This document shows, one piece after another, positions 1 to 64,000 of a stretch of 64,000 nt of DNA. Position numbers and translations under genes: made by a program. Under the pieces are notes generated by a model. That model did not search any database, was not told the DNA's origin, and worked only from the letters and a program-made list of their open reading frames with translations. The stretch is from Escherichia phage Ec_Makalu_001. The DNA lies in the sequence record MN894885.1. The stretch is one strand, 5' to 3'. How positions within the stretch are numbered: the stretch's first letter is position 1; each line of letters begins with the position of its first letter.

Positions 1-878
1 CTTGTTGCAACTTCTACTGTTTCATCTTCGATCTGTTGATATAGTTTAGCAACACACCAGAATTTGGCTGTGTCATCGTAAGTAGCACTCTCTTTGAACA
101 GATGACCGTCTAGCATGATAGAAAATCCTTCCAGTGCTTCGCCGACCTCACTACCGATTAGAGTCGGTGACAGTTGTCCTTCGCGCTGCAAATACCAGTT
201 ATGTTTGATCGTCAATGTAGGCATACCGCTAGAATCGCCTACAATGTCCTCTGACACAACATAATTAAGTGAGATCTCATTACCTAGTGCCACGGTCTTT
301 GATTCCACCACATCCTGTTCTACGTTCATTGTTGCCAGCATGATTTTAGTCGATGCGCTATCGGCTGAATCTTCCGACTCACCCCACACTTTTACAGTAT
401 ACACGCCGTTTTTATCTGCTGTAAATTTTTGGATCGTAATATCCTGTGTTGTGTCTATAACTTCTTCGCCCTTACTCCAACTATAATGTAGTTCATAGTT
501 GTCTGCTGGAGTCTTCCCACCCGAAAATTTTACTGTTGCATGTAATTCTACGTTTGTTTGTGATGATACGTAGAATTGCTGCGGTTCGGTGATATTTACG
601 ATTAATTCAGCTTCTTCCATGAGGAAAACTTCAGATTCTACTGATTCCATCGTATCGGTATCTTGTACCGTTACTTTATAGCTACCCGCATTTTCACTTG
701 TTGCGTCTGCTACAGTTAGCGTAGCTGTGCTATTTTCATGCGGTTGGTCGTCTTTTGTCCATGTATATGTCAAATTGCTGGGTAATGGTTCGTCACCCGC
801 TACAGTCGCCGTTAAGGTGAAACCATCTCCAGCAAGAAAACATCTTTTGTTGGATTGTATTGATACTGTGAAAGCCAT
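1..878 (-). CDS. hoc: Hoc-like head outer capsid decoration protein with Ig-like repeats (partial; 3' end lies beyond window start)
   Basis: Manual minus-strand translation from ATG at 876-878 (MAFTVSIQSNKR...) spot-checked at both ends; remains open at position 1; N-terminus resembles T4 Hoc (MTFTVDI...); synteny hoc-inh-uvsW. Confidence 0.5.
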   Translation of the reverse strand, partial: MAFTVSIQSNKRCFLAGDGFTLTATVAGDEPLPSNLTYTWTKDDQPHENSTATLTVADATSENAGSYKVTVQDTDTMESVESEVFLMEEAELIVNITEPQQFYVSSQTNVELHATVKFSGGKTPADNYELHYSWSKGEEVIDTTQDITIQKFTADKNGVYTVKVWGESEDSADSASTKIMLATMNVEQDVVESKTVALGNEISLNYVVSEDIVGDSSGMPTLTIKHNWYLQREGQLSPTLIGSEVGEALEGFSIMLDGHLFKESATYDDTAKFWCVAKLYQQIEDETVEVAT

Positions 879-973
879 ATAAAGCCACTCCCATAGAAAA
901 TCCGAATTTAATTAATTGAAATAGTTGATTGCCATCAACCAGATAACCATTGCGAGATTCCAATACATGAGTA

Positions 974-1138
974 TTAGAATAGTGATGTAACGAGGCCGAA
1001 ATAGTATCGATCTCGTCTTGGTATTTGTTCTGTTATAAAGTCTGCTGTACTAACAACAATCTTTAACAGAAGTGGATGACCAACGGAGCCATAAACCGGA
1101 CCTTCTGTTTGATGTAATACATTGATTTTGTTAGACAT
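974..1138 (-). CDS. hypothetical small protein (54 aa)
   Basis: Manually found ORF below the 60-aa track cutoff; ATG at 1136-1138; position between hoc and inh. Confidence 0.25.
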   Translation of the reverse strand: MSNKINVLHQTEGPVYGSVGHPLLLKIVVSTADFITEQIPRRDRYYFGLVTSLF

Positions 1139-1216
1139 GTAGTATCCTCTTTTAATTGCATAACGGAACTACAATTAAAATTATAACAAATATTTCACAA
1201 CTTTTATCACCCAAAA

Positions 1217-1942
1217 TTACTTGAGTGTGTGGAATTGGCTATGTTTAGTCTCTCGCACCTTGACAGACCCATCGCGTTTGATATAATAGATCAGTGACTT
1301 GAGGGTGTCGTGTACATACGCGTGCGGGAAACGCTCTGGATACTTCTTCCAATCTGGAGTATTAACGATCCAGTCGAAAATCCACCACGGGCAGGAGTAG
1401 TAACCACGACCGCCACCGATCAAGCAAATGGTCGGACGGAAACCAGTAAGATCACAAAATGAATCAGTGTCATGTGCAGGAGAACGATGCTCTGCTTCGT
1501 CAGAGAAAATGTTTGCTACCGGAGATTCCACTTTAACTTCCGGTGCTTCTTCAACATCTGACTTAACTTCTTCGACCACTGGTTCAACTGCTGGAGATTC
1601 TTCTTTTGTTTCTTCAATGACGATCTCAGGTTCTTTCATTGCTTCAACCAGAGACGGATCAACTTCGTCGAATACCACTTTATCATCTGCGGTATCTGCT
1701 GCCAGAATAAGGTCGTTAATACTGGTTCCTTCTGCCGGAGTTTCTTCTTCCATTTCGGAAGCCAGTTTAGTTAATTCGGTTTCTACGAACTCGATCATGT
1801 TCTCTAGTGATAAAGTCTTTTTGACCTTGATATCAAATTGTTTTGCATAGTCTGCTAATTCTGTTTTAGCTGTTTTCTGTGCTTCTTTGTCGTCGGACGC
1901 CGCAATAGCGCGGAGTTCTTCGAAATATTCTTTATCAAACAT
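1217..1942 (-). CDS. acidic protein, possible Inh-like inhibitor of prohead protease
   Basis: 241-aa ORF; position between hoc and uvsW as for T4 inh; acidic central region; no strong motif recognised. Confidence 0.35.
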   Translation of the reverse strand: MFDKEYFEELRAIAASDDKEAQKTAKTELADYAKQFDIKVKKTLSLENMIEFVETELTKLASEMEEETPAEGTSINDLILAADTADDKVVFDEVDPSLVEAMKEPEIVIEETKEESPAVEPVVEEVKSDVEEAPEVKVESPVANIFSDEAEHRSPAHDTDSFCDLTGFRPTICLIGGGRGYYSCPWWIFDWIVNTPDWKKYPERFPHAYVHDTLKSLIYYIKRDGSVKVRETKHSQFHTLK

Positions 1943-1968
1943 GCTATTCTCCTGATTGGGGGTGTTTG

Positions 1969-1976
1969 TATAAATA
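1969..1976 (+). promoter_or_regulatory. T4-type late promoter motif TATAAATA upstream of uvsW
   Basis: Exact TATAAATA ~20 nt upstream of uvsW ATG. Confidence 0.5.
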
Positions 1977-1997
1977 TTTGTATACTGTATTTATTGA

Positions 1998-3515
1998 GTG
2001 AGGCTATTCGCTATGCAAGATATTAAAATTCACTTTCTGAACTACTCCCACGTTCAAATTGAATGTAGCGATTCAATTTTATTAGAAATGCGAGATTATT
2101 TTAGTTTTGAAGTCGAGGGAGCGCGGTTTCAAAAAAGATTTAAGTATGGCGGATGGGATGGGCGTATTCGTCTTTTAGATTACAATGGAAAGTTGCCAAT
2201 CGGACTAACTAAAACCGTTGGTATCTTCGCTAAAAATATGGGTTATTCTGTTTGGGTAGACCCTCGCTTATTCGAGAAAGAACAGGTTACAGAAGAAGAG
2301 ATCACAAAATGGTGTAACGACTTAGAATTATATTCCGGTGCTAACAGGATCACCCCGCATTGGTATCAATCAAAGGCTGTCTTTGAAGGTATTCATCATA
2401 AACGCCGTATGTTAGTTTTGCCTACGTCCGCTGGTAAATCTGCGATTGCTTGTATGTTGTCTCGCTGGTACTTAGAGAACTACGAAGGGAAAGTGCTGAT
2501 CATCGTTCCTACCACGTCTCTAGTGCTGCAAATGCGAGATGACTTTGTTGATTATCGCCAGTTTCCTTATGAAGCAATTCATACTATCATGAGCGGTACT
2601 AGTAAACACGTAGGTGATCGCCTGATCGTTGTTAGTACGTGGCAATCTGCATGTAAACAACCTCGTGAGTGGTTCCAACAATTCGGGATGGTTATTGTTG
2701 ACGAATGTCACAAGGCCACGGCTAAAAACCTGCTAAACATCGTTACTGATATGGATCATTGCCAATTTAAGATCGGTATGACTGGTTCCCCTCGTGACGG
2801 GAAAGCTAACATGATGCAGTATGTCGGGCTTTTCGGTGATATTTCTAAGATCGTGAGTATTGACCGCCTGATGGAAGAAGGTCAAGTGACAAAACTGAAA
2901 ATTAACTGTCTTTTTCTTCGTTATACCGATGAGGAATGTAGCGCGGTTAAGGGGAGAGAATATGCGGAAGAGATCAAGTATATTACATCTAACCCACGAC
3001 GTAATAAGTTTGCTTGCAATTTGGCGCTAAAACTCGCTAAGAAGGGCGAAAACGTATTCCTGATGTTCCGCAACACTAAGCACGGAAAACTTATGTATGA
3101 TGCGTTACAGAAGGTACATGACAAGGTTTATTATATTGACGGTGGAGTTAAGACAGAAGAACGTGATGAATTTAAGAAAATGGCGGAAGGTGACACCGGG
3201 ATCATTTGTGTTGCGTCTTATGGTGTGTTCTCTACTGGTGTTTCCATCAAGAACTTGCATCATGTTATTTTCGGTCATCCAGTGAAGGAATCAACCATCG
3301 TTCGTCAGAGTATCGGTCGTGCATTGCGTAAACATGGTTCTAAGGATATTGCTACCGTTTGGGATCTTATCGATCATTTGGCGGTGAAGACAAAGAGCAA
3401 GAATGCTAAGAAACAGTTTAGTCACCTTAATTATGCTCTTAAACACGCGCTTTTGAGGATACAGCTTTACAATACCGATAAATTTGAGTATGCCACGAAA
3501 ACCATCGAGATTTAA
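1998..3515 (+). CDS. uvsW: UvsW RNA-DNA and DNA-DNA helicase (SF2)
   Basis: 505 aa; strong similarity to T4 UvsW along whole length (Walker A LPTSAGKS, DECH box, helicase C motifs); TATAAATA late-promoter motif upstream. Confidence 0.9.
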   Translation: MRLFAMQDIKIHFLNYSHVQIECSDSILLEMRDYFSFEVEGARFQKRFKYGGWDGRIRLLDYNGKLPIGLTKTVGIFAKNMGYSVWVDPRLFEKEQVTEEEITKWCNDLELYSGANRITPHWYQSKAVFEGIHHKRRMLVLPTSAGKSAIACMLSRWYLENYEGKVLIIVPTTSLVLQMRDDFVDYRQFPYEAIHTIMSGTSKHVGDRLIVVSTWQSACKQPREWFQQFGMVIVDECHKATAKNLLNIVTDMDHCQFKIGMTGSPRDGKANMMQYVGLFGDISKIVSIDRLMEEGQVTKLKINCLFLRYTDEECSAVKGREYAEEIKYITSNPRRNKFACNLALKLAKKGENVFLMFRNTKHGKLMYDALQKVHDKVYYIDGGVKTEERDEFKKMAEGDTGIICVASYGVFSTGVSIKNLHHVIFGHPVKESTIVRQSIGRALRKHGSKDIATVWDLIDHLAVKTKSKNAKKQFSHLNYALKHALLRIQLYNTDKFEYATKTIEI

Positions 3516-3558
3516 TAAATAGGGGCTTTAATGCCCCTTTATTCTACGGAGATTAAAA

Positions 3559-3795
3559 ATGATTAGCTTTAAACGTTTTTTGGTTGAGGCCGCTATTGAC
3601 GGTTTCATGAGTAAGATTTATTCTTGTAATACTATCGAGGGATTGAATGAACTTGAGGCATATTATGAGAAGCGCAAGAAAGAAACAGAATTGAAACCTG
3701 CTGATGATATTTCGATCCGTGATGCCATCGCCGGACGCCGTAAGCAACTGGAGGCCGACAACGAGCCAGAAGAGGAGCCGGAAGAGGATTTTTAA
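3559..3795 (+). CDS. uvsW.1: UvsW.1-like small acidic protein
   Basis: 78-aa ORF immediately downstream of uvsW, separated by a stop codon and hairpin; position-based. Confidence 0.5.
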   Translation: MISFKRFLVEAAIDGFMSKIYSCNTIEGLNELEAYYEKRKKETELKPADDISIRDAIAGRRKQLEADNEPEEEPEEDF

Positions 3796-3858
3796 GATAT
3801 AAAAAAGCCCCATCAATGATGGGGCAAAATAAACCAATTAAAATCGGTTATCAACAAA

Positions 3859-4035
3859 TTACATTAACAGCATTGTTTGCTCTACGAGTTGTTCTTGTTC
3901 TTCGCCGTTCGCATCTTCACTAATCGAACGTTCTGTTACTAGCTGTAAGCAGTAGCCAGTGTGAACAACGCCGTTTTCTGTCTGGACGGCTAACGCATCC
4001 TCGACAGGTTGTTTACAACAAATACAGATTTTCAT
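3859..4035 (-). CDS. hypothetical Cys-rich small protein (58 aa)
   Basis: Manual ORF, ATG 4033-4035 with GGAGG RBS; downstream of uvsY on same strand; followed by a minus-strand hairpin plus T-run at ~3807-3825. Confidence 0.3.
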   Translation of the reverse strand: MKICICCKQPVEDALAVQTENGVVHTGYCLQLVTERSISEDANGEEQEQLVEQTMLLM

Positions 4036-4055
4036 AAAATTCCTCCTGCATGTAT

Positions 4056-4463
4056 TTAGCGACCAGATTCCAGCATACGCAATTCTATTGCATTCTTGAT
4101 CGCAAAGCCACGAGATTTAACGATATCAAGTGCGCGACCAGCGAAATCCATTACCATCTGGTAATATGCAATTTTCGTATCAAGTGGTAAGATCTCGTCA
4201 TCTGCTGCCATGACAACTTTCAATTCTGATTTCTCATACTCAGCGCGACACCAGTCATCACTACGGTTAGTGTAAAAGTCAAGACGATTTTTCATAGCCT
4301 TTTTCTTTTTAGCCTCAAGAGCAATCGTCTCTCGCTTCGCCTCGCTGTAAATCCTTAACCACTTTGAGTATACTACCGGATTATTCAGCGCCTCCCATTG
4401 CAACTTAGTCGCATCGATCTTCATGTCAGCTTCTAATTGTTCTTTCAAATCGTTTAGGTCCAT
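4056..4463 (-). CDS. uvsY: UvsY recombination mediator protein
   Basis: 135 aa; similarity to T4 UvsY (DLxxLxExL... KSRGFAIK motif); conserved position upstream of gene 25. Confidence 0.8.
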   Translation of the reverse strand: MDLNDLKEQLEADMKIDATKLQWEALNNPVVYSKWLRIYSEAKRETIALEAKKKKAMKNRLDFYTNRSDDWCRAEYEKSELKVVMAADDEILPLDTKIAYYQMVMDFAGRALDIVKSRGFAIKNAIELRMLESGR

Positions 4464-4510
4464 AATATCCCCTTATTCACACTAAGACCTATATCATATC
4501 ACACGCAAAA

Positions 4511-4909
4511 TCATTTTGCAAGTCTTATGCGTAGTTGTTCAAGATCATCTGGGTTATCTATTACTGAAAAGTAGATTGATACTATGATTGAATTATCGTC
4601 GTACTGCGGAGTTACTTCTACTGTCAGGTTTCGGACCCGTGGTTCATAGTTTCGGATTGCCTCATTAATGTTTTTTGATAAGGTATCCACTGTCAGTGGG
4701 TTCATGTTCTCAAACAGTGATTTATTGAGGTCACATCCAAACAGTGGATCAAATGGACGAGATCCCTTGCGAGTAGTCACGATCAGTAGAATAGAATCCT
4801 TAACCGCTTTAATTCCTATGTTCTTTTTAACGTCGTTATTCCACGATCTGGATATATTGAGATCCAAATCAGTATACATCTGATTAATTGTTGCCATGTT
4901 ATACCTCAA
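4511..4909 (-). CDS. 25: baseplate wedge subunit gp25
   Basis: 132 aa, same length as T4 gp25; strong similarity (TRKGSRPFDP.FGCDL, YFSVIDNPDD). Confidence 0.85.
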   Translation of the reverse strand: MRYNMATINQMYTDLDLNISRSWNNDVKKNIGIKAVKDSILLIVTTRKGSRPFDPLFGCDLNKSLFENMNPLTVDTLSKNINEAIRNYEPRVRNLTVEVTPQYDDNSIIVSIYFSVIDNPDDLEQLRIRLAK

Positions 4910-5535
4910 AGAATTTTAAGGAAACTGGATAGACCTGATAATGAATATACACCAGATTCCCCGCATTCGCATTTGATCGGTACTGCCAGCGTGATTTGAT
5001 TTCTTGTTAGCTCGTCGATCACTTCTTCCACTTTATCCGTGGTAAGCATATCCAACACGCGGTCAAAGTCCTGCGCGTTCAGGTCGTCTATATTGAATTG
5101 CTGATCGCCGATCACGATATATTCGATACATGCAATTACCATCTGCATAATATCAACATCTTCTGTAAACTTAGGTTGACGAAACTTGATTTTTACTTGT
5201 CCTAAGTCTAGAATATACGGTTCGACTTCTGGTATCTGTGTGCGTGAAACATCAAGAGAATATACTTTCTCTTTATTGCATACACCACACACCCAAGTAG
5301 CATCAATTTTCATCTTATTGAGGCTGTGACACCATAAGAGAAGAAAAATATATTCTGCTTCGCATTTCTCTAGCTCTAATGCATTGATCCCCGTACATTC
5401 GTATATAATCTCTATAACAACATCTGACAGCTTGCCAGTCTCTTTTGCTGCTACCAGTTTTTGAAATTCGCCGAAGGTGAAAGCACGGGCGTGTATCAAC
5501 TTTTCGCCTATTTGGATCTTGAAAAAGTATTGCAT
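4906..5535 (-). CDS. 26: baseplate hub subunit gp26
   Basis: 209 aa; ATGA overlap with gene 25; T4 synteny. Confidence 0.6.
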   Translation of the reverse strand: MQYFFKIQIGEKLIHARAFTFGEFQKLVAAKETGKLSDVVIEIIYECTGINALELEKCEAEYIFLLLWCHSLNKMKIDATWVCGVCNKEKVYSLDVSRTQIPEVEPYILDLGQVKIKFRQPKFTEDVDIMQMVIACIEYIVIGDQQFNIDDLNAQDFDRVLDMLTTDKVEEVIDELTRNQITLAVPIKCECGESGVYSLSGLSSFLKIL

Positions 5536-5577
5536 AATAAAACACCCTTTATAAACACATAGAATTATTTAGTATTT

Positions 5578-5585
5578 TATAAATA
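5578..5585 (+). promoter_or_regulatory. T4-type late promoter motif TATAAATA upstream of gene 51
   Basis: Exact TATAAATA ~20 nt upstream of ATG at 5606. Confidence 0.5.
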
Positions 5586-5605
5586 CCCGAAAGGGGGATT
5601 ATACC

Positions 5606-6376
5606 ATGAATATTATCCGAATAAAACTACCGGAAGGTGTACAGCGATTTAAACCATTCACGGTAAAAGATTATAGAGATTTCCTTCTGGTGTCAACTGA
5701 AATTAAGATGAATCCAGAAGAAGAACAAACTATACTGGATGAGCTACTAGAAGAAATATATCCAGACGTAGACCCTGCATTTCGTGAATATATTTTCCTG
5801 AACGTTTTTACTAGCTCAATAGGTAAAACAAAGATACCGCTTTGCTTTACTTGCCCGACTTGCAACAAAGAAAGAAAAATGTTGCTCAACTTACAGGTCG
5901 AAGCACTAAAACCAATCGTTCTGGAGGCCGCAGGGCTTAAAATAACTTTCCGGTATGTGAAACCATCAACCGACTATGCAAAAACGTTTCTAGATGCGAT
6001 AGAGCGTGTCTCTGATGGTGTTAATGATTATCTATGGACTGAATTACCGGAAGAAGTTAGAGATCAGGTTATCGATTCAATCTCATTTGCTGAATTTGAA
6101 GAAGTTGTTAAGCAGATGCACACGATCAAGATCGAACAAAAGATATCTTGCTGTGAAAGTCATGACCTGAAATACATAGGTCTTCTTCCATTATTCAAAT
6201 TGTTGTTGAATCCAGATGAGTTATTCATCTTTTATCGAATAAACCATCTATTGGCAAAATCAAATTATTCTATCAGTGATCTTATGGACATGTTACCCGT
6301 CGAGAGAAACATTGCACTGACACTGGTCGAGAAAGACGTAAAAGAGGCAAACAATGCAAAGAACGGGGTTTCCTAA
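5606..6376 (+). CDS. 51: baseplate hub assembly catalyst gp51
   Basis: 256 aa; divergent from 26; TATAAATA late promoter at 5578-5585; T4 synteny. Confidence 0.6.
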   Translation: MNIIRIKLPEGVQRFKPFTVKDYRDFLLVSTEIKMNPEEEQTILDELLEEIYPDVDPAFREYIFLNVFTSSIGKTKIPLCFTCPTCNKERKMLLNLQVEALKPIVLEAAGLKITFRYVKPSTDYAKTFLDAIERVSDGVNDYLWTELPEEVRDQVIDSISFAEFEEVVKQMHTIKIEQKISCCESHDLKYIGLLPLFKLLLNPDELFIFYRINHLLAKSNYSISDLMDMLPVERNIALTLVEKDVKEANNAKNGVS

Positions 6377-7463
6377 TGTCTCAATAAAACTTTATCAGGA
6401 TTATGAGGCATTTCTAAATCATCGCTTTATAGAATTGGGTGCTACCTTTGTTACAATGACTCTGCGTGATTCGATTCGTGGGGTGAACGAAGGATTGTTG
6501 CAATTCTATGATAATAAAGCGATGCATACAAAATTAAACGGGCGGGAGATCATTCAGATTTCGTTATCTACTGCCAACACAGATGAAGTGTTCAACCGAA
6601 TCTATGGGATCTCTCATAGTAATGTAACGATTGACCAAAAATCCGACAACATTTTAACATTCCAGTTAAAGAGCTATCACGAAACACTAAACCTTAAATT
6701 TTCTCGCGCATTGACAAATAACGCTGTTAATAACGTAACCAGTATGATTGATGCCATCTATAAGGAAGTCCCTTTATGGAAACCAGCTATAAAAGGTGAT
6801 AACGTTGTTATTCCTCGTTGTCCGTGGGTTAGTACCATAAATGACTATATGGATTTTGTGAGGGCATACGGGCAAAGCGTAGAAACCGAGTCTTTCGTGT
6901 ATTGTTGGGAAGATTTTGATGGTATAACTATAGCCGGACACGATACAATATTAAAAAATGAGCCAATACCAGCTATAATCTGTGAGCCTAGACTCATGGG
7001 GCAATTTATTGATATGTCACCTAATCTGATGGTTTTTAATTTCGAGTGGCAGACTAAGAGCAATGCTAAAGTTAAAAATTCATTTAACAATGTGACATAC
7101 ACGACTATTGATTTTGTTACTAAGCAGTATAATAAAATTGTTGTTGGTAACGGGGATAACATTGCTCATTTTGCACATGGTGGCGCTTATGGGGAGTTGA
7201 CTTATAAGAATGCATTTTTGGAAGGTTCTAAACTTGCCACAATAGAACAGTATGATTCATATGCTACCGCCGTGTGTCATGGTAATTTTTCATTGCGTCC
7301 TGGTATGGTAATTCGATTCTTTGACGAGAAGCAACAAGCACGCAATGATTTTATTGTTGACGAAGTGGTGCATGAAATTAGCCGAGAACAATCATTAACT
7401 CACCTGTATATGATCGGTAACAGCGAAGAATTACAGGAAGTCAAATTTGAAGGTAAGATATAA
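6354..7463 (+). CDS. 27: baseplate hub subunit gp27
   Basis: 369 aa; T4 synteny 51-27-28-29; size close to T4 gp27. Confidence 0.65.
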   Translation: MQRTGFPNVSIKLYQDYEAFLNHRFIELGATFVTMTLRDSIRGVNEGLLQFYDNKAMHTKLNGREIIQISLSTANTDEVFNRIYGISHSNVTIDQKSDNILTFQLKSYHETLNLKFSRALTNNAVNNVTSMIDAIYKEVPLWKPAIKGDNVVIPRCPWVSTINDYMDFVRAYGQSVETESFVYCWEDFDGITIAGHDTILKNEPIPAIICEPRLMGQFIDMSPNLMVFNFEWQTKSNAKVKNSFNNVTYTTIDFVTKQYNKIVVGNGDNIAHFAHGGAYGELTYKNAFLEGSKLATIEQYDSYATAVCHGNFSLRPGMVIRFFDEKQQARNDFIVDEVVHEISREQSLTHLYMIGNSEELQEVKFEGKI

Positions 7464-7981
7464 TGACAGAAACTAAACCTATGTTAAAATTTGTTGTTCC
7501 TGTAAAAACTTTAGAGATAAACGGGAAACATATCAAGATCCCAAAAATGGGTATTAAGCAACATCGATTATTAAAAGATGTTCGTAGCTGCGATGAAACA
7601 TTAAAGATTCTTCTTGATTCAATCTGCCCTGGGTTAAACGCTGCTGAGTCTGAATTGGTTATGCTTAATCTTTGTGCGTTTAATGGTAAATGTCTGGAAG
7701 AAAAAGACGGTCTTAAACTATCTGATGTGTATATTTGTACAGAAACTGAATTTGATTTAAATGGCAAAACATTTAAATTTAAAAATCCGATGTATACTTC
7801 TGACCCCATTATCGATGACGCTGATTTCTTGAGTCATCATTATCACGATCCTAGTGTAGACTTCCATGACTTCCCAGCTTTTATTATGGATTGGGCTACA
7901 GGATTAAGAAAAACTATTGCACTGGATACGCCGGAAGGTACTATCTATGGTGGAATTAACATATTGGATCGCCTATCATGA
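7463..7981 (+). CDS. 28: baseplate hub distal subunit gp28
   Basis: 172 aa; overlapping start/stop with gene 27; T4 synteny. Confidence 0.6.
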   Translation: MTETKPMLKFVVPVKTLEINGKHIKIPKMGIKQHRLLKDVRSCDETLKILLDSICPGLNAAESELVMLNLCAFNGKCLEEKDGLKLSDVYICTETEFDLNGKTFKFKNPMYTSDPIIDDADFLSHHYHDPSVDFHDFPAFIMDWATGLRKTIALDTPEGTIYGGINILDRLS

Positions 7982-9711
7982 ATGACGCATTAACATCATT
8001 TCGCGGGATGCGCAAGGAAGCGGAAGAAAATCCGATTGATAAACTTAACAAATTAGATAAACTTGATTCTATTGATAATTTGCAAGCCGCTACCGAATTG
8101 GTGGCGGAGACAGTAGAACAAAAATCTAATGAAGTTGTTGGTGCGGTAGAGGATAACACCGCAGCCAATGAATTAACGGCAGAGAATACACAATCTACCG
8201 CTGGCAATACCCAAAAAACTTATGAAGAATTGCAAAAACTCAATAATTTCTCTTCTCAGATGAATGAGAAATTACGTGGTTTTGGCGTTATGATGGAACG
8301 TAGATTTGGTGTTGTCAGTAAAATGGCGAGCGGTATTGGTGCGATTGAAGAAGCACTGAAAAAACCGGAACAACCGCAAACAATGCCATCACCTCAGCCA
8401 GTTTTGCCTACTGTACCGGAACAGCCTAATAATGACAACTATCAAGGTCTTCCAAAGAAAAAACCAGATGTTGATGACCGAAAGAAAAAGAACGCCACAG
8501 ATAAGCGTAATGCGGATTCTATGGAGAATCTTATTAAAGTTGTTCGTGGTGGATTTAAAGAAACCATAGGAATCTCTAATAAGGTCTTAGGGATGTTATT
8601 TAAGATCACCTTAACCGCAATGGCAGAAGCCGCAAAATGGGGTGCTATTTTGATGGGTATTGTTTTCGTCATTGATACCCTGATGGTTCATTTCAGATAT
8701 TGGAGCGATTTATTCGAAACAAAATTCGATGATTTTATGGATAAGGCCGGAGAATGGGCTGGACCAATTAGTGATATTCTAACAACTATTCGTCAAGTTC
8801 GAGATTATTGGTCTAAAGGCGAATATGGAGAATTAATTAAATCTCTTGTTATGGGTATTGGTGATGCATTCTATAAAACCTTTATCCAACTTGATCGAAT
8901 TATCACTACTGGTATTGCTAAAATTCTTCGCATGATTCCTGGTATGGGTGATTATGCCGATAAGTTAGAATATGGTGCTTTAAAATCTGCTGTCGCTCAA
9001 GGATATACGCCAAATGAAAGAGAACTCGAATTAATGGATAAGGTCGAGTCTGAACACGAAAAAGACAAGTATGGAGAGCGCACAGGGTGGACCGGAAAAG
9101 CCCGTGATATTGGCGAAGCTATCGGGGATTCTATTAAGGATAAAGTTAACGAAGGTCTTGTTAGTCTGGGTTGGCGAGATCAAAAGGATGTTGACGCAGA
9201 GAAGCGACAAGAAGAATTAAAGCGCGGAGAATATGAGTCTGTTTCTGCTGAACAACGATCTGCTAGTCGTAAACTTAGAATTAAAAGTGAGGGCGCGATC
9301 AACAATATTAATGAAGTTATGGAGAATTTGAGCGGTGACTATGACAAAGAAAGAATGGGAGAGTTGAAAAAGGATATTGATGTTTACCGTGAGAAAGTTC
9401 AAGATCCTACATTAGTTGAAAGTGATCGTTCTCAGTTAGAGCGTCTTATTGAAAAATTTGATGAGATGTATGCTGATAAAACTAAGGGTGTTGTGCAAAC
9501 ACAGCCAGTTCCTGCAACTGAAACGGAAACAGCAAAACAAGCGGAACGTACTGAACAAATGCAGAAACAAGCTGCAATCCAGCAACAAACGACAAATCAG
9601 ACCTCAAACGTAAATAATACACAAATTGTAACAAACAATAGAACTATTAAACAGGGTGCACCAACAACTAGAATTGATGCCCCAGGTACAATTAATATGG
9701 GGAACTTTTAA
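7978..9711 (+). CDS. 29: baseplate hub subunit / tail length determinator gp29
   Basis: 577 aa (T4 gp29 ~590 aa); coiled-coil-rich, Q/N-rich C-terminus; synteny. Confidence 0.7.
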   Translation: MNDALTSFRGMRKEAEENPIDKLNKLDKLDSIDNLQAATELVAETVEQKSNEVVGAVEDNTAANELTAENTQSTAGNTQKTYEELQKLNNFSSQMNEKLRGFGVMMERRFGVVSKMASGIGAIEEALKKPEQPQTMPSPQPVLPTVPEQPNNDNYQGLPKKKPDVDDRKKKNATDKRNADSMENLIKVVRGGFKETIGISNKVLGMLFKITLTAMAEAAKWGAILMGIVFVIDTLMVHFRYWSDLFETKFDDFMDKAGEWAGPISDILTTIRQVRDYWSKGEYGELIKSLVMGIGDAFYKTFIQLDRIITTGIAKILRMIPGMGDYADKLEYGALKSAVAQGYTPNERELELMDKVESEHEKDKYGERTGWTGKARDIGEAIGDSIKDKVNEGLVSLGWRDQKDVDAEKRQEELKRGEYESVSAEQRSASRKLRIKSEGAINNINEVMENLSGDYDKERMGELKKDIDVYREKVQDPTLVESDRSQLERLIEKFDEMYADKTKGVVQTQPVPATETETAKQAERTEQMQKQAAIQQQTTNQTSNVNNTQIVTNNRTIKQGAPTTRIDAPGTINMGNF

Positions 9712-10769
9712 TGAAAATTAGTGTTATCAATGATGCCGTTGATAGCTTTAAAGCGGGGGTTAAAACCTCCGCTGGTTTTACCTCAAAAAATAAAGGGAAA
9801 ACATTAACCGCTCAATTCCCCGCTGAACGTGCTAGCGGTAATGATGCTAGCGGTTATTATATCAACGACTTATATAATAATGGTCTGTTATTCACTGCAT
9901 ACGATTATACATCTCGTACTACCGGATCGTTGCGTGATTTCAGGAAAAAGAAAAATGTTGCTAGTGGTTTTGGTGGTAGCGTTAATATCGCTGGTTTTGA
10001 TTTAAATTTGGGTGGGAGAAATGCTGCATTTGACCGAGAGGCAATTGCTAATATTCTTCTTCCTCGTAGTCAATCTGACGTTGACGCTGCTAGCCATAAG
10101 TTTAATGATGTTGGTGAATCTGTTATTTCTCGCGGTGGTGGTACTTTAGGAGGTGCTCTTTCTAATATGGCATCTACTGCCGTTTTTGGTGGTATCGAAA
10201 GTATTACTGGTGGATATCTTGCCGATCACGGTGAACAGATTTATAATACTGCTCGAAGCATGTATGCTGGTGCTGACGCACGAACTAAAAACTACGTATG
10301 GCATCTAACCCCACGTAGTATTGAAGACCTTCGCAATATTCTAATCATATACGAAACGTTTTTAGAATTGTCTTATGGTTCTAGTGGTATTTCCAGCACC
10401 GCAAAAGAATTAAAAGCGGAAGTTGATGCGTGGTATAAAAATACACTATTGAGAAAATCCACCCCAGAGGAAGCGAAGAGAAACGATACTCTGTTTGAAG
10501 GGATCACCGATTTTCTATCAAACGTAATTACTGTATCTAACCCGACAATATGGATGATCTCTAACTTCGGCAAGCGTACATCGTTTGAAGGGCGTAGCGA
10601 TGCATTTGGTCCCGCTCAGATCTCAAGTGTACGTCTGGACAAGTCGCCTGATGGTAAGTTTAATGGCCTTGCTATTTCTCCTAACTTGCCGAGTACCTTT
10701 GTTCTGGAAGTATCATTTAGAGAGATCTTGACACTTTCCCGTGGTACTATATTTGGGAGTGCGGCATAA
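9711..10769 (+). CDS. 48: baseplate tail tube cap gp48
   Basis: 352 aa; ATGA overlap with gene 29; T4 synteny. Confidence 0.7.
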   Translation: MKISVINDAVDSFKAGVKTSAGFTSKNKGKTLTAQFPAERASGNDASGYYINDLYNNGLLFTAYDYTSRTTGSLRDFRKKKNVASGFGGSVNIAGFDLNLGGRNAAFDREAIANILLPRSQSDVDAASHKFNDVGESVISRGGGTLGGALSNMASTAVFGGIESITGGYLADHGEQIYNTARSMYAGADARTKNYVWHLTPRSIEDLRNILIIYETFLELSYGSSGISSTAKELKAEVDAWYKNTLLRKSTPEEAKRNDTLFEGITDFLSNVITVSNPTIWMISNFGKRTSFEGRSDAFGPAQISSVRLDKSPDGKFNGLAISPNLPSTFVLEVSFREILTLSRGTIFGSAA

Positions 10770-11701
10770 TGTTTGATTTAAATGACTTTAACGAACAAGC
10801 CGCTAACCTTGACTTTCAGCGATCTAACTTATTCAGCGTGGCATTTGCCACCACTCCAAGTAATAAGACACAAGCGATCCTAGAAAGTATGGGCGGTGCG
10901 GTATATGATATTATACCAAATGCATTAAATGACTATTTCGGGATTACTCGTGGTGATTATACTGACGCATTAACAAATCTTGCTGTACAGGGTGTTAGGC
11001 GTGCTGTTGATTCATCCGGTGTCAAAAAGTATCTTTTAGGTGCAATGTCATCCCGCGTAGTTCAATCTCTTCTGGGGCAATTTGATGTTGGTACATATGC
11101 GCTTGACTGGTTCAATATGGCATATAAGACAAGCGGTCTTCTGGTGTATGCTGTTAAGGTTCCAGAAAACAGATTGAATTATGAAATAGACCGTAACCAC
11201 AATGCGCCAAACATTCGAATTACCGGACGTGATTTTGATCCGCTTGTATTGAGCTTTAGAATGGACTCTAGCGCATCAAACTATAGAGCAATGCAGGATT
11301 GGGTTAACTCAGTAGAAGACCCAGTTACAGGGCTTCGTGCGCTTCCTGTTGACGTTGAAGCAGATATTCAGGTTAACTTACATAACCGAATGGGAGTTCC
11401 TCACACGATCATGATGTTTAATGGTTGTGTTCCTGTTGGTGTGAGTGCACCGGAATTAACCTATGAAAATAACAACGAAATTACAACATTCGATGTTACT
11501 TTTGCGTATAGGACTATGCAAACTGGTGCTGTAGGAGAGCAAGCCGCGCGAGAATGGATTGAGGATAAGGCAATAAACGCAATAACAAACACTTTCGGCA
11601 ACAATTTACTTGATAGTGGGTTATCTGCTGCTGGTAATGCTTTATCGCGTCTAAATGGCGTCGGTGGGCGTGTGGTGAATACTGTCACTAACTGGTTCTG
11701 A
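10769..11701 (+). CDS. 54: baseplate tail tube initiator gp54
   Basis: 310 aa; ATGA overlap with gene 48; T4 synteny; followed by terminator hairpin. Confidence 0.7.
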   Translation: MFDLNDFNEQAANLDFQRSNLFSVAFATTPSNKTQAILESMGGAVYDIIPNALNDYFGITRGDYTDALTNLAVQGVRRAVDSSGVKKYLLGAMSSRVVQSLLGQFDVGTYALDWFNMAYKTSGLLVYAVKVPENRLNYEIDRNHNAPNIRITGRDFDPLVLSFRMDSSASNYRAMQDWVNSVEDPVTGLRALPVDVEADIQVNLHNRMGVPHTIMMFNGCVPVGVSAPELTYENNNEITTFDVTFAYRTMQTGAVGEQAAREWIEDKAINAITNTFGNNLLDSGLSAAGNALSRLNGVGGRVVNTVTNWF

Positions 11702-11708
11702 TAAGCGA

Positions 11709-11737
11709 AAGGCGGGGACAATCACCCGCCTTTTTAT
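11709..11737. terminator. rho-independent terminator hairpin between convergent gene 54 and lipoprotein gene
   Basis: GGCGGG-loop-CCCGCC followed by T-run. Confidence 0.6.
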
Positions 11738-12219
11738 TTTGCTAAATCATTGCAATATTTTAGTGCCTTAGTTTGAAACTCTGCGCTGTTAAGTTCTTCA
11801 TAACGGTCATAATCACCGTTTAATGCTGCCTTTCTTGCTTCTTGTTCTATCTGCATGTCAGACATGATAATACAACGATCCCGCGCTTTCATCTTCTCAA
11901 GTTGTATAGACTCTTCTTGTTGCTTGCGCAATTCTTCTTGATGCTTCTTTTCTTCTCGTGCTTTCTCTTCCCGCGCTTCTTTGATTGCATCTTTGAACAT
12001 CTGCGTTTGTGGTGCTAAACCAACTTTAACGCGATCCACGTCTCGACGTTCCATTTTAGAAATAAAGCATGATTCGATCTGGTCATCGCTTGCATATGCT
12101 GCTTTACATTCACGAAGCAAGAAAACCGGATCTGATTTAGCATTCATCATAGCTTCCATGTTAGTACAACCAGTAAGCATGAATGCAGCCGCAAGACCAA
12201 TCAGTTTAATCATTTTCAT
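11734..12219 (-). CDS. putative lipoprotein (signal peptide with lipobox LTGC)
   Basis: 161 aa; N-terminus MKMIKLIGLAAAFMLTGC; charged coiled-coil-like remainder. Confidence 0.5.
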   Translation of the reverse strand: MKMIKLIGLAAAFMLTGCTNMEAMMNAKSDPVFLLRECKAAYASDDQIESCFISKMERRDVDRVKVGLAPQTQMFKDAIKEAREEKAREEKKHQEELRKQQEESIQLEKMKARDRCIIMSDMQIEQEARKAALNGDYDRYEELNSAEFQTKALKYCNDLAK

Positions 12220-13040
12220 TTAGTCACCTCACCGAAAATTGTAAATTGTCTACGATTCTCATCGCCGAAAGATTCTACTACGTCGTTTACCTTGATGCAA
12301 GTCCCGCGCGGTAAAATTACTTCACATTCGCAAGGATTCCATGCAATAGACCCAACAACAAAACCTTTATGATCTTTTACGTCAATTACCCATGATACAT
12401 TACAAGAATGTTGCATCTTTCCGGTCATTGATTCATATCGATTCTCACAATAAAGGCTAGTGCTGTTTGAAAGCCATCCTCCAAAGATGATCGGTGTCAT
12501 GCTGGTCGATACAAAGTTTTTAAAGGTAAATTCCTTATCTTCAATAATACGCTCTATTGTCTGAATGTCAAGATGTTGACCGCGATAAAGAGTACCGTTT
12601 AACTTTTCGGTTTTATCCATGACACAATCCATCAAATCGACAATCTCTGATATCTCATCGGTCATGTCTTCTTCCCCTAAGAGAGCACCATTTACCCATT
12701 CGTATTGTTCAGACACATAATCGCAGATTGCATTATATTCTGCTGGGGTTATGTTGTTATGTTTGTAATGTTTGAATACATTATCTCCAAAATCTTCGGA
12801 ATGTACTTCATACATCACATTAATGATTTTCTTGACAAATCCATAATCTTGCGTTTCTCGCTCAAGGAAACGGATAACTTTCACGTAATCATCAAAGTTA
12901 ATATGATCGCTGATCATTTCAGTGATCATGTAACCATTAATCCCCTCAATGCCATATGTTTCGATGTAATTATCCATACGTTCCATCATTGATTCGCGTG
13001 ATTCTTCTGAAAGGCGAAAATCCTGTAATTTCTTGAACAT
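12216..13040 (-). CDS. ADP-ribosyltransferase domain protein (Alt/Mod-like, short form)
   Basis: 274 aa; R-S-E triad pattern shared with adjacent Alt: LYRG, FVSTS, CECEVILPRG. Confidence 0.6.
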   Translation of the reverse strand: MFKKLQDFRLSEESRESMMERMDNYIETYGIEGINGYMITEMISDHINFDDYVKVIRFLERETQDYGFVKKIINVMYEVHSEDFGDNVFKHYKHNNITPAEYNAICDYVSEQYEWVNGALLGEEDMTDEISEIVDLMDCVMDKTEKLNGTLYRGQHLDIQTIERIIEDKEFTFKNFVSTSMTPIIFGGWLSNSTSLYCENRYESMTGKMQHSCNVSWVIDVKDHKGFVVGSIAWNPCECEVILPRGTCIKVNDVVESFGDENRRQFTIFGEVTK

Positions 13041-13059
13041 TTTAAACCTCCCATATAAC

Positions 13060-13093
13060 AGAAAACGGGGCTAGTATAAAACTAGTCCCCGTT
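13060..13093 (-). terminator. rho-independent terminator after alt
   Basis: Stem AACGGGGCTAGT / ACTAGTCCCCGTT with T-run on minus strand. Confidence 0.5.
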
Positions 13094-13119
13094 TGAGTCA
13101 ACCATTATTTCTTAAAAAA

Positions 13120-15171
13120 TTACATTTTAAATTTATCCGGCATAGCGTCTACAGACACAAGATCAGCGATAAGCTGACGTAGAGTTGCCTTATCTGCTTT
13201 CTTACGTTCGGTTTTAGCTTCGGTAATGAAGCTGGAGAAAGACAGGTCAGAAGCAGGTTTAACAACACCTTCACGGATGAATGCATCACCGTCCGCGATC
13301 ATCTCACCAGATTCTTGTAATGCTGCCAGTTCATTTTTGTTCATAATATGTGCCTCGATGTAATAAGTTTCTTGTGAATCCGTCGATGCCGTAGCACGAG
13401 TTACCGTATCAAAGGATAACACAACACCGCGAGGAAGTAAAATCTCGCATTCTTTGTAAGCAAATGCTTTGTTACCTACTGGCAATACAGGGATGTTTTC
13501 CGCGCCAGCAATGGAGAAAGCAACATTAGCGCCACCTTCACCGCGAGATCCAGCCATAGAATCAACACCAGCAACGGCACTAGCCACGTTTGCATTCCAT
13601 CCACCAAAAATATTAGGTGCAAGGGAAGTGCTCACATAGTTTTTAAAGTAAAACGCTTTTTGCTTACGTGCAGTTTCCCACATTTGAGAACGGAAGTCCA
13701 TACCACGATACAAGATAGTACCTGGATCAAGTTTAACACCATAGTTAGCAAATGCGTTATCCAGTGCATCACACATCTTGACCAATTCTTCTGGGTCTGC
13801 GATGCCTTCAAACTCTTCCAGCTTACGGTCGGTTAGGAAGTTGTTCATATTGATGTATGCTGCATCCGCATATTCGCTCAACACAAAACCTTCCGCGCCA
13901 GGCAGATCAAGATCAATATCTGCCATCATTTCACCCATGTTGCTAGCAATTGCTTCAAACATACCGGAAGCAACATTACGCAGGGCATCGGTTTTAATCT
14001 GCGTGATGTGACTACGCAGCATTTCAGCTTTTACATCTGCTGGCATAGACTGGTCGACGCGATCCATTGCTAGGGCGGTGATCTTGTTTTCAAACACTTC
14101 TTCATTCATGATTTCTTTTAAGCGTTTGATTGATGCTGCGATAACTTCCGCAGACAACGGATCATATTGATCCTGAACTTTTACCAGTTCGCTTACTGCG
14201 TATTTTGCATCGGCTTCGCTTTCAAAAATAGTACGCATGAAACCATAGCGAGTGATAATATCACTTGTCCAGTCATTCAGAGAACGGGCGGTTGAACGTT
14301 CTAAGGCTTGACGGTCAATCAGAGTATTAAACTGTTTCTTAGGTTCTGCTTCGGTGATATCTTCTTCCGGTTTAAGATTAATTTTTTCTGGATGATTCAC
14401 ATAGTCGCTGTTATAGGTCGCTTGAGTTTTCAGCATTTCTTCTTTAGTCAAACGAGATTTAGCCGCTACGCGTTGTTCTGCTTCCGCGTTTCGTTCTTCT
14501 TCTGACACAAGACTAGCCGCATACGCCTCATCTTTAGTCAGAGATTCACCAGTAGCCTTAGATACCCAGCGATCACCTAAATCACTTTCTACTTTAGTGA
14601 ACAGGGATTCATCGAGTTTAATCCCTTTAATCTTATCAATCGCCATCCCGCGACGTTTGACAACAACTAAAGCGATCTTTTTGCTGGTCATTACTTCCTG
14701 CTGGAATACTTCAAACTTCGGTGTACGACGCACCAAACGCTCTATAACGCGCTTAACCAGTTCGGTCTTACCTTTCATGCGGGATACGTTAAAACGGAAC
14801 ATAACAGCGTCTAATTGCGCTTTACGGGCTGTTTCCATAACCACATCAAAAGCACTTGACATAACTGCAATTGGGTTATCTCCTAGACCATTTTTAAGCT
14901 GTACAATACGACCGCTTTTGTTCATTTCGCACAGTACAACATGTGCGGTCTTGTCACCCATACGAATGATTTTAGGTGTTTTGTTGGTGAAGTTACAAAG
15001 ACGGACAATCACATCTTTATCGCGTGTCTGTACTGCAAAAAGCTGTTTAGGATTCTGCTTAGGCTTTAAGCACTGTACCGGAGCAATACTGCCAAAGTTT
15101 TCTTCCTCTTCCGTCAACAGCCATTTCTCGAAAGATTCAATCATTAGATCGTCGATTTCTAAGTTAAACAT
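13120..15171 (-). CDS. alt: Alt ADP-ribosyltransferase (packaged, RNA polymerase-modifying)
   Basis: 683 aa (T4 Alt 682 aa); motifs YRG / YVSTSL / ECEILLPRG; T4 synteny. Confidence 0.85.
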   Translation of the reverse strand: MFNLEIDDLMIESFEKWLLTEEEENFGSIAPVQCLKPKQNPKQLFAVQTRDKDVIVRLCNFTNKTPKIIRMGDKTAHVVLCEMNKSGRIVQLKNGLGDNPIAVMSSAFDVVMETARKAQLDAVMFRFNVSRMKGKTELVKRVIERLVRRTPKFEVFQQEVMTSKKIALVVVKRRGMAIDKIKGIKLDESLFTKVESDLGDRWVSKATGESLTKDEAYAASLVSEEERNAEAEQRVAAKSRLTKEEMLKTQATYNSDYVNHPEKINLKPEEDITEAEPKKQFNTLIDRQALERSTARSLNDWTSDIITRYGFMRTIFESEADAKYAVSELVKVQDQYDPLSAEVIAASIKRLKEIMNEEVFENKITALAMDRVDQSMPADVKAEMLRSHITQIKTDALRNVASGMFEAIASNMGEMMADIDLDLPGAEGFVLSEYADAAYINMNNFLTDRKLEEFEGIADPEELVKMCDALDNAFANYGVKLDPGTILYRGMDFRSQMWETARKQKAFYFKNYVSTSLAPNIFGGWNANVASAVAGVDSMAGSRGEGGANVAFSIAGAENIPVLPVGNKAFAYKECEILLPRGVVLSFDTVTRATASTDSQETYYIEAHIMNKNELAALQESGEMIADGDAFIREGVVKPASDLSFSSFITEAKTERKKADKATLRQLIADLVSVDAMPDKFKM

Positions 15172-15210
15172 TTTATATCCTCTAGTTGATAACCTATAAA
15201 CCTATATTTA

Positions 15211-15233
15211 TGAAAAAGGGGCTTAACGCCCCC
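15211..15233 (-). terminator. rho-independent terminator (GGGGC-TTAAC-GCCCC)
   Basis: Hairpin followed by T-run on minus strand; same hairpin core recurs at ~19234-19255. Confidence 0.5.
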
Positions 15234-15238
15234 ATTTA

Positions 15239-15451
15239 TTATAATGCACCATCGAGCAATTGCTCTAAGGTGTATCCTGAATAGTCTTTTTCAATCAGGA
15301 TATATTTTCCTACTCGTTTAATACAACCGCGCATTTCAACGTATTCTGCGTAGTTGATGGTGCGAGTTGTTCCATCTTCTAGTAAAGCAGTACCGATTTC
15401 GTTAATGCGGTCATAAGTTACGTCGGTAATGATGATTTCGATGTTAGCCAT
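15239..15451 (-). CDS. hypothetical protein (70 aa)
   Basis: ORF with RBS and upstream early promoter-like motif; hairpin terminator downstream at ~15211-15233. Confidence 0.4.
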   Translation of the reverse strand: MANIEIIITDVTYDRINEIGTALLEDGTTRTINYAEYVEMRGCIKRVGKYILIEKDYSGYTLEQLLDGAL

Positions 15452-15522
15452 TTGATACTCCTTAGTAGTTCGTTTCGGTATGGGTGTATTATGATATACA
15501 CCCTCTGTTATGTCAACAACTT

Positions 15523-15702
15523 TTAGAACATTTTTGAAATTAATTCTGCTTTGATTTCGCAGAGAACATCTAAAGATTTCTCGTCACCCGCTTTTGCTGC
15601 TTCTGCTTGCATTTTTGAAATGGCTTCAATGTCAGTGCAATTATAAGCCGCTTGAACTTTAGCGATTGCGATGATTGCCGATTCGATGGTTAAGTGTTTC
15701 AT
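15523..15702 (-). CDS. hypothetical protein (59 aa)
   Basis: Manual ORF below track cutoff; ATG 15700-15702 preceded by GGAGAATCA RBS and promoter 15735-15763. Confidence 0.35.
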   Translation of the reverse strand: MKHLTIESAIIAIAKVQAAYNCTDIEAISKMQAEAAKAGDEKSLDVLCEIKAELISKMF

Positions 15703-15734
15703 GTTTGATTCTCCTTTCGTTTCGGTATGTGTGC

Positions 15735-15763
15735 AGTACAGGGGATCGCCGATCCCCTGTCAA
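15735..15763 (-). promoter_or_regulatory. early sigma70-like promoter, palindromic spacer (TTGACA-GGGGATCGGCGATCCCC-TGTACT)
   Basis: Read on minus strand; -35 consensus, 17-bp inverted-repeat spacer with two GATC, weak -10. Confidence 0.45.
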
Positions 15764-15770
15764 CAACTTT

Positions 15771-16289
15771 TTAGTTATTTTTTAATTGCTCATCTTGCAA
15801 TAGGGCAATCACATGCTGGCGATGTTCTTCCGATTGAGGAACACCGAAAAAGTTTGTTTTGTAGAAATACTCTAATCGGTCTTCTCGTGTGCTCTCTTCC
15901 ATCATGATCGCGGGTAGTCCGAGATTTCGGAAACGTCGCTTTTCTGCTGGCGTAAAATCACTGTAATACAACATAGAATCATCATTACCAGCAATGCTAA
16001 ACTCATCCTTCATAAAGGAGAATATTGCGTTTAAACGCTGTTTACCGTCCACGATTTCGATCTCATAGCGAGAGCCATCATCAATCTTAGCCATTGCGAT
16101 AGCACCAACCGGAAAATCATTAATCAGGTTTTCGATAAACATACGTTTGTTTTCGGTGTCCCATACCAAAGGACGCTGATAATCTGGGTTCATGTTGATA
16201 TAGCCATCTTCTAACCACGCCTCATAAACAGAGATGACAAAGTTTTTAGTATTGGTATAGTAACGGCGTTTAGGCGTTAAACGGTTCAT
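15771..16289 (-). CDS. DUF262 / ParB-like (GmrSD N-terminal type) domain protein
   Basis: Motifs NPDYQRPLVW and IVDGKQRLNAI match the DUF262 signature (xQRxxxW ... DGQQR); start chosen at internal ATG 16287-16289 with AGGAG RBS, overlapping upstream stop. Confidence 0.55.
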   Translation of the reverse strand: MNRLTPKRRYYTNTKNFVISVYEAWLEDGYINMNPDYQRPLVWDTENKRMFIENLINDFPVGAIAMAKIDDGSRYEIEIVDGKQRLNAIFSFMKDEFSIAGNDDSMLYYSDFTPAEKRRFRNLGLPAIMMEESTREDRLEYFYKTNFFGVPQSEEHRQHVIALLQDEQLKNN

Positions 16290-16290
16290 G

Positions 16291-16623
16291 TTATAGTCTC
16301 CTGAATGGATCATCACGTAAATCAATATCTTTTAAGAACTCATCCCATGAATGGCGGATATTGTTCTTAATTCTCCAGATAAGCGCAGGGATTGAACGCT
16401 CTCCCATCTGGAAGTAAGGATCATATGATCCATATGCCCAATATGCTACTACAATTCCACAATCGGCGCAATAATATTCTATTTCACTTGCTGGCGACCA
16501 AAGTCCATCAATATGATCACGGATCTTGCTTTCGATGTTATGGCTATGGCAATCAGGGCAACGGATGCAATGACCTTGTTTATCGTAATTTGACGTTAGC
16601 GAATACTTAAACAATCTCATCAT
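16291..16623 (-). CDS. zinc-ribbon protein (CxxC...CxxC)
   Basis: 110 aa; CIRCPDCHSH ... CADCG; ATGA overlap with upstream gene. Confidence 0.45.
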   Translation of the reverse strand: MMRLFKYSLTSNYDKQGHCIRCPDCHSHNIESKIRDHIDGLWSPASEIEYYCADCGIVVAYWAYGSYDPYFQMGERSIPALIWRIKNNIRHSWDEFLKDIDLRDDPFRRL

Positions 16624-17336
16624 AGATCCTTATTGGCTTCAAATACTGCCTTTGCGAATCCTCGCGGGGTAAGTGACCTGATAGTCTTTGTTCTGGTTCC
16701 TTTCCCGCCTAGCTTAGAATGCTGTTTACTGTACCCTTTATTAATCTGCAACGGTTTCTTTTCTGGCATTATAAAGCCTTGTCCGGTCCATAAGCAAGTC
16801 TTTTTCGGGTACATATCACGGGCGGCAATATACTCAGGAAACGTAGGATGCTTATCATCTTCCGGCAAATAACCGCCATATTCCCACGGATGGAACATGT
16901 AATCAGGCTTACGCCACATGCTAGAGATAACGCTTACAGGATTCTCTATCATGTAGGGAACTCCTAGCCATTCACCCAAATAAGCGGTTATTTTAGCTGC
17001 CCTTACATCATGAACTTGAATTAATGGTCCTTGTTCTCGTTTCTTTCGTTCAAAGTGCGCAGCGCCACTAACAGCTAAATTGGTGCATGGTGGGAATGCA
17101 AAGATAATATCCGGTTTCCCCCATTCAAGGTCCATTGCTCTTTCCAGCCAATTTAAATCAATCCATGTGTTTACATATGTAATGTTTGGATGTTCAAATC
17201 GGGTATTATATTTTTTGTATGTACCGTGGTCGCCATCGTCAGCATTAAAGCAGATCACCTTATGACCTGCTTTAGCCCATTCTAACCCCATTATCCCCGA
17301 TCCGTCAAAGTTGCAGAATATTAATTTTTGTTTCAT
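16620..17336 (-). CDS. putative DNA (cytosine-5) methyltransferase-like protein (short)
   Basis: 238 aa; motif I-like FCNFDGSG, motif IV-like FAFPPCTNLAVSG (Pro-Cys), motif VI-like MIENP; no clear motif VIII/X. Confidence 0.4.
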   Translation of the reverse strand: MKQKLIFCNFDGSGIMGLEWAKAGHKVICFNADDGDHGTYKKYNTRFEHPNITYVNTWIDLNWLERAMDLEWGKPDIIFAFPPCTNLAVSGAAHFERKKREQGPLIQVHDVRAAKITAYLGEWLGVPYMIENPVSVISSMWRKPDYMFHPWEYGGYLPEDDKHPTFPEYIAARDMYPKKTCLWTGQGFIMPEKKPLQINKGYSKQHSKLGGKGTRTKTIRSLTPRGFAKAVFEANKDL

Positions 17337-17578
17337 ATACGCCCCTTTAACCCAACACAGATTTTAGAAGGTTCTTTGCCGTGCCACATTAAGTAAATTC
17401 CGTTAATGCGTCCTTGTTTTGTATATGATTCTTTTCTGATCTTCTTATAGTGTCGTGCTTCCTCAGCCGATTGTTTAGAATGTCGATCATAAAGGAAGAG
17501 GAACAAAGGCCAACCATTAGCGGCCTTAATGCAGTTATTCAAAAATTCCTTATTTCGTTTAATTAATTTTCTTTTCAC
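17333..17578 (-). CDS. hypothetical basic protein (81 aa)
   Basis: ATGA overlap on both sides; member of the coupled cassette. Confidence 0.4.
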   Translation of the reverse strand: MKRKLIKRNKEFLNNCIKAANGWPLFLFLYDRHSKQSAEEARHYKKIRKESYTKQGRINGIYLMWHGKEPSKICVGLKGRI

Positions 17579-17826
17579 GCTGCCCCCATTGGTTTGATAG
17601 TAACAGAATCTAAAAGACCTTTGTTAGCCAGTTCGCGGCAAGTTTTCAGATCCGCAACTTCCCAGCCAGCCGCAATAAGGTTATCAATGAGGCTGTTAGC
17701 AACTTCTTCGCTCATGAAAGAGCACTGTTTGCCGATGGTGTAGCGTACACGCTGTAATTTCAGTTTACGGAAGCCTTTAACGTTCAGGTCTTTAGCGATT
17801 TTCTTTGCGGTTTCGATGTTAGCCAT
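17575..17826 (-). CDS. hypothetical protein (83 aa), first gene of coupled cassette
   Basis: RBS GGAGAATCA; promoter 17867-17895 upstream. Confidence 0.45.
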   Translation of the reverse strand: MANIETAKKIAKDLNVKGFRKLKLQRVRYTIGKQCSFMSEEVANSLIDNLIAAGWEVADLKTCRELANKGLLDSVTIKPMGAA

Positions 17827-17866
17827 TGTTTGATTCTCCTAAGTGGTATCTCGTCTTGATGGTTGT

Positions 17867-17895
17867 ATTGTAGGGGAGTTATCCTCCCCTGTCAA
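17867..17895 (-). promoter_or_regulatory. early sigma70-like promoter, palindromic spacer (TTGACA-GGGGAGGATAACTCCCC-TACAAT); drives 5-gene cassette
   Basis: Minus-strand -35/-10 with 17-bp inverted-repeat spacer, A-rich UP region. Confidence 0.55.
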
Positions 17896-17909
17896 CACTT
17901 TTTATAAAA

Positions 17910-18077
17910 TTATTTGTTAATTTCTGGTGCGTTGCTAGGATAGTAACCTTCTTTAACTCCGAGGTATTTCGCAACCATCCCTACAATCTTCTGTGCTACT
18001 ACAATGTCAAATTTCAGATAATCTTCGCCGTGGGTTTCAATGATATATGCTTCACATGCTGCTTTAGTCTCGAACAT
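17910..18077 (-). CDS. hypothetical protein (55 aa), duplicate copy A
   Basis: Manual ORF MFETKAACEAYIIETHGEDYLKFDIVVAQKIVGMVAKYLGVKEGYYPSNAPEINK; near-identical to 21193-21360. Confidence 0.45.
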   Translation of the reverse strand: MFETKAACEAYIIETHGEDYLKFDIVVAQKIVGMVAKYLGVKEGYYPSNAPEINK

Positions 18078-18110
18078 TTTGATTCTCCTATTTCGTTTCG
18101 GTATGTGTGT

Positions 18111-18139
18111 ATTATAGGGGATCTCCCGATCCCCGTCAA
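18111..18139 (-). promoter_or_regulatory. early sigma70-like promoter, palindromic spacer (TTGACG-GGGATCGGGAGATCCCC-TATAAT)
   Basis: Minus-strand; consensus -10; two GATC in spacer. Confidence 0.55.
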
Positions 18140-18153
18140 CAACTTTTTTAAAA

Positions 18154-18435
18154 TTATTCGTGATTAGTTTCGATATTGTGCATTTTGCACCAGTTCAGCC
18201 AATCGCCAAGATCTTGATAGTTGATGCTTTTATCTGCTGCCATCGTTTTTGTCTTGATACCCATATGTGCGTTATGAGTAAGCATTTTTACAGTGAACTC
18301 AATTTTATCGCCTTTAGCTTTAACATCAACCAGTTTGGTCCACTGGCTACCAGCACCGCGAATGTTCATACCAACGATGTTTCCGATGTATGCTTCTTTG
18401 TTGTTCAGGATTTCGGTTGCTTTGATGAATTTCAT
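18154..18435 (-). CDS. hypothetical protein (93 aa)
   Basis: ORF with RBS and upstream promoter 18111-18139. Confidence 0.45.
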   Translation of the reverse strand: MKFIKATEILNNKEAYIGNIVGMNIRGAGSQWTKLVDVKAKGDKIEFTVKMLTHNAHMGIKTKTMAADKSINYQDLGDWLNWCKMHNIETNHE

Positions 18436-18505
18436 TTTTGATTCTCCAGTTCGTTTCGGTATGGGTGTATTATGCTATGTTCTTACTTTGGTGTCAACAA
18501 CTTTT

Positions 18506-18775
18506 TTAGATATTTTCAGAAATAAATTTTAAAACTTGACGTAAATGTTTCTCATCTTTGATAGTCGCCGGAAGTTCTTCTTTTACTTCCTGTGCAAGAT
18601 AGATATTTCCGTTCCAAGTGAAAGACCCGTCTTCGTTTACGCGATAGCTGAACATCCATTCGCAATCATTTTCGATTTCATATACACACAGAAGGGTGTA
18701 ATCTTCAAAGCTATTGATTTCAAGGTCGAAGCCGTGGCGTTTTGCAAAGTTGGTAGTGGTTTTAGTCAGTGCCAT
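18506..18775 (-). CDS. hypothetical protein (89 aa)
   Basis: ORF with GGAGAATCA RBS and upstream promoter-like motif. Confidence 0.45.
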   Translation of the reverse strand: MALTKTTTNFAKRHGFDLEINSFEDYTLLCVYEIENDCEWMFSYRVNEDGSFTWNGNIYLAQEVKEELPATIKDEKHLRQVLKFISENI

Positions 18776-18901
18776 TGTTTGATTCTCCTAAGTGGTATCT
18801 CGTTTCGATGGGTGTATTATGCTATAGGCGTGATCAGGTGTCAATGCCTTTTTTAAAATTTTATGCAATAAAAAAGCCGACACTAAGGTCGGCTAATAAA
18901 A

Positions 18902-19210
18902 TCATTTAGGCAAATAATCATTCAGTGCAATCCGGTCGGCATGTTCCGGCGTTACATCAATCGCAATCACTTTAACGCGTGCTTTCTTGCGACCTGGGTT
19001 TTCTCGTAACCAGTGCTCATGACCGTGAACATTTTTATACTGCGATGCTTCTTCGAAGGTACGGATCGGACCAGGGTAATCAGCGTAAAGGATCTCTAGG
19101 TCATCGGTGATGTAAAAATATACGTTGTAATTACTGTTCTCTAGCTTAAGCAGAGACTTTCGGAACATTGGGAGATTTTCGCGGGTAAATTCAAAAGTAA
19201 TATCTTTCAT
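18902..19210 (-). CDS. HxHW-family small protein (paralogue A)
   Basis: Start chosen at ATG 19208-19210 with RBS; motif HGHEHW ... VIAIDV. Confidence 0.4.
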   Translation of the reverse strand: MKDITFEFTRENLPMFRKSLLKLENSNYNVYFYITDDLEILYADYPGPIRTFEEASQYKNVHGHEHWLRENPGRKKARVKVIAIDVTPEHADRIALNDYLPK

Positions 19211-19233
19211 AGTATTATCCTCAATAGTTGGAT

Positions 19234-19255
19234 GAAAAGGGGGCTTAACGCCCCA
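19234..19255 (-). terminator. rho-independent terminator (repeat of GGGGCTTAACGCCCC hairpin)
   Basis: Hairpin followed by T-run on minus strand. Confidence 0.5.
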
Positions 19256-19259
19256 TATA

Positions 19260-19547
19260 TTAAAACAGTCCTTCCTGTACACCGTAGTAGAGTTCGTCGC
19301 TGATAATTTCATTAATGCGACGGTGTGCATATTCCTGATTTGCGAAGTTGTCAGCAAGTTCTACTTTAGTTTCACCGTCATGAGTCCATTTAGTGATAAC
19401 TTTACCATCTGCAAATTTGAAGTTGAACTCTTTAGCTACTGCATCGCGTACCAGACGTGCGAACTTGTTGTTACGGATTGCATTATCGGTTTCGTGTGCA
19501 GCGTGAGCAAATTTGTTAACTTTCAGAGTGATAGTGATGTATGCCAT
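19260..19547 (-). CDS. hypothetical protein (95 aa)
   Basis: ORF with GGAGAATCA RBS; hairpin terminator downstream. Confidence 0.45.
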   Translation of the reverse strand: MAYITITLKVNKFAHAAHETDNAIRNNKFARLVRDAVAKEFNFKFADGKVITKWTHDGETKVELADNFANQEYAHRRINEIISDELYYGVQEGLF

Positions 19548-19630
19548 AATTTGATTCTCCTAGTTAGAAAGTGTATCTCGTTTCGATGGGTGTATTATGC
19601 TATACACCCGATCTTATGTCAACACTTTTT

Positions 19631-19909
19631 TTATAAAATAATTTTTTGATATTTTTCTATGATGTTTGTGTAATCCACATCAACCGCTATCACCGTTGCT
19701 TCGAATCCACCGTTTAGCCAATGGCTATGGTCATGATCGTGAAAGAAACCAAGACCAGTACGAAGACCTTCTTTATATTCGGCGCGTACATTTAGATCAT
19801 CATCGATAAACAGATAAAACCATGAATTTTTACTAGGATTGATGATACAACCTTTCAGATTAGGGAGAATATCACGACTAAGAATAAACTTATCACCTAC
19901 TTTGAACAT
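19631..19909 (-). CDS. HxHW-family small protein (paralogue B)
   Basis: Start at ATG 19907-19909 with GAGGA RBS; motif HDHSHW ... VIAVDV. Confidence 0.45.
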   Translation of the reverse strand: MFKVGDKFILSRDILPNLKGCIINPSKNSWFYLFIDDDLNVRAEYKEGLRTGLGFFHDHDHSHWLNGGFEATVIAVDVDYTNIIEKYQKIIL

Positions 19910-19913
19910 AATA

Positions 19914-20234
19914 TTAGTCCTCACTTATAAGGTCAAACCAATTGTTTTTCGCATAATGCTTAATGCGTGCTTGATCTGCTTCCGCTGGTGATAGATTCCA
20001 TGCAACCACTACAACTTCTGACGCGTCGTCATCCGTTTCTGATACCCAATGATTGTGATTCATACAGTTATTTGCGATCGAGTGAGCAAATGATTTCATC
20101 ACTGGAGACGTATAATCATAGTAACGGATTTTCAGATTTTCATCAACATACAAGTAGATCGTATAAGGTTTATATTCAGTAACCAGTAACAGACAGTTAC
20201 GCAATTCTGGGAAAATCTTTTTAGTTAATTTCAT
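19914..20234 (-). CDS. HxHW-family small protein (paralogue C)
   Basis: Start at ATG 20232-20234 with GAGGA RBS; motif NHNHW ... VVVVAW. Confidence 0.4.
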   Translation of the reverse strand: MKLTKKIFPELRNCLLLVTEYKPYTIYLYVDENLKIRYYDYTSPVMKSFAHSIANNCMNHNHWVSETDDDASEVVVVAWNLSPAEADQARIKHYAKNNWFDLISED

Positions 20235-20235
20235 T

Positions 20236-20454
20236 TTATAATCCTCGGTCGCGGCTATAGTACACGGTACGCCATACAATTTCATGTTTCGTGTCGCTCC
20301 AGCACACGATCTCATTTACTCTTAAATCTTTGTTATCAACAAAAGATGAACATTGTGACGCTTCTTTCATCATTTTATCTGCTGTTTTCTCATCAAATAC
20401 AGCACAGATTTCTTTATACACTCGATAATCTTTGAATTGACTCTGGATACCCAT
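20236..20454 (-). CDS. hypothetical protein, paralogue of 20414-20671
   Basis: Shared pattern QFKDYRVYKEICAVFDEKTADKMMKEASQC vs KFKDYKAYQQILRVYDAEFAEKMMEDASKC; start assigned to internal ATG. Confidence 0.35.
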   Translation of the reverse strand: MGIQSQFKDYRVYKEICAVFDEKTADKMMKEASQCSSFVDNKDLRVNEIVCWSDTKHEIVWRTVYYSRDRGL

Positions 20455-20671
20455 AATTAACACCATTCCAACCAATTGTTTTTGAGAAAACGTTTATCCA
20501 CTGTTGAGTGTAGCATGTTTCTTTCCATGATACAATACGAGTAGAATAATGGTTTTTGTTTCCAGAAAAGGACGGGCATTTTGATGCATCTTCCATCATC
20601 TTTTCGGCGAACTCCGCGTCATATACCCGCAGGATCTGTTGATATGCTTTATAATCTTTAAATTTGCTCAT
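20414..20671 (-). CDS. hypothetical protein, paralogue of 20236-20454
   Basis: 85-aa ORF; tandem paralogue pair. Confidence 0.4.
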   Translation of the reverse strand: MSKFKDYKAYQQILRVYDAEFAEKMMEDASKCPSFSGNKNHYSTRIVSWKETCYTQQWINVFSKTIGWNGVNYGYPESIQRLSSV

Positions 20672-20936
20672 AATTGTTAACTACCTTATCAGCTTCTTTT
20701 ATTGTTTTTACATCAACTGCGATAATCCGTAAAGGTTCGTCGAAGGTCCACCAGTGGTCATGAATATCAGCTTGTGATTTATCACCAAAGGAATCACGAA
20801 TATCATTTTTACATTTATAGCTAATATGGCCTTCATAGTCAACATAAAGGTAATTATCGAAAATCGGCGTTTTTAAGATCATACCGAAAAATCTTTCTTT
20901 GTGTGTCTTATCCAGTGTTGCAGTAATTCGCATCAT
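20658..20936 (-). CDS. HxHW-family small protein (paralogue D)
   Basis: 92 aa; motif HDHWW ... IIAVDV; GAGGA RBS. Confidence 0.45.
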   Translation of the reverse strand: MMRITATLDKTHKERFFGMILKTPIFDNYLYVDYEGHISYKCKNDIRDSFGDKSQADIHDHWWTFDEPLRIIAVDVKTIKEADKVVNNYEQI

Positions 20937-20948
20937 AATATATTCCTC

Positions 20949-21128
20949 TTAGAAAGGGATGGTCATTTCTTGAGCTTGTACATTCTCGTTAGGATTAAAC
21001 TTCATCCAACCGATATTGTCTACCAGCATATGTACATTTTTATCATATCCTACGTGAGTAGTCAACACTAAATGTGCTTTGCCTTCAACGATGATTTCCA
21101 TGTACTTCTGAACTTCGATAGCTTTCAT
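20949..21128 (-). CDS. hypothetical protein (59 aa)
   Basis: Manual ORF below track cutoff; GGAGAATCA RBS; promoter-like motif upstream. Confidence 0.3.
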   Translation of the reverse strand: MKAIEVQKYMEIIVEGKAHLVLTTHVGYDKNVHMLVDNIGWMKFNPNENVQAQEMTIPF

Positions 21129-21192
21129 TTTGATTCTCCGTTTGTTTTCTTGATGGGAGTATCTTACTACTCCCTTTAATCATTGTCAACTA

Positions 21193-21360
21193 TTATTTGT
21201 TAATTTCTGGTGCGTTGCTCGGATAGTAACCTTCTTTAACACCCAGATATTTTGCAACCATTCCGGTGATCTTCTGTGCTACTACGATATCGAATTTCAG
21301 GTAGTCTTCACCGTGGTTTGCTACAATGTATGCTTCGCATTCTGCTTTAGTCTCGAACAT
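21193..21360 (-). CDS. hypothetical protein (55 aa), duplicate copy B
   Basis: MFETKAECEAYIVANHGEDYLKFDIVVAQKITGMVAKYLGVKEGYYPSNAPEINK; start at ATG 21358-21360 with GGAGAATCA RBS; promoter 21395-21423. Confidence 0.45.
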   Translation of the reverse strand: MFETKAECEAYIVANHGEDYLKFDIVVAQKITGMVAKYLGVKEGYYPSNAPEINK

Positions 21361-21394
21361 TTTTGATTCTCCTATATCTCGTTGGTATGTGTGT

Positions 21395-21423
21395 AGTATA
21401 GGGGATCTGCGATCCCCTGTCAA
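21395..21423 (-). promoter_or_regulatory. early sigma70-like promoter, palindromic spacer (TTGACA-GGGGATCGCAGATCCCC-TATACT)
   Basis: Minus-strand; upstream of duplicate copy B. Confidence 0.5.
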
Positions 21424-21428
21424 CAACT

Positions 21429-21723
21429 TTATAATGCTTTATACGCGTATTTCATAAATTTGTCTGCCACTTCATTGGCATGTTCAGATTCTACGCCTGA
21501 TTCGAGAACAATAGCTAGGTCGGTTTCGTCATTCCCGCCGTACCAATGATTTGATGTTCGATTTTTTTCAATTGGAAATTGGTCACTTTTATCTGTGCGA
21601 CAAAATACATCTAAATGCTCGTCGATGTAAAAGATCCAATCTTCATAAAGAATAACGGTATTAGCAAGATTTTTATTGCCTTCAACGAAAGGTTCCGCGA
21701 CAAATAGCTTAGTTTGTTCCATA
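21429..21723 (-). CDS. HxHW-family-like small protein (paralogue E, divergent)
   Basis: Motif YIDEHL ... SNHWYGG ... LAIVLE; start at ATG 21721-21723 with GAGGA RBS. Confidence 0.35.
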
Positions 21724-21738
21724 GTAATTTCCTCAAAA

Positions 21739-21930
21739 TTATACAGTTTCGTAAACTTCCCAATGTTCAGCGCCAACACGCTTAACGAAAAGGTTTTCTT
21801 TGATGTTATTCATAAACGTCTGGATGGATTTAATGCGGTTTGAAGGTTTCCATTCTTCGTTGGCATTGCGTCGATACATCATAACATTACCAGTTCGCTT
21901 ATATTCAGCAACCATTTTAAGACCACACAT
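21739..21930 (-). CDS. hypothetical protein (63 aa)
   Basis: ORF with GAGGA RBS. Confidence 0.3.
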   Translation of the reverse strand: MCGLKMVAEYKRTGNVMMYRRNANEEWKPSNRIKSIQTFMNNIKENLFVKRVGAEHWEVYETV

Positions 21931-21987
21931 AATATTATCCTCAATTTGTGGGAGAGTATTACCCCTCCCAATGATTGTTATGTTATA

Positions 21988-22308
21988 TCACACAAAATGG
22001 CGTGTCAATGCTTCTTTTGCGGTTCCGCTAAGACTTTCAATCTCGCCTGGCATAACATCAACCGCCAGAACTTCTACAACATCTTCGGACCCTAACCAGT
22101 GAGTATGGCCTTTGTAGAACTTGATAACCAGACCACCTTCCTCGTCCCATTTAACGCTATCGCTAGCCCACCACACATCACCGTCGATAAAGTTGATGTA
22201 AAGCACACTACGCCACATTGAATTAATTACTTTCAATACTGCGCCTTTCATCTCTTCCACGGTATGGTCTTCCATTTTGAAGACCTCACCTACCTGAACT
22301 TTTGCCAT
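21988..22308 (-). CDS. HxHW-family small protein (paralogue F)
   Basis: 106 aa; motif GHTHW ... VLAVDV; GAGGTGA RBS. Confidence 0.45.
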   Translation of the reverse strand: MAKVQVGEVFKMEDHTVEEMKGAVLKVINSMWRSVLYINFIDGDVWWASDSVKWDEEGGLVIKFYKGHTHWLGSEDVVEVLAVDVMPGEIESLSGTAKEALTRHFV

Positions 22309-22325
22309 TTAGTCACCTCTCTTTA

Positions 22326-22505
22326 TTACATAACAATCACGCCAGCCGTTGAAAGTTGATGTTTCAACTGAGCATTTTCTGCTACCGTCAAATCAATGAT
22401 TTCTTGTGACGCTGCAATCATATATCCATTGGTGATATTGTTTTGCATCAGTTCAATGGTCTCTTCGTTGTAGCGGATTTTAGCGATGATTTCGTTGAAG
22501 TTCAT
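22326..22505 (-). CDS. hypothetical protein (59 aa)
   Basis: Manual ORF below track cutoff; promoter 22540-22569 and GGAGAATCA RBS. Confidence 0.3.
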   Translation of the reverse strand: MNFNEIIAKIRYNEETIELMQNNITNGYMIAASQEIIDLTVAENAQLKHQLSTAGVIVM

Positions 22506-22539
22506 GTTTGATTCTCCTAGTTCGTTTCGGTATGTGTGT

Positions 22540-22569
22540 ATTATAGGGGAGTTTAACCTCCCCTGTCAA
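22540..22569 (-). promoter_or_regulatory. early sigma70-like promoter, palindromic spacer (TTGACA-GGGGAGGTTAAACTCCCC-TATAAT)
   Basis: Minus-strand; 18-bp inverted-repeat spacer. Confidence 0.5.
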
Positions 22570-22577
22570 CAACTTTT

Positions 22578-22889
22578 TTAAAGTTTTTCCATGATAACGG
22601 TCATAATTACATCTTCTGCGCGAGCGGTCAGATTATCAGCGTCAGTATGTGGGCGGTTGGTTGTTACAGAGATAACACCGTTGCGCACTGGTTTGATATT
22701 GATATCAAGATGATCCGCGAAACGTTCGCCAGTTACAGAATGAATTTTGGTGTTAAATTCTTTTGCCAGTGCCTTGCGAACTTCACGAATCAGGATAGCG
22801 TTTTTCAGTTGGTTCTCCGCGCTCATGGTCTTCTGAGTGTTCATGGTTCCGTCGAAGTCAATCATTGGCAGCGTTACGATGTATTTCAT
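22578..22889 (-). CDS. hypothetical protein (103 aa)
   Basis: ORF with GGAGAATCA RBS; promoter 22935-22963. Confidence 0.45.
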   Translation of the reverse strand: MKYIVTLPMIDFDGTMNTQKTMSAENQLKNAILIREVRKALAKEFNTKIHSVTGERFADHLDINIKPVRNGVISVTTNRPHTDADNLTARAEDVIMTVIMEKL

Positions 22890-22934
22890 TTTTGATTCTC
22901 CGTTTAAGAAAGTGTGTTTCGTTTTGATGTGTGT

Positions 22935-22963
22935 AGTATAGGGGATACGTGATCCCCTGTCAA
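22935..22963 (-). promoter_or_regulatory. early sigma70-like promoter, palindromic spacer (TTGACA-GGGGATCACGTATCCCC-TATACT)
   Basis: Minus-strand; upstream of 103-aa gene. Confidence 0.5.
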
Positions 22964-22976
22964 CAACTTTTTTGAA

Positions 22977-23453
22977 TTATTTTTCTTGATGCTCGCGCTC
23001 GTACTTTTCGAAATAAAATTCTACTGGCTGGTCATGAATTGACAGCAAGCCAAAGCGTTTAGCCGCTCGCAATCCCATATTGCGCTGAATGTACTTCTGG
23101 AAGTTCTCGCGTATACACTTACGCCAGTATTCTAAGCCCATACAGCTTTTATAAAGATTGCATTGCACACACGCCGGATTCATGTTATCAAGTATATCAT
23201 GCTCCGGTTTATGCATTCCTACAACCTTATACTTCCACGATCCATCATCGTTACGGGCAATGCGACCATTTTCATCATAGACTACTTTTGAGCGTCGTAA
23301 TACTGGTTTGATGTGGTCTGCGTGCCAGCGATCCCCTAGTTCCTCACCACAATAGGCACAACGTCCACCGTATTTCATTTTCAGGATCTGGCGTTGCTCT
23401 TTCTTTGACAATTTTTTAGGTTTAGGGGCTTTCGCCCCTTCATTATCACACAT
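22977..23453 (-). CDS. HNH endonuclease
   Basis: 158 aa; CAYCGEELGDRWHADHIKPV ... N ... CVQCNLYK (Cys4 / H-N-H pattern). Confidence 0.6.
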   Translation of the reverse strand: MCDNEGAKAPKPKKLSKKEQRQILKMKYGGRCAYCGEELGDRWHADHIKPVLRRSKVVYDENGRIARNDDGSWKYKVVGMHKPEHDILDNMNPACVQCNLYKSCMGLEYWRKCIRENFQKYIQRNMGLRAAKRFGLLSIHDQPVEFYFEKYEREHQEK

Positions 23454-24948
23454 CGAATACCTCTTTTACTGTATTTGCAGTGGTCTTGTCGTAGCGAATA
23501 CGTTTGATGATTGGGAGAAATAAAGAGAACTCCGGTTCATCTTCTTTACGTGATTTGCTGCGAATGTACCCGTTGCATGTCATCTCAATGACTTTTCCAA
23601 TCAGGTTATGACGGTCAGCCCATAACATTTCTCGGTCGAGTTCATTTCGACGATCGAACGGAATTACACGTTCAATACCATCATCATCTTTTTCGGTTGT
23701 GGTGTCGGTCAATCCCGATCCGGTGTTAGTCGTCATTCGTCCGCACGCACTACGGACAGTAAAACCGCCTACCTTGTTAGGATCTTTACTATGCGGATAT
23801 ACATCAACAATTTCCGCGTCGAAGTCAATCACTTCTTTAAATTTAACCTGATCTTTACTGCGACGATCTTCAAATACACCATGTAAATTTTTAAGGATAA
23901 TACCTTCCAATCCCATGTTTACATAGCGATGATATACTTCGCGAGCTTCATCGATATTGTTAACTACAGTGTTTTCGATTATCTGAACACGAGGATCGTT
24001 AAGTTCTTCAACAATCTGTTTTAGTTCTTCGAATCGATCTTTATATTGCTTCGTTGCTTTCTCGTTTCCGTAATACACATCACGGTCGATAACATCCCAG
24101 ACAGTGTAAACAATACATTGGGCTTCTTCTTTTGGAATAGTTCCTTTCAGTGATTTGTTGAGGATACCATTTCCGGTCTGACGGTCTGCAACAACGGATT
24201 CTTTCACTGCTTCCGCTACTGGCGTTAATGGCATTTCCTCTTCTTCAAATATCCATGATAGAGTACCATCATAAACGCTCTCAACGAAGTTCTGCGCTGG
24301 TGTTTGAGAAAGGGTAGGCATATATACCAACTCACCATCTAAAACAATTCCACGGCCTCGTAGACGCTCTAAAACAGCAAACAAATCATCCAGCCCCTGA
24401 TAGGTATTACCTGAACGGGTATAGATTGCTAATGTTTCTCCGTCAATATCAGCCATACCACGAGCGCCATCGCTTTTAAGTTGTGCATACGCCGGATATT
24501 TGATATTGGCAATAGTCTTATCAGAACATGACGATGCAAGGTGGCAAGGTTGCTGAGGAATCAGCTTCTTCCATACCTTGTTTGCGGTGGTAGCGGAACA
24601 ACCGCATTCCAGATCACGATTCAGGACCATCATTGCAACTTTAGCATCATCTTCTGACAAGCAAGTCAGAGTATCGGTAACTAGCTGTAATGCAGCATTA
24701 CCAGTTACTTGACGCGTGGCAAGTTTATTTTTAAAGACCTGTAATGCACCGGATAAAGACAATACAGACGAATAGCGAGACGGTTTATCGTATTTCTTTA
24801 CGCCAAACGTAACCTGCTTGCAATATGCCAGATAAAAGCATTCTTTCAGCGTTTCATTGCTTGCAGATTCTTTCAGGATCTTTTCTTTCAGCGATGTTTT
24901 GTCAGTGGCTGCAAGCTGATTAATGATATTAAGAATTGACATTTTCAC
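23446..24948 (-). CDS. 30: ATP-dependent DNA ligase gp30
   Basis: 500 aa; similarity to T4 DNA ligase incl. FPAYAQLKSDGARG (KxDG adenylation motif) and DGELVY. Confidence 0.9.
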   Translation of the reverse strand: MKMSILNIINQLAATDKTSLKEKILKESASNETLKECFYLAYCKQVTFGVKKYDKPSRYSSVLSLSGALQVFKNKLATRQVTGNAALQLVTDTLTCLSEDDAKVAMMVLNRDLECGCSATTANKVWKKLIPQQPCHLASSCSDKTIANIKYPAYAQLKSDGARGMADIDGETLAIYTRSGNTYQGLDDLFAVLERLRGRGIVLDGELVYMPTLSQTPAQNFVESVYDGTLSWIFEEEEMPLTPVAEAVKESVVADRQTGNGILNKSLKGTIPKEEAQCIVYTVWDVIDRDVYYGNEKATKQYKDRFEELKQIVEELNDPRVQIIENTVVNNIDEAREVYHRYVNMGLEGIILKNLHGVFEDRRSKDQVKFKEVIDFDAEIVDVYPHSKDPNKVGGFTVRSACGRMTTNTGSGLTDTTTEKDDDGIERVIPFDRRNELDREMLWADRHNLIGKVIEMTCNGYIRSKSRKEDEPEFSLFLPIIKRIRYDKTTANTVKEVFDV

Positions 24949-25408
24949 CTCGTTTTGTTAAACGTTCACGAATATCGTTTAGGATACTACAAAATTCCGA
25001 TTCGGTCAATATGGTCTTTAACGGATCAGTTCCACCTATGCTATGACGCAATTTCTTATTTCCGGTAGCGAGCAATGCTTTACAAAAATCTGGGTTATTT
25101 CGTGCCATCGTAACAAATGCCAGATGTACCAGTCTGTAATAATGCTCACTCATTCGATGAATCGGGCGACCCTGAAAATATAGCATGTGATTCTCTATCT
25201 TTTCAGTCCTTCCGGTTCTTTTTGCTTTGCAGCCGTGCATCAAAAAGATTTCTCTTTGTCTCTGAGGGTTCTTAAATCTTAGCCCCTGTAAAAATCCTTC
25301 TGTGCTGTTAATATCGCAACCAAATAGACGGAATGGCCTTTTATTGAAATTACTCAACTCGCCAGATGGATAAGGTCCACCCGCATAGATATCAATTTCA
25401 GAAGTCAT
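24929..25408 (-). CDS. NADAR / YbiA-like domain protein
   Basis: 159 aa; pattern resembling E. coli YbiA family (SNF...F, EGFLQ, ALLATGNKKL). Confidence 0.45.
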   Translation of the reverse strand: MTSEIDIYAGGPYPSGELSNFNKRPFRLFGCDINSTEGFLQGLRFKNPQRQREIFLMHGCKAKRTGRTEKIENHMLYFQGRPIHRMSEHYYRLVHLAFVTMARNNPDFCKALLATGNKKLRHSIGGTDPLKTILTESEFCSILNDIRERLTKRGENVNS

Positions 25409-25562
25409 TGAAACTAATCTCGCTAATCAGAGAGAACGGATCATAATCGTCATGAGGAATATCGATAGTAATCGAGTGAGGATTTACCCATACACCAAAC
25501 TGGTCTTCTTCGGTGAATACTTCGGTATGGATTTCGTGGATGTTTACATTCATAGTTTTCAT
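25398..25562 (-). CDS. hypothetical protein (54 aa)
   Basis: Manual ORF below track cutoff; AGGAA RBS; overlaps start of downstream NADAR-like gene. Confidence 0.3.
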   Translation of the reverse strand: MKTMNVNIHEIHTEVFTEEDQFGVWVNPHSITIDIPHDDYDPFSLISEISFNDF

Positions 25563-25645
25563 AATAAAAATTCCTTAATAATCAATAACTTACAAAATCA
25601 TATAGCCAAAATATAGGCGGGATTATTTCCCGCCGTTTAAACTCA

Positions 25646-25969
25646 TTAACCGTAAACTACCACAATATTCTGTTTGTGTGTTACAGTCCATTTCAGGTCG
25701 ATCTCTTCTTCCTTCTTAACGCCGTTAATAACGTCTGGATGAGGAACTTTATTCATCTTGCCGTGTGGCAGTAGAACAGTTTTACCCAGCAATTCTTTAT
25801 CTACAGTTTCACCAATATCAATAATCTTACCTACCAGCGGAATCTCGCCCATAGTGCGCTTTTGCTCAATAATGATCCCCATAGAGCTTTTTACTTCGGT
25901 TCCTGCGCTTTCTGCTTTAGCTTCGATAATTACATAATCACCAAGTGCTTTAGGAGTTTTAACGGTCAT
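25646..25969 (-). CDS. 31: co-chaperonin gp31 (GroES-like)
   Basis: 107 aa; similarity to T4 gp31 (GDYVII, VPHPDV); synteny with cd and pseT. Confidence 0.75.
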   Translation of the reverse strand: MTVKTPKALGDYVIIEAKAESAGTEVKSSMGIIIEQKRTMGEIPLVGKIIDIGETVDKELLGKTVLLPHGKMNKVPHPDVINGVKKEEEIDLKWTVTHKQNIVVVYG

Positions 25970-26009
25970 AATTTCTTACCTCTTCAAATCAATACAGTTT
26001 AATGATGAA

Positions 26010-26330
26010 TTATTTATAAATTTCGACGATCTGCGCTGGAGTCAGCCCGTCTACATTAATCAGACTATCAAGCCCAAAACTACGGAAACCTTCAACTGCA
26101 ATTTCATATACTGGCAAAGATGTTTCTGATTCTTTACGCGGTTTTTCTACATTAGGAACTAACCATTTTTCGTATGTTTCAAAAGGCATCAGTACCGGAT
26201 CTCGCGTGGCGATCATCTCGCGGACAGTACCATCTTTCTTAGTAAACTGCAAAGAGTGAGTACCGACCGAAAACATTTTCTTTAGTGCTTCACGAAGTGC
26301 GATAATATCAATTTGTTCAGTCATTATCAA
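26010..26330 (-). CDS. hypothetical protein (106 aa; 31.1 position)
   Basis: ORF between cd and 31. Confidence 0.4.
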   Translation of the reverse strand: MIMTEQIDIIALREALKKMFSVGTHSLQFTKKDGTVREMIATRDPVLMPFETYEKWLVPNVEKPRKESETSLPVYEIAVEGFRSFGLDSLINVDGLTPAQIVEIYK

Positions 26331-26844
26331 TACCCTTCAAATCAGTCAGTAATGCTTTTGGAATACGCGTAACCGTAATGTCAGCTTTATCCAAAATATC
26401 AGCCCAATCACGCCCACCATTTCGATCATATGTGTCGCAATAGTATAGATGTTTAATTCCACTGTTTGCAATTGCTTTAGCGCAATCTGGACACGGTGAA
26501 GCCGTACACCACATACTAGCTCCTTCAATCGATACACCGCTACGGGCAGCAAACAAAATAGCATTTAATTCAGCATGGATCTCGTTTTTCTGTGACCATG
26601 CACTATGCTCTGGTCGTTTTTCTGGGATCATTTTACCTTCATCATCCAGCCAACCGCTTTTATGTGCATGACAGCTACAGTTTTCTTGTCCTGCTGGAGT
26701 ACCATTAAATCCAGTAGAAATGATTCGCCCGTCTTTTTCAATTAGTGCGCCTACCTTCCACGAAACACATTTAGAGTTCTTTGCGATCAGGTAGGCGATC
26801 TGCATGTAAGTTTGTGATAACATAATATAATCCTCACATATCAA
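26317..26844 (-). CDS. cd: dCMP deaminase
   Basis: 175 aa; zinc-binding deaminase motifs CSCHAH/HAELNA and SPCPDCAKAI. Confidence 0.85.
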   Translation of the reverse strand: MICEDYIMLSQTYMQIAYLIAKNSKCVSWKVGALIEKDGRIISTGFNGTPAGQENCSCHAHKSGWLDDEGKMIPEKRPEHSAWSQKNEIHAELNAILFAARSGVSIEGASMWCTASPCPDCAKAIANSGIKHLYYCDTYDRNGGRDWADILDKADITVTRIPKALLTDLKGIDND

Positions 26845-27048
26845 TTAACCGTATACGCGAAAGTATTCTACTGACCCGTCGCTATACTGTTTTACATTGA
26901 ATGTATTCACACCATGATTATTTCTCATGATGACATATAAACTACGACGTTCATCGCTAAACGGCATAACTGGTGCTGGTTCAATGTCAACATTAAAACC
27001 ACGTTTAGCAAGTGCTTCGCCTAATTTCTTGATTTTATCGGTAAACAT
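26845..27048 (-). CDS. hypothetical protein (67 aa)
   Basis: ORF abutting cd and pseT. Confidence 0.35.
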   Translation of the reverse strand: MFTDKIKKLGEALAKRGFNVDIEPAPVMPFSDERRSLYVIMRNNHGVNTFNVKQYSDGSVEYFRVYG

Positions 27049-27926
27049 TAAAAGTCTCCGTAGTTAACCTGAAAACATTCTACACCGATTGTGCGGTACA
27101 TGTCAACCACTTGGTCACGGTCATCCACTGCCAAAACAACATGATAACGTGGTGCAATTTCCGAGAAAAAGATCTCTTTCTTCACTTCATGATCTGGACG
27201 TCGATCATTAGTTTCACGCTGGAAGTGATCGCTAGGTTCAATACCCTGTTCACGCAACCATTGCAGCGTATCTTCTTCGCAAACATCCTCACGCCCTGAG
27301 CATGTAATGATACGATAACCATTATCACGATACAGTTTAAGCATTTCGATCACTTGCGGACGCGGTTTATCTTCTTTGACCTTTGTCCAGTCAAACGGAT
27401 GACGACCGCCCTTATCCGCTAATGTTCCATCAATATCAAAGATCACTGCCTTTGGCAGCATGGTATTCGGTTTGTATACTTCTTGACCCATATATTCCTG
27501 CATCAGATAAAATTGGTTACGCAAATGAGATAGCGGAATTGCTTTCTCGCCGCGATAGAAATTACGTTTCTTTAGTGTCTCAAACGGTTCATTGAACACT
27601 TGTTCAGTATACACCGCATTAAATTCTTTTGCAAGTTCTTTGTAGAATACACGATGTTTTTCTTTCAGGTTGGTATCAGAGATAATGATACTCAATCCGC
27701 GTGATAGAGTCTCGCGAGCAATCATTCTCTGAACAGACTCTACCAGCTTTTCCTTTTCCTTAGTATATTTGTATTTCAAAGGTGAGTCAACACCAAACAA
27801 CATAAGACGAAGATCATCACGATTCACATTACGATAATTACTAAACCGTTTACACGTTTCCATAGCCCATGTAGTTTTACCGGACCCAGAACAACCAACG
27901 GTTAAAATCACTTCACATTTCGGCAT
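27048..27926 (-). CDS. pseT: polynucleotide 5'-kinase / 3'-phosphatase
   Basis: 292 aa; strong similarity to T4 Pnk (P-loop GCSGSGKTTWA; phosphatase motif VIFDIDGTLA; C-terminus GVECFQV). Confidence 0.9.
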   Translation of the reverse strand: MPKCEVILTVGCSGSGKTTWAMETCKRFSNYRNVNRDDLRLMLFGVDSPLKYKYTKEKEKLVESVQRMIARETLSRGLSIIISDTNLKEKHRVFYKELAKEFNAVYTEQVFNEPFETLKKRNFYRGEKAIPLSHLRNQFYLMQEYMGQEVYKPNTMLPKAVIFDIDGTLADKGGRHPFDWTKVKEDKPRPQVIEMLKLYRDNGYRIITCSGREDVCEEDTLQWLREQGIEPSDHFQRETNDRRPDHEVKKEIFFSEIAPRYHVVLAVDDRDQVVDMYRTIGVECFQVNYGDF

Positions 27927-28378
27927 TATTTCTCCTTCGGTTTACACCGTTCCTCATTGAGTTCTTTGCGATAATAACACATGATCAACTTACTTTCAAG
28001 TGTATATCTCTTAATATCAGCCAACCAGACTCTAAATTTTTGGGAGTCCTCCCATGACATAGAAACTCTAGGCTTACCGTCTATTGTATCCACATTCAGG
28101 TCAATGTCAACTTTTTCTATTGGTGCTGGTAGTGGTGGATGTAATTTCGGTTCCTGTGAATAATGGTCCAGTGTACACGAAGAAAGAGCAAATACAATAG
28201 GCACAGCGAAGACATGGATTATGGCGGTCTGAAAATTCTTATGTGTTTTCTTAAATATCCAGTGTATCACGAAAATTGAAAACACCATCAGGATAATAAT
28301 GCTTGCACCTATCCACAGATAATCAACCAGATTAAAATTGCTTATCTGCTCTTGCGTAGGCAATATTTCTATGCTCAT
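27926..28378 (-). CDS. membrane protein (one N-terminal TM helix)
   Basis: 150 aa; hydrophobic segment LWIGASIIILMVFSIFVIHWIF. Confidence 0.45.
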   Translation of the reverse strand: MSIEILPTQEQISNFNLVDYLWIGASIIILMVFSIFVIHWIFKKTHKNFQTAIIHVFAVPIVFALSSCTLDHYSQEPKLHPPLPAPIEKVDIDLNVDTIDGKPRVSMSWEDSQKFRVWLADIKRYTLESKLIMCYYRKELNEERCKPKEK

Positions 28379-28698
28379 TTAGTAGCCTCCTTTAATTCTT
28401 CGGTAAACTCCTTAAATGAGTCATTAAGCTGTTTCTCTACCAACTTGGGTTTTTGTGCTACTACATAGCCTCGTGTAGCGTCTTTCATTGCTTTGTTTTG
28501 TTCTTCTGCAAACTTAGTTCTTATTCCGTACATATCCTTTTGTAGTGAGTCTACGACCTTCATCTTTTCATCTGTCTTTTTCTTATACTCTGTAAATTCC
28601 TGATTCAGTCGATCTACCTCCTTTTTATTTTCCCACCACATATTGCCACCTACCCCCAGCAACACAGATATGATAACAATGTATATCAGCTTTGACAT
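28375..28698 (-). CDS. membrane-anchored coiled-coil protein
   Basis: Start assigned to internal ATG 28696-28698 (MSKLIYIVIISVLLGVGG...). Confidence 0.4.
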   Translation of the reverse strand: MSKLIYIVIISVLLGVGGNMWWENKKEVDRLNQEFTEYKKKTDEKMKVVDSLQKDMYGIRTKFAEEQNKAMKDATRGYVVAQKPKLVEKQLNDSFKEFTEELKEATK

Positions 28699-28742
28699 AT
28701 TACCCCCAACGACAAAAGGCGGGGAACTAGCCCCGCTTATTA

Positions 28743-29912
28743 TTACCAATCAATCTTATCAGCCGGAATAAGTTTCTTATAATTCCGTAGATAGTAAGTT
28801 TTCATTGAATCCAGAATACGGTCATAATCAAGGCCATCAAATGCAATCATCAGACACATGAAAATATATGCTTGTGCATCACCATGTTTACGTGATTCGA
28901 TAGTCGCATTTGATGCATATGTCTTTCTGTCTTCTCCAGCGTGTGCGTTATAAAATTCTGTTGCTGTCGTGAAGGCATTGCGAAGAATAGACCTGAATGC
29001 TTCCTCGAATAGCTCGATTCGTTCCAGTGCTCCCGGTTCGCCTTCATATGCAGCACGCAAATCATCGGTTTCGCTTTCTACGACATAGTAGATCAAGTTA
29101 TTAGGAAACATCGATGTATTTTTAATGTTATGCACACCAATATACCATTCACTTTTCACCTTGAACATCTGTCCGTCTTTGGTTCGTGCAACAATTCCTT
29201 CGATACCTTCTGCGGTCCGAACTTCGTCAAGAATATTGCCAAAACGCGCTGAATCAACCTGTAACGCATTTACCAGATGAGGACGTAGGATTGCGTCAGC
29301 AAATAGCATTTGATGCGGTACGTACTCTCCTGTGACGTTATGGCGTACATTCAGAAGTGTTAGCGACGGTTCAGAATATTCTACAACAATTCGGTTGCTG
29401 GGTGCTGTATATTCAAAGTTGAAAGTATAATCAGATCCAATATCGGCGATCTTAGCACGTAGTTCCGCATACTTCTCTGAATACAGAAGACCGTTTGCTC
29501 TCTCTGCCTGGCTTGAGTACAAGGCCGCTTTAGACTTCAACTGAACATAGCCGTTATCAATGTATGTGCTTACTAGACTACCGTCCATTTTGTCCATGAC
29601 CATTTCCACATCTTCCGGCTTAAAGCGAGCGCGATCATTCTCGCCTAAATTAAAAAACTTCTCCATAGGACGAGATGCAATGCGGACCGGACGACCTTTA
29701 TCGTCAATTTCAAACATGATCCCGCGACACTCTAACGCATCTGGTTTATTCCACATTTCCGGTTTGCTCAAGTACAGATAGCTAAAAATGCGCATACGGG
29801 TTTGCATCGCCGTAATTTCATCTTTGTAATAGAACGTATCAGATCCGTCACATAGTGCCATCAGATTTTTGAACAATGCTAAAACTTTTTTGTTGTTTTC
29901 TTTTGTTGACAT
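28743..29912 (-). CDS. rnlA: RNA ligase 1
   Basis: 389 aa; strong similarity to T4 Rnl1 (DALECRGIMFE, RIASRPMEKFFNL, KxDGSLVS). Confidence 0.85.
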   Translation of the reverse strand: MSTKENNKKVLALFKNLMALCDGSDTFYYKDEITAMQTRMRIFSYLYLSKPEMWNKPDALECRGIMFEIDDKGRPVRIASRPMEKFFNLGENDRARFKPEDVEMVMDKMDGSLVSTYIDNGYVQLKSKAALYSSQAERANGLLYSEKYAELRAKIADIGSDYTFNFEYTAPSNRIVVEYSEPSLTLLNVRHNVTGEYVPHQMLFADAILRPHLVNALQVDSARFGNILDEVRTAEGIEGIVARTKDGQMFKVKSEWYIGVHNIKNTSMFPNNLIYYVVESETDDLRAAYEGEPGALERIELFEEAFRSILRNAFTTATEFYNAHAGEDRKTYASNATIESRKHGDAQAYIFMCLMIAFDGLDYDRILDSMKTYYLRNYKKLIPADKIDW

Positions 29913-30309
29913 AATTTGTGTTCCATTCTGGTTTAAATTTGGTGATCAAAACAGGTTCTTCGATATCGGCAGTGCTTATAATATCCTTACCCGTTGGATT
30001 CTCAATATATAACTCAAAGCACTGGCGGTAATAGAATGTTACTGTCTTACCTTCCTCTAGCGCCTTATGAATATTCTTACTCTTGCGAGTATCCGCTGTT
30101 GGTGTTTGTCTGTTAATGCTAGTCCGATAATAATTGATCCTCTTTCTGAGATTGACAGTCTGACCAATGTATACCAGTTCATCATCAACCGCAATAGCGT
30201 AAAGAACGTTTAAACGGTTCTTCTGAGGAGGCAGAATCACATCACCATCTTTACACTCTAAACATGAATATTTAACGAATCCATAGTTTTCTATTAGCTC
30301 ATTAACCAT
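29848..30309 (-). CDS. denA: endonuclease II (GIY-YIG family)
   Basis: 153 aa; near-identical core to T4 DenA (NVLYAIAVDDELVYIGQTVNLRKRINYYRT). Confidence 0.85.
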   Translation of the reverse strand: MVNELIENYGFVKYSCLECKDGDVILPPQKNRLNVLYAIAVDDELVYIGQTVNLRKRINYYRTSINRQTPTADTRKSKNIHKALEEGKTVTFYYRQCFELYIENPTGKDIISTADIEEPVLITKFKPEWNTNYVNKRKQQKSFSIVQKSDGTM

Positions 30310-30359
30310 TATCCTTTCCTCACGTCACAACAAAGGCGGGATTTCTCCCGCCCACCTTA

Positions 30360-30758
30360 TTAACTTTCCAGAATATCGCGAGCTTCGTTACGCTCCTTGA
30401 TGATTTTCAGGACAAATTCCAGTTTTTCTTTGTTTAGTGTTCCGTTTTCCATTGCTTCTTTGACGGTAAACACTCCGCCACCTTGCCCGTATACAGTGAC
30501 AGTGATTTCACCTAACATCGTGGTATGAAAACCTCCAATTTTCGGTGATTCGAAAGAAACAATTACCTCGCGGACAGTATTACCGTCGTTGATTTCTGAG
30601 AGGGTAATGTCGTTTTTGTAGGCGGTTGCTTTAACCATACGGATCAACATAGTCTGATCTGGGGAGATGGTCATTTTGTCCATTGCATGTTGCAATGCAG
30701 CGTAACCGAAAACTTTAACGAAGTCCAGAACGTCTTTGCGAGTTTGAAATTTAATCAT
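30360..30758 (-). CDS. hypothetical protein (132 aa)
   Basis: ORF with RBS; promoter-like motif upstream; hairpin terminator downstream. Confidence 0.45.
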   Translation of the reverse strand: MIKFQTRKDVLDFVKVFGYAALQHAMDKMTISPDQTMLIRMVKATAYKNDITLSEINDGNTVREVIVSFESPKIGGFHTTMLGEITVTVYGQGGGVFTVKEAMENGTLNKEKLEFVLKIIKERNEARDILES

Positions 30759-30828
30759 CTTGATACTCCTTAGTTGTTTTGGGATGGGAGTATCTTACTA
30801 CTCCCGTGATATGCTGTCAACTGCTTTT

Positions 30829-30978
30829 TTATGCAACCGCAAACATCAACATTTGAACATTCTTGGCTGTCTGGCTTTCAAAGTTCTGACATTCTTTGAT
30901 AATGTCCTCTACTTTCTCGCCGGAGATCTCCGCGTAAGTTTCGATTGCCATTTTCAGTACCGCGTCAAAGTTGTTCAT
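30829..30978 (-). CDS. hypothetical protein (49 aa)
   Basis: Manual ORF; GGAGAATCA RBS; promoter-like motif upstream. Confidence 0.25.
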   Translation of the reverse strand: MNNFDAVLKMAIETYAEISGEKVEDIIKECQNFESQTAKNVQMLMFAVA

Positions 30979-31045
30979 TTGATTCTCCTTAAAGTGTATT
31001 TCGTTTCGATGGGGGTATATTACTACCCCCGTTTCATGCTGTCAA

Positions 31046-31264
31046 CTACTTTTTAATGACAAGTTCGAATTTTGCTACCTTGCGTCCTCGTTTATTGAAA
31101 GCAACCCACGGACGGTTTTCAATGTAGAACAATTCTTCGCCAATAATGAATACTGGCTGATTGTAAAGGCGACCCATCAGGTCACGCTGGCGAATGGTAT
31201 TAGATTCGTATACTTCGCCTACTACAAAGTGCTTGCTGATAGAGTCGGTGCAAGTAAATTTCAT
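31046..31264 (-). CDS. hypothetical protein (72 aa)
   Basis: ORF with GGAGAATCA RBS and promoter-like motif. Confidence 0.4.
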   Translation of the reverse strand: MKFTCTDSISKHFVVGEVYESNTIRQRDLMGRLYNQPVFIIGEELFYIENRPWVAFNKRGRKVAKFELVIKK

Positions 31265-31333
31265 TTTGATTCTCCTTTGTTTCGTTTCGATGGGAGTATC
31301 TTACAACTCCCAATATTCAGTGTCAACTGCTTT

Positions 31334-31552
31334 TTACTTGTTGTATTCATTCCACCAACGAGTAAGTTTATCGATTATTTTTGTGTTTCTATCCAATTTC
31401 TCCCACCGTTTACGCGGGTTTATAAGCCGGAATAGGTAGGGTGTACTTGTTAAGTGAACTCGGTCAAAATAATGGTTGATAAGCTGGCATTCAATTCTCA
31501 ATTTCATCTTTTTACGATGAAAATATGCAATTACTTGTTCTTCTGTTTCCAT
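31334..31552 (-). CDS. hypothetical protein (72 aa)
   Basis: ORF with RBS and promoter-like motif. Confidence 0.35.
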   Translation of the reverse strand: METEEQVIAYFHRKKMKLRIECQLINHYFDRVHLTSTPYLFRLINPRKRWEKLDRNTKIIDKLTRWWNEYNK

Positions 31553-31652
31553 ATGTTCCTCCGTTTCGATGCGTGCATTATGCTATGGCAAGATCCGATT
31601 GTCAACACCCAATAACAAAAAAGTCGCCACTATGGGCGACTTAGGTTAAACA

Positions 31653-32129
31653 TTAATCATGACCGTGGTTGGCAAGATCCGCTCGTGTCTTATCTTTGTG
31701 ATTTCCTACGTCAAAGACACGATAGCCGTTTTCTCGGAGAACTTTAATCACTTCTGGGTTATCCTCAAAGACTCCCACCACTTCATCTTTATCAAATGAT
31801 TTAATTACCTCTAATTTGATGTGATAGTCTTTACGGGAATCGGTACGGCCTCTCATAAAGATTTTATCAAAACGCACCCCGTTAGAAATTAACCAATCAA
31901 TTGTTTCCATGTAAGCATGTGAACTTCGTCCGGTGAGGATGTAAATCAAATGACCGTTGTCCGAAAGAGCATTGATAACACGAATTACATCGTAAATGGG
32001 GGAATCTCCCCCACATGCCTTGTTATATTCGATCCATGACTCGACTTTATCAAGATTTTCGGTTGGCATCTTTGCTAGTCGATGCGTTGGATCTGTGATC
32101 GTAAAATCTAAATCGACAAAATATATCAT
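31653..32129 (-). CDS. HAD-like phosphatase
   Basis: 158 aa; N-terminal DxD-type motif FVDLDFTIT and GR-type motif ILTGRS; coupled to nrdB. Confidence 0.45.
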   Translation of the reverse strand: MIYFVDLDFTITDPTHRLAKMPTENLDKVESWIEYNKACGGDSPIYDVIRVINALSDNGHLIYILTGRSSHAYMETIDWLISNGVRFDKIFMRGRTDSRKDYHIKLEVIKSFDKDEVVGVFEDNPEVIKVLRENGYRVFDVGNHKDKTRADLANHGHD

Positions 32130-33286
32130 AGATATTTCCCGAATCGGTTGTAGTCGTCGTCTGTTAAATCGGTATTAACCTGAGATACCAGATACATAAT
32201 CTCTACTTCTTGCGCCGCGTTTTGAACTTCGTCAGAGTTTAACCACTTACGCATCCACGGTAAAGGATGACGACGAACACTAAACGGGCTTTTCAGTCCG
32301 GCAGCACGCATACGGGAATCTGCCAGGTATTCTACATAGGTTTTCAGAATTTCCGGTGACAGGTTAGGAATTGCCCCCATTGCGAATAAGTGATCTACCC
32401 ATTCTTTTTCTTGCTCGACAACATCCAGAAAGATTTTCGTTGCTTCGTCTTCAAGTTCTTCCGCAATCTGTTTCCACTCATCACCATCAGCCCCCGTTTG
32501 CCATTGACGAATAATGTATTGTGTTCCTTTTAAGTGAAGTTGTTCATCACGCGCAATAAATTTCATGATCTTCGCGTTACCTTCCAGTAAACCACGTTCG
32601 GCAAAGCTGAAAGTACATGCAAAGGACACATAAAAACGGATTGCTTCCAAAGCATTAACGCAGTGTGCACACAGATAAATCGACGCCATCAGATCTCGTT
32701 TTGTATCTTCAAAAACTCTTCTTGCATCATCTAATGCTGTCTGGTCGTCTCGTTCTTCCCAATAGCGGAGATCTTCTTTTGCGTTCTCATACTTACGAAT
32801 CCAATAAAGAACATCATCATAATATTGCCCGATAGATTCCGCTCGCTTCATGATAGCAGGGTTATCGATGATCTGGTCAAACTCACTAGCCGGATCAATG
32901 AAACAGTTACGCATAATGTGAGTATAACTGCGGCTATGAATTGTCTCGCTGAATGTCCAGGTTTGTAACCATGTATCGAGAGTTGGATCAGATACAATTG
33001 GACCAAATGCTGCGGACGGTGCGCGACCTTGAATAGAATCAAGTAATGTCTGATACTTCAAGTTTTCTGTAAAGAAACGTTTTTCAACATCGCCCATATT
33101 CAGATATTGAATGCGGTCGGTTGCAAGTGAAATCTCTTCTGGACGCCAGAAAAATGACAGAGATTTTTCAATTAATTCTTCAAATACTTGATGACGCTGA
33201 ATGTCATAGCGAGCAATCCCTAAATCACTACCCAGAAACATTGGTTCGTTCATAATATCAACATGTTCGCGGTTAAATACGCTCAT
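32126..33286 (-). CDS. nrdB: ribonucleotide reductase small subunit (class Ia beta)
   Basis: 386 aa; di-iron ligand regions and C-terminal tail typical of NrdB; uninterrupted ORF. Confidence 0.9.
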   Translation of the reverse strand: MSVFNREHVDIMNEPMFLGSDLGIARYDIQRHQVFEELIEKSLSFFWRPEEISLATDRIQYLNMGDVEKRFFTENLKYQTLLDSIQGRAPSAAFGPIVSDPTLDTWLQTWTFSETIHSRSYTHIMRNCFIDPASEFDQIIDNPAIMKRAESIGQYYDDVLYWIRKYENAKEDLRYWEERDDQTALDDARRVFEDTKRDLMASIYLCAHCVNALEAIRFYVSFACTFSFAERGLLEGNAKIMKFIARDEQLHLKGTQYIIRQWQTGADGDEWKQIAEELEDEATKIFLDVVEQEKEWVDHLFAMGAIPNLSPEILKTYVEYLADSRMRAAGLKSPFSVRRHPLPWMRKWLNSDEVQNAAQEVEIMYLVSQVNTDLTDDDYNRFGKYL

Positions 33287-33301
33287 TAATTCACCTCACT
33301 A

Positions 33302-33469
33302 TCACTTTTTAATACAAAAGAACTTAGTATTTCTGTTTATGTCTCTATCCTGTTGCAATTCCTGCATGGCTTCAAAACAACTTTGATGTGATGAAAACTC
33401 TACGCTGGTAACAGTTCCTTTATTATATACCCCGACACTAACGGAAAGCAATAACCATAATGTAGCCAT
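33302..33469 (-). CDS. small hydrophobic-N-terminus protein (55 aa), tandem paralogue 1
   Basis: Manual ORF MATLWLLLSVSVGVYNKG...; TAATG start/stop overlap with paralogue 2. Confidence 0.35.
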   Translation of the reverse strand: MATLWLLLSVSVGVYNKGTVTSVEFSSHQSCFEAMQELQQDRDINRNTKFFCIKK

Positions 33470-33642
33470 TAGTTCACCTTCTGCTTTTCAATGCAATACA
33501 GATTCATAAAGCGTTTATTGTCTTCGCGGATAATCTCGCGAGCTTTAACGCAATCCTGCTTTGTTGCAAACTCAATGCTTGACATATTTCCGTAATTATA
33601 CATTGAATTGCTTATTGCAATCAATAACCATACAGTAGCCAT
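33469..33642 (-). CDS. small hydrophobic-N-terminus protein (57 aa), tandem paralogue 2
   Basis: Manual ORF MATVWLLIAISNSMYNYG...; TAATG overlap with upstream 76-aa ORF. Confidence 0.35.
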   Translation of the reverse strand: MATVWLLIAISNSMYNYGNMSSIEFATKQDCVKAREIIREDNKRFMNLYCIEKQKVN

Positions 33643-33872
33643 TATCCGACAACCTCAAAACATTTATCATCAGGAAGAATAGCCCATTCTACGCCGTATT
33701 CATCCTTAACGTAGTAGCAAGTCCCATCATGTCGAGCATCATATTCATCACCGACAACAAAGCTATCAGCTAGCTCAAAATCTACAGCAACACATTTTAA
33801 TTTTGCCATAATAAAATCCTCATTTGTTTTTGATGGTTGCATTATAGCGGGGATTTCTCCCCGCGTCAACAC
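33642..33872 (-). CDS. hypothetical protein (76 aa)
   Basis: ORF with promoter (TTGACG - palindromic spacer - TATAAT) at ~33845-33875. Confidence 0.4.
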   Translation of the reverse strand: MLTRGEIPAIMQPSKTNEDFIMAKLKCVAVDFELADSFVVGDEYDARHDGTCYYVKDEYGVEWAILPDDKCFEVVG

Positions 33873-33877
33873 TTATT

Positions 33878-36121
33878 TTACAGTTTGCAAGATGAACATT
33901 CGCTAGCGTCTTCCGTACCATCAGCACCATCACGCACGTTAGCGTAATACAGTGTCTTGAGGCCGTAATATTGAGCAAACAGCATATCATCTAACACATC
34001 AGCAATATCGACTTTACCAGTCTTATAAGTGCTTGGATCGTAGGATGTATTGGAACTAATCGCCTGATCTACAAACTTCTGCATGATCGCTGCCAGTGTC
34101 AGATAAGGTTTGTTACCTTTCTTGATCAGTGTCCAAAGCAGGTCAATAACATCAGCATTATTCTCTACGTTCGGAATAACCTGATTAAATTGTCCTTCCT
34201 TTGATCCTTTAACCGATACAATCCCGCGAGGCGGTTCTATTCCATTGGTGCTATTAGATACCTGAGAAGACGACTCACAAGGCATCAGCGCCGATAGTGT
34301 ACTGTTACGAATGCCATATTTTTTCAGGTCTTCGCGCAGTTCTTCCCAATCCATCTCATACACCGGGTCAACCAGTTCATCTACTGTCTTTTTGTACCAG
34401 TCAATAGGAAGTTCACCGCGACCATAACGTGTTTCGTGCATCAGTTCGCAAGCGCCCTTCTCTTTTGCTAGCTGCACACTAGCTTTAATCAGAGCATATT
34501 GCAAGCGTTCAAACGTTTTATGCGTAAACTCGTTAGCGTCTTCATATGTGAAGAAATTATCCGCCAGATATGATGCAAAGTTAGTCACACCAACACCCAG
34601 AGAGCGACGTTTCTTAGCTGTCAGTGCTTGTTTTACAGGATAATCCTGATAATCTAACAGGTTATCAAGTGCACGCACCATAACCATAGCGATCCGCTCT
34701 ACTTCTTCCATGTTTTCGATATCGAAATTACCTAAAACATATGCTGCCAAAGTGCATAGGCTGATCTCTGAATCATCACGACCCATCGGTTTTGTCGGCA
34801 GAGCGATTTCACAACACAGGTTAGATTGTTTAATCGGTGCTACATTACGAATAAACGCCCCGTGATTGTTCATGTTGTCTGTGAACGCTGGATAGATTCG
34901 ACCAGTGTTAAAACGTTCAATTGCCACCGCTAAAAACAGGTCTTCGGCTTTAACACGAGTTTTACGAACACTCGGATCTTTTTCCAGTTTTTCATAAAGC
35001 TGGCGGAATCCTTCCTCATCTCGGAAGTACAGATCCCACAACAAGCCACCCGCAACATCTGGACTAAACAGAGTAATGTAATCACGTTTAAGGAATCGCT
35101 CTACCATCAGGTTATTAATCTGTACGCCGTAATCAAGATGACGAATGCGGTTATCTTCTACCCCTTTGTTGTTCTTCAACACAATAAGACTTTCAAACTC
35201 TAAATGCCACATTGGGTAATAGAGAGTCGCCGCCCCGCCACGAATACCGCCTTGTGAGCATGACTTAACGGCAGTCTGAAAATGTTTCCAGAATGGGATA
35301 ACGCCAGTATGACGAACTTCACCATGCCCGATCTTAGATCCTTCCGCTCGAATCATACCAGCATTGATACCGATACCAGCACGCTTACTAATATACTTGA
35401 TGATTGCATTTGCTGTTTCGTTGATGCCCTGCAATGAGTCATCACTTTCAATCACCACACACGAACTAAATTGTCGTGTTGGAGTACGCACACCAGCCAT
35501 AATCGGAGTAGGCAGAGAAATTTGCTTATTCGCAACAGCATTATAAAAATCAATCACATGTTCAAGTCGATTTTCTGTCTCTTCTTGATGTAAGCACATA
35601 CCGATCAGCATATAAGCAAATTGCGGTGTTTCAATGATTTTCTTAGTGCTGCGATCCTGAACAAGATATTTCTCTTTTAACTGCATTGCACCAGCATAGG
35701 TCATTTTAAAGTCAAGTTTATGGTCGATGAATTTCTCCAGATATTCCACTTCTTCACGGGAATACTTTTGCAGAATTTCGCGATCATATTTTCCGGTTGC
35801 AATATTACGCTCAATATGGCTGTAAAAATCAATTGGTTGGAATTGACCGTATACTGATTTACGAAGCGCGAACATTGCAAGGTTACTTGCTACATATTGA
35901 TAATCAGGTGTTTCTACAGTAATGTTATCTGCGGCGACCTTAATCAATACTTTCTGGATATCGTTAGTAGACATACCTTCTGTCAGAAGTGGTTCAACCA
36001 TATCAAACAATTCATATGGATCAACGTTATGACCTTCGGCTGCCGCTTCCAGAATTTTCATTACTTTTTCTCTTTCAAACGGAACAGTCAGACCGGAAGA
36101 CTTAACAACATTTTTAATCAT
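33878..36121 (-). CDS. nrdA: ribonucleotide reductase large subunit (class Ia alpha)
   Basis: 747 aa; catalytic NLCCEIALP region, C-terminal CSSC-type tail. Confidence 0.9.
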   Translation of the reverse strand: MIKNVVKSSGLTVPFEREKVMKILEAAAEGHNVDPYELFDMVEPLLTEGMSTNDIQKVLIKVAADNITVETPDYQYVASNLAMFALRKSVYGQFQPIDFYSHIERNIATGKYDREILQKYSREEVEYLEKFIDHKLDFKMTYAGAMQLKEKYLVQDRSTKKIIETPQFAYMLIGMCLHQEETENRLEHVIDFYNAVANKQISLPTPIMAGVRTPTRQFSSCVVIESDDSLQGINETANAIIKYISKRAGIGINAGMIRAEGSKIGHGEVRHTGVIPFWKHFQTAVKSCSQGGIRGGAATLYYPMWHLEFESLIVLKNNKGVEDNRIRHLDYGVQINNLMVERFLKRDYITLFSPDVAGGLLWDLYFRDEEGFRQLYEKLEKDPSVRKTRVKAEDLFLAVAIERFNTGRIYPAFTDNMNNHGAFIRNVAPIKQSNLCCEIALPTKPMGRDDSEISLCTLAAYVLGNFDIENMEEVERIAMVMVRALDNLLDYQDYPVKQALTAKKRRSLGVGVTNFASYLADNFFTYEDANEFTHKTFERLQYALIKASVQLAKEKGACELMHETRYGRGELPIDWYKKTVDELVDPVYEMDWEELREDLKKYGIRNSTLSALMPCESSSQVSNSTNGIEPPRGIVSVKGSKEGQFNQVIPNVENNADVIDLLWTLIKKGNKPYLTLAAIMQKFVDQAISSNTSYDPSTYKTGKVDIADVLDDMLFAQYYGLKTLYYANVRDGADGTEDASECSSCKL

Positions 36122-36132
36122 ATTACCTCACT

Positions 36133-36435
36133 TCATATATCAAGCGTATTTTCTGGAGTATCGCCGAAAACTCTATTAACGAGATCCGCCAATACTTCAC
36201 CGTGGCATTTCTTAGGGTAGCAAGTACAACCTAAGCGCATATGTCTTAATACTTCTAAATGCGCCCGTGTTATCTCACCATTTCGAATCTTATTATACAA
36301 CCACTCTTTGTATAATGCAATAGCTTTCTCTCGTCCGTATTCTTTGGCGGTGTATGGATTTCCCCACATAGTACCACGCTGAATATTAACATCAAAATCG
36401 CTATTGTATTTGTTTACAACGCGGCATATTTTCAT
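36133..36435 (-). CDS. hypothetical protein (100 aa)
   Basis: ORF between td and nrdA; Cys/His cluster CTCYPKKCH. Confidence 0.4.
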   Translation of the reverse strand: MKICRVVNKYNSDFDVNIQRGTMWGNPYTAKEYGREKAIALYKEWLYNKIRNGEITRAHLEVLRHMRLGCTCYPKKCHGEVLADLVNRVFGDTPENTLDI

Positions 36436-36471
36436 TTGATACTCCTTGCGGGGATTCCTCCCCGCATTTGT

Positions 36472-37704
36472 TTATACTGCCATTTGAGCGGTGATTGCCG
36501 GATGGCTTTGATAGTTGTGAATTTTAAAGTCTTTCGGAGTTTTTGTCAATACCTCATCTAAAGATTTAAATTCCGGCAACTCAATTGTTGGTTTATCAAA
36601 CGGAACACGGCTTAACTGTTCCATCACTTGGTCAAAGTGATTTTTGTAAATGTGAGTATCTCCGCCGGAGAAAATCAGTTCTCCTACTTCGAGATCACAC
36701 ATTTTCGCTATGATGTGAGTTAACAGCGCATAGCTGGCGACGTTAAAGGGCAAGCCCAAAAAGCTGTCTACGCTTCGCTGAAACCACATACAAGACAGTT
36801 TACCCTCATTGACATAGAATTGCACGAACGGATGACATACACCTAATACAGCATTATGTGTTCCTTGTACGTTCCATGAGTCAATGATGATACGTCGATC
36901 CGTTGGATTGTTTTTAATTTGTTCAATCACGTTTTGTAACTGGTCTTCCCAAATCTTCGGGCGATAGACATATTCTTCATCGTCTTTAGTGCTCGATGTG
37001 TCTATGTCCATACTAGCAAAGATCGTGGTATCTGGCGCTAAAATATCCCCGCCTAGATAATCACTATCAAGCAGATAACCGAAATAACCATCATCTACCC
37101 ATTCCTGGAATCCCCACAAGCAATATGCATCATTAACAAAATTAGATTGAGTCTTCCAGTGGTCTGCTACTAAGAATTGATTATATTCAGAATCAAACTC
37201 TTCATAACGCATACCACGCCAGATAGCACATAAACGGTCTTCTGTGTCGTTGGTTGGCGTAAAGTCTTCTACCCACGGGTGTTTAAATGTATGTGTATAT
37301 TTGCTCTTAACGCGCTTAATTTTGATTTCACCGTGTGGATGAATCGGTTTGCGTCGCCACGCCATACCATACATATTGCCGACATTATAACCATTGAATC
37401 GCAAGGGATTCTTTTCTTTCATATCAAGACAGTTGCCGCGCCAAATATCAAATGCTTCCTCGTCAAACTTTCCGCGTGTAATTTCCTGTAAGCGACGGCG
37501 GTCAAGTGATCCCTCCATAAACCATAGCAATTCGCCAATTACAGAGGCTGTAGCCATCTTTTTAGTGGTCAGTAATGGGAAACCCTTGCTTAAATCAATT
37601 CGCATCTCTGTGCCGAATTTAGAGAGCGTACCTACCCCCGTTCGGTCTTCACGAGGCCAGCCATTATCAAGAACATCACGCAATAGTTTCAAATATTCTT
37701 TCAT
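36472..37704 (-). CDS. td: thymidylate synthase with large internal insertion
   Basis: 410 aa; N- and C-terminal thirds align to ThyA/T4 Td (DRTGVGT, catalytic Cys in LGVCHPFVQFY, LGLPFNVASYALL, C-terminus PKDFKIHNYQSHPAITAQMAV); ~120 extra residues between WRRKP and DRRIIIDSWN. Confidence 0.8.
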   Translation of the reverse strand: MKEYLKLLRDVLDNGWPREDRTGVGTLSKFGTEMRIDLSKGFPLLTTKKMATASVIGELLWFMEGSLDRRRLQEITRGKFDEEAFDIWRGNCLDMKEKNPLRFNGYNVGNMYGMAWRRKPIHPHGEIKIKRVKSKYTHTFKHPWVEDFTPTNDTEDRLCAIWRGMRYEEFDSEYNQFLVADHWKTQSNFVNDAYCLWGFQEWVDDGYFGYLLDSDYLGGDILAPDTTIFASMDIDTSSTKDDEEYVYRPKIWEDQLQNVIEQIKNNPTDRRIIIDSWNVQGTHNAVLGVCHPFVQFYVNEGKLSCMWFQRSVDSFLGLPFNVASYALLTHIIAKMCDLEVGELIFSGGDTHIYKNHFDQVMEQLSRVPFDKPTIELPEFKSLDEVLTKTPKDFKIHNYQSHPAITAQMAV

Positions 37705-37945
37705 CCCACATCACCTTTTTCTTATTGATTGCTTTCTTACGCAGTTTTGCTACTGTCTCGTCAATATCGATAAAGACAACGCCACGGTCGAATATAGTAG
37801 CAGGTCTTGAGATATCGCTATTTTCTTGCACAGGAAGCCATGATGCGCTCGCTTCATCATAGAGATATTGTAAACCGTAATAATCTACGGCTACTGCGTA
37901 GTTTTCACTGGTAGCCGTCCATAATTGAATAATACCGACTTTCAT
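37676..37945 (-). CDS. hypothetical protein (89 aa from internal ATG)
   Basis: ORF overlapping td start; start assigned at ATG 37943-37945. Confidence 0.3.
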   Translation of the reverse strand: MKVGIIQLWTATSENYAVAVDYYGLQYLYDEASASWLPVQENSDISRPATIFDRGVVFIDIDETVAKLRKKAINKKKVMWDERIFETIA

Positions 37946-38037
37946 TATTGTTCCCGTCCGCAATGTAAACACCGACTACCAGCAAACATCAAAGATTCAC
38001 CACAATGTTTGCACTCATAATCTGTAAGAATTTTCAT
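37945..38037 (-). CDS. mini zinc-ribbon protein (30 aa)
   Basis: Manual ORF MKILTDYECKHCGESLMFAGSRCLHCGREQ; tightly spaced between frd stop and next gene. Confidence 0.25.
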   Translation of the reverse strand: MKILTDYECKHCGESLMFAGSRCLHCGREQ

Positions 38038-38038
38038 G

Positions 38039-38608
38039 TTACGCCTTCTTACGTTCTAAAATTTGTTCGCTGATCAGGTAATTATCAAGGAAGTAATTAT
38101 GTTCTTCTTTGGTTACAAAGTCAAAATACAATTCCTGAATCATTTCCTTAGAGATACCAACATCATATTCAAATGGATCGTTGATCCCTGAACGCTGAAC
38201 ATACGTTAACACAATACGGTCCGCAAAGTCAACCGCTTTTTCAATCAGGGAAGGTCCTCCGATAACACTTACCAAACCTTGCGTTTTCTCCAGGACTTTT
38301 AACAGATCCTTTAATTCAATTCCAGTATACACATTAGGCTGGTCGCCGTTTTTGGCTTTCGGTGTCGGCTTGCTGGCATCGGTACTAATAACCACATTAA
38401 GACGACCTTCCAGTGCTTTAGGGAGACTTTCAAAGGTATTACGTCCCATTACAACCGCCGCAAGATCAACATCTCCCATAGTGCGCATTTTAAAGTTTTC
38501 CATGTCCTTTTTGATTGGACGACCCCACGGTAAACCGCCTTTAAAACCAAAAGCCCAATTTTCATCTGACATTTTAGTGTCACCAATCGCAAATACACAT
38601 TGAATCAT
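38039..38608 (-). CDS. frd: dihydrofolate reductase
   Basis: 189 aa; DHFR motifs (N-terminal AIG, GGLPW, VMGRNTFESLP). Confidence 0.85.
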   Translation of the reverse strand: MIQCVFAIGDTKMSDENWAFGFKGGLPWGRPIKKDMENFKMRTMGDVDLAAVVMGRNTFESLPKALEGRLNVVISTDASKPTPKAKNGDQPNVYTGIELKDLLKVLEKTQGLVSVIGGPSLIEKAVDFADRIVLTYVQRSGINDPFEYDVGISKEMIQELYFDFVTKEEHNYFLDNYLISEQILERKKA

Positions 38609-38623
38609 AATATAAATCTCCCA

Positions 38624-38953
38624 TCAAATCAGTTTGAAATAGTTTTCGTTTACATTTTCTTCTGTGATTGCTGTCTTAAATTCTTGACCGTTATCCGGTG
38701 TGATGAAATAACGGTCAGAATAATCACGAAAACGTTTTAAGTGAGATACCCCAACATTAACACCATTTTCCCAAAAACGAAAGGTAATCATTTTTGGTTC
38801 ATATCGATAGTCGCTGGTTAACACAGTGCCATCACCGCGACGGGCTTCATAAACCATAATACATTCACGGTTAGCGGCTTTAATACATTCTTCAATAGTG
38901 CCACATGCGATAATACTTACTGTTTCATCTACGATTTGTTCTACAGTCCACAT
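38624..38953 (-). CDS. hypothetical protein (109 aa)
   Basis: ORF with promoter-like motif at ~38960-39010. Confidence 0.4.
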   Translation of the reverse strand: MWTVEQIVDETVSIIACGTIEECIKAANRECIMVYEARRGDGTVLTSDYRYEPKMITFRFWENGVNVGVSHLKRFRDYSDRYFITPDNGQEFKTAITEENVNENYFKLI

Positions 38954-39008
38954 AATATAATCCTCACTTTGTTTCGATGTTTGTATTATACATCATCTGT
39001 GTTCGGCG

Positions 39009-39338
39009 TCAACCTTTTTGTTCCATGAAAAGCGGTGCTGTTTCTTCTTTCAGTTTAATAACTAGCGCGGAAACTTCATCAAGAAAATCTTTTTCCATAT
39101 GAGCAAGCAATGATTTAGAATCTTTGATAACTTTCAAAGAATATTCACTTAGATTTCCTTTTCCTAACAATAATGCAGGGTACACACTATGCGGTATCTC
39201 GATTTCATGATATTCACTCATAGTATAATATTTGTGAATTTTTAAATCTATATTTCTTCGTTGTACGTCTACATCAGCAATGACATACAGAAGTTCGATT
39301 TTATCACTTTTCTGGGAAAGGGTAGCATTCAAAAACAT
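39009..39338 (-). CDS. hypothetical protein (109 aa)
   Basis: ORF with promoter-like motif at ~39345-39400. Confidence 0.4.
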   Translation of the reverse strand: MFLNATLSQKSDKIELLYVIADVDVQRRNIDLKIHKYYTMSEYHEIEIPHSVYPALLLGKGNLSEYSLKVIKDSKSLLAHMEKDFLDEVSALVIKLKEETAPLFMEQKG

Positions 39339-39383
39339 TGTTAATCCTCCGTTGTTTCGATGAGTTCATTATACACTATTGGG

Positions 39384-40607
39384 TTACGCTGTCAACTCTT
39401 TTTCAAAAGATTTTACGATATACATGATAGTGCTCAATTCAGACGGCGCTACTGTTTCGGTGTAGCCATCCGGCATATCTTCTTTCGAGATATAGGAAGT
39501 CTTGCCTTTCATCGCTTCCTTGATCTTGTTCTCTAATTCTAAGATCTTTTGACCGTCTTGTAAAGTCAATTCATAAAAGATCTCGTGACCGAACTTTGAA
39601 ACACGAGATTGGTTTCTCATGCGCTCATGTGTTTCTTTGTTTGTTATTCCAAATTTCACGCCAACAAAGGAATCATTGTTGGTTAATTTCTGTATATAAA
39701 GAGTTCCTGTCTTTAATGCCTGATAACCATGCTTAGAACACAACGGGCAGCGTGTTCCGCGATTAACAAAATTATCAATAGTTACATCCCATTCATGGTT
39801 ACGTTCGCATGTCAGAAGTATTCTTGTTAATGCACCTTTCCACTTTCCTGAAATCCCAATAAATTTTAGTCTGTTGGTTTCGCATATTTTTTCAATTTGT
39901 TTTAATCGGTCACTTTTTGTTATTGGTGCTGTTCCGCTACATTTGCGACACCGACGACCTAGTTTGAACTTATCATAACTTTGTTCGTAAATGTGATTAT
40001 TAGGACACTCAAATTTAAGTTTAGTTTTTGTTCCTCTCCATTCCCCAATTATACCCAAAAATTTATAATCTCCTTTATTTTCATTTATATAAGATAAGGA
40101 ATCTTCTTTATCATGCATCTTGCCCCCGTTACATAAAGGACATCTTGTTTTTTGATGAATGAAATCTGTATATGTTGGTTGGTATGTGTGTCCGTTTGTA
40201 CAGTTCATAATGAGTCTTGTTCTGCTATTTTTATACTCCCCACCAACAAAACCAACAAATACATCGTTTGTTTCTTGTTTTATTCTTTCTATCACATTGT
40301 TTGGGTTTAATCTTTGAGAATCAACCACACATTTCTTACACGAAACTTTTTTCCTGATATTTGCTAGAGTTGATGTGTATTCATGCTTGTTATTACATAA
40401 TATAAGAGCTTTTGTTTTGAGACCAGACCATTCTCCAACAAACCCCATGAAAGAATAACCAACTTCCAAACATGAATTTTTTACAACATTTTCCCAATAG
40501 AAGGGAGTTTTCGTGTTTCCTTTTATTTCTATACGAATCTCATGTGCTTGACGTACTAACATATTTTTATCCTCCGTTGTTTCGATGTGTGTATTATACA
40601 TTACCAC
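39384..40607 (-). CDS. protein with four tandem zinc-ribbon modules and C-terminal GIY-YIG-like (T5orf172-type) domain; putative homing-endonuclease-like
   Basis: 407 aa; four ~55-aa repeats each F/I-x-G-x-x-G-E/K-W ... C-x-x-x-H ... C-x-x-C; C-terminus LYIQKL...VGVKFGITNKETHERMRNQ. Confidence 0.45.
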   Translation of the reverse strand: MVMYNTHIETTEDKNMLVRQAHEIRIEIKGNTKTPFYWENVVKNSCLEVGYSFMGFVGEWSGLKTKALILCNNKHEYTSTLANIRKKVSCKKCVVDSQRLNPNNVIERIKQETNDVFVGFVGGEYKNSRTRLIMNCTNGHTYQPTYTDFIHQKTRCPLCNGGKMHDKEDSLSYINENKGDYKFLGIIGEWRGTKTKLKFECPNNHIYEQSYDKFKLGRRCRKCSGTAPITKSDRLKQIEKICETNRLKFIGISGKWKGALTRILLTCERNHEWDVTIDNFVNRGTRCPLCSKHGYQALKTGTLYIQKLTNNDSFVGVKFGITNKETHERMRNQSRVSKFGHEIFYELTLQDGQKILELENKIKEAMKGKTSYISKEDMPDGYTETVAPSELSTIMYIVKSFEKELTA

Positions 40608-40648
40608 ATCAGCACGTCAACACCTTTTTCATAAAATTTTAGGCAATA

Positions 40649-40672
40649 AAAAAGCCTCCCCGAAGGGAGGCT
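40649..40672 (-). terminator. rho-independent terminator after gene 32
   Basis: GCCTCCC-CGAA-GGGAGGC followed by T-run on minus strand. Confidence 0.6.
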
Positions 40673-40682
40673 TTAAAATTCA

Positions 40683-41630
40683 TTACATCGCTAACAGAGA
40701 ATCCAGGTCATCCAGATCAGAAGCGGAGGAAGTACCGCCACTCAGGTCCAGAGATGCCATCAGGTCATCAGCGGAAGAATCTAACGCCGTGCTAGCGGCG
40801 GTAGTACCAGCGTCGAATGCATTCATCTGTGCGTCAAAATCGTCAAGCTGGCTGTTAATCGCTGCCGCAGCACTGGAAGCCGCAGCACCAGCTACCATAG
40901 ACACGCCCATAGTTTTCTTAAATTTGGTTTCCAGTTCGTCAAACGGTTTAAACTGGCTAGGTGCTACAATCTCACCCAAATCAACCATGTTTTCCATCAG
41001 ATATTTCTGGTATGCTTCGTCTTCAATTTTCGGAAGCTGTGATTGCTGCATGAAACGAGAATCATCATAGTTCTGGTGTTTATCAACCTTCTTAGCTTTC
41101 AGGAGGAAGTTAGCGCCAGAGAACACACAAGTTACATCTACCGGAACTTCGCCCATGTCGGTATTCACGTTCACCATCGCAACGATCTTATCATAAATTT
41201 TCTGACCGAAGCGGAATTTAAATACCTTGCCTTCGTTTTCTGGTGCTTGAGGATCTTTCAGTACCAGAATGTTTGCGTAGTAAGACGCTTTACGCTTAAT
41301 CAGTTGCCATTCGGTTTTATCGGTATTGTACAAATCTTTTTCGTTAATATATTTGCACACAGGGCAAGAATCAAAATCACCGTGGGTGCTGGAGCAGTTT
41401 TCCCAATACCATTTTCCATTAACTTTGAAGGAATGGTTTACCAGTTTCACAATCGGCAGACCGTCTTCTGTCTTAGACGGCAGGAAGCGAATCAGGGCTT
41501 CACCGTTACCTGCTGCATCAGTCTTAATCTTCCACTCTTTCGGGTCTTCTTTGGAGAAACCGTTGCCACCTTTCAGTGCGGCCAGTTGAGCTTGCAGTTT
41601 GGAAGAATCTTGGCGTTTAAACATATTCAC
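40683..41630 (-). CDS. 32: single-stranded DNA-binding protein gp32
   Basis: 315 aa; strong similarity to T4 gp32 ([22 protein letters not shown], acidic C-terminus). Confidence 0.9.
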
Positions 41631-41642
41631 TATTCCTTCTTT

Positions 41643-41690
41643 TGATTAATTTACGAGACTATTATACAGATTTAAATTTACTTGTCAACT
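41643..41690 (-). promoter_or_regulatory. sigma70-like promoter upstream of gene 32 (TTGACA-16 bp-TATAAT)
   Basis: Minus-strand reading TTGACAagtaaatttaaatctgTATAAT; coordinates approximate. Confidence 0.45.
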
Positions 41691-42365
41691 ATTTGTTTCG
41701 GCTTTTAATTGAGATATTTCTTTACACTCTTTAACGACTTTAACAAATAATGCTCTTGCTTTTGCGGCGTCAATAACAAGTAGTTTCTTGTACGCCTTCA
41801 TTTTAACACTATAAGTTTGCCAAATCAAGTCTTTGGCTACCTTGTCGTGTTCGTCGATTATATTTAGAAAGCTATCTAACAACATAAACGACTCAAACGA
41901 TATAATCCGATTTTGCAGTAGTTTAAAGATACCGCTAGTTTCGGTTGCGGGATTGTATGTAATTAGCTCTTTAAGAGTAACCCCGCGTTTCTCGGAGAAG
42001 TATACCAGACTTTTAATGTCATCGTCAAATCGTGTTGCCGCATCGGTTATCTTTCCTATGTATTCCATATAAAAGCCGTATGCGTCAACATCAGTGATTT
42101 CACCTACCCATGCATCGGTATTAGCTACCAGATTGCTTAGGAATAGGAAGTATAATTCTCTTAGATTGTACTTTTCCGCTAATTTCGCGAAATAATACTT
42201 ATCTCTGCGTTTATTGAATGCGGCATCAGATAACCGCATCCTCCAATTGTATTTTACGCAATCATAACGCCCGTTCATATGAGCTTTCATCATGCAATAT
42301 AACATATACACAGATTTAGCATTAATTCGCATATCTGGATCTGGAGGAAGACGGTTTCTGATCAT
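41685..42365 (-). CDS. 59: helicase loader gp59
   Basis: 226 aa; similarity to T4 gp59 (KSVYMLYCMMKAHMNGRYD, KYNW.MR.SDAA..KRRDKY). Confidence 0.85.
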   Translation of the reverse strand: MIRNRLPPDPDMRINAKSVYMLYCMMKAHMNGRYDCVKYNWRMRLSDAAFNKRRDKYYFAKLAEKYNLRELYFLFLSNLVANTDAWVGEITDVDAYGFYMEYIGKITDAATRFDDDIKSLVYFSEKRGVTLKELITYNPATETSGIFKLLQNRIISFESFMLLDSFLNIIDEHDKVAKDLIWQTYSVKMKAYKKLLVIDAAKARALFVKVVKECKEISQLKAETNS

Positions 42366-42374
42366 ACATACCCC

Positions 42375-42644
42375 TTAAATATCGAGAGTGTTGGTCGGTT
42401 CGTCGATCACTCCCTTCCTGAGCGTTCTATTTACTATACATTCTTGTGTGATCTTGTCAATAATGGACACCGGAATATACTTCTGATAGTGACCATATTC
42501 GATAGAGTTTTCCTCTACAAACTGCGTTGTCGCTTCAAGATAAGTCAATCCCTCTTCAACAACCAGTTTTTCGATTGCAAGACCGTTTGCTGTTTTGTTC
42601 GCGGCTTTTACCGCATGTTCATTAAGCATTGAACACCCGATCAT
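42375..42644 (-). CDS. possible gp33 late transcription accessory protein (position-based)
   Basis: 89 aa; position between 59 and rnh region as in T4; no motif confirmed. Confidence 0.3.
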   Translation of the reverse strand: MIGCSMLNEHAVKAANKTANGLAIEKLVVEEGLTYLEATTQFVEENSIEYGHYQKYIPVSIIDKITQECIVNRTLRKGVIDEPTNTLDI

Positions 42645-42897
42645 AGAGTTCTACCGCTTCGTCGCGTTCTGCTTCGAAGGTTTCGCGCTGTTGCTGGTGA
42701 TATAGTTTAAACAGAATACCCCACATTTTACCATCTACGCCTAATTCTTCTTTAGCACGCTGTTTGATCTCTTTGATCTTATCGCCGTATGCTTCTTGAA
42801 TGGTTTTCTGATCGCTGGCTTCTTTAATCAGTTGTGCCAGGGTATTTCCGTGCACTGCTTCGTCAAATACTACTTTTTCTTTTTTCTGTTCAGTCAT
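42622..42897 (-). CDS. possible DsbA dsDNA-binding protein (position-based)
   Basis: 91 aa; size and position as T4 dsbA; no motif confirmed. Confidence 0.3.
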   Translation of the reverse strand: MTEQKKEKVVFDEAVHGNTLAQLIKEASDQKTIQEAYGDKIKEIKQRAKEELGVDGKMWGILFKLYHQQQRETFEAERDEAVELYDRVFNA

Positions 42898-42901
42898 AAT
42901 A

Positions 42902-43501
42902 TTAACCCTCTTTAGTCATTAATTGAAAACCACGTTCAGCTTTTGAGATTTCGCTAGGACGTAAATCATCATCTACATATTCTAGCATCATTTCTCTGAT
43001 AATGTCAAGTGCTTTTTCATCACCTGATTTTAACTCGAACTCAAGTTCATAATGAGCAGTGTCGCCCAATCCTTCGCCTACTTTGCCATAATAGAAAGTG
43101 TCTTTGCACATTTCCACTATACCACAACCCATATCTAGAGTCAATGACTTGCGATATGTCATTACTTGCATTATTGTAGTGATATAGTCTGAGTTTACCC
43201 CTAGACTATCAATAAAATGGACGAACTCATCCCAATTTGAAAATGTCATTTCCTCGCGGTTGAATAGTCCAGATTCATTATCACCCATTTTGACCATGAT
43301 CTCTGATTTTCTACAGTCAAGTCGTGCATAAATTCCTTTTTGACGTAGCGCATGGTCTTCGGTATCATAATAAAATTCGTGTTTTAATATGTTATCTCGA
43401 TCTACGATATTATAACCGTCATACATTGCCACCCACAAATCACAGATGGTTTCGACGCCAATTTGTGAGTGTGCATAGTATTTTAACTCAAGTTCTTTCA
43501 T
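42902..43501 (-). CDS. CYTH-like (triphosphate tunnel metalloenzyme) domain protein
   Basis: 199 aa; N-terminal ExExK (ELELK), later acidic strand YELEFELK; absent from the canonical T4 dsbA-rnh interval. Confidence 0.4.
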   Translation of the reverse strand: MKELELKYYAHSQIGVETICDLWVAMYDGYNIVDRDNILKHEFYYDTEDHALRQKGIYARLDCRKSEIMVKMGDNESGLFNREEMTFSNWDEFVHFIDSLGVNSDYITTIMQVMTYRKSLTLDMGCGIVEMCKDTFYYGKVGEGLGDTAHYELEFELKSGDEKALDIIREMMLEYVDDDLRPSEISKAERGFQLMTKEG

Positions 43502-43511
43502 GTGTCAACCC

Positions 43512-44459
43512 TTAGAACTCACCAATTTTCTGCAACATTTTAACTAGCGCATTTGTTACAAAATAGTTATAAATTTTACCGCGTGGTGCTGGTTTAGATT
43601 TTTCCCATGCTAACAAAATTTCATATTCGATGTTATCAGGAATAAATTCAAAATCAATAAGTTCGCGGTTTTCGTCAAAGCGTCGTGCTTCTTCCTCTGT
43701 CATCAAAGACTTTGGATCTTCGGCATCGAAAATTTGCTCTAACCATTTGGTTGCAATTGGTTTAGCTCGTTCCCCTTCCAGCCGTGAGATAATGAAATCA
43801 CTACGGCACTTGATAGAAGCTACACCGTCTTTTGCGTCACCCTTAACACATTTTACCATAAGGTCTTTGTAAGGACTACCATATTTGCATTTCTTCCATG
43901 CTTTCTGTACTGGTGCCCACTGTTTCACATTTTTGTATTTGTGCAACTGTGTGTAGTCACCATCGCCGGAGTTGATTAGCACCTGGCGACCTTCTACAGA
44001 AAACTTTTTAGTTAACACAGCGATTATATCATCTGCCTCAACTTTGTCAACCTTAATAACGTGATAAGGCATGTTCTCTTTAAACTCTTCGGTGATCTTA
44101 TTGATTGCAGCAAAGATCATCTCCCAATCACGCGGATCTGCGTCTCGCTTTTCCTTACGGTTACGCTTGTAATAAGGTGCGATATCACGTCGCCAGTAAC
44201 CTTTGCTAGAGTCAAAGGCAAGTACCGTAATCGGGTATTGCTCTTTGAATTTTGTCATATTATAACGCATGGTGTCAAGGATAAGATGACGAATCATACC
44301 TTCGCTAATCGGATCTTCCGGCTTAAATGTATGAGAGATAGTAGCAATCATAAGCTGCGACATATCAATCAAATGCACACCTTCCGGCAGTTTATCTTCT
44401 GGATCGTCGAAGAAATCATTAAGTGTAGCGGTAGTTTTTGTAAACGGGTTATACGTCAT
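43512..44459 (-). CDS. rnh: RNase H / flap endonuclease
   Basis: 315 aa; similarity to T4 RNase H (GYWRRD..YYKRNR, DGDYTQL, KPAPRGKIY). Confidence 0.85.
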   Translation of the reverse strand: MTYNPFTKTTATLNDFFDDPEDKLPEGVHLIDMSQLMIATISHTFKPEDPISEGMIRHLILDTMRYNMTKFKEQYPITVLAFDSSKGYWRRDIAPYYKRNRKEKRDADPRDWEMIFAAINKITEEFKENMPYHVIKVDKVEADDIIAVLTKKFSVEGRQVLINSGDGDYTQLHKYKNVKQWAPVQKAWKKCKYGSPYKDLMVKCVKGDAKDGVASIKCRSDFIISRLEGERAKPIATKWLEQIFDAEDPKSLMTEEEARRFDENRELIDFEFIPDNIEYEILLAWEKSKPAPRGKIYNYFVTNALVKMLQKIGEF

Positions 44460-44461
44460 AA

Positions 44462-44674
44462 TTAAGTTCTCTCCACTCTCACAACAACATATTCGCCAAA
44501 CGAGTTAGATACTTCACGGTCATACCCGTATTTCTCCATAACTCGCAGAATTGCATTGTTTAATTCAGCACGGAAATAATTGTAATCCTTATCTGGGATT
44601 CTGTCAACTATCCATTTTGCACCGTCTGACAAATCAACTTTAACCATAATATCATCCTCTTTTGTTTCTATCAA
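44462..44674 (-). CDS. hypothetical protein (70 aa)
   Basis: ORF abutting rnh start. Confidence 0.4.
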   Translation of the reverse strand: MIETKEDDIMVKVDLSDGAKWIVDRIPDKDYNYFRAELNNAILRVMEKYGYDREVSNSFGEYVVVRVERT

Positions 44675-44683
44675 GCCTCATTT

Positions 44684-44691
44684 TATAAATA
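44684..44691 (+). promoter_or_regulatory. T4-type late promoter motif TATAAATA upstream of gene 34
   Basis: Exact TATAAATA ~28 nt upstream of ATG at 44720. Confidence 0.55.
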
Positions 44692-44719
44692 TGAACATAC
44701 TATAAAAGGAGACCCAATA

Positions 44720-47700
44720 ATGGCAGATTTTTCTCAACATTTCAAGGCCACATTTGGCTTTGACGCTGGTAATGAAAAGGTCGTCAATGTAGCATTGGCT
44801 GATAAGAATGTCAACACCGATGCGGTCAACGTTGAATTTTTCAATTACCATAATGGTATTACTCAGTATGACACAACTCGCGGTTATGATCAATACGGAA
44901 CTACAATCTATCAAAACCGTCCGTATTATGCAAAAGAAGATATCACAAAGCCAGCAGGTGATTTTGACCCGACTAAATGGCAAGCACTGCGCACGGACCC
45001 ACGTTGGGATTATATTGCAGCAACTTCCGGTGATACTCCTTTAAAGTCTGGTGATTATATCGCAGCAGATGGTCAATTTGCAAACTTGACTTTCTCTATG
45101 CCAACTAAACCAGCAGAGGGAGACACTATAACAGTAAAAGATATCGGTGGCAAGTGTGGTGTTAACGAATTATCGTTCTTGAGTTCAGGACATGAGTTTT
45201 ACCATAACGGTAATGTGTATAACCGAAAATGGTATTGCACTACCCCGTATGCAATGAACTATTTCATCTTTGTTCGTAATCGTTGGCATGTTTATCAGAC
45301 AGGAACAGAGCCACGCGGTGTGTACGCACAGCCAGCGATTGATGCTATTCAAATGCAGAATGGTGACCAGGTATTTCGTCGTAGTTCGTTGGGTAATATT
45401 ACCTTAGTGCTTCCTAAGTTTGCCAACAATGGCGACATGATCCAGACTACAGACCTTGACGGATTAACCGCAACCAACCACGTTACGGTTAAAGTTCATG
45501 AGCACGCAGAAGAACAATCAATTGGCACGTCCGGTCTAAAAGAGATTATCGGTAAGCGTAGCGGTCATGGTGTATTCATCTTTGACAAGACGGAAAACTT
45601 ATGGCGTTTGTGGGATGGTGATCAGTCTGTTCGTCTTAAACCGATCATCGATGACACTCGCTTGCAACCTAATAGCTATGTTGCTGTATTTGGTGATCGT
45701 GATGTTACTCTGACGCTGCCGACCAATGTCGAGCCGGGTGATCGTATTCAAGTTTCTATGCAGTATATGAACGGAAACCAGAATTGCCGTATTATCACCG
45801 CCACAGAGGATACAAAAATCCTTATGCAGAAAAACATGGTTCAGTTTCCTAAGCGTAGCGAGTACCCATTCAATGGGACCGATACATGGACGGGAGTATC
45901 TGAATTGTCTTTCAACGCTGCAAATGATTATGTACCTTATCTGGAGTTCTCTTATTCAGAAGGTGATGATGGTAAGAAATACTGGTTGGTGGCACATGCT
46001 CACCCGATTGTAGAACGAGTAGATCCGACTCGTAAAGATCGTGTTGGTGTAATTGCACTGGCTACCCAGACTGAAACGAATAAAAACCATGAAGAGAATC
46101 CTAGCGACGAAGTTGCGGTGACTCCAAAGGTTCTGGCTAATAAAACAGCCAACGAAACTAGACGCGGTATTGCTCGCATTGCGACTCAAGCGGAAACGCA
46201 TCAAGATACTGGTTCTATCTTCCTGGATGATGTTATCGTTACGCCTAAAAAGTTAAATGATTGTGTTGCTACCGAAGCCCGTCGTGGCGTGATGGAAATT
46301 GCAACCCAGCACGAAACAAATGAAGGTTTAGACGATACCCGCGCTATTACTCCTAAGAAATTAGAAGAACGTCGCGCTTCCGAAGATCTCGCTGGTATTG
46401 CTGAAATTGTTCAGGCTGGCGGTAGTGCTGCCGCTCGACGTGGCGAAGCTGGTACAGGGATCTATAACATCAACGACCATGTTAAAATTGTTACGCCACA
46501 AAACATCAACGAAGTCAAGGCGACCGAAACTTCCCGTGGTGTTGGCTATCTGGCAACTGACGCGGAAGTGCAAGGGGCTACAGAATCAACCCCGCAAGAT
46601 GCTTTACTAATCACGACTCGCACGCTAACGAAACGTACTGCTACCGAATCGCGCACTGGTATCGCTGAAATTGCAACTCAGGAAGAAACAAACTTAGGTC
46701 AAAGTGATAACCATATCATCACGCCTAAAAAGCTGCATACTCGCCGCGCAACGGAAACTTTACATGGTTTAGCAGAAATTGCAACTCAGCCGGAATTTGA
46801 CGCAGGTCTTGACGATGCTCGCATTTCTACCCCATTGAAGATTAAAACCTTCTTTGAGAATGCACAGCGTTTGAAAGTAGATCCGACTCAGGGGCTTAAC
46901 CTTACTGGTGATTTGTGGCAAGGTATCATGATTCGCGGTCTGGATGCAACAGAAGACACAAAAGGTGTCGCTAAAGTTGCTACTACTCAGCTTACTGACG
47001 CTGGTCAAGATGATACTACAATCATCACTCCTAAAAAGCTGCAAGGCAAAAAGGCCACCGAAGGTAAAGAAGGTATTATCCGAGTTGGTACTCAAGCCGA
47101 AACCGTGGCTGGTACACTGGCTAATGTAGCAATTTCTCCGAAGAACTTCAAATATGTTGTTCAGACAGAGGATACATGGAAAGCAACCGAAGCTCGTCGT
47201 GGTTTCTTGAAAGTTGCTACTCAGGAAAACTGTTTTGTTGGTGACAATCTGCAAGGTTCTACTCAAGAACTAGGAAACTACCAGCATGACGGAATTGCTG
47301 TTACTCCGAAAGGATTAAACTACGCACTTGCTAATTTCTTGCCTAAGATGGCAACCGCTCAGAATAGTTTGAAATTGGGTAACGTAGAGGCCGCTAAATG
47401 GGCGCGTAGAGACATTGACCAGACCATAGAGAGCAATTACACGTTTAATAAAAACGTTAACGTGAAGGGCGATTTAGAGTGCTTAAAATCAGGTTCCTTT
47501 GAAACTCTGTATGTGACTAAGAACTCTACTGATGATCCGAGTAATGGTCATCTGGTGTTGGGTGAGCGTGGAGTTGACGGTCACACCGGAATTACTCTGC
47601 ATGGCACAACCGCATCGGAAGGCATGAAAAACTCCTGGTCTATTATCGTTGGTGGTACTGGAACGGCGCAAGCAGTTAATAGTGGCGCTATCGCTTTCGG

Positions 47701-48460
47701 TCAAATCAATGATGGTGGAGTCGTCGAGCATTACGCCTTTGCTATGGAACACAATGGCGACGCGACAGCATATAGAGACTTTATTGCAGGTCGTAACCTG
47801 TATGCGAAACAAGGCGGTTTATACATTGTTGACCAGTCTAATCCGGCAATGACTCGTTCCCCAGATGGTATGCTGAATATCGGTCACGGTGGAAGTGTTA
47901 ACATCAAGGCAGGTTCTCAAACGTTAACTACAGAGATCGCCGGACAGAAATATCAGATCGTACACGCAGGAAACGCCGACGAAGTTCTTAACCGTCGGTT
48001 TGTTAAGAATGCTGGCGATACAATGGTCGGTAAGCTGACTATGGATAATGCGCCTATTGTTTCTGTTAAACATGAAGCTAGCGCGGCAACCGCTCCGGCA
48101 ATTGGTAACATCGGTTTCTGGAATATGCGAGTTACTACCCAGAACATCAAAGAAACTTATCCAGAGAAGAAAAACGGTACTCTGATGCAATGGGGTACTG
48201 ACGCGGACGGGCTTACCCAGCTTTGGTCCCCTGATGGTACTCATAAACATTATATCCGTTCCGGTACTGGTGGTCAATGGACCGCATGGGGTGAAATTTA
48301 CACCAAACAGAATAAGCCTACCGCTCAGGAAATCGGGGCGGTAGTTGCAGAAGGTGGTTTAATGAACTCTATGACGGTTCGTGATTGGATTAAAGTTGGT
48401 AATGTTAAAATCATCGCCAATAATCTGACTCGTACCGTAGACTTTATCTGGGAAGACTAA
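44720..48460 (+). CDS. 34: long tail fibre proximal subunit gp34
   Basis: 1246 aa; MADFSQHFKATFGFDAGNEK N-terminus; repeated TPKKL..ATE..GIAEIATQ.E motifs; TATAAATA late promoter at 44684-44691. Confidence 0.8.
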   Translation: MADFSQHFKATFGFDAGNEKVVNVALADKNVNTDAVNVEFFNYHNGITQYDTTRGYDQYGTTIYQNRPYYAKEDITKPAGDFDPTKWQALRTDPRWDYIAATSGDTPLKSGDYIAADGQFANLTFSMPTKPAEGDTITVKDIGGKCGVNELSFLSSGHEFYHNGNVYNRKWYCTTPYAMNYFIFVRNRWHVYQTGTEPRGVYAQPAIDAIQMQNGDQVFRRSSLGNITLVLPKFANNGDMIQTTDLDGLTATNHVTVKVHEHAEEQSIGTSGLKEIIGKRSGHGVFIFDKTENLWRLWDGDQSVRLKPIIDDTRLQPNSYVAVFGDRDVTLTLPTNVEPGDRIQVSMQYMNGNQNCRIITATEDTKILMQKNMVQFPKRSEYPFNGTDTWTGVSELSFNAANDYVPYLEFSYSEGDDGKKYWLVAHAHPIVERVDPTRKDRVGVIALATQTETNKNHEENPSDEVAVTPKVLANKTANETRRGIARIATQAETHQDTGSIFLDDVIVTPKKLNDCVATEARRGVMEIATQHETNEGLDDTRAITPKKLEERRASEDLAGIAEIVQAGGSAAARRGEAGTGIYNINDHVKIVTPQNINEVKATETSRGVGYLATDAEVQGATESTPQDALLITTRTLTKRTATESRTGIAEIATQEETNLGQSDNHIITPKKLHTRRATETLHGLAEIATQPEFDAGLDDARISTPLKIKTFFENAQRLKVDPTQGLNLTGDLWQGIMIRGLDATEDTKGVAKVATTQLTDAGQDDTTIITPKKLQGKKATEGKEGIIRVGTQAETVAGTLANVAISPKNFKYVVQTEDTWKATEARRGFLKVATQENCFVGDNLQGSTQELGNYQHDGIAVTPKGLNYALANFLPKMATAQNSLKLGNVEAAKWARRDIDQTIESNYTFNKNVNVKGDLECLKSGSFETLYVTKNSTDDPSNGHLVLGERGVDGHTGITLHGTTASEGMKNSWSIIVGGTGTAQAVNSGAIAFGQINDGGVVEHYAFAMEHNGDATAYRDFIAGRNLYAKQGGLYIVDQSNPAMTRSPDGMLNIGHGGSVNIKAGSQTLTTEIAGQKYQIVHAGNADEVLNRRFVKNAGDTMVGKLTMDNAPIVSVKHEASAATAPAIGNIGFWNMRVTTQNIKETYPEKKNGTLMQWGTDADGLTQLWSPDGTHKHYIRSGTGGQWTAWGEIYTKQNKPTAQEIGAVVAEGGLMNSMTVRDWIKVGNVKIIANNLTRTVDFIWED

Positions 48461-48493
48461 TTAAAGGGGGCGAAAGCCCCCTATGGGGTTATT

Positions 48494-49633
48494 ATGACAC
48501 AAGAGATAGAATTACGCAACACTGGAATTAGGTTTGCGCATTTCGATGAGGACTCCGCGACATTTACCAGCATTTCAGAAAACAACTCTGTGATGTATAA
48601 GCTGGAAGTGCGCGGATCTAATGCGGATTCTACCAAACCAGCAAGGATTAGATTTAATGGAGTGGAGATCGTTGGTACTGGCTATGAAAATGGCCTAAAT
48701 TTTAAAGTTCTTACTCCAACTGGACAACTACACGAAGAAAAGGTATTCTATGGTCGCGGTGCTGTTTTGGCAATGCGTGATTATCTTTCTTTGCTGAAAG
48801 GTGACTATATCATTGCGATGGCAACGCATGGAGAATTGTTTGCAGATCCGGTAAGTGATGTTGTATTTTCTAAGCTGGGATCTGTATCATTCCCGAATCA
48901 CATTTTGTTACAGCAAATGCCTCGTGTATCCTATGCAGCAATTTATTCTACGAAAATGGGTAAAATTGTGTGCGAAGGTATGCAAGCGACCCACGGGGAA
49001 GGACAAGATTCATCTATACAAATTGAGAAAGTCTATGATACTATAGATGATCTTGCTATAACAGGAACACCACAACGATTTTTAGATTATCCGGTTGAGT
49101 ATGTTAGCGAAGATGCCGAACATTTCGAGCTAATACAATGGCCTCACGATGAGATCAGCGCCCCACTTGAGGATTTTAACATAAAGGCAGGTGACAAACT
49201 ATCAATATCCTTTGAATTGTTCCGTGATAGTGCCGCAGCCGCAGCCAACGTAACAGCGCGTTTCTATCACAACTACTTCACCGATGGACAATATAAAACT
49301 GGTGTTCGATACAATGCCAGCAAAAAAGATCAATGGGAAAAGTTTGAAGCCGTCTATACCGTACCGGAAGGAGTTGATAGTGTAGTAACTGGTTGTATCA
49401 GATATCCAACCAACTCAAATGAAGGTATTGTTAAAATTAGAAACATACTAATAACGCCGATCAGTGGAGTCGTCAAAACTACTGGTCCTACTTCATTTGG
49501 TGTTAATGGTGTTAGAACAACTCATATTCAGGATAACGGTGATTTTACTAACCCTGTAATGAGTCTTCTTAAGCTGCCTAGAGACAATAAACATATCACA
49601 TCCAACAACTTTAAAGAGTTCGATGTTGATTAA
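48494..49633 (+). CDS. 35: long tail fibre hinge connector gp35
   Basis: 379 aa; position between 34 and 36. Confidence 0.6.
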   Translation: MTQEIELRNTGIRFAHFDEDSATFTSISENNSVMYKLEVRGSNADSTKPARIRFNGVEIVGTGYENGLNFKVLTPTGQLHEEKVFYGRGAVLAMRDYLSLLKGDYIIAMATHGELFADPVSDVVFSKLGSVSFPNHILLQQMPRVSYAAIYSTKMGKIVCEGMQATHGEGQDSSIQIEKVYDTIDDLAITGTPQRFLDYPVEYVSEDAEHFELIQWPHDEISAPLEDFNIKAGDKLSISFELFRDSAAAAANVTARFYHNYFTDGQYKTGVRYNASKKDQWEKFEAVYTVPEGVDSVVTGCIRYPTNSNEGIVKIRNILITPISGVVKTTGPTSFGVNGVRTTHIQDNGDFTNPVMSLLKLPRDNKHITSNNFKEFDVD

Positions 49634-49643
49634 CATTTTTTAC

Positions 49644-49674
49644 AAGCCGATCCATGTGGTCGGCTTTATTTTTA
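49644..49674 (+). terminator. rho-independent terminator after gene 35
   Basis: AGCCGA-loop-TCGGCT followed by TTTATTTTT. Confidence 0.55.
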
Positions 49675-49794
49675 TACAGTTGGTTAAAATGTAACCAAAA
49701 CGAAGAAAGATCTTTAGAATAATAGAAAATTTGTTTCGGTTAAAAATTAGTCAGTGCCTACGGCACGTCGCGAAGCGATATTTTGTTAACATTC

Positions 49795-49802
49795 TATAAA
49801 TA
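49795..49802 (+). promoter_or_regulatory. T4-type late promoter motif TATAAATA upstream of gene 36
   Basis: Exact TATAAATA ~33 nt upstream of ATG at 49836. Confidence 0.55.
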
Positions 49803-49835
49803 CTCGGAACTATAACTAATTTTTGAGGTTACTTT

Positions 49836-51326
49836 ATGGCAGATTTGAAATATGGATCTACTGTAGGTGGATCTCCCATTTGGACGCAAGGAAACTTGAC
49901 GATCCAGCCAGCGGGGGATCAGCTTTTCTACAAAGGTCATAAAATCTATACCGCTTTTGATAGACCTTCGGCTACCGATTTTGATGCTGTTAGTGCATCC
50001 GAAGGTGGCACATTTCAAAAGCAAGTTCATTTCGAGGAAGGTTTAAGCGTAGGTAGCGCATCGGCTGGAGAAACCAAAAAGAATGGTATCTTTAAAGGTC
50101 AGAGTGACGCTGCTAATTTTGACGGTGTAAGCTGGGGTTTGCATTCATGGAAGTCAATCGGCTTTGTTAATGCCCGTGATGGCGTTATCATGGCTTATAT
50201 TGACACCACAACGGGCGAATTTAAGTCTAAAGGGACTATCGAAGGGACAACCATTAAAGACACAGGTCAACGCGTCTATAGCCCTGTTAATAAACCAACG
50301 AATAATGATTTAGATTTGGTGTCTCGTCGCGGTGATACCCTCACAGGAACATATAATTTAAACACTGTCACTGTTAAACTATCGGTTGATTCGAAATTAA
50401 TTGCAAGGGAACGTGATTTAATTAATTTTGATGCGACTAAGATCTATTATGGTAACGTTCTTGATACGTTGGTATTCCGAAGTAAAGATGAGCCTACCAT
50501 TTTTGTTAATGGCAAAGAAGGTCGTTTTTATCACACCAACAATAAACCAACTAAAGCCGATGTGGGACTAGGCAATGTCACCAATGATGCACAGGTTAAA
50601 CGTGCTGGTGATATTATGGAAGGTAACTTGCAAGCGCCTAGAATGTTGGCGACAAACGATCCTGCTGGTCCGAATGAATTGGTTCGTTTGAGCTACTTTG
50701 AGAGAAAATCAATGGTAGCAAATCCAACCATCATAGGAAACGTTGATTGGAACACTCTTATTAATCGCGGTATCTATCGTGTGGAAAATGCGGGATCAGG
50801 TACTAATAAACCGTCTGATAGCTATTATAACGGCGTTTTGATGGTATACCGACCAGAAGATGCGGTCGGTACTCGTCGAATTGTTCAGGTGTATTATCCT
50901 GAATCTATTGACCATCCGATGTGCTGGCGTTCTTGTTCTAATGAATCGTGGACTGCATGGAACTATGTGGATCACCGTAAATTAGCCGATATTCGCTATG
51001 TTAACGTAACTGGAGATACCATGACAGGGCCGTTAACTGTTCCGGCTGCAAATGGCGTTAGAACGGCTAGAGGTGCATATAATGGTGATAACTACTATGC
51101 TGGGTTAAATAGTGCCGATGGCACGGCTATGATTCACCGTATCAGCGATATTAAAGCCACCGAAAAATTGGGGATCACCCACGACTCAAAGGTCGTGTTT
51201 TTCCGTTCTAGAAACAATACTCAAACCGTGGATCGCTATCAGCTTTATCATGAAGGTAATAAACCTACTCCGGCTGATGTTGGTGCGGTTCCACTTAATG
51301 CGGTGATTGATTTTGGTACTTTCTAA
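49836..51326 (+). CDS. 36: long tail fibre distal connector gp36 (enlarged)
   Basis: 496 aa; N-terminus MADLKYGSTVGGSPIWTQGN resembles T4 gp36 MADLKVGSTTGGSVIWHQGN; TATAAATA late promoter at 49795-49802. Confidence 0.7.
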   Translation: MADLKYGSTVGGSPIWTQGNLTIQPAGDQLFYKGHKIYTAFDRPSATDFDAVSASEGGTFQKQVHFEEGLSVGSASAGETKKNGIFKGQSDAANFDGVSWGLHSWKSIGFVNARDGVIMAYIDTTTGEFKSKGTIEGTTIKDTGQRVYSPVNKPTNNDLDLVSRRGDTLTGTYNLNTVTVKLSVDSKLIARERDLINFDATKIYYGNVLDTLVFRSKDEPTIFVNGKEGRFYHTNNKPTKADVGLGNVTNDAQVKRAGDIMEGNLQAPRMLATNDPAGPNELVRLSYFERKSMVANPTIIGNVDWNTLINRGIYRVENAGSGTNKPSDSYYNGVLMVYRPEDAVGTRRIVQVYYPESIDHPMCWRSCSNESWTAWNYVDHRKLADIRYVNVTGDTMTGPLTVPAANGVRTARGAYNGDNYYAGLNSADGTAMIHRISDIKATEKLGITHDSKVVFFRSRNNTQTVDRYQLYHEGNKPTPADVGAVPLNAVIDFGTF

Positions 51327-51330
51327 TTTT

Positions 51331-51355
51331 AGCGGGGATTCTCTCCCCGCTTTTC
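51331..51355 (+). terminator. rho-independent terminator after gene 36
   Basis: GCGGGGA-TTCTC-TCCCCGC followed by TTTT. Confidence 0.6.
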
Positions 51356-51396
51356 TAAATAATATTATTCTAATAACCGTTTAAGGATTTTATAAA

Positions 51397-54339
51397 ATGG
51401 CAGATTTAAGCAGAATCCAATTTAAACGTACTAGCACTAAAGGCCGTCGACCTGATGCTGGTACGATGAATCCGGGGGAATTGGCAATCAACCTTGCGGA
51501 TCAATATCTTCTTACTAAAAATGATTCCGGCGCTATTATCAATTTAAGTTGTCCTCCGGTTTATGACCGTGATGTTACAATGGCGGGTAAGGTTAAAGGA
51601 AATAATTATATTTTAAGTAAAACCGCCAATTATCTGGAAGACCAGACAGCGAGAGATCTTAACTACTTTGGTGCTTTCCGTACCAATAGTCTAGATGGAC
51701 TCATGGATCTAACCCTTAACGTTCCTCACTCTTCCGGTAAAGCGCATGGTCGAGGATTTACTTTCCGTTATGGGACTGGCGGATCTCGTGTTGAAACCTA
51801 TGGTTTTGATGTTCAGGGACAAAAAGCATTTAGTTATAAAATGTATCATGAAGGGGATAAACCGACTCCCTCAGAATTGAACGTTTATAGCAAACAAGAA
51901 GTTGACCGTATGTTTGTTAAAACCGTTAAACTTGCTACAGTTCCTGTTGATATCGTTGACGGTTATTTTAAATTAGCAACTGCATTGATTCCGCAAAACG
52001 GTCGTAGTGTATTTTTCCGTATTCATGGTGGTAACGGATATAACGTTACTGCATACGATCAAGTTGATATTGTAGAAATTGTTATTCGCAGTGGAAATAA
52101 TCGTCCTAAAGGTGTTAACGTTATTGCATACCGCCGAAATACAAACAAAGCATTTGATGTTTTGGCTGTTAATACTTCTGGTGATAACTATGATATCTAC
52201 GTGAAATATCAGCGTTACACTGATAACGTTATTGTTGAATTTGGTAAAAGTGTTGATGTTGATCTGGTGGTTCATGACGTTCCAGACTTTGTTGTTGATC
52301 GTCCTGTTGGTGATAATGTTATTGGCGGTCGCGCGGTAACTCTTTTTAACACCGAAAACAAACGAGGTGTGTTGAGTTTTGACGATAACACACAAAATAG
52401 TTATGATATTGTTCACTTGAGTAATGATAAAGGTACTGGAAGGAAATATATTCGTAAATTCCGTAGTAACTATAATGAAATGATCTGGCATGAGACGGTT
52501 CAAGGTTCCAGTTATCGACTCGCCACGGGTAGTACAGATGCTCAGGAAATTATAACTATTGAATCTAGTAGCTCAATTGCTGGAACTCATAAAGGTAATA
52601 TTATTTCTGGTCGTATGCTGTTAAATGGCGGATCTAATGCCATTACACTACGCCGACCTGCTGGTCAGTCTAATCATATCGCTTTTCAGGATAACCGCAC
52701 CGGAGATATTACTCGTCAAGGATGGATCGGTTATGCAAACGCTGATACTAACGTTTTTGAATGGTATAGTGATGTAGGCGGTAGTTCTATTCGTCAACAT
52801 ATTGACGGCCAGATAGAACTTCAAACTGGCAATATGAAGCGAGTTTATACTAACGCTCAATTCATCTCAATGAATAGCGACGCCTACCGTATGCTCTATG
52901 GTAATTATGGTGCATTCTGGCGTAATGACGGCGTTAAAGTTTATCTTCTTTCTACTGCCGAAAATGATAAATTGGGCGGATGGAATACTTATCGTCCATT
53001 CATTTATGATTTAACTTCCGGTAACGTTCAATTAGGTGGTGATGGTAACGAAGATGCATTAACTTTAGAATGTGCTTCTCGTGCCGCTCGCTTTAGTAAT
53101 GACGTTTACATTAAGAAAGGGCTTTTGACTTTCGACGCTGGGCGCGCTGGGTCTCGCGATTATATTCGATTTAATCATTGGGGTGATAGCAATAATGCTC
53201 GTGATAACGTTTTGTACATAGAAGATAGTCAAGGCCGACATTTTAGCACAGAACGTGCGATGGGTACTGGTGCTCTTAAAGCATACTTCTTAGGCGATCT
53301 TGAAGTCGGTGGTAAGTTTACTTGGGGTAAAAATACAGCTACATCTAGCTTTAATATTCGTGCATGGGGTAGTGATTCTCGTAAGCAAGTATTAGAATGC
53401 GCGGATGAAAGTGGTTGGCATTGGTATACCCAGCGACCGGGCGGTCCGGGTACTTCGGCAATTGAGTTTGCCATCAACGGTACTGTTAAGCCTCAAGCAA
53501 TTCATACTGGCGGCAATATTCTTTTGAACGGTGCCGATATTGAATTTCGTCGCACCGGTAATAAGCATTTGTGGTTTAGAGATCCAGACGGTTTAGAGTT
53601 AGGCTTGATGTACTGCGATGATGCTGGTGCTATTCGCTTCCGTGGTCAGAAACAAGCCCAGACGTGGAAATTTGCAGATAAAATGATCCAGTTGGAATCT
53701 GGTACTGTATCTGGTGGCGGTAATGGCCTGATTCGTGGTGAAGTTGCTGGCGGTAGTTGGGCTAGCTGGCGTGACCGTCCTGCTGGTCTTATGGTTGGGT
53801 GTCCTCAATCCGTTGACTCGGCACATAACGTATGGAAAGCGACGCATTGGGGTAAATATCATATCGCAGCAATGGGTGTACATGTTCCTAGTGGTACTAT
53901 TACCAATGCTTTAGCTCGCCTAAACGTTCATGACGCCAACTTTGACTTTAGCGCCTCCGGTGACCTGTCGGTAGGTCGTAATGGTTCGTTTAACGATGTT
54001 TATATTCGTTCTGATGCTCGCCTTAAAATCAACAAAGAAGAGTATAAAGAGAATGCCACCGATAAAGTTAATCGCTTGACGGTATACACCTATGACAAGG
54101 TTAAATCTTTAACCGACCGTACTGTCATTGCTCATGAAGTTGGTATTATTGCTCAGGAACTTGAAAAAGAATTGCCGGAAGCAGTAACAACTTCTAAGGT
54201 CGGCGATCCTGATAAGCCAGAAGAGATCTTAACAATTTCTAACTCTGCTGTCAACGCTCTTTTAATTAAGGCGTTTCAGGAAATGAGCGAAGAATTGAAA
54301 GCCGTTAAAGCTGAACTAGCGGAACTTAAAAAGAATTAA
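51397..54339 (+). CDS. 37: long tail fibre distal subunit gp37 with C-terminal intramolecular chaperone-like domain
   Basis: 980 aa; position after 36; C-terminal ~120 aa (SDARLKINKEEY...VGIIAQELEKELPEAV...coiled-coil) resembles the self-cleaving chaperone domain of endosialidase/T5 pb1-type fibres. Confidence 0.7.
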   Translation: MADLSRIQFKRTSTKGRRPDAGTMNPGELAINLADQYLLTKNDSGAIINLSCPPVYDRDVTMAGKVKGNNYILSKTANYLEDQTARDLNYFGAFRTNSLDGLMDLTLNVPHSSGKAHGRGFTFRYGTGGSRVETYGFDVQGQKAFSYKMYHEGDKPTPSELNVYSKQEVDRMFVKTVKLATVPVDIVDGYFKLATALIPQNGRSVFFRIHGGNGYNVTAYDQVDIVEIVIRSGNNRPKGVNVIAYRRNTNKAFDVLAVNTSGDNYDIYVKYQRYTDNVIVEFGKSVDVDLVVHDVPDFVVDRPVGDNVIGGRAVTLFNTENKRGVLSFDDNTQNSYDIVHLSNDKGTGRKYIRKFRSNYNEMIWHETVQGSSYRLATGSTDAQEIITIESSSSIAGTHKGNIISGRMLLNGGSNAITLRRPAGQSNHIAFQDNRTGDITRQGWIGYANADTNVFEWYSDVGGSSIRQHIDGQIELQTGNMKRVYTNAQFISMNSDAYRMLYGNYGAFWRNDGVKVYLLSTAENDKLGGWNTYRPFIYDLTSGNVQLGGDGNEDALTLECASRAARFSNDVYIKKGLLTFDAGRAGSRDYIRFNHWGDSNNARDNVLYIEDSQGRHFSTERAMGTGALKAYFLGDLEVGGKFTWGKNTATSSFNIRAWGSDSRKQVLECADESGWHWYTQRPGGPGTSAIEFAINGTVKPQAIHTGGNILLNGADIEFRRTGNKHLWFRDPDGLELGLMYCDDAGAIRFRGQKQAQTWKFADKMIQLESGTVSGGGNGLIRGEVAGGSWASWRDRPAGLMVGCPQSVDSAHNVWKATHWGKYHIAAMGVHVPSGTITNALARLNVHDANFDFSASGDLSVGRNGSFNDVYIRSDARLKINKEEYKENATDKVNRLTVYTYDKVKSLTDRTVIAHEVGIIAQELEKELPEAVTTSKVGDPDKPEEILTISNSAVNALLIKAFQEMSEELKAVKAELAELKKN

Positions 54340-54379
54340 GGAAACTCCCAGGGAAGGGAACTACTAAGGAGAAACGGCT

Positions 54380-54619
54380 ATGGTCTATAATATCGTCATT
54401 GGTGCTTTGTCTAATTTCGGAATGAAATTATTGTCAAAGTTAATTAGTGAAAAGATGCTCACTAAAATTTTCTTCTATTGCGCTCGTCGTCTTGCGGCTT
54501 ATACCAATACGCCAATTGATGATCGTTTTGTGGAAGAACTTTATAAGGAGTTTAATAAAGATCAGTCGGAAGATAGTAACGAGCAAGATAAACCTAGTGA
54601 TAGTCAACTACCTAAATAA
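54380..54619 (+). CDS. hypothetical protein (79 aa), hydrophobic N-terminus
   Basis: ORF between 37 and t; no similarity to gp38 recognised. Confidence 0.35.
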   Translation: MVYNIVIGALSNFGMKLLSKLISEKMLTKIFFYCARRLAAYTNTPIDDRFVEELYKEFNKDQSEDSNEQDKPSDSQLPK

Positions 54620-54652
54620 GAGTACACTGTCATAGTTATCTTAGGGCATTAT

Positions 54653-55309
54653 ATGCAAGTTTCTGAAAAAGGGAAAGACTTTGCTATCTCAAATGTCCTG
54701 CGCGCTATTTTCACAACTAAAAGCACGGAGTTGCTCGTACTTCGTGTTTTTGCTGCCGTCGTGTTGTCCATATTAGCATTTGTCGTTTATAGTAAAAACG
54801 AGTTATTCGCGCTTTATAAAGAGACTCGTTATGAGACTTATGCTCACATTCTCCAGGTAGAGAAAGACCGCAATTTTGATAATGCAGCACAGGAGCAGTT
54901 ACAGATAGTTCATGTATCGGCTGATGCCGATTTTTCTGCTGTTTTTAGTTTTCGTCCGAAAAACCTAAACTATTTTGTTGATTTGGTGGCATATGAAGGA
55001 AAGCTACCGCATACAATCGATGAAAAAAATTTAGGCGGATTCCCTATCAATAAAACGAGTGAAGAATATCGTAGGCATCTTTTAGGTAAATCCTATTTTA
55101 CCGATAAAGATTTCCAGTATATTCCATCGAGGGAGAAAAAATTAGAGAATATTGATATAGGGTTTATGTATTCTTGTCCTATATTCAATCTCGATAATGT
55201 CTATTCTGGTAGTATTGCCATTTCATGGAAGAATAAACCAGATATTGATATCGAGAATTTAGATACTCTTTGTAATCAATCTGCCAGAATCCTCGGAAGG
55301 ATTAGATAA
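54653..55309 (+). CDS. t: holin (T-type)
   Basis: 218 aa, same length as T4 T; strong similarity (ETRYETYAHIL, QIVHVSADADFSAVFSFRPKNLNYFVDLVAYEGKLP, CNQSARILGR). Confidence 0.85.
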   Translation: MQVSEKGKDFAISNVLRAIFTTKSTELLVLRVFAAVVLSILAFVVYSKNELFALYKETRYETYAHILQVEKDRNFDNAAQEQLQIVHVSADADFSAVFSFRPKNLNYFVDLVAYEGKLPHTIDEKNLGGFPINKTSEEYRRHLLGKSYFTDKDFQYIPSREKKLENIDIGFMYSCPIFNLDNVYSGSIAISWKNKPDIDIENLDTLCNQSARILGRIR

Positions 55310-55313
55310 CTTA

Positions 55314-55347
55314 AAGGGGAAGCCTTTCGGCCTCCCCTTCTTTTTTA
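55314..55347. terminator. terminator hairpin after holin t (possibly bidirectional)
   Basis: GGGGAAGCC-TTTC-GGCCTCCCC followed by T-run; convergent genes on both sides. Confidence 0.55.
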
Positions 55348-55593
55348 TTGGCGCATAGAATCCCCTGAATCACATTTTGACGCTGTATGATGAAAACAGG
55401 TAGCGTACCAGTCATCGGCTTGTTTGTCTTCGTCAGAAAACGCGTAATTTCGTTGTATGCCGTTTTCTACTTTGACCAGTGCAATAGCTGTTTCTGGAAG
55501 ATCGATCAATCGGACAAAATCACCATCTTCCCACTCTACACGAGCAATATCATAGCCCATCTCAAAGTATACAATCGCTTGTTCTAGTTTCAT
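55345..55593 (-). CDS. hypothetical protein (82 aa)
   Basis: ORF. Confidence 0.35.
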   Translation of the reverse strand: MKLEQAIVYFEMGYDIARVEWEDGDFVRLIDLPETAIALVKVENGIQRNYAFSDEDKQADDWYATCFHHTASKCDSGDSMRQ

Positions 55594-55922
55594 TTTGGAA
55601 ACTTCCCGTAAATGTTTTCTGCCAGCTTACGTGCATCGATGATAATGTCATTCATGCTATGCCCGTAGTGTTCAGCCATTGACATAATACAATCAACAAA
55701 GAAATTATATCGGCAACGATTCAAGATTTGCTCTTTGCTGTAAACTTCATACTTGACGGTCGCGTGTACTTTCTCGATTGCCTTAATCGCTGTATTGACT
55801 TCACTGATAATGGTTTTCGCATTGTATGCACCACGACGGATCAGGATTTGAGTCAATTCTCTTGCAATATCTTGCATTTCTTCATATTCATGTTCAAGCA
55901 TAATTAACCTCTCAAAATACAA
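55590..55922 (-). CDS. hypothetical protein (110 aa)
   Basis: ORF, ATGA-coupled to downstream gene. Confidence 0.4.
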   Translation of the reverse strand: MYFERLIMLEHEYEEMQDIARELTQILIRRGAYNAKTIISEVNTAIKAIEKVHATVKYEVYSKEQILNRCRYNFFVDCIMSMAEHYGHSMNDIIIDARKLAENIYGKFPK

Positions 55923-55925
55923 TAA

Positions 55926-56258
55926 TTACAGATGAAACCCTGTTACGATCACCGCGTCGATCATACCGCTAGGGATAAACGGTTCACCCTCTTTTATCTC
56001 AACTTTGAATTGATGCCATTTCGCTAATACTTCTTCCGGTACACCCAGCGATTCGGCATCTGCTTTAGTTTCATCCATAATCCAGCTAGGCTGCATGAGA
56101 GCATAGTTTACATAGTCCATTTCTGGGGTCATGTCATCAATGTTAATATATTTGCAGTTGACGCGTTTCAGAATTTCAAATTCTTTTTCATCAACCTGTA
56201 TCATGTATAATTCAGTAGTTTCTGGAATCAGTTCCCACACAATCAGTACATTTTTCAT
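55926..56258 (-). CDS. hypothetical protein (110 aa)
   Basis: ORF. Confidence 0.4.
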   Translation of the reverse strand: MKNVLIVWELIPETTELYMIQVDEKEFEILKRVNCKYINIDDMTPEMDYVNYALMQPSWIMDETKADAESLGVPEEVLAKWHQFKVEIKEGEPFIPSGMIDAVIVTGFHL

Positions 56259-56266
56259 AGTTCACC

Positions 56267-56635
56267 TCACTTAACAAAGATTTTCTTTAATGCTTTCAGG
56301 ATCGTTGCTTCCGGCGCTTCTTCCGGTGGAGGAAGCAATTCTACCACTTCCTCTTCCAACTCGATATAGTCTACCAGATATTCTACATAGAATGCAAGTG
56401 CTTCCATGAAATTAGATGCTACATCCGATTCACCACAAGCGCCTACATGCATTGTATAAACGTCACTGCGATCAAGTTTGTGGATGCTTCCCAGATAGTT
56501 CCGGTTATACCAGACTTCCCACACTTTCAGTTTTCCGGTTTTGGTTGCTGTCTTATAATCTGTTTCGTAGTGGTGCAGTTGACGTTGCAGATCATTGATA
56601 ATAACACATTTTTCGTAATTGTTTTGAATTTCCAT
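56267..56635 (-). CDS. hypothetical protein (122 aa)
   Basis: ORF. Confidence 0.4.
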   Translation of the reverse strand: MEIQNNYEKCVIINDLQRQLHHYETDYKTATKTGKLKVWEVWYNRNYLGSIHKLDRSDVYTMHVGACGESDVASNFMEALAFYVEYLVDYIELEEEVVELLPPPEEAPEATILKALKKIFVK

Positions 56636-56645
56636 GATGTAATCC

Positions 56646-56837
56646 TCACTTATCGTTAAGAAGTTCTAAAACTTTCTGTCGTACTTTGTCAATATTAGTT
56701 GACTCAAATACTGTACGGTATCCACAACTTTGACCGTATGATCGAGAGCAATCCCCGTATCCCCATTGTTCAACCTGATAGTATTCAAGGAATGGGTGTT
56801 GCCGAACTATGATACCATCGCGATTAAAAATTACCAT
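56646..56837 (-). CDS. hypothetical protein (63 aa)
   Basis: ORF. Confidence 0.3.
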   Translation of the reverse strand: MVIFNRDGIIVRQHPFLEYYQVEQWGYGDCSRSYGQSCGYRTVFESTNIDKVRQKVLELLNDK

Positions 56838-56860
56838 AATATAATCCTCACGTCAACAAA

Positions 56861-57139
56861 CTATTTTCGGTTATACTTCTGCCACTTTCGGTAATACTGC
56901 TTGTAATGTTGTTTAATGTTTGGCGGTTCGTCACTATACATGTTATCAACCATCATGTCAATAAGACCCTCCGGTGTTTGATAGCTCCCCGCTCGAATAA
57001 GTTCCTTAATTAAAAGATCTTGCGTCGCTTTATACTCTACAATAACAACTGTCTTTTCTGCCTTTCCAATTCCGATCCGGTCGTTAGCTCTCATAGCATC
57101 CCACCAGTCTTTTTTAAACTTCATGTTATTGAATTGCAT
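56861..57139 (-). CDS. hypothetical protein (92 aa)
   Basis: ORF. Confidence 0.4.
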   Translation of the reverse strand: MQFNNMKFKKDWWDAMRANDRIGIGKAEKTVVIVEYKATQDLLIKELIRAGSYQTPEGLIDMMVDNMYSDEPPNIKQHYKQYYRKWQKYNRK

Positions 57140-57150
57140 AATTTAACCTC

Positions 57151-57909
57151 TTACTTGCAAACGTATTGATCTACATCAATTGCGCCACCGAATGTAGGAT
57201 GACGTTTTTCAAATCGAATCGTTCCGTCGTTTGGTTCGAAAACGGAGTATTCATATAGATCTTTCTTGCCAACATTCTTATAAAACCCGCCTTTAGTCAT
57301 AACGGTTTCTTGTACGTTTGCTTTGTGTACATTGTATTCATCAATGTACACAAAATCAACCATCTTCCCATTTTTAATAGTTACTTTAAGATCCCCTGGC
57401 TGGTTTCCATATTTTGCATACAGTGGAGATTCTTTAATTTTGGTGGAAATTCCATCTTTCATACTCCACTCATAACGAACGGTGCATTGATAGGTAAAAG
57501 TTTCGACCTTCGGTTCTTCCACCACTTTTTCTTCCTGTTTCGGTTGTTCTTCTTCAATCTTCGCAGAAGTCTCTGAATCGCTTTCTGACGCGGTTTCTTC
57601 TTTAGGTAATACATTCATTAAGTTTTGGATTTGAGCGTTATATACAGCCTCCAGTGGCTGAATCTGCCCGATATTGATCATTGTATCACGAACAGTTTTA
57701 TTCCAGTTGCGTTGCTCTTGTTTCAGAGACGGATCAATCTTAACAGCCTTAACATATACTTCATGAAGTTTAGAATCAAGTGCGGAGATTGACTCGTTAG
57801 CACAAATAAACTTCTCTGATTTGGTAGTAGCCTTAGTGCAATCAAAGGACGCAGCATTAGCACCGATGGCAGTAGCAGAAAGAAAGATAGCAGCGATAAT
57901 GTTTTTCAT
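57151..57909 (-). CDS. secreted protein with N-terminal DUF1311 / LprI-like (lysozyme-inhibitor-like) domain
   Basis: 252 aa; signal peptide MKNIIAAIFLSATAIGANA; pattern C..A....E.FIC....L..LD..L..VY ... EQRNW; promoter-like motif upstream. Confidence 0.45.
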   Translation of the reverse strand: MKNIIAAIFLSATAIGANAASFDCTKATTKSEKFICANESISALDSKLHEVYVKAVKIDPSLKQEQRNWNKTVRDTMINIGQIQPLEAVYNAQIQNLMNVLPKEETASESDSETSAKIEEEQPKQEEKVVEEPKVETFTYQCTVRYEWSMKDGISTKIKESPLYAKYGNQPGDLKVTIKNGKMVDFVYIDEYNVHKANVQETVMTKGGFYKNVGKKDLYEYSVFEPNDGTIRFEKRHPTFGGAIDVDQYVCK

Positions 57910-57979
57910 AATATATTCCTCAATGTCTTGTCTTGATGGGAGTATCTTACTACTCCCTTAATCCGGTGTCAACTACTTT

Positions 57980-58135
57980 TTAAATTTCTTCTACAGTAAA
58001 GTCTTCAATGTTGTTGTGCTCGGAGAACGTTGCCAGACCAGCATTCCATGCATCATCCTCAGAGAAGAATACACCGTAACGTTCATATCCTTTAGCGCCT
58101 TCAAATTTAATCATTAATTTGTGAGTATGTTTCAT
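57980..58135 (-). CDS. hypothetical protein (51 aa)
   Basis: Manual ORF; GGAGAATCA RBS; promoter 58167-58195. Confidence 0.3.
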   Translation of the reverse strand: MKHTHKLMIKFEGAKGYERYGVFFSEDDAWNAGLATFSEHNNIEDFTVEEI

Positions 58136-58166
58136 TTTGATTCTCCATCGTTGTCTTGATGAGTTT

Positions 58167-58195
58167 AGTATAGGGGATCACCGATCCCCTGTCAA
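58167..58195 (-). promoter_or_regulatory. early sigma70-like promoter, palindromic spacer (TTGACA-GGGGATCGGTGATCCCC-TATACT)
   Basis: Minus-strand; upstream of 51-aa gene. Confidence 0.5.
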
Positions 58196-58204
58196 CAACT
58201 ATTT

Positions 58205-58417
58205 TTAATTTTTACCCACGCGTAAATTAATGCGCATTTTCTGCATAGCCATGATCTGGTTTACTGCTTCTTCTTTACGCTCTTTCGTGATAATGTGACC
58301 AGATTCCGCAAACGCTTCCGCAACTTCTTCTACGATCTCGCGAACTTGAGAACGTCCAAAGATGCGATTTCCTTCGTAGCTCATAAACTCTGTTACTACT
58401 TGCTCAATAGATTTCAT
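58205..58417 (-). CDS. hypothetical protein (70 aa)
   Basis: ORF with RBS and promoter-like motif. Confidence 0.4.
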   Translation of the reverse strand: MKSIEQVVTEFMSYEGNRIFGRSQVREIVEEVAEAFAESGHIITKERKEEAVNQIMAMQKMRINLRVGKN

Positions 58418-58482
58418 GTGATTCTCCTTTCGTTTGGTATGGGAGTATCTTACTACTCCCTTTTCTTTACGTCAACTGGTTT

Positions 58483-58724
58483 TTAGAAATTTTTCGCTTC
58501 TTCTTCGGTCATCATAACCGAGCATTCGTGCATAACTTTGAAAACCGGGTCAATCATGTCGAATGCTTCGCGGGACAGTTTACGAGAAGCGATTTTGATT
58601 GCTTCTACGTCTTCTACTACAGGAACAAAAACAGTTTTCAGTTCATCGAGCACAGCAGCTTCTTTTTCATTCAGGAAGATCCCAGCGTCGTACAGTGCAA
58701 CTTCGATAACATTAACTTTAACCA
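58483..58724 (-). CDS. hypothetical protein (80 aa from internal ATG)
   Basis: Start assigned at ATG 58722-58724 with GGAGG RBS. Confidence 0.4.
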
Positions 58725-58788
58725 TTTTTATTTCCTCCAGTTCGTTTCGGTATGGGAGTATAATACTACCGATGACCTTTGGCGTCAA

Positions 58789-58989
58789 CTAGTTTTTATT
58801 ATTTTCGTGAAAATTTTTCGTCGCCTCATGTGCTTTTCGCTGGGCTTCTTGTTGTGCTTGCTGGCGTGCTGCCTCTTGTGAAGCCATAACGGAAGCATTT
58901 GCAGCAGTTACAGCCGCTACCATCGCTGCGGTATTAGCATTTACAGTACATGCACTAGCCAGCAAAGCAATTGCAATCATTTTCTTCAT
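58789..58989 (-). CDS. small secreted protein (66 aa) with signal peptide
   Basis: MKKMIAIALLASACTVNA...; Q/A-rich mature part. Confidence 0.4.
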   Translation of the reverse strand: MKKMIAIALLASACTVNANTAAMVAAVTAANASVMASQEAARQQAQQEAQRKAHEATKNFHENNKN

Positions 58990-59171
58990 AGTTTCCCCTT
59001 TAGGTTATCTTCGACCTTCATCCATTCCGAGTATTCTTGCGCAGCTACTTTCGGATTTAGTCCGTCTTCGTACATTGCATCGAGTAATTCTTCGTCGGTG
59101 GGCTTATACCCTAGATAAGCCTCCACCTGATTTTTCCAAATTTTATACCAGTTCATATTATCACCAATCAA
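58986..59171 (-). CDS. hypothetical protein (61 aa)
   Basis: ORF, ATGA-coupled. Confidence 0.35.
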   Translation of the reverse strand: MIGDNMNWYKIWKNQVEAYLGYKPTDEELLDAMYEDGLNPKVAAQEYSEWMKVEDNLKGKL

Positions 59172-59433
59172 GAGCGCGTGTCTCTGCGTCTTCCCATGCT
59201 TGATCCATTACAGCCTTAAAAACATACTCTAAGGTATCATCTTTAGAGAATCCGAAGACTTTAGACGGAATATCTTCGATTGCCACTCCCGCAACTTCTG
59301 CATTACGCGCTTGGCAATAATGCAACTCTAAGTTATCGAGATAGCGACCGCCTAATTTCTCCATATCGTCCCAGCATTTCCAATAACCGACTTTATCGGC
59401 AATTGCTAACACTTTGCTGTTTTTGTTGCTCAT
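59161..59433 (-). CDS. hypothetical protein (90 aa from internal ATG)
   Basis: Start assigned at ATG 59431-59433 with GGAGAATCA RBS. Confidence 0.4.
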   Translation of the reverse strand: MSNKNSKVLAIADKVGYWKCWDDMEKLGGRYLDNLELHYCQARNAEVAGVAIEDIPSKVFGFSKDDTLEYVFKAVMDQAWEDAETRALDW

Positions 59434-59499
59434 CTTTGATTCTCCTTTTGTTTGGTGTGGGAGTATTTTACTACTCCCTTGTTCTGGTGTCAATAGACT

Positions 59500-59706
59500 T
59501 TATTTGATTATTTCAAATTTTGCTACCGGGTCGCCGTTTCTTTTGTTGGCAGTAAGTTGTTGCTTGTCAAAGTAAAACCAAATATAGTCACCATGAACTA
59601 CATCAAATGTATTTCCGCTATTGTCCGTGAATACATCAACATCATAATCACACCCGACACTAAAGCTATAATTGATGTGGTCGGTTTCAATGCAACGTAC
59701 TTTCAT
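59500..59706 (-). CDS. hypothetical protein (68 aa from internal ATG)
   Basis: Start assigned at ATG 59704-59706 with RBS. Confidence 0.35.
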   Translation of the reverse strand: MKVRCIETDHINYSFSVGCDYDVDVFTDNSGNTFDVVHGDYIWFYFDKQQLTANKRNGDPVAKFEIIK

Positions 59707-59817
59707 TTTTTGATTCTCCTGTTGTTTCAGTTTGGGTGTATTATGCAATGTTTGATTATGGGAGTCAACAACTTTTCAAATAAAAAAGCCGACCACAAGG
59801 ATCGGCTTAATAATCAA

Positions 59818-60213
59818 TTACTTACTAAATTTCTTTTTGGCTTCGTCTACTGCATGAGATGCTAGTACCGCTGCCGCATGTGCACTTTTATCTGTGTTAC
59901 AGAGAACACCCAGATAAACATCACGCCAAAGTTTAATCATCTCGTAGATCATATCAATATCATTTTCTTGTTTGTTGGCGATGCTATTCGTCGTTATCTG
60001 GTAAGGCAACGGCTTGATCTGTACTGGTTCCGCCATCGGGCTAATCGGTTTCGGATCGGTCATAATAGGTGCTGTTGTCGGTGATGTTTTCCATACGCCA
60101 TTATCCCACGGTTTAATCGTTGTATCGTACAGTTTATAAGGATTTTTGTCTGGATTAACCATCCATGCATGATGATTACCCAAACCATTTGCAGTGATGC
60201 GTCGTTCAGTCAT
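59818..60213 (-). CDS. hypothetical protein (131 aa)
   Basis: ORF downstream of 52 operon. Confidence 0.4.
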   Translation of the reverse strand: MTERRITANGLGNHHAWMVNPDKNPYKLYDTTIKPWDNGVWKTSPTTAPIMTDPKPISPMAEPVQIKPLPYQITTNSIANKQENDIDMIYEMIKLWRDVYLGVLCNTDKSAHAAAVLASHAVDEAKKKFSK

Positions 60214-60216
60214 AAT

Positions 60217-60420
60217 TTATTTCCTCTCTGATAATTCTTTCATCAAGCTGTCGATCTTTGCTCTGTGTTCTGGCGTGTTTGTCATCTCTGCTAATTTGCT
60301 CAGAGATTCACTGGTGATCCGGTTGGATTCTTCCAGTGTTTCAACGACCATTGGCACAATCTTTTTATTTTTGTACACAAATGCAATATAACCTCCTTCT
60401 GGATACTCTTTCATAATCAA
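60217..60420 (-). CDS. hypothetical protein (67 aa)
   Basis: ORF coupled to gene 52. Confidence 0.4.
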   Translation of the reverse strand: MIMKEYPEGGYIAFVYKNKKIVPMVVETLEESNRITSESLSKLAEMTNTPEHRAKIDSLMKELSERK

Positions 60421-61796
60421 CCCTTCTTAAGTTCTTTAAGATCTTTCTTATATTCCTTCATTGCGGTCGTCTTTGTCCAATACTCATATTCACTATGATG
60501 TTTATCGGCATCTTTGACCAGTCGATCATACTCTTCTTGGGTAACGCTGTACAATGGCATAGAAACTAGCTTATCGGCGTATGGACGCAGTTTTTCATGT
60601 CCATTGATGGATTGCATTACCTCGGACTTTTTCTTTCCCTGTAGCTCGATTTCGCCCTTAATTACGCGATCGATAAATTCTGCTTTAGCCATTGCATAAT
60701 TGTATGCTTCCAGTGTTTCGGCTTGCATCAATTCAATGCGTTTATCTACATAGCCTAATCGGATTTCGACGAATCGACGGATCAGATCGCTCGCTTTCTC
60801 GAATACTTCAACTAAACCACGTTCGTTAACTACTACGATATTTTGGGCTACTAACTGCGTTAGTTTAAAATCCTTCATGATTTGCTCATGTCGAGCGGAT
60901 TCATCTTCGCTTTTGAAATAATCGCGTTTCAGTGTTACTTCAAATCTGAATCCATCCTTAGAGCAACGGTCATTATACGATACAATCAGATCTTTTTCTT
61001 CCAGTGCATCCAGTACCGCTACATATTCTTCACGGTCGAACTTATAAGGAACTTCTGATATTGTCAGCTTAGTCTTGCCGTTTAGTTCATATGTACCCTC
61101 AAGAATCACACCATCGCGATCATCTCGCGGGATAACTTTACCCGTGAATTTCGGGAATTGAACAGTAGGTTCTTTATCCAGTTTTCCGGCAAGTGCTAGC
61201 TCTGTGCATTCGATGAGGCTTTCCAGTGAATGCGGTAAAATGTCAGTTTTATACCCGGTAGCAATACCACTAATACCATTAGCCAATACCATTGGTACAA
61301 CTGGCAAGTAGAATGCTGGCGGGATGTGTTCCAGATCTTCGTGCTTAGGTGCGCAATTCATATCTTTATAGATTTTAAAGAAGTTTTCATGCACACGAGC
61401 AAAGATATAACGTGCTGCCCCCGCTTTCTGGACTAAACGCGATCCAAAGTTACCTTGACCGTCAAGCAGGGGAGTATTATTGCTCCATGTATTCGCCATG
61501 AGTGATCCGGCTTCGACCGCGTTAGTTTCGCCGTGGTGATACCCCAACTCAGCAACACCAGATCCAATATCTGCCATCTTACGGAATTTCTTACGGTCGC
61601 CTTTACTCTTTTGTAAAGCACATTCCATAACAAAGCGTTGCACTGGTTTAAGCCCATCTACTAATTGAGGAATCCCGCGTTCCTCGGCAGAATAGATCGC
61701 ATATTCCTTAGCTTCATTGTGTACAATGCTTTCAAGGCTACGGTAAGTAATTGTGTTTATAATTTGACTAATTTTATCCATCTTCACCTCATACAC
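60417..61796 (-). CDS. 52: DNA topoisomerase II medium subunit gp52
   Basis: 459 aa; strong similarity to T4 gp52 (DGLKPVQRFV, LGYHHGE, LLDGQGNFGSR, ARYIFAR, HIPPAFYLP). Confidence 0.9.
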   Translation of the reverse strand: MYEVKMDKISQIINTITYRSLESIVHNEAKEYAIYSAEERGIPQLVDGLKPVQRFVMECALQKSKGDRKKFRKMADIGSGVAELGYHHGETNAVEAGSLMANTWSNNTPLLDGQGNFGSRLVQKAGAARYIFARVHENFFKIYKDMNCAPKHEDLEHIPPAFYLPVVPMVLANGISGIATGYKTDILPHSLESLIECTELALAGKLDKEPTVQFPKFTGKVIPRDDRDGVILEGTYELNGKTKLTISEVPYKFDREEYVAVLDALEEKDLIVSYNDRCSKDGFRFEVTLKRDYFKSEDESARHEQIMKDFKLTQLVAQNIVVVNERGLVEVFEKASDLIRRFVEIRLGYVDKRIELMQAETLEAYNYAMAKAEFIDRVIKGEIELQGKKKSEVMQSINGHEKLRPYADKLVSMPLYSVTQEEYDRLVKDADKHHSEYEYWTKTTAMKEYKKDLKELKKG

Positions 61797-62151
61797 GCTT
61801 ACAAATCACATTCTTGACTTTATCAGATTTATCAGCCCAATCCAATAGCCATTTTAACGGAAGGATGGAAACAATAAACGGGGCAGCAATCAAAGCAAAC
61901 ATGATACACCGGATAATCAGGAAAACGCAAGTAACAAAGCTAGCGATAGTGATCCCGACAAAACAAAATACCATAGAAAACAGAGTAATGATATAGAAAG
62001 GCCAGAATACCCACTCCCGCATCTTAACGCCTTTGTATTCCCTGAATTGCTTAAAGTCTACAAACAATTCGCGGATAGACGCATACAGAACAGAAAAATC
62101 ATCTTTCATTGCTCTGAATGAGCAATCTTCTATTTTAGAATGACCTAGCAT
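61789..62151 (-). CDS. membrane protein (two predicted TM helices)
   Basis: 120 aa; hydrophobic stretches WVFWPFYIITLFSMVFCFVGITIASFV and IMFALIAAPFIVSILPL. Confidence 0.45.
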   Translation of the reverse strand: MLGHSKIEDCSFRAMKDDFSVLYASIRELFVDFKQFREYKGVKMREWVFWPFYIITLFSMVFCFVGITIASFVTCVFLIIRCIMFALIAAPFIVSILPLKWLLDWADKSDKVKNVICKRV

Positions 62152-62153
62152 TA

Positions 62154-62447
62154 TTAACCGCCTTTCATCATTGATACTGGAATTGTTTTCTGGTTTGTGT
62201 ATAGGTGTCCTACTTCAAATTTTTCTTGAATCACCACAACGTTACAATATCCGCTGTCTTTAAGTTTTCTGATAATGTCTCGCTTTTGTTCGTCGGTGAT
62301 AGGATTGACGGTTCGAACAAGTTCACCGCAAATAATAGCACCATCTTTACAATTACCAGTAACTTTCATGCTACGACCGTGAACAACAACCACATCACCG
62401 TAAATCACATTTTCGTCGTCGTATTTGGTAATAATCGTGACCGTCAT
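62154..62447 (-). CDS. hypothetical protein (97 aa)
   Basis: ORF. Confidence 0.4.
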   Translation of the reverse strand: MTVTIITKYDDENVIYGDVVVVHGRSMKVTGNCKDGAIICGELVRTVNPITDEQKRDIIRKLKDSGYCNVVVIQEKFEVGHLYTNQKTIPVSMMKGG

Positions 62448-62492
62448 AATATATTCCCTCTAAGAAAGGCCGCGCAAAGCGGCCTACGTTGA

Positions 62493-62816
62493 TTATTGTT
62501 CTACAGTATAACCGTTGTTTTCAAGCCATGCAATAACAATCTTTTCGCCAATTTCATCGAGCATTTCATCAGCGCCATATTCTTTAATGAAAGTCGATGG
62601 ATCATTATTGCTTACTACATGCTGAATAACAACATGTTCAGGGATTGCGTCTAACAGTTCATCATGGTCATACTCGTTAGCAATATCTTCAACGGTAACA
62701 TTATTAGCCAGATCCACATCGTCTAAAGTCACCGTAACGCGATGAGATGGATATAATACCTGTTCTACTTCAACATGTGCACTTTCGCAAGTAACCTTCA
62801 TATCAATCATAATCAA
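62493..62816 (-). CDS. hypothetical acidic protein (107 aa)
   Basis: ORF. Confidence 0.4.
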   Translation of the reverse strand: MIMIDMKVTCESAHVEVEQVLYPSHRVTVTLDDVDLANNVTVEDIANEYDHDELLDAIPEHVVIQHVVSNNDPSTFIKEYGADEMLDEIGEKIVIAWLENNGYTVEQ

Positions 62817-62824
62817 TTCCTCTG

Positions 62825-63826
62825 TTAGTAATGGCTAAAACCTTCGGTTACATCTTCAACCACATAGTAACGATGACAGCGCATTTTGGCATTCGCATAA
62901 TCTTTCGGGATACTTACAACGTGACGCGGGTCAACTTTACATTTAATGATTCGGCCTCGTCCACCGCCATAGTGTGGAATATAGTGTTTCGCTGCAACGT
63001 GGAGGCCATTAGAGCAAGTGCGATCATCATCTGGGTCCACGTCTTTACGCTTCATTTTAACCGTGCGCCCTGGGCTATTATCAAACGTATGCGTAAAGAA
63101 ATCTTTATAATCAACATCAACACGTTTCCATGCATAGAAACAACCATCTTCCCCGATCTCAATGTCGTTGTGCTCTAAGAAGTCAAACAGACGATCTACC
63201 GCCTTAAGGCTAGGATTCTTCTTGCACTTCTCAAAGAAGTTCAGATAGTGCGTATATGGCTTATTCTCTTTAATCGACTCAACAACTCGACGAGTCAGAT
63301 TATTATCAAGAACAATATTATGATAATACACAATACCATTTTCGATACGGAAAGCGCCGTGATAATATACTTCAACCGCTTTCTTAATGTCAATCAGCGT
63401 AATAGCTTTGATGAAATCATTTTGTTTAATCGCTTCCAGTGCTTCATTAAAGTTAACATGTGATGGGTCAGCAGTATAAACAATGTCACCACATGTAATA
63501 GTAATGAATTTAGATGAGGCTATTGCTACGATTTTTGAGGAAGTGGTCACGGGCTTTTTTGCGCGTTCACCGCCTTTTCCTTTACTGGTTTTACGGCGTG
63601 CTTTACGGTTTTCCAGTGCCTTGCGACCTTCCGCTACTGCGTCTTTCTGAATCAGTAATACACGGGAGGCAGTGCGACGAGATACACCAAATGCTGCCGC
63701 AAGTGCTTCGCGGGTAGTAAACTTACCTTCGCCCCACTGTTTAGCCAGTTTGATTTGTTTCGCAGAGTCTAGGCATTGAACGTTACGGTCAGAGACGGTG
63801 ATTTTTGCTTTAGTCATAGTATTCAT
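62825..63826 (-). CDS. putative DNA-binding protein with N-terminal helix-turn-helix
   Basis: 333 aa; HTH-like segment TTREALAAAFGVSRRTASRVL; Cys/His-containing C-terminus. Confidence 0.4.
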   Translation of the reverse strand: MNTMTKAKITVSDRNVQCLDSAKQIKLAKQWGEGKFTTREALAAAFGVSRRTASRVLLIQKDAVAEGRKALENRKARRKTSKGKGGERAKKPVTTSSKIVAIASSKFITITCGDIVYTADPSHVNFNEALEAIKQNDFIKAITLIDIKKAVEVYYHGAFRIENGIVYYHNIVLDNNLTRRVVESIKENKPYTHYLNFFEKCKKNPSLKAVDRLFDFLEHNDIEIGEDGCFYAWKRVDVDYKDFFTHTFDNSPGRTVKMKRKDVDPDDDRTCSNGLHVAAKHYIPHYGGGRGRIIKCKVDPRHVVSIPKDYANAKMRCHRYYVVEDVTEGFSHY

Positions 63827-63879
63827 TCCTCTATTAGTGGGCGACTATCGCCGCCCGATTCACAACATTATACCCGAAT

Positions 63880-64000
63880 TATTTTGCTTCGACAACCTTG
63901 CGGATCGTGCGGTCTGATACATTATAGATTCGTGCCAGTTCGCCTTTAGTCAAGCCGCGAGCGTATTGTTTACGGATGGTTTCTTTCTGGATAGCGGTCA
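63880..64000 (-). CDS. HTH-domain protein (partial, C-terminal 39 codons; 5' end beyond window)
   Basis: Manual translation ...LTKGELARIYNVSDRTIRKVVEAK*; HTH-like. Confidence 0.3.

Follow-up and report, generated by a model that had tools for sequence, protein, structure and literature searches.

Promoter-early stem-loop cassettes (PeSLs) have been described for phages RB49 and phi1, which carry about 50 of them per genome (Arbiol 2010, PMC2839356). A PeSL is made up of an AT-rich tract, consensus sigma70 boxes, a G/C stem-loop at one of five positions, a Shine-Dalgarno sequence (SD) and a start codon, conservation extends across an interval of nearly 100 bp, and both promoter and terminator activities have been demonstrated (PMC2839356). 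Recombination between PeSLs gives rise to mini-circles, and one mapped crossover lies between the -10 and the SD (PMC2839356), which places it inside the conserved block considered here. This -10-to-SD block is not named by Arbiol 2010 (PMC2839356), whose text contains neither 'leader' nor 'untranslated', and it is not singled out by Comeau 2014 (PMC4122927) either. The RB49 early-promoter logo of Nolan 2006 was drawn up to the start site and shows a preference for C at -3 to -1; the RB49 early-promoter consensus is stated there to agree with the 5'-end mapping of Desplats 2002.

Two further systems are relevant to this block. The T4 RegB/S1 site GGAGRAYARAA depends on some 7 nt 3' of GGAG, with no specific requirement on the 5' side (Durand 2006, PMC1702504), A being favoured at positions 6, 8, 10 and 11 (PMC1702504), and a 2010 review describes the RB49 RegB as divergent and active. 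RegB/S1 targets contain GGAG, rarely GGAU, at an SD or between genes of early mRNAs, and are cut between GG and AG with stimulation by S1. The initial transcribed sequence is known to set the efficiency of promoter escape. Among 262,144 variants of this sequence, slow escape was associated with two to three T's, often in the form of TG, within the first ~7 nt, and fast escape with more stable, better stacked RNA/DNA hybrids; this randomised library yielded no single fast-escape consensus, and the initial transcribed sequence was argued to belong in the promoter definition (Heyduk and Heyduk 2018).

PeSL cassettes of the window and their start-site block

The window, the whole stretch of 64,000 nucleotides of Escherichia phage Ec_Makalu_001 (MN894885.1) analysed here, derives from a Krischvirus, an RB49/phi1-like T4-type coliphage. 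The 4-kb stretch around the focal locus is 97-99.8% identical to Krischvirus genomes (Ec_Makalu_002, GEC-3S, phi1 and RB49 relatives), and the genus stands isolated in the phage collection, with ligase protein identities of at least 95% within it and then of at most 45%. The focal region is located between alt and the DNA ligase gene (gene 30) on the minus strand and is dense with small hypothetical genes; in the GEC-3S record a promoter is annotated upstream of many small genes of this alt-ligase region.

Manual curation of a promoter search, which combined TTGAC-N16-18 with a -10-like hexamer, an SD and an ORF, resulted in 29 minus-strand promoters in the window, 25 of which belong to one family (Table 1). 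At the focal locus the minus-strand order is AAAAAGTTG-TTGACA-GGGGATCGGCGATCCCC-TGTACT-GCACAC-ATACCGAAACGAA-AGGAGAATCAAAC-ATG, positions 15734-15703 reading GCACAC ATACCGAAACGAA AGGAGAATCAAAC with the ATG following at 15702.

Table 1. Positions of the focal cassette parts and of the other members of its promoter family on the minus strand of the window
Feature	Coordinates	Strand	Details
-35 hexamer TTGACA, focal cassette	15758..15763	-	preceded by A-rich tract AAAAAGTTG
PeSL stem-loop ACAGGGGATC-GGC-GATCCCCTGT	15738..15760	-	spans -35/-10 spacer
-10 hexamer TGTACT	15735..15740	-	17-nt spacing from -35
Discriminator GCACAC	15729..15734	-	upstream of predicted start site
Initial transcribed block ATACCGAAACGAA, predicted +1 being A 15728	15716..15728	-	+1 predicted from spacing to -10 and published RB49 consensus
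Shine-Dalgarno block AGGAGAATCAAAC	15703..15715	-	GGAGAATCAAA = candidate RegB/S1 site, 1 mismatch to GGAGRAYARAA
RNA of upstream block			AUCGAAACGA
Cassette	15452..15516	-	+1 15481 (ATACCGAAACGA), SD 15461, ATG 15451
Cassette	17827..17895	-	+1 17860 (ATCAAGACGAGA), SD 17839, ATG 17826
Cassette	18078..18139	-	+1 18104 (ATACCGAAACGA), SD 18088, ATG 18077
Cassette	18436..18497	-	+1 18462 (ATACCGAAACGA), SD 18447, ATG 18435
Cassette	18776..18844	-	+1 18809 (ATCGAAACGAGATACC), SD 18788, ATG 18775
Cassette	19548..19622	-	+1 19587 (ATCGAAACGAGA), SD 19560, ATG 19547
Cassette	21129..21189	-	+1 21154 (ATCAAGAAAACA), SD 21139, ATG 21128
Cassette	21361..21423	-	+1 21388 (ATACCAACGAGA), SD 21372, ATG 21360
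Cassette	22506..22569	-	+1 22533 (ATACCGAAACGA), SD 22517, ATG 22505
Cassette	22890..22963	-	+1 22928 (ATCAAAACGAAA), SD 22901, ATG 22889
Cassette	30759..30820	-	+1 30785 (ATCCCAAAACAA), SD 30769, ATG 30758
Cassette	30979..31045	-	+1 31010 (ATCGAAACGAAA), SD 30988, ATG 30978
Cassette	31265..31326	-	+1 31291 (ATCGAAACGAAA), SD 31275, ATG 31264
Promoter without strong stem-loop (predicted dG -3.7)	31553..31605	-	+1 31570 (ATCGAAAC, GGAGG immediately after), ATG 31552
Cassette	33810..33869	-	+1 33834 (ATCAAAAACAAA), GAGG-type SD 33821, ATG 33809
Promoter, unrelated spacer	38954..39012	-	+1 38978 (ATCGAAACAAAG), GAGG-type SD, ATG 38953
Promoter, unrelated spacer, without predicted stem-loop	39339..39395	-	+1 39361 (ATCGAAACAACG), SD 39350, ATG 39338
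Promoter	40563..40620	-	+1 40586 (ATCGAAACAACG), SD block GGAGGATAAAA, ATG 40562
Cassette	57910..57972	-	+1 57937 (ATCAAGACAAGA), GAGG-type SD, ATG 57909
Cassette	58136..58195	-	+1 58160 (ATCAAGACAACG), SD 58146, ATG 58135
Cassette	58418..58475	-	+1 58440 (ATACCAAACGAA), SD 58427, ATG 58417
Cassette	58726..58788	-	+1 58753 (ATACCGAAACGA), SD 58738, ATG 58725
Cassette	59434..59493	-	+1 59458 (ACACCAAACAAA), SD 59445, ATG 59433
Cassette	59707..59768	-	+1 59733 (AAACTGAAACAA), SD 59719, ATG 59706

Taken in its entirety, this element is the PeSL cassette already published. It occurs in the same genus, on an RB49/phi1-type genome, and combines an A-rich tract (AAAAAGTTG) with a near-consensus TTGACA-N17-TATAAT promoter, or more generally TTGAC(A/G/T)-N16-18 and a TATAAT-like hexamer, and with a G/C stem-loop in or overlapping the promoter, as do the PeSLs of RB49 and phi1 (PMC2839356, PMC4122927). 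Hairpins of -9 to -19 kcal/mol were predicted in 19 of 25 cassettes (dG -18.9 kcal/mol for the focal promoter segment); three stem-loop classes are visible among the cassettes, and a few promoters have the +1 block without a strong hairpin. As in RB49 and phi1, the 3' end is formed by the SD and ATG of a small ORFan, and the cassettes are clustered in hyperplastic regions. The start-site register, the T avoidance and the cross-family recurrence of the block, described below, go beyond the PeSL papers (PMC2839356, PMC4122927).

The preliminary description of this DNA had claimed that many early genes share a leader between the -10 and the RBS. This was confirmed: the leader is shared far above chance, in 25 minus-strand cassettes, and the block was found in all eight of the examples given (upstream of the starts at 15702, 17826, 18077, 18435, 18775, 19547, 22505 and 58417). 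With at most one mismatch, ACCGAAACGA occurs 17 times in the window versus 4.2 expected occurrences, and the generalised motif CAT(AC)?C[GA]A[AG]A[CA] 33 times versus 5.7 in shuffles. The consensus originally put forward captured a real block, but fits only the sub-variant ATACCGAAAC. The general form is ATC(G/A)A(A/G)AC, and the second sub-variant, ATACC(G/A)AAC, carries a 2-nt insertion.

Aligned on the -10, the family shows a 6-nt discriminator with the consensus A-C-N-C-(C/A)-C, followed by the block AT(AC)C(G/A)A(A/G)AC(G/A)A. The best-conserved positions after the hexamer in the 29 cassettes are A1, C2, C4 and C6 of the discriminator and the A and T that follow. C(-1) is present in 28, A(+1) in 26 and T(+2) in 25 of the 29 cassettes, a conservation equal to that of the -10 itself, whose last T is invariant (29/29) and nearly equalled by C6 of the discriminator (28/29). 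The A of CAT is the seventh base after the -10, which is the usual distance of a sigma70 start. From this spacing and the published RB49 consensus, it is the predicted +1. The discriminator lies upstream of this predicted start site and would hence be absent from the transcript of the cassette's own promoter, and we infer that the block beyond it forms the extreme 5' end of the mRNA. Of the ~20-nt leader initially proposed, the transcribed part is retained, and its first six bases (ACACCC/ACACAC) are reassigned to the untranscribed discriminator.

In sequence, the cassettes also resemble rRNA P1-type promoters: both have an A-rich tract upstream, TTGACA and a discriminator that is rich in C and has a C as its second base (in 23 of 29 cassettes). 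The phage discriminator measures 6 nt, unlike the 8-nt discriminator of rrnB P1. At rRNA promoters, according to work on sigma region 1.2, a C at the second base after the -10 weakens open-complex contacts. Such weakened contacts would suit a near-consensus promoter that needs fast clearance.

Register and sequence constraint of the block

All 21 promoter-linked motif copies start at the seventh nucleotide after the -10 and have TTGAC at the -35. The other 12 of the 33 copies in the window are located within coding sequence, none of them at an SD, so among the 33 generalised-motif copies no block preceding an SD without a promoter was found. The distance from the block or +1 to the GGAG/SD varies from 8 to 27 nt, resulting in 5'-UTRs of 18 to 40 nt. 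The block is anchored to the -10 and the start site, not to the SD or the AUG, and the combination of a variable SD/AUG distance with a fixed -10 register argues against an operator positioned by the SD or AUG.

Spacer sequences between the -35 and -10 provide a measure of cassette relatedness. Across 406 cassette pairs, mean spacer identity was 0.35 versus a null of 0.32. In the 215 pairs with random-like spacers, identity at +1..+14 still reached 0.50 compared to 0.39 for a composition-matched null, and discriminator identity 0.57 compared to a genomic null of 0.31. Spacer similarity barely predicted leader similarity (rho 0.13), and the promoters with unrelated spacers and no or only a weak predicted stem-loop (40620, 39395, 39012 and 31605) carry CATCGAAAC.

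Eleven cassettes of the window were compared with their orthologues in GEC-3S, G2248, E26 and RB49. In these related genomes, which are not independent samples, 4 of 208 transcribed leader sites were variable (1.9%), compared to 31 of 440 third-codon positions (7.0%, p=0.005) and 28 of 188 spacer sites (14.9%, p=1e-6). Variable sites numbered 2 of 131 from SD to ATG; discriminators and -10 hexamers comprised 66 sites each, of which 7 and 6, respectively, were variable. Of the four leader changes, two turn ATCGAAAC into ATCAAGAC, itself an accepted variant, and the leader beyond +12 was also conserved among the orthologues. The distribution of variable sites shows the block to be under purifying constraint. 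The preliminary description had held that a full explanation of the conservation by recent cassette duplication would refute a shared control site. This explanation fails in view of the pairs with random-like spacers, the slow change among orthologues and the occurrence of the block in other phage families.

The same data bear on the reading that the block is a functionless passenger of mobile cassettes, homogenised by PeSL recombination or gene conversion and merely supplying homology. PeSLs do recombine, and the one mapped crossover falls between -10 and SD; moreover, the cassettes are mosaic, with ATC and ATACC variants cutting across stem-loop classes, gene-plus-cassette units are duplicated at 21360 and 18077, and a small gene together with its cassette is common to the window and T1-like phages. 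However, the adjacent spacer diverges freely (14.9% variable sites among orthologues, random-like between paralogues) and the block does not. T1-like cassettes with TTAAAA and Krischvirus cassettes with TTGACA still have the +1 block in common, and the T avoidance at +3..+10 together with the strict register in at least 99 unrelated clusters indicates sequence selection. We regard a mere passenger as distinctly improbable.

The Shine-Dalgarno block and RegB

The SD contains GGAG in 21 of the 25 cassettes and is of the GAGG type in 4. The adjoining GGAGAAUCAAA agrees at 10 of 11 positions with GGAGRAYARAA, the consensus of T4 RegB/S1. The SD block GGAGAATCAAA, found in 15 of 25 cassettes, has one mismatch to this consensus, C at position 8, which departs from a strongly A-biased position of T4 RegB sites. 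A match at 11 of 11 positions is provided by GGAGGATAAAA in the cassette 40563..40620, the sole cassette of this kind, and the remaining SD blocks have 2-3 mismatches, counted against a consensus that is T4's, the RB49 RegB being divergent.

A search for regB homologues, suggested together with the original claim, identified the RB49 gene at 51556-51978 in AY343333 (Pfam REGB_T4, E=1e-48), outside the window. It has its own SD, GGAUAAUAAA, and lies near tk and vs; tblastn detected no regB within the window, and none was present next to hoc and gene 24 in GEC-3S. Like T4 RegB/S1 sites (PMC1702504), the SD block combines GGAG in early-gene SDs with an A-rich 7-mer on its 3' side, would be single-stranded according to prediction and occurs in a lineage that encodes RegB. 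It differs in the C instead of A at position 8 and in the divergence of the RB49 enzyme, and the likeness concerns the SD block only. It is thus plausible from this match that the SD block GGAGAAUCAAA is a target of the RegB endoribonuclease, cleavage of which would shut off early mRNAs later in infection. The proposal of a GGAG-directed RegB-like target is therefore plausible for the SD block, with its 10/11 match and an RB49 RegB, and finds no support for the upstream block.

It is highly improbable that the upstream block is an operator for a phage regulator, such as a RegA-like repressor, or part of a RegB site. The occurrence of RegB in RB49-type phages, the 10/11 fit of the adjoining GGAGAAUCAAA and the presence of the block on many early transcripts are in line with such a role, but RegB/S1 reads 3' of GGAG and nothing upstream, the spacing between block and GGAG varies over 8-27 nt, and the block is present in four cassettes with a GAGG-type SD and no GGAG. 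One third of the block is untranscribed from its own promoter, and since T1-like phages and many unrelated IMG/VR phages have it, one phage-specific regulator common to all of them is unlikely. Operators of T4 RegA are AU-rich and unstructured and overlap or abut the AUG. The upstream block is rich in A and C (T.15), and its distance from the AUG changes between cassettes, over 18-40 nt. Predicted 5' ends were weakly folded, and less folded than shuffles (mean z +0.67), and a search with the Rfam 15 covariance models gave no match at gathering score and one chance-level hit (E 0.26) located elsewhere. Structure prediction, which had been suggested as a check of the leaders, thus revealed weak folding, no Rfam match and no conserved structure, a further point against an operator. 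The postulated repressor site in the upstream block is not supported, as the block is promoter-anchored, variably spaced from the SD and present in unrelated phages; we consider a repressor or RegB role for it unlikely.

Start sequences in other phages and the role of the block

IMG/VR was scanned with the pattern TTGACA-N16-18-TAnnnT-N5-CATCGAAAC, and at least 120 stretches had CATCGAAAC in register. Grouped by their spacers and the sequence downstream, the 125 matches listed form at least 99 clusters, and two thirds of these matches have an SD and a start codon within 70 nt downstream. Composition-matched permuted 9-mers in the same pattern gave fewer stretches (38 for CATCAGACA and 15 for CATACGACA), and so did displacement of CATCGAAAC to N9 (+4), with 1 stretch, or to N2 (-3), with 10. 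Among the matches listed, the 9-mer is followed by G/A at +9 and A at +10, and T stays at or below 8% through +12 and low until about +17; several read ATCGAAACGAGATA, like the window. One family of matches belongs to Salmonella/E. coli siphoviruses of about 45 kb, two matches are located on one 233,234-bp contig, and megablast of two of the IMG/VR loci (L005 and L058) revealed no named relatives.

Early promoters of Aeromonas phage 44RR start C|ATCAAATC. The variant ATACCGAAAC of the preliminary description was rejected as the core motif, being a local, Krischvirus-restricted derivative with a 2-nt insertion: it was found on three IMG/VR contigs only, two of them Krischvirus-sized. Among 137 unselected phage sites of the form TTGACA-N17-TATAAT-N5-CAT, none starts ATCGAAAC and most start ATA, so ATCGAAAC was also rejected as a general optimum of all strong promoters; it represents one class of start and is not universal. 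The promoter-plus-motif matches listed for bacterial genomes look largely background-like and lack the extended T-poor leader, chance predicting about 50 in 596 Gb.

T1-like phages provided a second family. The gene at 18775 and its leader have homologues in these phages, and distant blastn placed homologues of the ORFan 18775-18506 in T1-like Drexlerviridae. In KarlJaspers, TTAAAG, a stem-loop that overlaps the -10 and finally ATCGAAACGAGATACC stand before the homologue, all 16 nt of ATCGAAACGAGATACC being shared with the window cassette 18776..18844; Sazh reads CATAAT-gcattc-ATCGAAACGAACCGGAG. KarlJaspers has its own cassette in at least 12 copies, AATAGCACTTTTTG-TTAAAA-[GC stem-loop]-(C/T)ATAAT-nnnnnC followed by an A/C-rich start, GAGGA and ATG, and at least 8 of 12 start ATCG or ATCA. 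Compared between KarlJaspers and Krischvirus, the -35 and upstream parts thus differ (TTAAAA versus TTGACA) and the +1 block is common to both. As the T1-like cassettes use GAGGA, the block is independent of GGAG-type SDs.

Similar starts are found in very strong sigma70 promoters. T7 A1 reads C|ATCGAGAGG at its annotated start site, or C|ATCGAGAGGG over a longer stretch, and lambda PL reads C|ATCAGCAGG; both have C(-1)|ATC(G/A) in common with the phage cassettes, and like these two and the downstream region of T5 N25, the block is located directly at +1..+20. Unlike in these three, one sequence is repeated about 25 times in a single genome and recurs across phage families in the present case. 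Full-text literature searches for ATCGAAACGA, CATCGAAAC, AUCGAAAC, ATACCGAAACGA and the T1-like TAGCACTTTTTG retrieved unrelated primers only. That unrelated phages carry a register-locked CATCGAAAC and that T1-like phages have cassettes resembling PeSLs is new with respect to the literature consulted. Compared by eye, Hfq (ARN)n repeats, CsrA GGA-in-loop sites, a sigma70-dependent pause element (-10-like hexamer) and an optimal NAD-capping context did not fit the consensus.

The composition of the block matches the sequence features of fast escape. T occupies 1 of 200 positions at +3..+10 in the 25 cassettes, compared to 28% on this strand and 17% in generic consensus promoters, and TG occurs there in 1 of 25 cassettes. 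As for an initial transcribed element, the register is fixed independently of the downstream gene. The pre-SD leader contains A.51, C.24, G.10 and T.15. Probably, then, the block is the start-site end of strong sigma70 early-promoter cassettes together with their initial transcribed sequence, doubling as an open leader. It would consist of a C-rich discriminator, the start site C|AT and the T-free, purine/C-rich ATC(G/A)A(A/G)AC(G/A)A, would fix where E. coli RNA polymerase starts and would speed its clearance of a near-consensus promoter, because it lacks the T and TG elements by which polymerase is made to pause and to cycle abortively. The 5' end of every early mRNA would thereby be short (18-40 nt), unstructured and poor in U and G, leaving the SD open, and the whole conserved stretch may serve as homology for the PeSL-to-PeSL recombination that shuffles small early genes.

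Two observations limit this explanation. Among orthologues, the transcribed part varies less than the discriminator and the -10 do, which speaks against it, and the conservation of the leader beyond +12 indicates that a pure initiation role is insufficient and points to constraints at the RNA level or in translation initiation. Both are in line with a block that acts as an RNA-level 5'-terminal mRNA element (pppAUCGAAAC..., U/G-poor and unstructured), which could protect early mRNAs from 5'-end-dependent decay or RNase E, or could offer ribosomal protein S1 and the 30S subunit a standby or enhancer site. A ribosome footprint would cover all of the 18-40 nt UTR. The leader is U-poor, A/C-rich and predicted to be open, T depletion reaches about +17 among the IMG/VR matches listed, and the fixed -10 register is equally expected for a 5'-end element, so this reading keeps some probability. 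However, its distance to the SD/AUG is anything between 8 and 27 nt, the motif is lacking where translation starts on genes that have no promoter of their own, and the best-conserved positions -1 to +3 straddle the start site and include one untranscribed base. We therefore consider a purely RNA-level element rather unlikely, and the start-site and initial-transcription role the better account.

Selection for escape predicts T avoidance and composition, not one 9-16-mer across phage families, and the recurrence of that sequence calls for common descent through horizontal transfer of cassettes, or for an extra factor. It is a tentative possibility, which we hold open to doubt, that C|ATCGAAAC(G/A)A constitutes a discrete, unnamed promoter-proximal or 5'-terminal element that is read by the host, kept in strict register in unrelated phage families and spread by mobile cassettes. 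It would be read either by RNA polymerase in the course of initial transcription or by some factor that acts at the 5' end of the mRNA. Users would include the T4-like Krischvirus, T1-like Drexlerviridae, the Salmonella/E. coli siphoviruses of about 45 kb and many uncultured phages, and the mobile promoter/stem-loop cassettes that spread it would not be confined to T4-like phages.

Altogether, what had been supposed to be a regulatory operator becomes the start-site end of the known PeSL cassettes, together with a probable RegB cut site in the SD. More broadly, unrelated phages use one and the same start sequence at an identical register, and T1-like phages own PeSL-like cassettes; both the register-locked recurrence of CATCGAAAC and these T1-like cassettes are worth following up. 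Should promoter clearance or mRNA performance prove to be measurably better with the block, it would offer a compact, portable part for driving strong expression, and also a natural case for defining bacterial promoters so that they include the initial transcribed sequence. The block marks gene-plus-promoter modules that move between phage families.

Start-block variants and a duplicated cassette

Two purine-to-purine changes, at window positions 18804 and 18806 (minus strand), make one cassette of the PeSL early-promoter type alternate between ATCGAAAC and ATCAAGAC among its Krischvirus orthologues, so that these two variants of the start block, the predicted +1 region, interconvert. In the distant T4-like Aeromonas phage 44RR2.8t, early promoters (at 7751, 13501 and 38859 of its locus L003) consist of GTTTACA-N17 followed by the -10 and the start C|ATCAAATC (the bar marks the predicted start site), which represents a genus-specific form of the same C|ATC(A/G)AA start. 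Within the window, two near-identical 55-aa paralogues (MFETKA(E/A)CEAYI...PSNAPEINK) each have their own cassette; gene plus cassette is a unit present in duplicate.

Features considered in this part
Feature	Location	Strand	Remarks
DNA ligase gene	window 23449-24942	minus	
55-aa paralogue pair with cassettes	window 21193-21423 and 17910-18139	minus	
ORFan and leader	window 18506-18844	minus	89 aa; protein begins MALTKTTTNFAKRHGF
GAGGA-class initiation regions	window 57910-57924, 38954-38968, 33810-33824, 21931-21945	minus	
Promoter with stem-loop	window 13041-13101	minus	GGGGACTAGT...ACTAGCCCC overlaps the -10
KarlJaspers cassette (own promoter/stem-loop)	L306 (KarlJaspers locus) 30000-51474		at least 12 copies

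Initiation regions and a terminator-like stem-loop

A second conserved class of translation-initiation regions, GAGGA(A/T)(A/T)(A/T)TATTATG, lacks GGAG; Klebsiella phage RCIP0006 and several IMG/VR matches have regions that resemble it. Because this region is AU-rich beside the AUG, the class may be resistant to the endoribonuclease RegB and is possibly RegA-type. The Shine-Dalgarno sequence of RB49 regB (L432 5980-6000, upstream of the gene), GGAUAAUAAA, consists of GGAU and, after it, the A-rich RegB consensus, which fits the autoregulatory cleavage described in the literature.

One promoter of the window (13041-13101) begins with GTTTTC and has no ATC...AAAC start. As GTTTTCTG comes after its stem-loop, the latter looks like a true intrinsic terminator.

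Homologues in other phage families

DNA ligase identity reached at least 95% in 59 records of the phage collection, the next best matches being Klebsiella T4-like phages at about 45%; by such comparison Krischvirus is an isolated genus within this collection. Among T1-like Drexlerviridae, KarlJaspers, Sazh, tonnikala and others have DNA homologues (70-80%) of the 89-aa ORFan and its leader; T5-like Av-05 also matched the 3' part of the gene. Upstream of the KarlJaspers homologue, a stem-loop over the -10 precedes a 16-nt start, ATCGAAACGAGATACC, identical to that of the window cassette. The ORFan gene and its promoter cassette look as though they had moved horizontally between phage families as one unit.

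Moreover, KarlJaspers carries a repeated cassette of its own, arranged as AATAGCACTTTTTG-TTAAAA-[GC inverted repeat]-(C/T)ATAAT-nnnnnC and continuing with a start rich in A and C, GAGGA and ATG; at least 8 copies have an ATCG/ATCA start. A literature search by sequence strings found no description of it. The repetition of this cassette in a T1-like phage implies that PeSL-like architecture extends beyond T4-like phages.

Follow-up and report, generated by a model that had tools for sequence, protein, structure and literature searches.

Does the block of five small genes on the minus strand of Escherichia phage Ec_Makalu_001 (record MN894885.1) encode a new DNA-modification or DNA-sensing system? 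An earlier note, made from the letters of a 64,000-nucleotide stretch of this genome (the window), had proposed as much. The window belongs to a Krischvirus, an RB49-like coliphage, and shares 99.8% identity with Ec_Makalu_002. Here we examine the layout of the block, the fold and family of each product, and the company that each gene keeps in other genomes.

Gene layout and borders

Reading of the sequence agreed with the earlier description of five minus-strand ORFs linked by start/stop overlaps behind a single promoter (Table 1). The junctions, in gene order, are GTGA, ATGA, ATGA and TAAcATG, the last leaving a 1-nt gap, and a Shine-Dalgarno-like purine run precedes every one of the five starts. 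The reading frame of the last gene begins at an ATG downstream of AGGAG; a longer 184-aa ORF with a TTG start was set aside, as it differs from the annotated form. Four-base overlaps are the rule between adjoining early genes of T4-like phages, and thus do not single this block out. Instead of the stoichiometric co-expression that had been deduced from them, the overlaps would reflect how tightly genes are usually packed in the early regions of T4-like phages, and not a complex of fixed stoichiometry.

Table 1. Features of the five-gene block and its borders, in window coordinates
Feature	Position	Strand	Remarks
PeSL-type early promoter TTGACA-17 nt-TACAAT	17867..17895	-	11/12 consensus matches; drives five genes
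83-aa ORF	17575..17826	-	gene 1 of five-gene block
81-aa ORF, GTG start	17333..17578	-	gene 2 of five-gene block
238-aa compact Dcm-like DNA cytosine-C5 methyltransferase (predicted)	16620..17336	-	gene 3 of five-gene block
110-aa zinc-ribbon protein	16291..16623	-	gene 4 of five-gene block
172-aa stand-alone mini ParB-DUF262 protein	15771..16289	-	gene 5 of five-gene block
Downstream PeSL: TTGACA, GGGGATCGGCGATCCCC hairpin, weak -10 TGTACT	15735..15763	-	sequence reading

The block sits in a region already known as hyperplastic, with a PeSL element (promoter plus stem-loop) on either side. The spacer of the upstream promoter forms a GGGGAG...CTCCCC G/C hairpin, and this composite promoter/hairpin pattern occurs twice in the window against zero expected. 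A consensus scan yielded 8 sigma-70-like sites versus 7.8 in shuffled sequences, and the promoter is credible only through its PeSL context. A further sigma-70-like site inside the block, at 17308-17279 (10/12), is taken as a chance match, given that shuffled sequences yield just as many sites. The downstream PeSL, which the same scan did not pick up, bounds the block and is likely an attenuator or terminator as well as the promoter of the next gene, of 59 aa. Both elements carry a promoter annotation in the GEC-3S record. PeSL elements have been described before, and the terminator function of their stem-loops was tested in that work (PMC2839356). The block thus shows what characterizes a PeSL-bounded cassette, namely a promoter with a stem-loop at the borders and indels between relatives.

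The 238-aa protein has a C5-methyltransferase fold

The 238-aa protein contains motif I (FDGSG, residues 10-14), which serves AdoMet binding in C5-methyltransferases, motif IV (PPCT, residues 82-85, with the catalytic C84), motif VI (ENP, residues 131-133), whose glutamate contacts the target cytosine in that family, and the pair K178K179; motifs I, IV and VI are invariant in an alignment of 37 family members. The earlier note had recognized these three motifs, and this part stands, but its statement that C-terminal motifs are not recognizable does not, as the invariant IRSLTPRG (residues 219-226) resembles motif IX. Against Pfam PF00145, the protein scores 13.9 bits over residues 10-100 only, below the 22-bit cut-off. 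PDB searches by sequence and by family profile returned no methyltransferase match for this protein and nothing useful for either this or the 172-aa protein, so that a fold comparison was needed. The predicted fold is of the DNMT3/M.HhaI type, the catalytic-domain fold common to solved C5-methyltransferases. Motif alignment and fold comparison together support the proposed C5-cytosine methyltransferase fold with its catalytic motifs.

Phages encode a very large family of Dcm-like C5-cytosine methyltransferases of ~230 aa (PHROG 757), of which the protein is a member; lengths run from 219 to 259 aa in the 120 top-scoring homologues listed. Between W141-R142 in the motif VI/VIII region and IRSLTPRG lie ~75 conserved residues, and the large target-recognition domain is absent. 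Over its full length, the protein is 56% identical to the 236-aa Dcm-like protein of phage Bas06 KarlJaspers. Phage K42 is closely related to Bas06 and has a dcm gene of the same length (711 bp); its Dcm is reported to yield 5mC by LC-MS and to trigger retron Ec86, and the quadruple mutant C82A/E128A/K175A/K176A to lose the phenotype (bioRxiv 10.1101/2023.08.16.553469). The mutated residues correspond to C84, E131, K178 and K179 of the 238-aa protein.

We propose that the 238-aa protein is probably an orphan DNA methyltransferase, active on cytosine C5 and dependent on SAM, whose target-recognition region is minimal and DNMT3-like. Made early, it would methylate a sparse motif, probably CCWGG, as assumed for the K42 homologue. 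Such methylation would protect the phage against cognate (EcoRII-type) restriction in dcm-negative hosts, at the possible cost of triggering methylation-sensing defences.

The 172-aa protein is a stand-alone DUF262 protein

The 172-aa protein matches Pfam GmrSD_N (DUF262, PF03235) with an E-value of 4e-20 and 73.2 bits against a cut-off of 33.2, and has all three DUF262 motifs: Q38R39xxxW43 (in DYQRPLVW), D81GKQR85 (in VDGKQRL) and F142xxxN146 (in FYKTN). The second of these, D81-G-K-Q-R85, is near-invariant in the mini-DUF262 family, whose members are ~155-190 aa long. The AF2 model has a pLDDT of 95.5, and Foldseek search with it gave a probability of 1.0 to CTP-bound ParB, Noc, PadC and KorB, with a modest best E-value of 6.5e-4, in addition to matches with BrxU and sulfiredoxin. 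Pfam, AF2 and Foldseek therefore confirm the DUF262/ParB fold that had been suggested from the motifs. The PADLOC entry that it matches best is NsnA, the sensor of Menshen (E 1e-20). The gene is under purifying selection, with a pN/pS of 0.08-0.12. The short form is common in phage contigs, compared to cellular relatives of mostly 380-1000 aa, and the stand-alone phage family has hundreds of representatives at 50% clustering.

Pfam search for a nuclease domain (DUF1524/HNH) revealed no second domain in the protein, which ends at residue 172. No GmrD gene adjoins it, the downstream gene being the 59-aa ORF beyond the PeSL. The DUF262 core spans residues 37-146, and what remains is too short for a ParBDB DNA-binding domain. 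Lacking a nuclease and an extra DNA-binding domain, the protein cannot be a GmrSD-type restriction enzyme. It would rather be a nucleotide-binding ParB/DUF262 module that most likely works by itself and independently of the methyltransferase, as a regulator or counter-defence protein of small size that binds DNA or protein in an NTP-dependent manner.

The 83-, 81- and 110-aa proteins

The 83-aa protein (PHROG 14908, of unknown function) is a Krischvirus-only ORFan: all 56 records matched by tblastn are at least 95% identical, and the pN/pS is 0-0.15. The basic 81-aa protein (PHROG 7065), whose GTG start overlaps the upstream stop, diverges more than its neighbours, with 86-99% identity within the genus and a pN/pS of 0.28-0.39; distant homologues occur in other phage records, in genomes of T4 size and of ~100-120 kb. 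Neither phage E26 nor one of the Krischvirus contigs in IMG/VR has its gene, which is dispensable.

The 110-aa protein (PHROG 2993) is a zinc ribbon, as the earlier note had called it, with the pattern CPDC...CADC (C22PDC25 and C52ADC55); its match to Pfam Zn_Ribbon_TF (E 4e-4) falls below the cut-off. Its homologues in 9g-like, Felixounavirus and GAP227-like phages sit among DNA-metabolism genes, with no annotated methyltransferase or DUF262 gene within 4 kb. In RB16 and PMBT1, a gene of ~109 aa stands ahead of the DUF262 homologue; it was considered as a zinc-ribbon counterpart and rejected, for it has no CxxC zinc-knuckle and no similarity. NCBIfam gave no match for any of the five proteins.

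The five genes occur together only in Krischvirus

The cassette genes are absent from T4, as had been noted, but the block is not new to the databases: it is annotated in the records of RB49, Phi1 and GEC-3S, with the same gene order and high identity. The order methyltransferase/zinc-ribbon/DUF262 is kept in essentially all Krischvirus genomes, and of the 63 records with a match, 55 span the region to 80% or more. All five genes occur together only within this genus, at about 97-100% DNA identity, so that their co-conservation is no independent evidence. The earlier note had let its proposal hinge on the set being conserved together in related phages; the linkage found is confined to Krischvirus.

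Outside the genus, each gene has its own phyletic range. A second cassette gene was found within ±10 kb at none of 78 non-Krischvirus viral DUF262 loci and none of 78 non-Krischvirus viral Dcm-like loci, nor within ±8 kb at any of 80 genomic DUF262 loci; the latter came from a narrow-alignment profile scan of genome contigs, a single-protein scan having found no relative. Likewise, no two cassette genes stand together at nine hand-picked phage or contig loci, and no DNA-methylase is among the 25 most frequent Pfam families of 98 mini-DUF262 neighbours at 20 dereplicated viral loci. Gene content also varies within the genus, where E26 has lost the 81-aa gene and kaaroe has gained an extra ORF between the zinc-ribbon and DUF262 genes. 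Synonymous divergence is unequal along the block (small counts), which suggests a mosaic history. As a counterweight, all cassette genes are under purifying selection, which together with the fixed order of the trio is compatible with a functional link, though not evidence for one.

Altogether, the idea of a new functional system made up of all five genes is not supported, as they never occur together outside Krischvirus and vary in content within it. Early blocks such as this one, built from independently mobile genes, are ordinary in RB49-type coliphages, and a new multi-protein system is not demonstrable. It is probably one early Krischvirus transcription unit, PeSL-bounded and lying in the hyperplastic region, made up of five accessory genes with separate origins.

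Alternative functions of the block

One alternative is that the mini-DUF262 protein is a counter-defence decoy or dominant-negative partner that shields a methyltransferase-carrying phage from methylation-sensing immunity. It would act as a nuclease-free copy of the sensor/NTPase domain with which host systems recognize modified DNA, among them GmrSD/BrxU, Dazbog DzbA, SspE and Menshen NsnA. The protein keeps the three motifs with the effector absent, its best defence-library match is a sensor, the DUF262 domain of BrxU matches its model by Foldseek, and its gene is driven by an early promoter; the abundance of the short form in phage contigs points the same way. Moreover, phage cytosine methylases trigger the DUF262-containing Dazbog (bioRxiv 10.1101/2022.08.27.505566) as well as retron Ec86. 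Against it, sequence identity to the host sensors is low, and a literature search found neither a function nor an experiment for any phage DUF262-only protein. In addition, no Dcm-like methyltransferase lies within 3.5-10 kb of the homologues that RB16-like, Slopekvirus and ST64B-type phages carry, so that a methyltransferase-shielding logic is not general. We regard the decoy as unlikely. A broader version, in which the early mini-DUF262 protein, either alone or with the help of the zinc ribbon, neutralizes cytosine-methylation-sensing or DUF262-sensor immunity (BrxU/GmrSD, Dazbog, Menshen, retron Ec86), is distinctly unlikely. RB49 is routinely propagated on E. coli B (PMC4041780), and the E. 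coli B derivative BL21(DE3) has a native retron Ec86 (bioRxiv 10.1101/2023.08.16.553469). If true, the broader version would let the phage keep a Dcm-like methyltransferase without being given away by it, and would represent a new anti-defence class built from the defence systems' own sensor domain.

A second alternative joins the methyltransferase, zinc-ribbon and DUF262 proteins into one machine. The methyltransferase, whose own target-recognition domain is nearly absent, would depend on the other two proteins for being loaded onto DNA or for finding its target. Such a machine would fit the constant gene order and close coupling seen in Krischvirus, as well as the short stretch between the motif VI/VIII and IX-like regions of the methyltransferase, and fusions of a ParB-type N-domain with a DNA methyltransferase occur in mobile elements. 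It is nevertheless very unlikely, since no zinc-ribbon or DUF262 gene lies within 3-10 kb of the methyltransferase at 78 non-Krischvirus viral loci and in four phage records (T1-like, rV5-like and T7-like), and the extra ORF of kaaroe separates two of the three genes. Furthermore, the K42 homologue is active alone from a plasmid (bioRxiv 10.1101/2023.08.16.553469).

Cytosine modification in Krischvirus DNA

DNA of phage TB34, in which the cassette is present, has no modified nucleoside by bulk HPLC/MS (PMC13390438), and HpaII and NheI cut RB49 DNA (PMC4041780). Extrapolation from the CCWGG density of the window gives ~0.2% of cytosines methylated, a fraction that might escape bulk HPLC, so that these data are compatible with sparse methylation. 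CCWGG sites number 24 in the window against ~65 expected, a ~2.7-fold depletion, which counts against full protection because fully protected sites would make depletion unnecessary.

The Krischvirus SAP is reported to contain 5-hmdC/glucosyl-type bases without a dCMP hydroxymethylase, by an unknown pathway (PMC13390438). That the C5-methyltransferase-fold enzyme, the only recognizable cytosine-C5-directed enzyme in the region, installs a non-methyl group or starts the DNA-level hypermodification behind these bases is extremely unlikely, given that the modified SAP and the unmodified TB34 do not differ in any of the five coding sequences, that the K42 homologue yields 5mC, that HpaII cuts RB49 DNA and that the genus has no known TET or glycosyltransferase partner (PMC13390438). 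Locally, SAP and TB34 differ only by a 79-bp PeSL insertion downstream and a 1-bp intergenic indel. The identity of the coding sequences also excludes the cassette as the sole cause of the difference in modification; by itself, it cannot explain it.

Implications and comparison with known systems

With the block read as independent accessory genes, the finding chiefly tidies annotation and is of modest relevance to work on phage therapy and on defence. In RB49-type phages, the label "hypothetical" of the 238-aa gene can give way to predicted Dcm-like C5-cytosine methyltransferase, a relative of which has been studied experimentally, and the 172-aa gene can be called a ParB-DUF262 protein that lacks a nuclease, not a restriction enzyme. 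Krischviruses are therapy candidates, and a phage cytosine methylase can guard against restriction yet trigger abortive-infection systems, retron Ec86 and Dazbog being examples. Of mild interest in the block is only the stand-alone mini-DUF262 protein, whose phage family is a reasonable candidate for anti-defence screens.

Among known systems, the 238-aa protein resembles the Dcm of Bas06 and K42 in length class (236 versus 238 aa), in its catalytic or binding C, E and KK residues, in the DNMT3-like predicted fold and in being encoded by an orphan gene within an early or DNA-metabolism region. However, its carrier is a T4-like myovirus instead of a T1-like siphovirus, and its gene is flanked by zinc-ribbon and DUF262 genes, an arrangement unique to Krischvirus. 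Compared to M.HhaI, M.HaeIII and DNMT3A/B (PF00145), it is ~100 residues shorter and lacks a separate large target-recognition domain, although its short target-recognition region resembles that of DNMT3; motif IV reads PCT, not PCQ, and motif VI ENP, not ENV, as in canonical C5-methyltransferases.

The 172-aa protein shares the ParB/Srx-fold DUF262 domain with QRxxxW, DGxQR and FxxxN motifs with GmrSD/BrxU, SspE, Dazbog DzbA and Menshen NsnA. It differs from GmrSD/BrxU and other DUF262 sensors in its small size, in the absence of a DUF1524/HNH nuclease, of a ParBDB and of an adjoining partner ATPase or effector gene, and in being phage-encoded and early-expressed. As for the block as a whole, it is most similar to the PeSL-flanked ORFan cassettes of RB49 and phi1 (Arbiol et al. 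2010, PMC2839356): at either border stands a strong early promoter of the sigma-70 type in which a G/C stem-loop is embedded, the region holds small non-essential genes, and the indels of relatives (E26, kaaroe and SAP) fall at PeSL elements. In contrast to the single-ORFan cassettes, it comprises five genes, two of whose products have recognizable enzymatic folds.

Gene organization and promoter elements of the five-gene block

ORF calls and reading of the sequence confirmed five minus-strand ORFs with the sizes and junctions described in an earlier note, as well as their promoter, which matches the consensus at 11 of 12 positions. This promoter is a promoter-early stem-loop (PeSL), an element known from RB49/phi1, in which the stem-loops also end transcription and mediate the shuffling of genes as modules within hyperplastic regions (PMC2839356). 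A generic promoter scan of the window gave a site count not above that of shuffled sequences. A stoichiometric unit was once deduced from the start/stop overlaps, but 4-base overlaps are commonplace between neighbouring early genes in this phage and other T4-like phages, and coupling alone is therefore no sign of a complex. A further PeSL on the same strand at 22569-22540 (TTGACAGGGGAGGTTAAACTCCCCTATAAT) is near-identical to the promoter of the block, and the two could potentially recombine with each other.

Features of the five-gene block and its surroundings (window coordinates unless stated)
Feature	Position	Strand	Details
Junction of 83-aa and 81-aa genes			GTGA
Junction of 81-aa and 238-aa genes			ATGA
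Junction of 238-aa and 110-aa genes			ATGA
Junction of 110-aa and 172-aa genes			TAAcATG
83-aa gene	17575-17826	-	
81-aa gene	17333-17578	-	
PeSL promoter of the block	17895-17867	-	TTGACA-17-TACAAT; G/C hairpin in spacer
Downstream PeSL	15763-15735	-	weaker -10; 3' of the last (172-aa) gene
Alt-like ADP-ribosyltransferase counterpart	13120-15171		683-aa ORF
Extra PeSL unit of SAP	SAP locus 455-533 (window ~15735-15770)		79 bp; directly 3' of the DUF262 stop codon

The 2.6 kb around the block share 99.8% identity with Escherichia phage Ec_Makalu_002, and 97-98% with RB49, Phi1, GEC-3S, TB34 and about 50 other Krischvirus (RB49-like, "pseudo-T-even") coliphages. The GEC-3S record annotates these five CDSs too, with a promoter on either side of them, and two small genes and an Alt-like ADP-ribosyltransferase gene follow just downstream. 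The locus is not new, being already present and annotated in public genomes, and its PeSL context is already published.

The 172-aa protein is a nuclease-less DUF262 module

The 172-aa protein matches Pfam GmrSD_N/DUF262 with 73 bits, and contains all three DUF262 motifs of the literature, QRxxxW, DGxQR and FxxxN (PMC12065111), which are invariant or near-invariant across 41 aligned short homologues. Its very confident predicted model (pLDDT 95.5) structurally resembles CTP-bound ParB, Noc, PadC, KorB, BrxU and sulfiredoxin. The DUF262 assignment thus stands, but not that of a GmrSD-type enzyme, since we found neither a second domain nor a nuclease in the protein, and no adjacent effector gene. 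In an exhaustive HMMER scan for relatives of this mini-DUF262 protein, 447 cluster representatives reached E<=1e-10, and many of them are 155-190 aa long; in a second, large class of ~250-290 aa the module is C-terminal, following an N-terminal region of ~120-150 aa that has no Pfam match. Among phage records, homologues sharing 35-39% identity come from RB16-like phages, Slopekvirus, Cronobacter and Pectobacterium T4-like phages and prophage ST64B, and the relatives retrieved from cellular genomes are mostly of 380-1000 aa.

A literature search found no function for the nuclease-less phage family. We propose that the 172-aa protein would work alone as an NTP-binding ParB-DUF262 module, most plausibly in a regulatory or counter-defence role. 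PADLOC ranks NsnA, the Menshen sensor, first (1e-20) and PD-T4-2_A second. The main rival, that it interferes with host DUF262 sensors as a decoy or dominant-negative, appears unlikely.

The 238-aa protein belongs to the Dcm-like methyltransferases

Against Pfam DNA_methylase, the 238-aa protein gave only an N-terminal, sub-threshold match (E 0.037), whereas PHROG 757 "DNA methyltransferase" covers it end to end (2e-90). A large protein database holds 7317 homologues, of which the best 120 are 219-259 aa long. The previously noted motifs I, IV and VI were borne out as the invariant blocks FxGSG, PPCT and ENP, alongside WR and YxKxT; the reported lack of C-terminal motifs is not quite right, as IRSL(T)xRG is also invariant. 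AlphaFold gave a confident model (pLDDT 91). Sequence and profile searches of the PDB found nothing, which argues for a divergent family with a minimal target-recognition region.

This family already has a studied member. The 238-aa protein shares 56% identity (E 4e-92) with the product of the 711-bp "Dcm-like" gene of phage KarlJaspers/Bas06, to which phage K42 is near-identical. According to a preprint (bioRxiv 10.1101/2023.08.16.553469), the mutations by which K42 escapes retron Ec86 lie in this gene, and expressing it alone is enough to trigger Ec86; LC-MS detected 5mC in msDNA, which was gone in the C82A/E128A/K175A/K176A mutant. All four residues are conserved, as C84, E131, K178 and K179. 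Strong purifying selection acts on the 238-aa gene in Krischvirus (pN/pS 0.03-0.04), and solitary homologues occur in T1-like, rV5-like, T7-like, Dhillonvirus and other phages.

HpaII and NheI cut RB49 DNA (PMC4041780), and TB34 shows no modified nucleoside by HPLC/MS (PMC13390438), so global or CCGG methylation is excluded. CCWGG occurs 24 times in the 64-kb window against ~65 expected; at this density across the whole genome, methylation specific to CCWGG would mark roughly 0.2% of cytosines, probably too few for bulk HPLC to show. In the same window, GAATTC is missing (~18-20 expected), GGCC occurs 35 times (75-106 expected) and CCNGG 34 times (~100 expected), and GATC is not depleted; with CCWGG, these counts represent restriction-site avoidance.

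The small genes of the block

The 110-aa protein carries zinc knuckles (CPDC...CADC), and its homologues sit among DNA-metabolism genes of 9g-like, Felixounavirus and GAP227-like phages. Distant homologues of the basic 81-aa protein turn up in further phage records, with genomes of T4 size and of ~100-120 kb. Across Krischvirus the protein retains 86-99% aa identity, compared to 97-100% for the products of neighbouring genes, with a pN/pS of 0.28-0.39, and its gene is cleanly deleted in E26 and one IMG/VR contig. The 83-aa protein occurs only in Krischvirus. Its residues 12-75 weakly match (E 2.6e-5) positions 722-785 of the PADLOC model UG35, a defence-associated reverse transcriptase, which may be chance or a small shared domain.

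The five genes do not form a conserved unit outside Krischvirus

The earlier note had considered the block a possible new system, which the distribution of its genes does not bear out. At 80 IMG/VR mini-DUF262 loci (+/-10 kb), the methyltransferase, Zn-ribbon, 81- or 83-aa genes were present only in two Krischvirus contigs, and the closest 80 Dcm-like loci had other cassette genes only in the same two. None of 80 bacterial/archaeal DUF262 loci, nor any individually inspected locus, had another cassette gene. In a Pfam census of 98 proteins of at least 150 aa within 3 kb of mini-DUF262 genes at 20 dereplicated viral loci, the neighbours include integrases, poly(A) polymerase-like proteins, ClpP, HD and ABC-type ATPases, and DNA methylase is not among the 25 commonest families. 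Within the genus, an additional 59-aa ORF separates the Zn-ribbon gene from the DUF262 gene in kaaroe (1090-1269 of the locus examined), and synonymous divergence differs several-fold between cassette genes, suggesting a mosaic history. The findings are consistent with unrelated accessory genes having been assembled through PeSLs, and not with a co-evolving five-gene system; that the products build a composite methyltransferase machine is quite improbable. The kaaroe record leaves the counterpart region of the 81-aa gene unannotated and annotates the Dcm gene shorter.

The Krischvirus phages SAP and TB34 are reported to be 99.96% identical, with cytosines hypermodified in the former and canonical in the latter (PMC13390438). 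Their cassette coding sequences are identical, which counts against a role in non-methyl modification, a highly implausible reading. Over the 3-kb region, they differ only by the extra PeSL unit of SAP and a 1-bp intergenic indel. This insertion accounts for 79 of the 112 bp of genome-length difference, and might escape a SNP caller.

Proposed mechanism and comparison with known systems

We propose that early sigma-70 transcription from the PeSL would produce one mRNA encoding five independent products. The 238-aa enzyme would be an autonomous orphan C5-methyltransferase with a sparse target motif, which may help the phage to evade restriction and, as a known liability, may trigger methylation-sensing defences. 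The advance is limited: Krischvirus genes are placed in the methyltransferase and DUF262 families on fold-level evidence, and nuclease-less phage DUF262 proteins are recognized as a sizeable family.

Some phage-contig relatives of the mini-DUF262 protein adjoin genes for AAA_15/AAA_21/AAA_23/SMC_N-type ATPases. ATPases of this type are the partners in Menshen or PD-T4-2-like defence systems, a hint that such systems are encoded by some phages.

Follow-up and report, generated by a model that had tools for sequence, protein, structure and literature searches.

The gene 30.3 product of the RB49-like phage Ec_Makalu_001 is an orthologue of T4 AdfN with an arginine at the position of T4 lysine 43

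In Escherichia phage Ec_Makalu_001 (MN894885.1), a small gene that carries the label 'hypothetical protein' in most Krischvirus records lies against the gene for DNA ligase, and the locus raises the question of what this gene does and whether its neighbours have any part in it. The original prediction, made from the letters of a 64,000-nucleotide stretch of this genome (hereafter the window), was that the gene encodes a NADAR/YbiA-like protein that could reverse the guanine ADP-ribosylation of phage DNA by DarT-type toxins, or regulate the phage's own ADP-ribosyltransferases (ARTs). The 159-aa open reading frame was confirmed on the minus strand with an ATG start (Table 1). The same interval, 24929-25408, contains no alternative-frame ORF of at least 40 aa on the same strand and two antisense ORFs, of 46 and 52 aa; in T4, an internal out-of-frame ORF, 30.3', is annotated inside adfN (L002 7403-7630).

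Table 1. Positions in the window of the gene under study, its neighbours and the two ART genes
Feature	Coordinates	Strand	Remarks
Shorter ART, 274 aa	12216-13040	-	PF03496 above cutoff; in tandem with the Alt-like gene
Alt-like ART, 683 aa	13120-15171	-	PF03496; aligns with T4 Alt at 26% identity along nearly all of its length
Free-standing HNH endonuclease gene, 158 aa	22977..23453	-	
Gene 30, ATP-dependent DNA ligase, 498-500 aa	23446..24948	-	PF01068; phrog_114
adfN / gene 30.3 orthologue, 159-aa single-domain phage-type NADAR	24929..25408	-	ATG start
orf54, 54-aa ORF	25398..25562	-	phrog_15277, full-length match; = RB49p215
Terminator-like G+C hairpin followed by a T-run, directly past gene 31	25616..25634	-	

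A megablast search with positions 22900-26000 matched 59 phage records at 95-99% identity, and every one is an RB49-like member of the genus Krischvirus (family Straboviridae) with E. coli or Shigella as host. Ec_Makalu_003 encodes the same protein (100% identity), whereas the RB49 copy differs from it at 2 residues; the gene is already named '30.3' in the existing annotation of RB49 and JSE. The PF08010 profile ('Bacteriophage protein GP30.3') scored 133.6 bits against a cutoff of 36 and was covered at positions 2-138 of 138, and the phrog_652 match to the adfN product scored 156 bits. T4 gp30.3 aligned at 38% identity over residues 3-150 (E 4e-31), with the alignment reaching the last residue of the T4 protein, and no second gp30.3-like sequence was found in the window. 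The gene order 31 ... 30.3 ... 30 is also common to this phage and T4. The PF08010-type family comprises more than 4,000 clusters at 90% identity by profile search and 977 representatives at 50% identity (E <= 0.001) by an exhaustive search for the family, and a homologue was present in 1,509 phage records, mostly of T4-like phages of enterobacteria, Acinetobacter, Aeromonas and Vibrio. The gene is the Krischvirus orthologue of T4 adfN, and its product is a minimal single-domain NADAR-fold enzyme.

Membership in the NADAR superfamily was less easily seen from sequence. The PF08719 (NADAR) profile gave 14.9 bits (E 0.032), below its cutoff of 35.1, and the family profile met the YbiA sequence at an E of only 0.17; a sequence search of solved structures returned only a spurious match to DltA and a match to a neck protein. 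Sequence alone was insufficient to decide on NADAR membership, and we therefore relied on a comparison of folds. The predicted structure and the motifs place the protein in the superfamily (YbiA fold), so that the NADAR/YbiA-like assignment of the original prediction held at the level of fold and motifs, but the PF08719 match proposed as its check fell short of threshold.

The catalytic constellation is conserved. In the alignments, E37 is the counterpart of T4 E36, the catalytic Glu, and H122 that of T4 H123, the His that defines phage NADARs. Both columns are invariant in an alignment of 132 sequences of the close family, and among 148 diverse representatives the Glu is found in 144/148 and the His in 145/148. 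The E-x6-K/R spacing is common to this protein, T4 AdfN (E36/K43), PnNADAR (E43/K50) and C7 NADAR (E88/K95). Over the 36 columns conserved in at least 80% of the diverse set, this protein matches 34 and T4 AdfN 31. The protein is full length, and a C-terminal helix is predicted with high confidence at residues 136-157. Since the gene differs from its RB49 counterpart by 15 synonymous and 2 non-synonymous codons, the comparison indicates that this copy is under purifying selection.

With T4 AdfN the protein shares the PF08010 domain, the minimal fold, the catalytic Glu, the phage-type His, the C-terminal helix, an E. coli host and a location in the region between gene 31 and gene 30, while it differs in its 7 extra C-terminal residues and in having R44 where T4 has K43. 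The differences from the bacterial NADAR antitoxins are larger. In the DarG1-type antitoxins (E. coli C7; Geobacter lovleyi NADAR, PDB 8bat) the last-strand residue is Asp rather than His, and 8bat, at 219 aa, is longer than the phage protein, which has the core domain only; the DNA channel of the antitoxins is formed by an N-terminal extension of helix and beta-sheet that the phage protein lacks. The neighbours here are orf54 and DNA ligase, with no adjacent DarT toxin, so this NADAR is an orphan; it is not the DarG1 antitoxin of a DarTG1 operon, and PADLOC returned no match for it, nor for T4 AdfN. In E. coli YbiA (PDB 2b3w) and the Phytophthora NADAR (PDB 8bau) the last-strand residue is Glu. 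YbiA serves as an N-glycosidase on riboflavin intermediates, and the families of these two proteins, unlike the T4 phage NADAR, can remove cytidine-ADPr as well.

What is known of T4 AdfN bears directly on the function of its Krischvirus counterpart. Gene 30.3 of T4 was renamed adfN by Johannesman et al. (Nat Commun 2025; PMC11825919), who assigned DarTG1 resistance to it by chimeric-phage mapping and showed that its deletion renders T4 sensitive to DarTG1. RB69 is DarTG1-sensitive and carries a frameshifted allele that has lost its last 15 residues, including the C-terminal helix, and it was rescued by ectopic adfN-T4; AdfN-T4 was impaired by E36A, by K43A and by C-terminal truncation, and the purified protein, but not its E36A form, removed ADP-ribose from DarT1-modified DNA (PMC11825919). 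AdfN-T4 is fully effective only when the infecting phage is a T-even, so that a further factor of these phages may be required (PMC11825919), and it was unable to replace DarG1 in uninfected cells. Activity of T4 gp30.3 on G-ADPr has been demonstrated in vitro (PMC11125620), and among the nucleic-acid substrates tested the enzyme acted on guanosine-ADPr only, with no activity on thymidine-ADPr or cytidine-ADPr (PMC11825919, PMC11125620, PMC12945103). In a HIDEN-SEQ transposon screen, insertions in 30.3/adfN were lost only with DarTG1, the gene being dispensable on a host without it. Removal of guanine-ADPr from DNA together with DarTG1 resistance has been shown also for the unrelated NADARs of Bas32 and Bas60. 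A literature search combining Krischvirus or RB49 with DarTG found nothing relevant.

Taken together, these findings make it probable, at about 80% in our estimate, that the gene acts as AdfN does in T4, its product being an ADP-ribosylglycohydrolase that would counter DarTG1 by stripping ADP-ribose from guanine in phage DNA. Upon infection of an E. coli cell carrying DarTG1, DarT1 would ADP-ribosylate guanines of the phage DNA and thereby block replication. AdfN, probably produced from the ligase transcription unit, would bind ADP-ribose with R44 facing the diphosphate and the pair E37 and H122 facing the distal ribose. Cutting of the N-glycosidic bond to guanine would then restore replicable DNA. 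The residue roles in this scheme are carried over from NADAR structural work, in which the distal ribose is assigned to the Glu and to the residue of the last strand, a His in phage NADARs, and the diphosphate to the Lys; the guanine-ADPr DNA substrate and the anti-DarTG1 phenotype would follow those of the T4 orthologue. Because the activity data are those of T4, we infer the function of the Krischvirus copy from orthology, fold and residue conservation, and the identity to the characterised T4 protein, just 38%, is a point against it. The expectation that a phage NADAR reverses guanine ADP-ribosylation by DarT is thus well founded, having been demonstrated for the T4 orthologue, and orthology, fold and catalytic residues argue for the same in this copy. 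The mechanism is correct yet already published for T4, and hence not new. For the Krischvirus gene it would mean a concrete function, anti-DarTG1 counter-defence, of use in annotation and in predicting the host range of RB49-like phages considered for therapy.

The sole addition to current knowledge is the fixed Lys-to-Arg variant. The residue aligned to T4 K43 is Arg (R44, codon AGA), so that the phosphate-coordinating Lys is replaced here, and the same Arg is found in RB49. The equivalence of R44 and K43 was judged from pairwise and multiple alignments and from the E-x6-K spacing, which is identical in T4, PnNADAR, C7 NADAR and YbiA. In the close family this column is Lys in 129/132 sequences and Arg in 3/132, namely this protein, its 97%-identical cluster and one 69%-identical relative; of the 148 diverse representatives, 136 have Lys, 8 (~5%) have Arg and 4 have another residue there, and six of the eight Arg carriers have the catalytic Glu intact. 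We regard R44 as a conservative variant under selection; it retains the basic charge and would be compatible with catalysis, and it gives no ground for excluding the protein from the family. The in vivo potency of an Arg enzyme is nonetheless not guaranteed, because the K95R form of E. coli C7 NADAR kept G-ADPr hydrolysis in vitro and lost the rescue of cells from DarT1, and because rescue by T4 AdfN K43A was only partial (PMC11825919). It is mainly on account of R44 that our confidence in full anti-DarTG1 activity in vivo stays below certainty. A further reservation is the T-even dependence of AdfN-T4, as a Krischvirus may not supply the factor concerned; T4 30.1 and 30.2, for example, were without homologues in the window.

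The most serious alternative starts from this residue. The Krischvirus NADAR could have been weakened or retargeted by K44R, together with W78F, such that it no longer gives effective protection from DarTG1 and acts mainly on another ADP-ribose conjugate, with G-ADPr on RNA and the conjugate made by some other guanine-directed toxin ART as candidate substrates. The loss of antitoxin function by C7 NADAR with hydrolysis intact fits such a view, as does the confinement of Arg to this lineage among close relatives; moreover, RNA G-ADPr is also removed in vitro by all NADAR families, and the in vitro activity of NADARs is known to diverge from their protection in vivo. However, the recurrence of Arg in diverse representatives, mostly alongside the catalytic Glu, speaks against it, and R44 is fixed in RB49 as well as here, in a gene that is under purifying selection. 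All the other conserved active-site columns are kept, and Lys to Arg is the most conservative change of a phosphate ligand, one that catalysis survived in C7. We therefore consider the weakened or retargeted enzyme unlikely and retain the AdfN function. That the fixed substitution in RB49-like phages marks a functional shift and is not neutral, be it a shift to another toxin or substrate or an escape from the T-even co-factor dependence, seems similarly doubtful. If there were such a shift, the RB49-like phages would offer a natural experiment on the determinants of NADAR specificity in vivo. The same change, when engineered into a bacterial NADAR, left catalysis in vitro intact but removed protection in vivo, and the natural variant may bear on a question left by the published work, that of what sets NADAR specificity in cells.

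A second alternative, also raised in the original prediction, is that AdfN serves the phage's own Alt-like ARTs, either by controlling them or by reversing the ADP-ribosylation that they place on molecules of phage or host. The window does encode two proteins with an ART domain (PF03496, above cutoff), and in T4 and the Acinetobacter phage ZZ1 the alt gene lies directly beyond the ligase. But the ART genes of this phage are ~10 kb off with many genes between, and homologues of AdfN exist in phages without a nearby ART. Alt-type ARTs modify arginine on proteins, and of the nucleic-acid conjugates tried, the T4 enzyme acts on guanosine-ADPr and not on those of T or C; its deletion phenotype, too, is specific to DarTG1, and the gene is dispensable where DarTG1 is absent. 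A part in regulating the phage's own ARTs is accordingly very improbable. In the window, which makes up ~40% of the phage genome, we found no homologues of T4 AdfA (61.2), AdfM (tk.4), ModA or ModB. Equally improbable is a substrate other than DNA, either soluble ADP-ribose-derived molecules (immune signals or RNA-repair by-products) or riboflavin intermediates acted on by a YbiA-type N-glycosidase, as this view is older than the direct demonstration of DNA de-ADP-ribosylation and of the DarTG1 phenotype for T4 gp30.3, the last-strand residue is His and not the Glu of the YbiA family, and the repair-gene neighbourhood is ordinary T4-type synteny.

There remains the proximity to the ligase and HNH genes, which the original prediction had noted. 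With neither 30.1 nor 30.2 in between, the gene lies immediately against the ligase gene; in T4 the two lie between 30.3 and the ligase gene, and in ZZ1 30.2 does. Adjacency to the ligase is inherited gene order, in synteny with T4 and ZZ1. The homologues in Aeromonas phiAS4, Sinorhizobium phiM12 and Vibrio phage 6E35.1a have unrelated neighbours. At the position of the HNH gene T4 has alt.1 and alt, and we found no evidence of joint action of the HNH gene and the NADAR. We thus rejected a functional module of NADAR, ligase and HNH nuclease, given that the linkage is absent in those three phages and that T4 differs at the HNH position. Directly beyond the HNH gene, RB49 and JSE have ~350 extra bases (RB49p211) that are missing here, and the HNH-side junction is therefore variable within the genus Krischvirus.

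The 3' end of orf54 shares 11 nt with the adfN start codon region, and on account of this overlap at the adfN start the two genes are probably co-transcribed and translationally coupled. The adfN stop lies within the start of the ligase gene, the overlap being 14 nt with the ATG used in RB49 or 20 nt with an upstream GTG, and the ligase stop is in turn overlapped by 8 nt by the HNH gene. The hairpin that closes gene 31 forms the upstream limit of the series, and these tight overlaps together with the hairpin therefore make orf54, 30.3, 30 and the HNH gene a single tightly packed block, which is probably co-transcribed. Between the gene-31 terminator and orf54 we found no convincing sigma-70 promoter match and no late TATAAATA box. 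In T4 the place of orf54 is taken by 30.4, which has no detectable similarity to it. On the other side of gene 31, between it and the dCMP deaminase gene, a homologue of gp31.1 (26010-26330, minus strand) has a WYL_2 / Sm-like SH3 beta-barrel domain (PF10902, 38 bits). Further on, a T4-type RNA-repair set occupies 27048-29912 on the minus strand, with pseT (polynucleotide kinase/phosphatase) at 27048-27926 and rnlA (RNA ligase 1) at 28743-29912, the two being separated by a pair of spanin-like ORFs.
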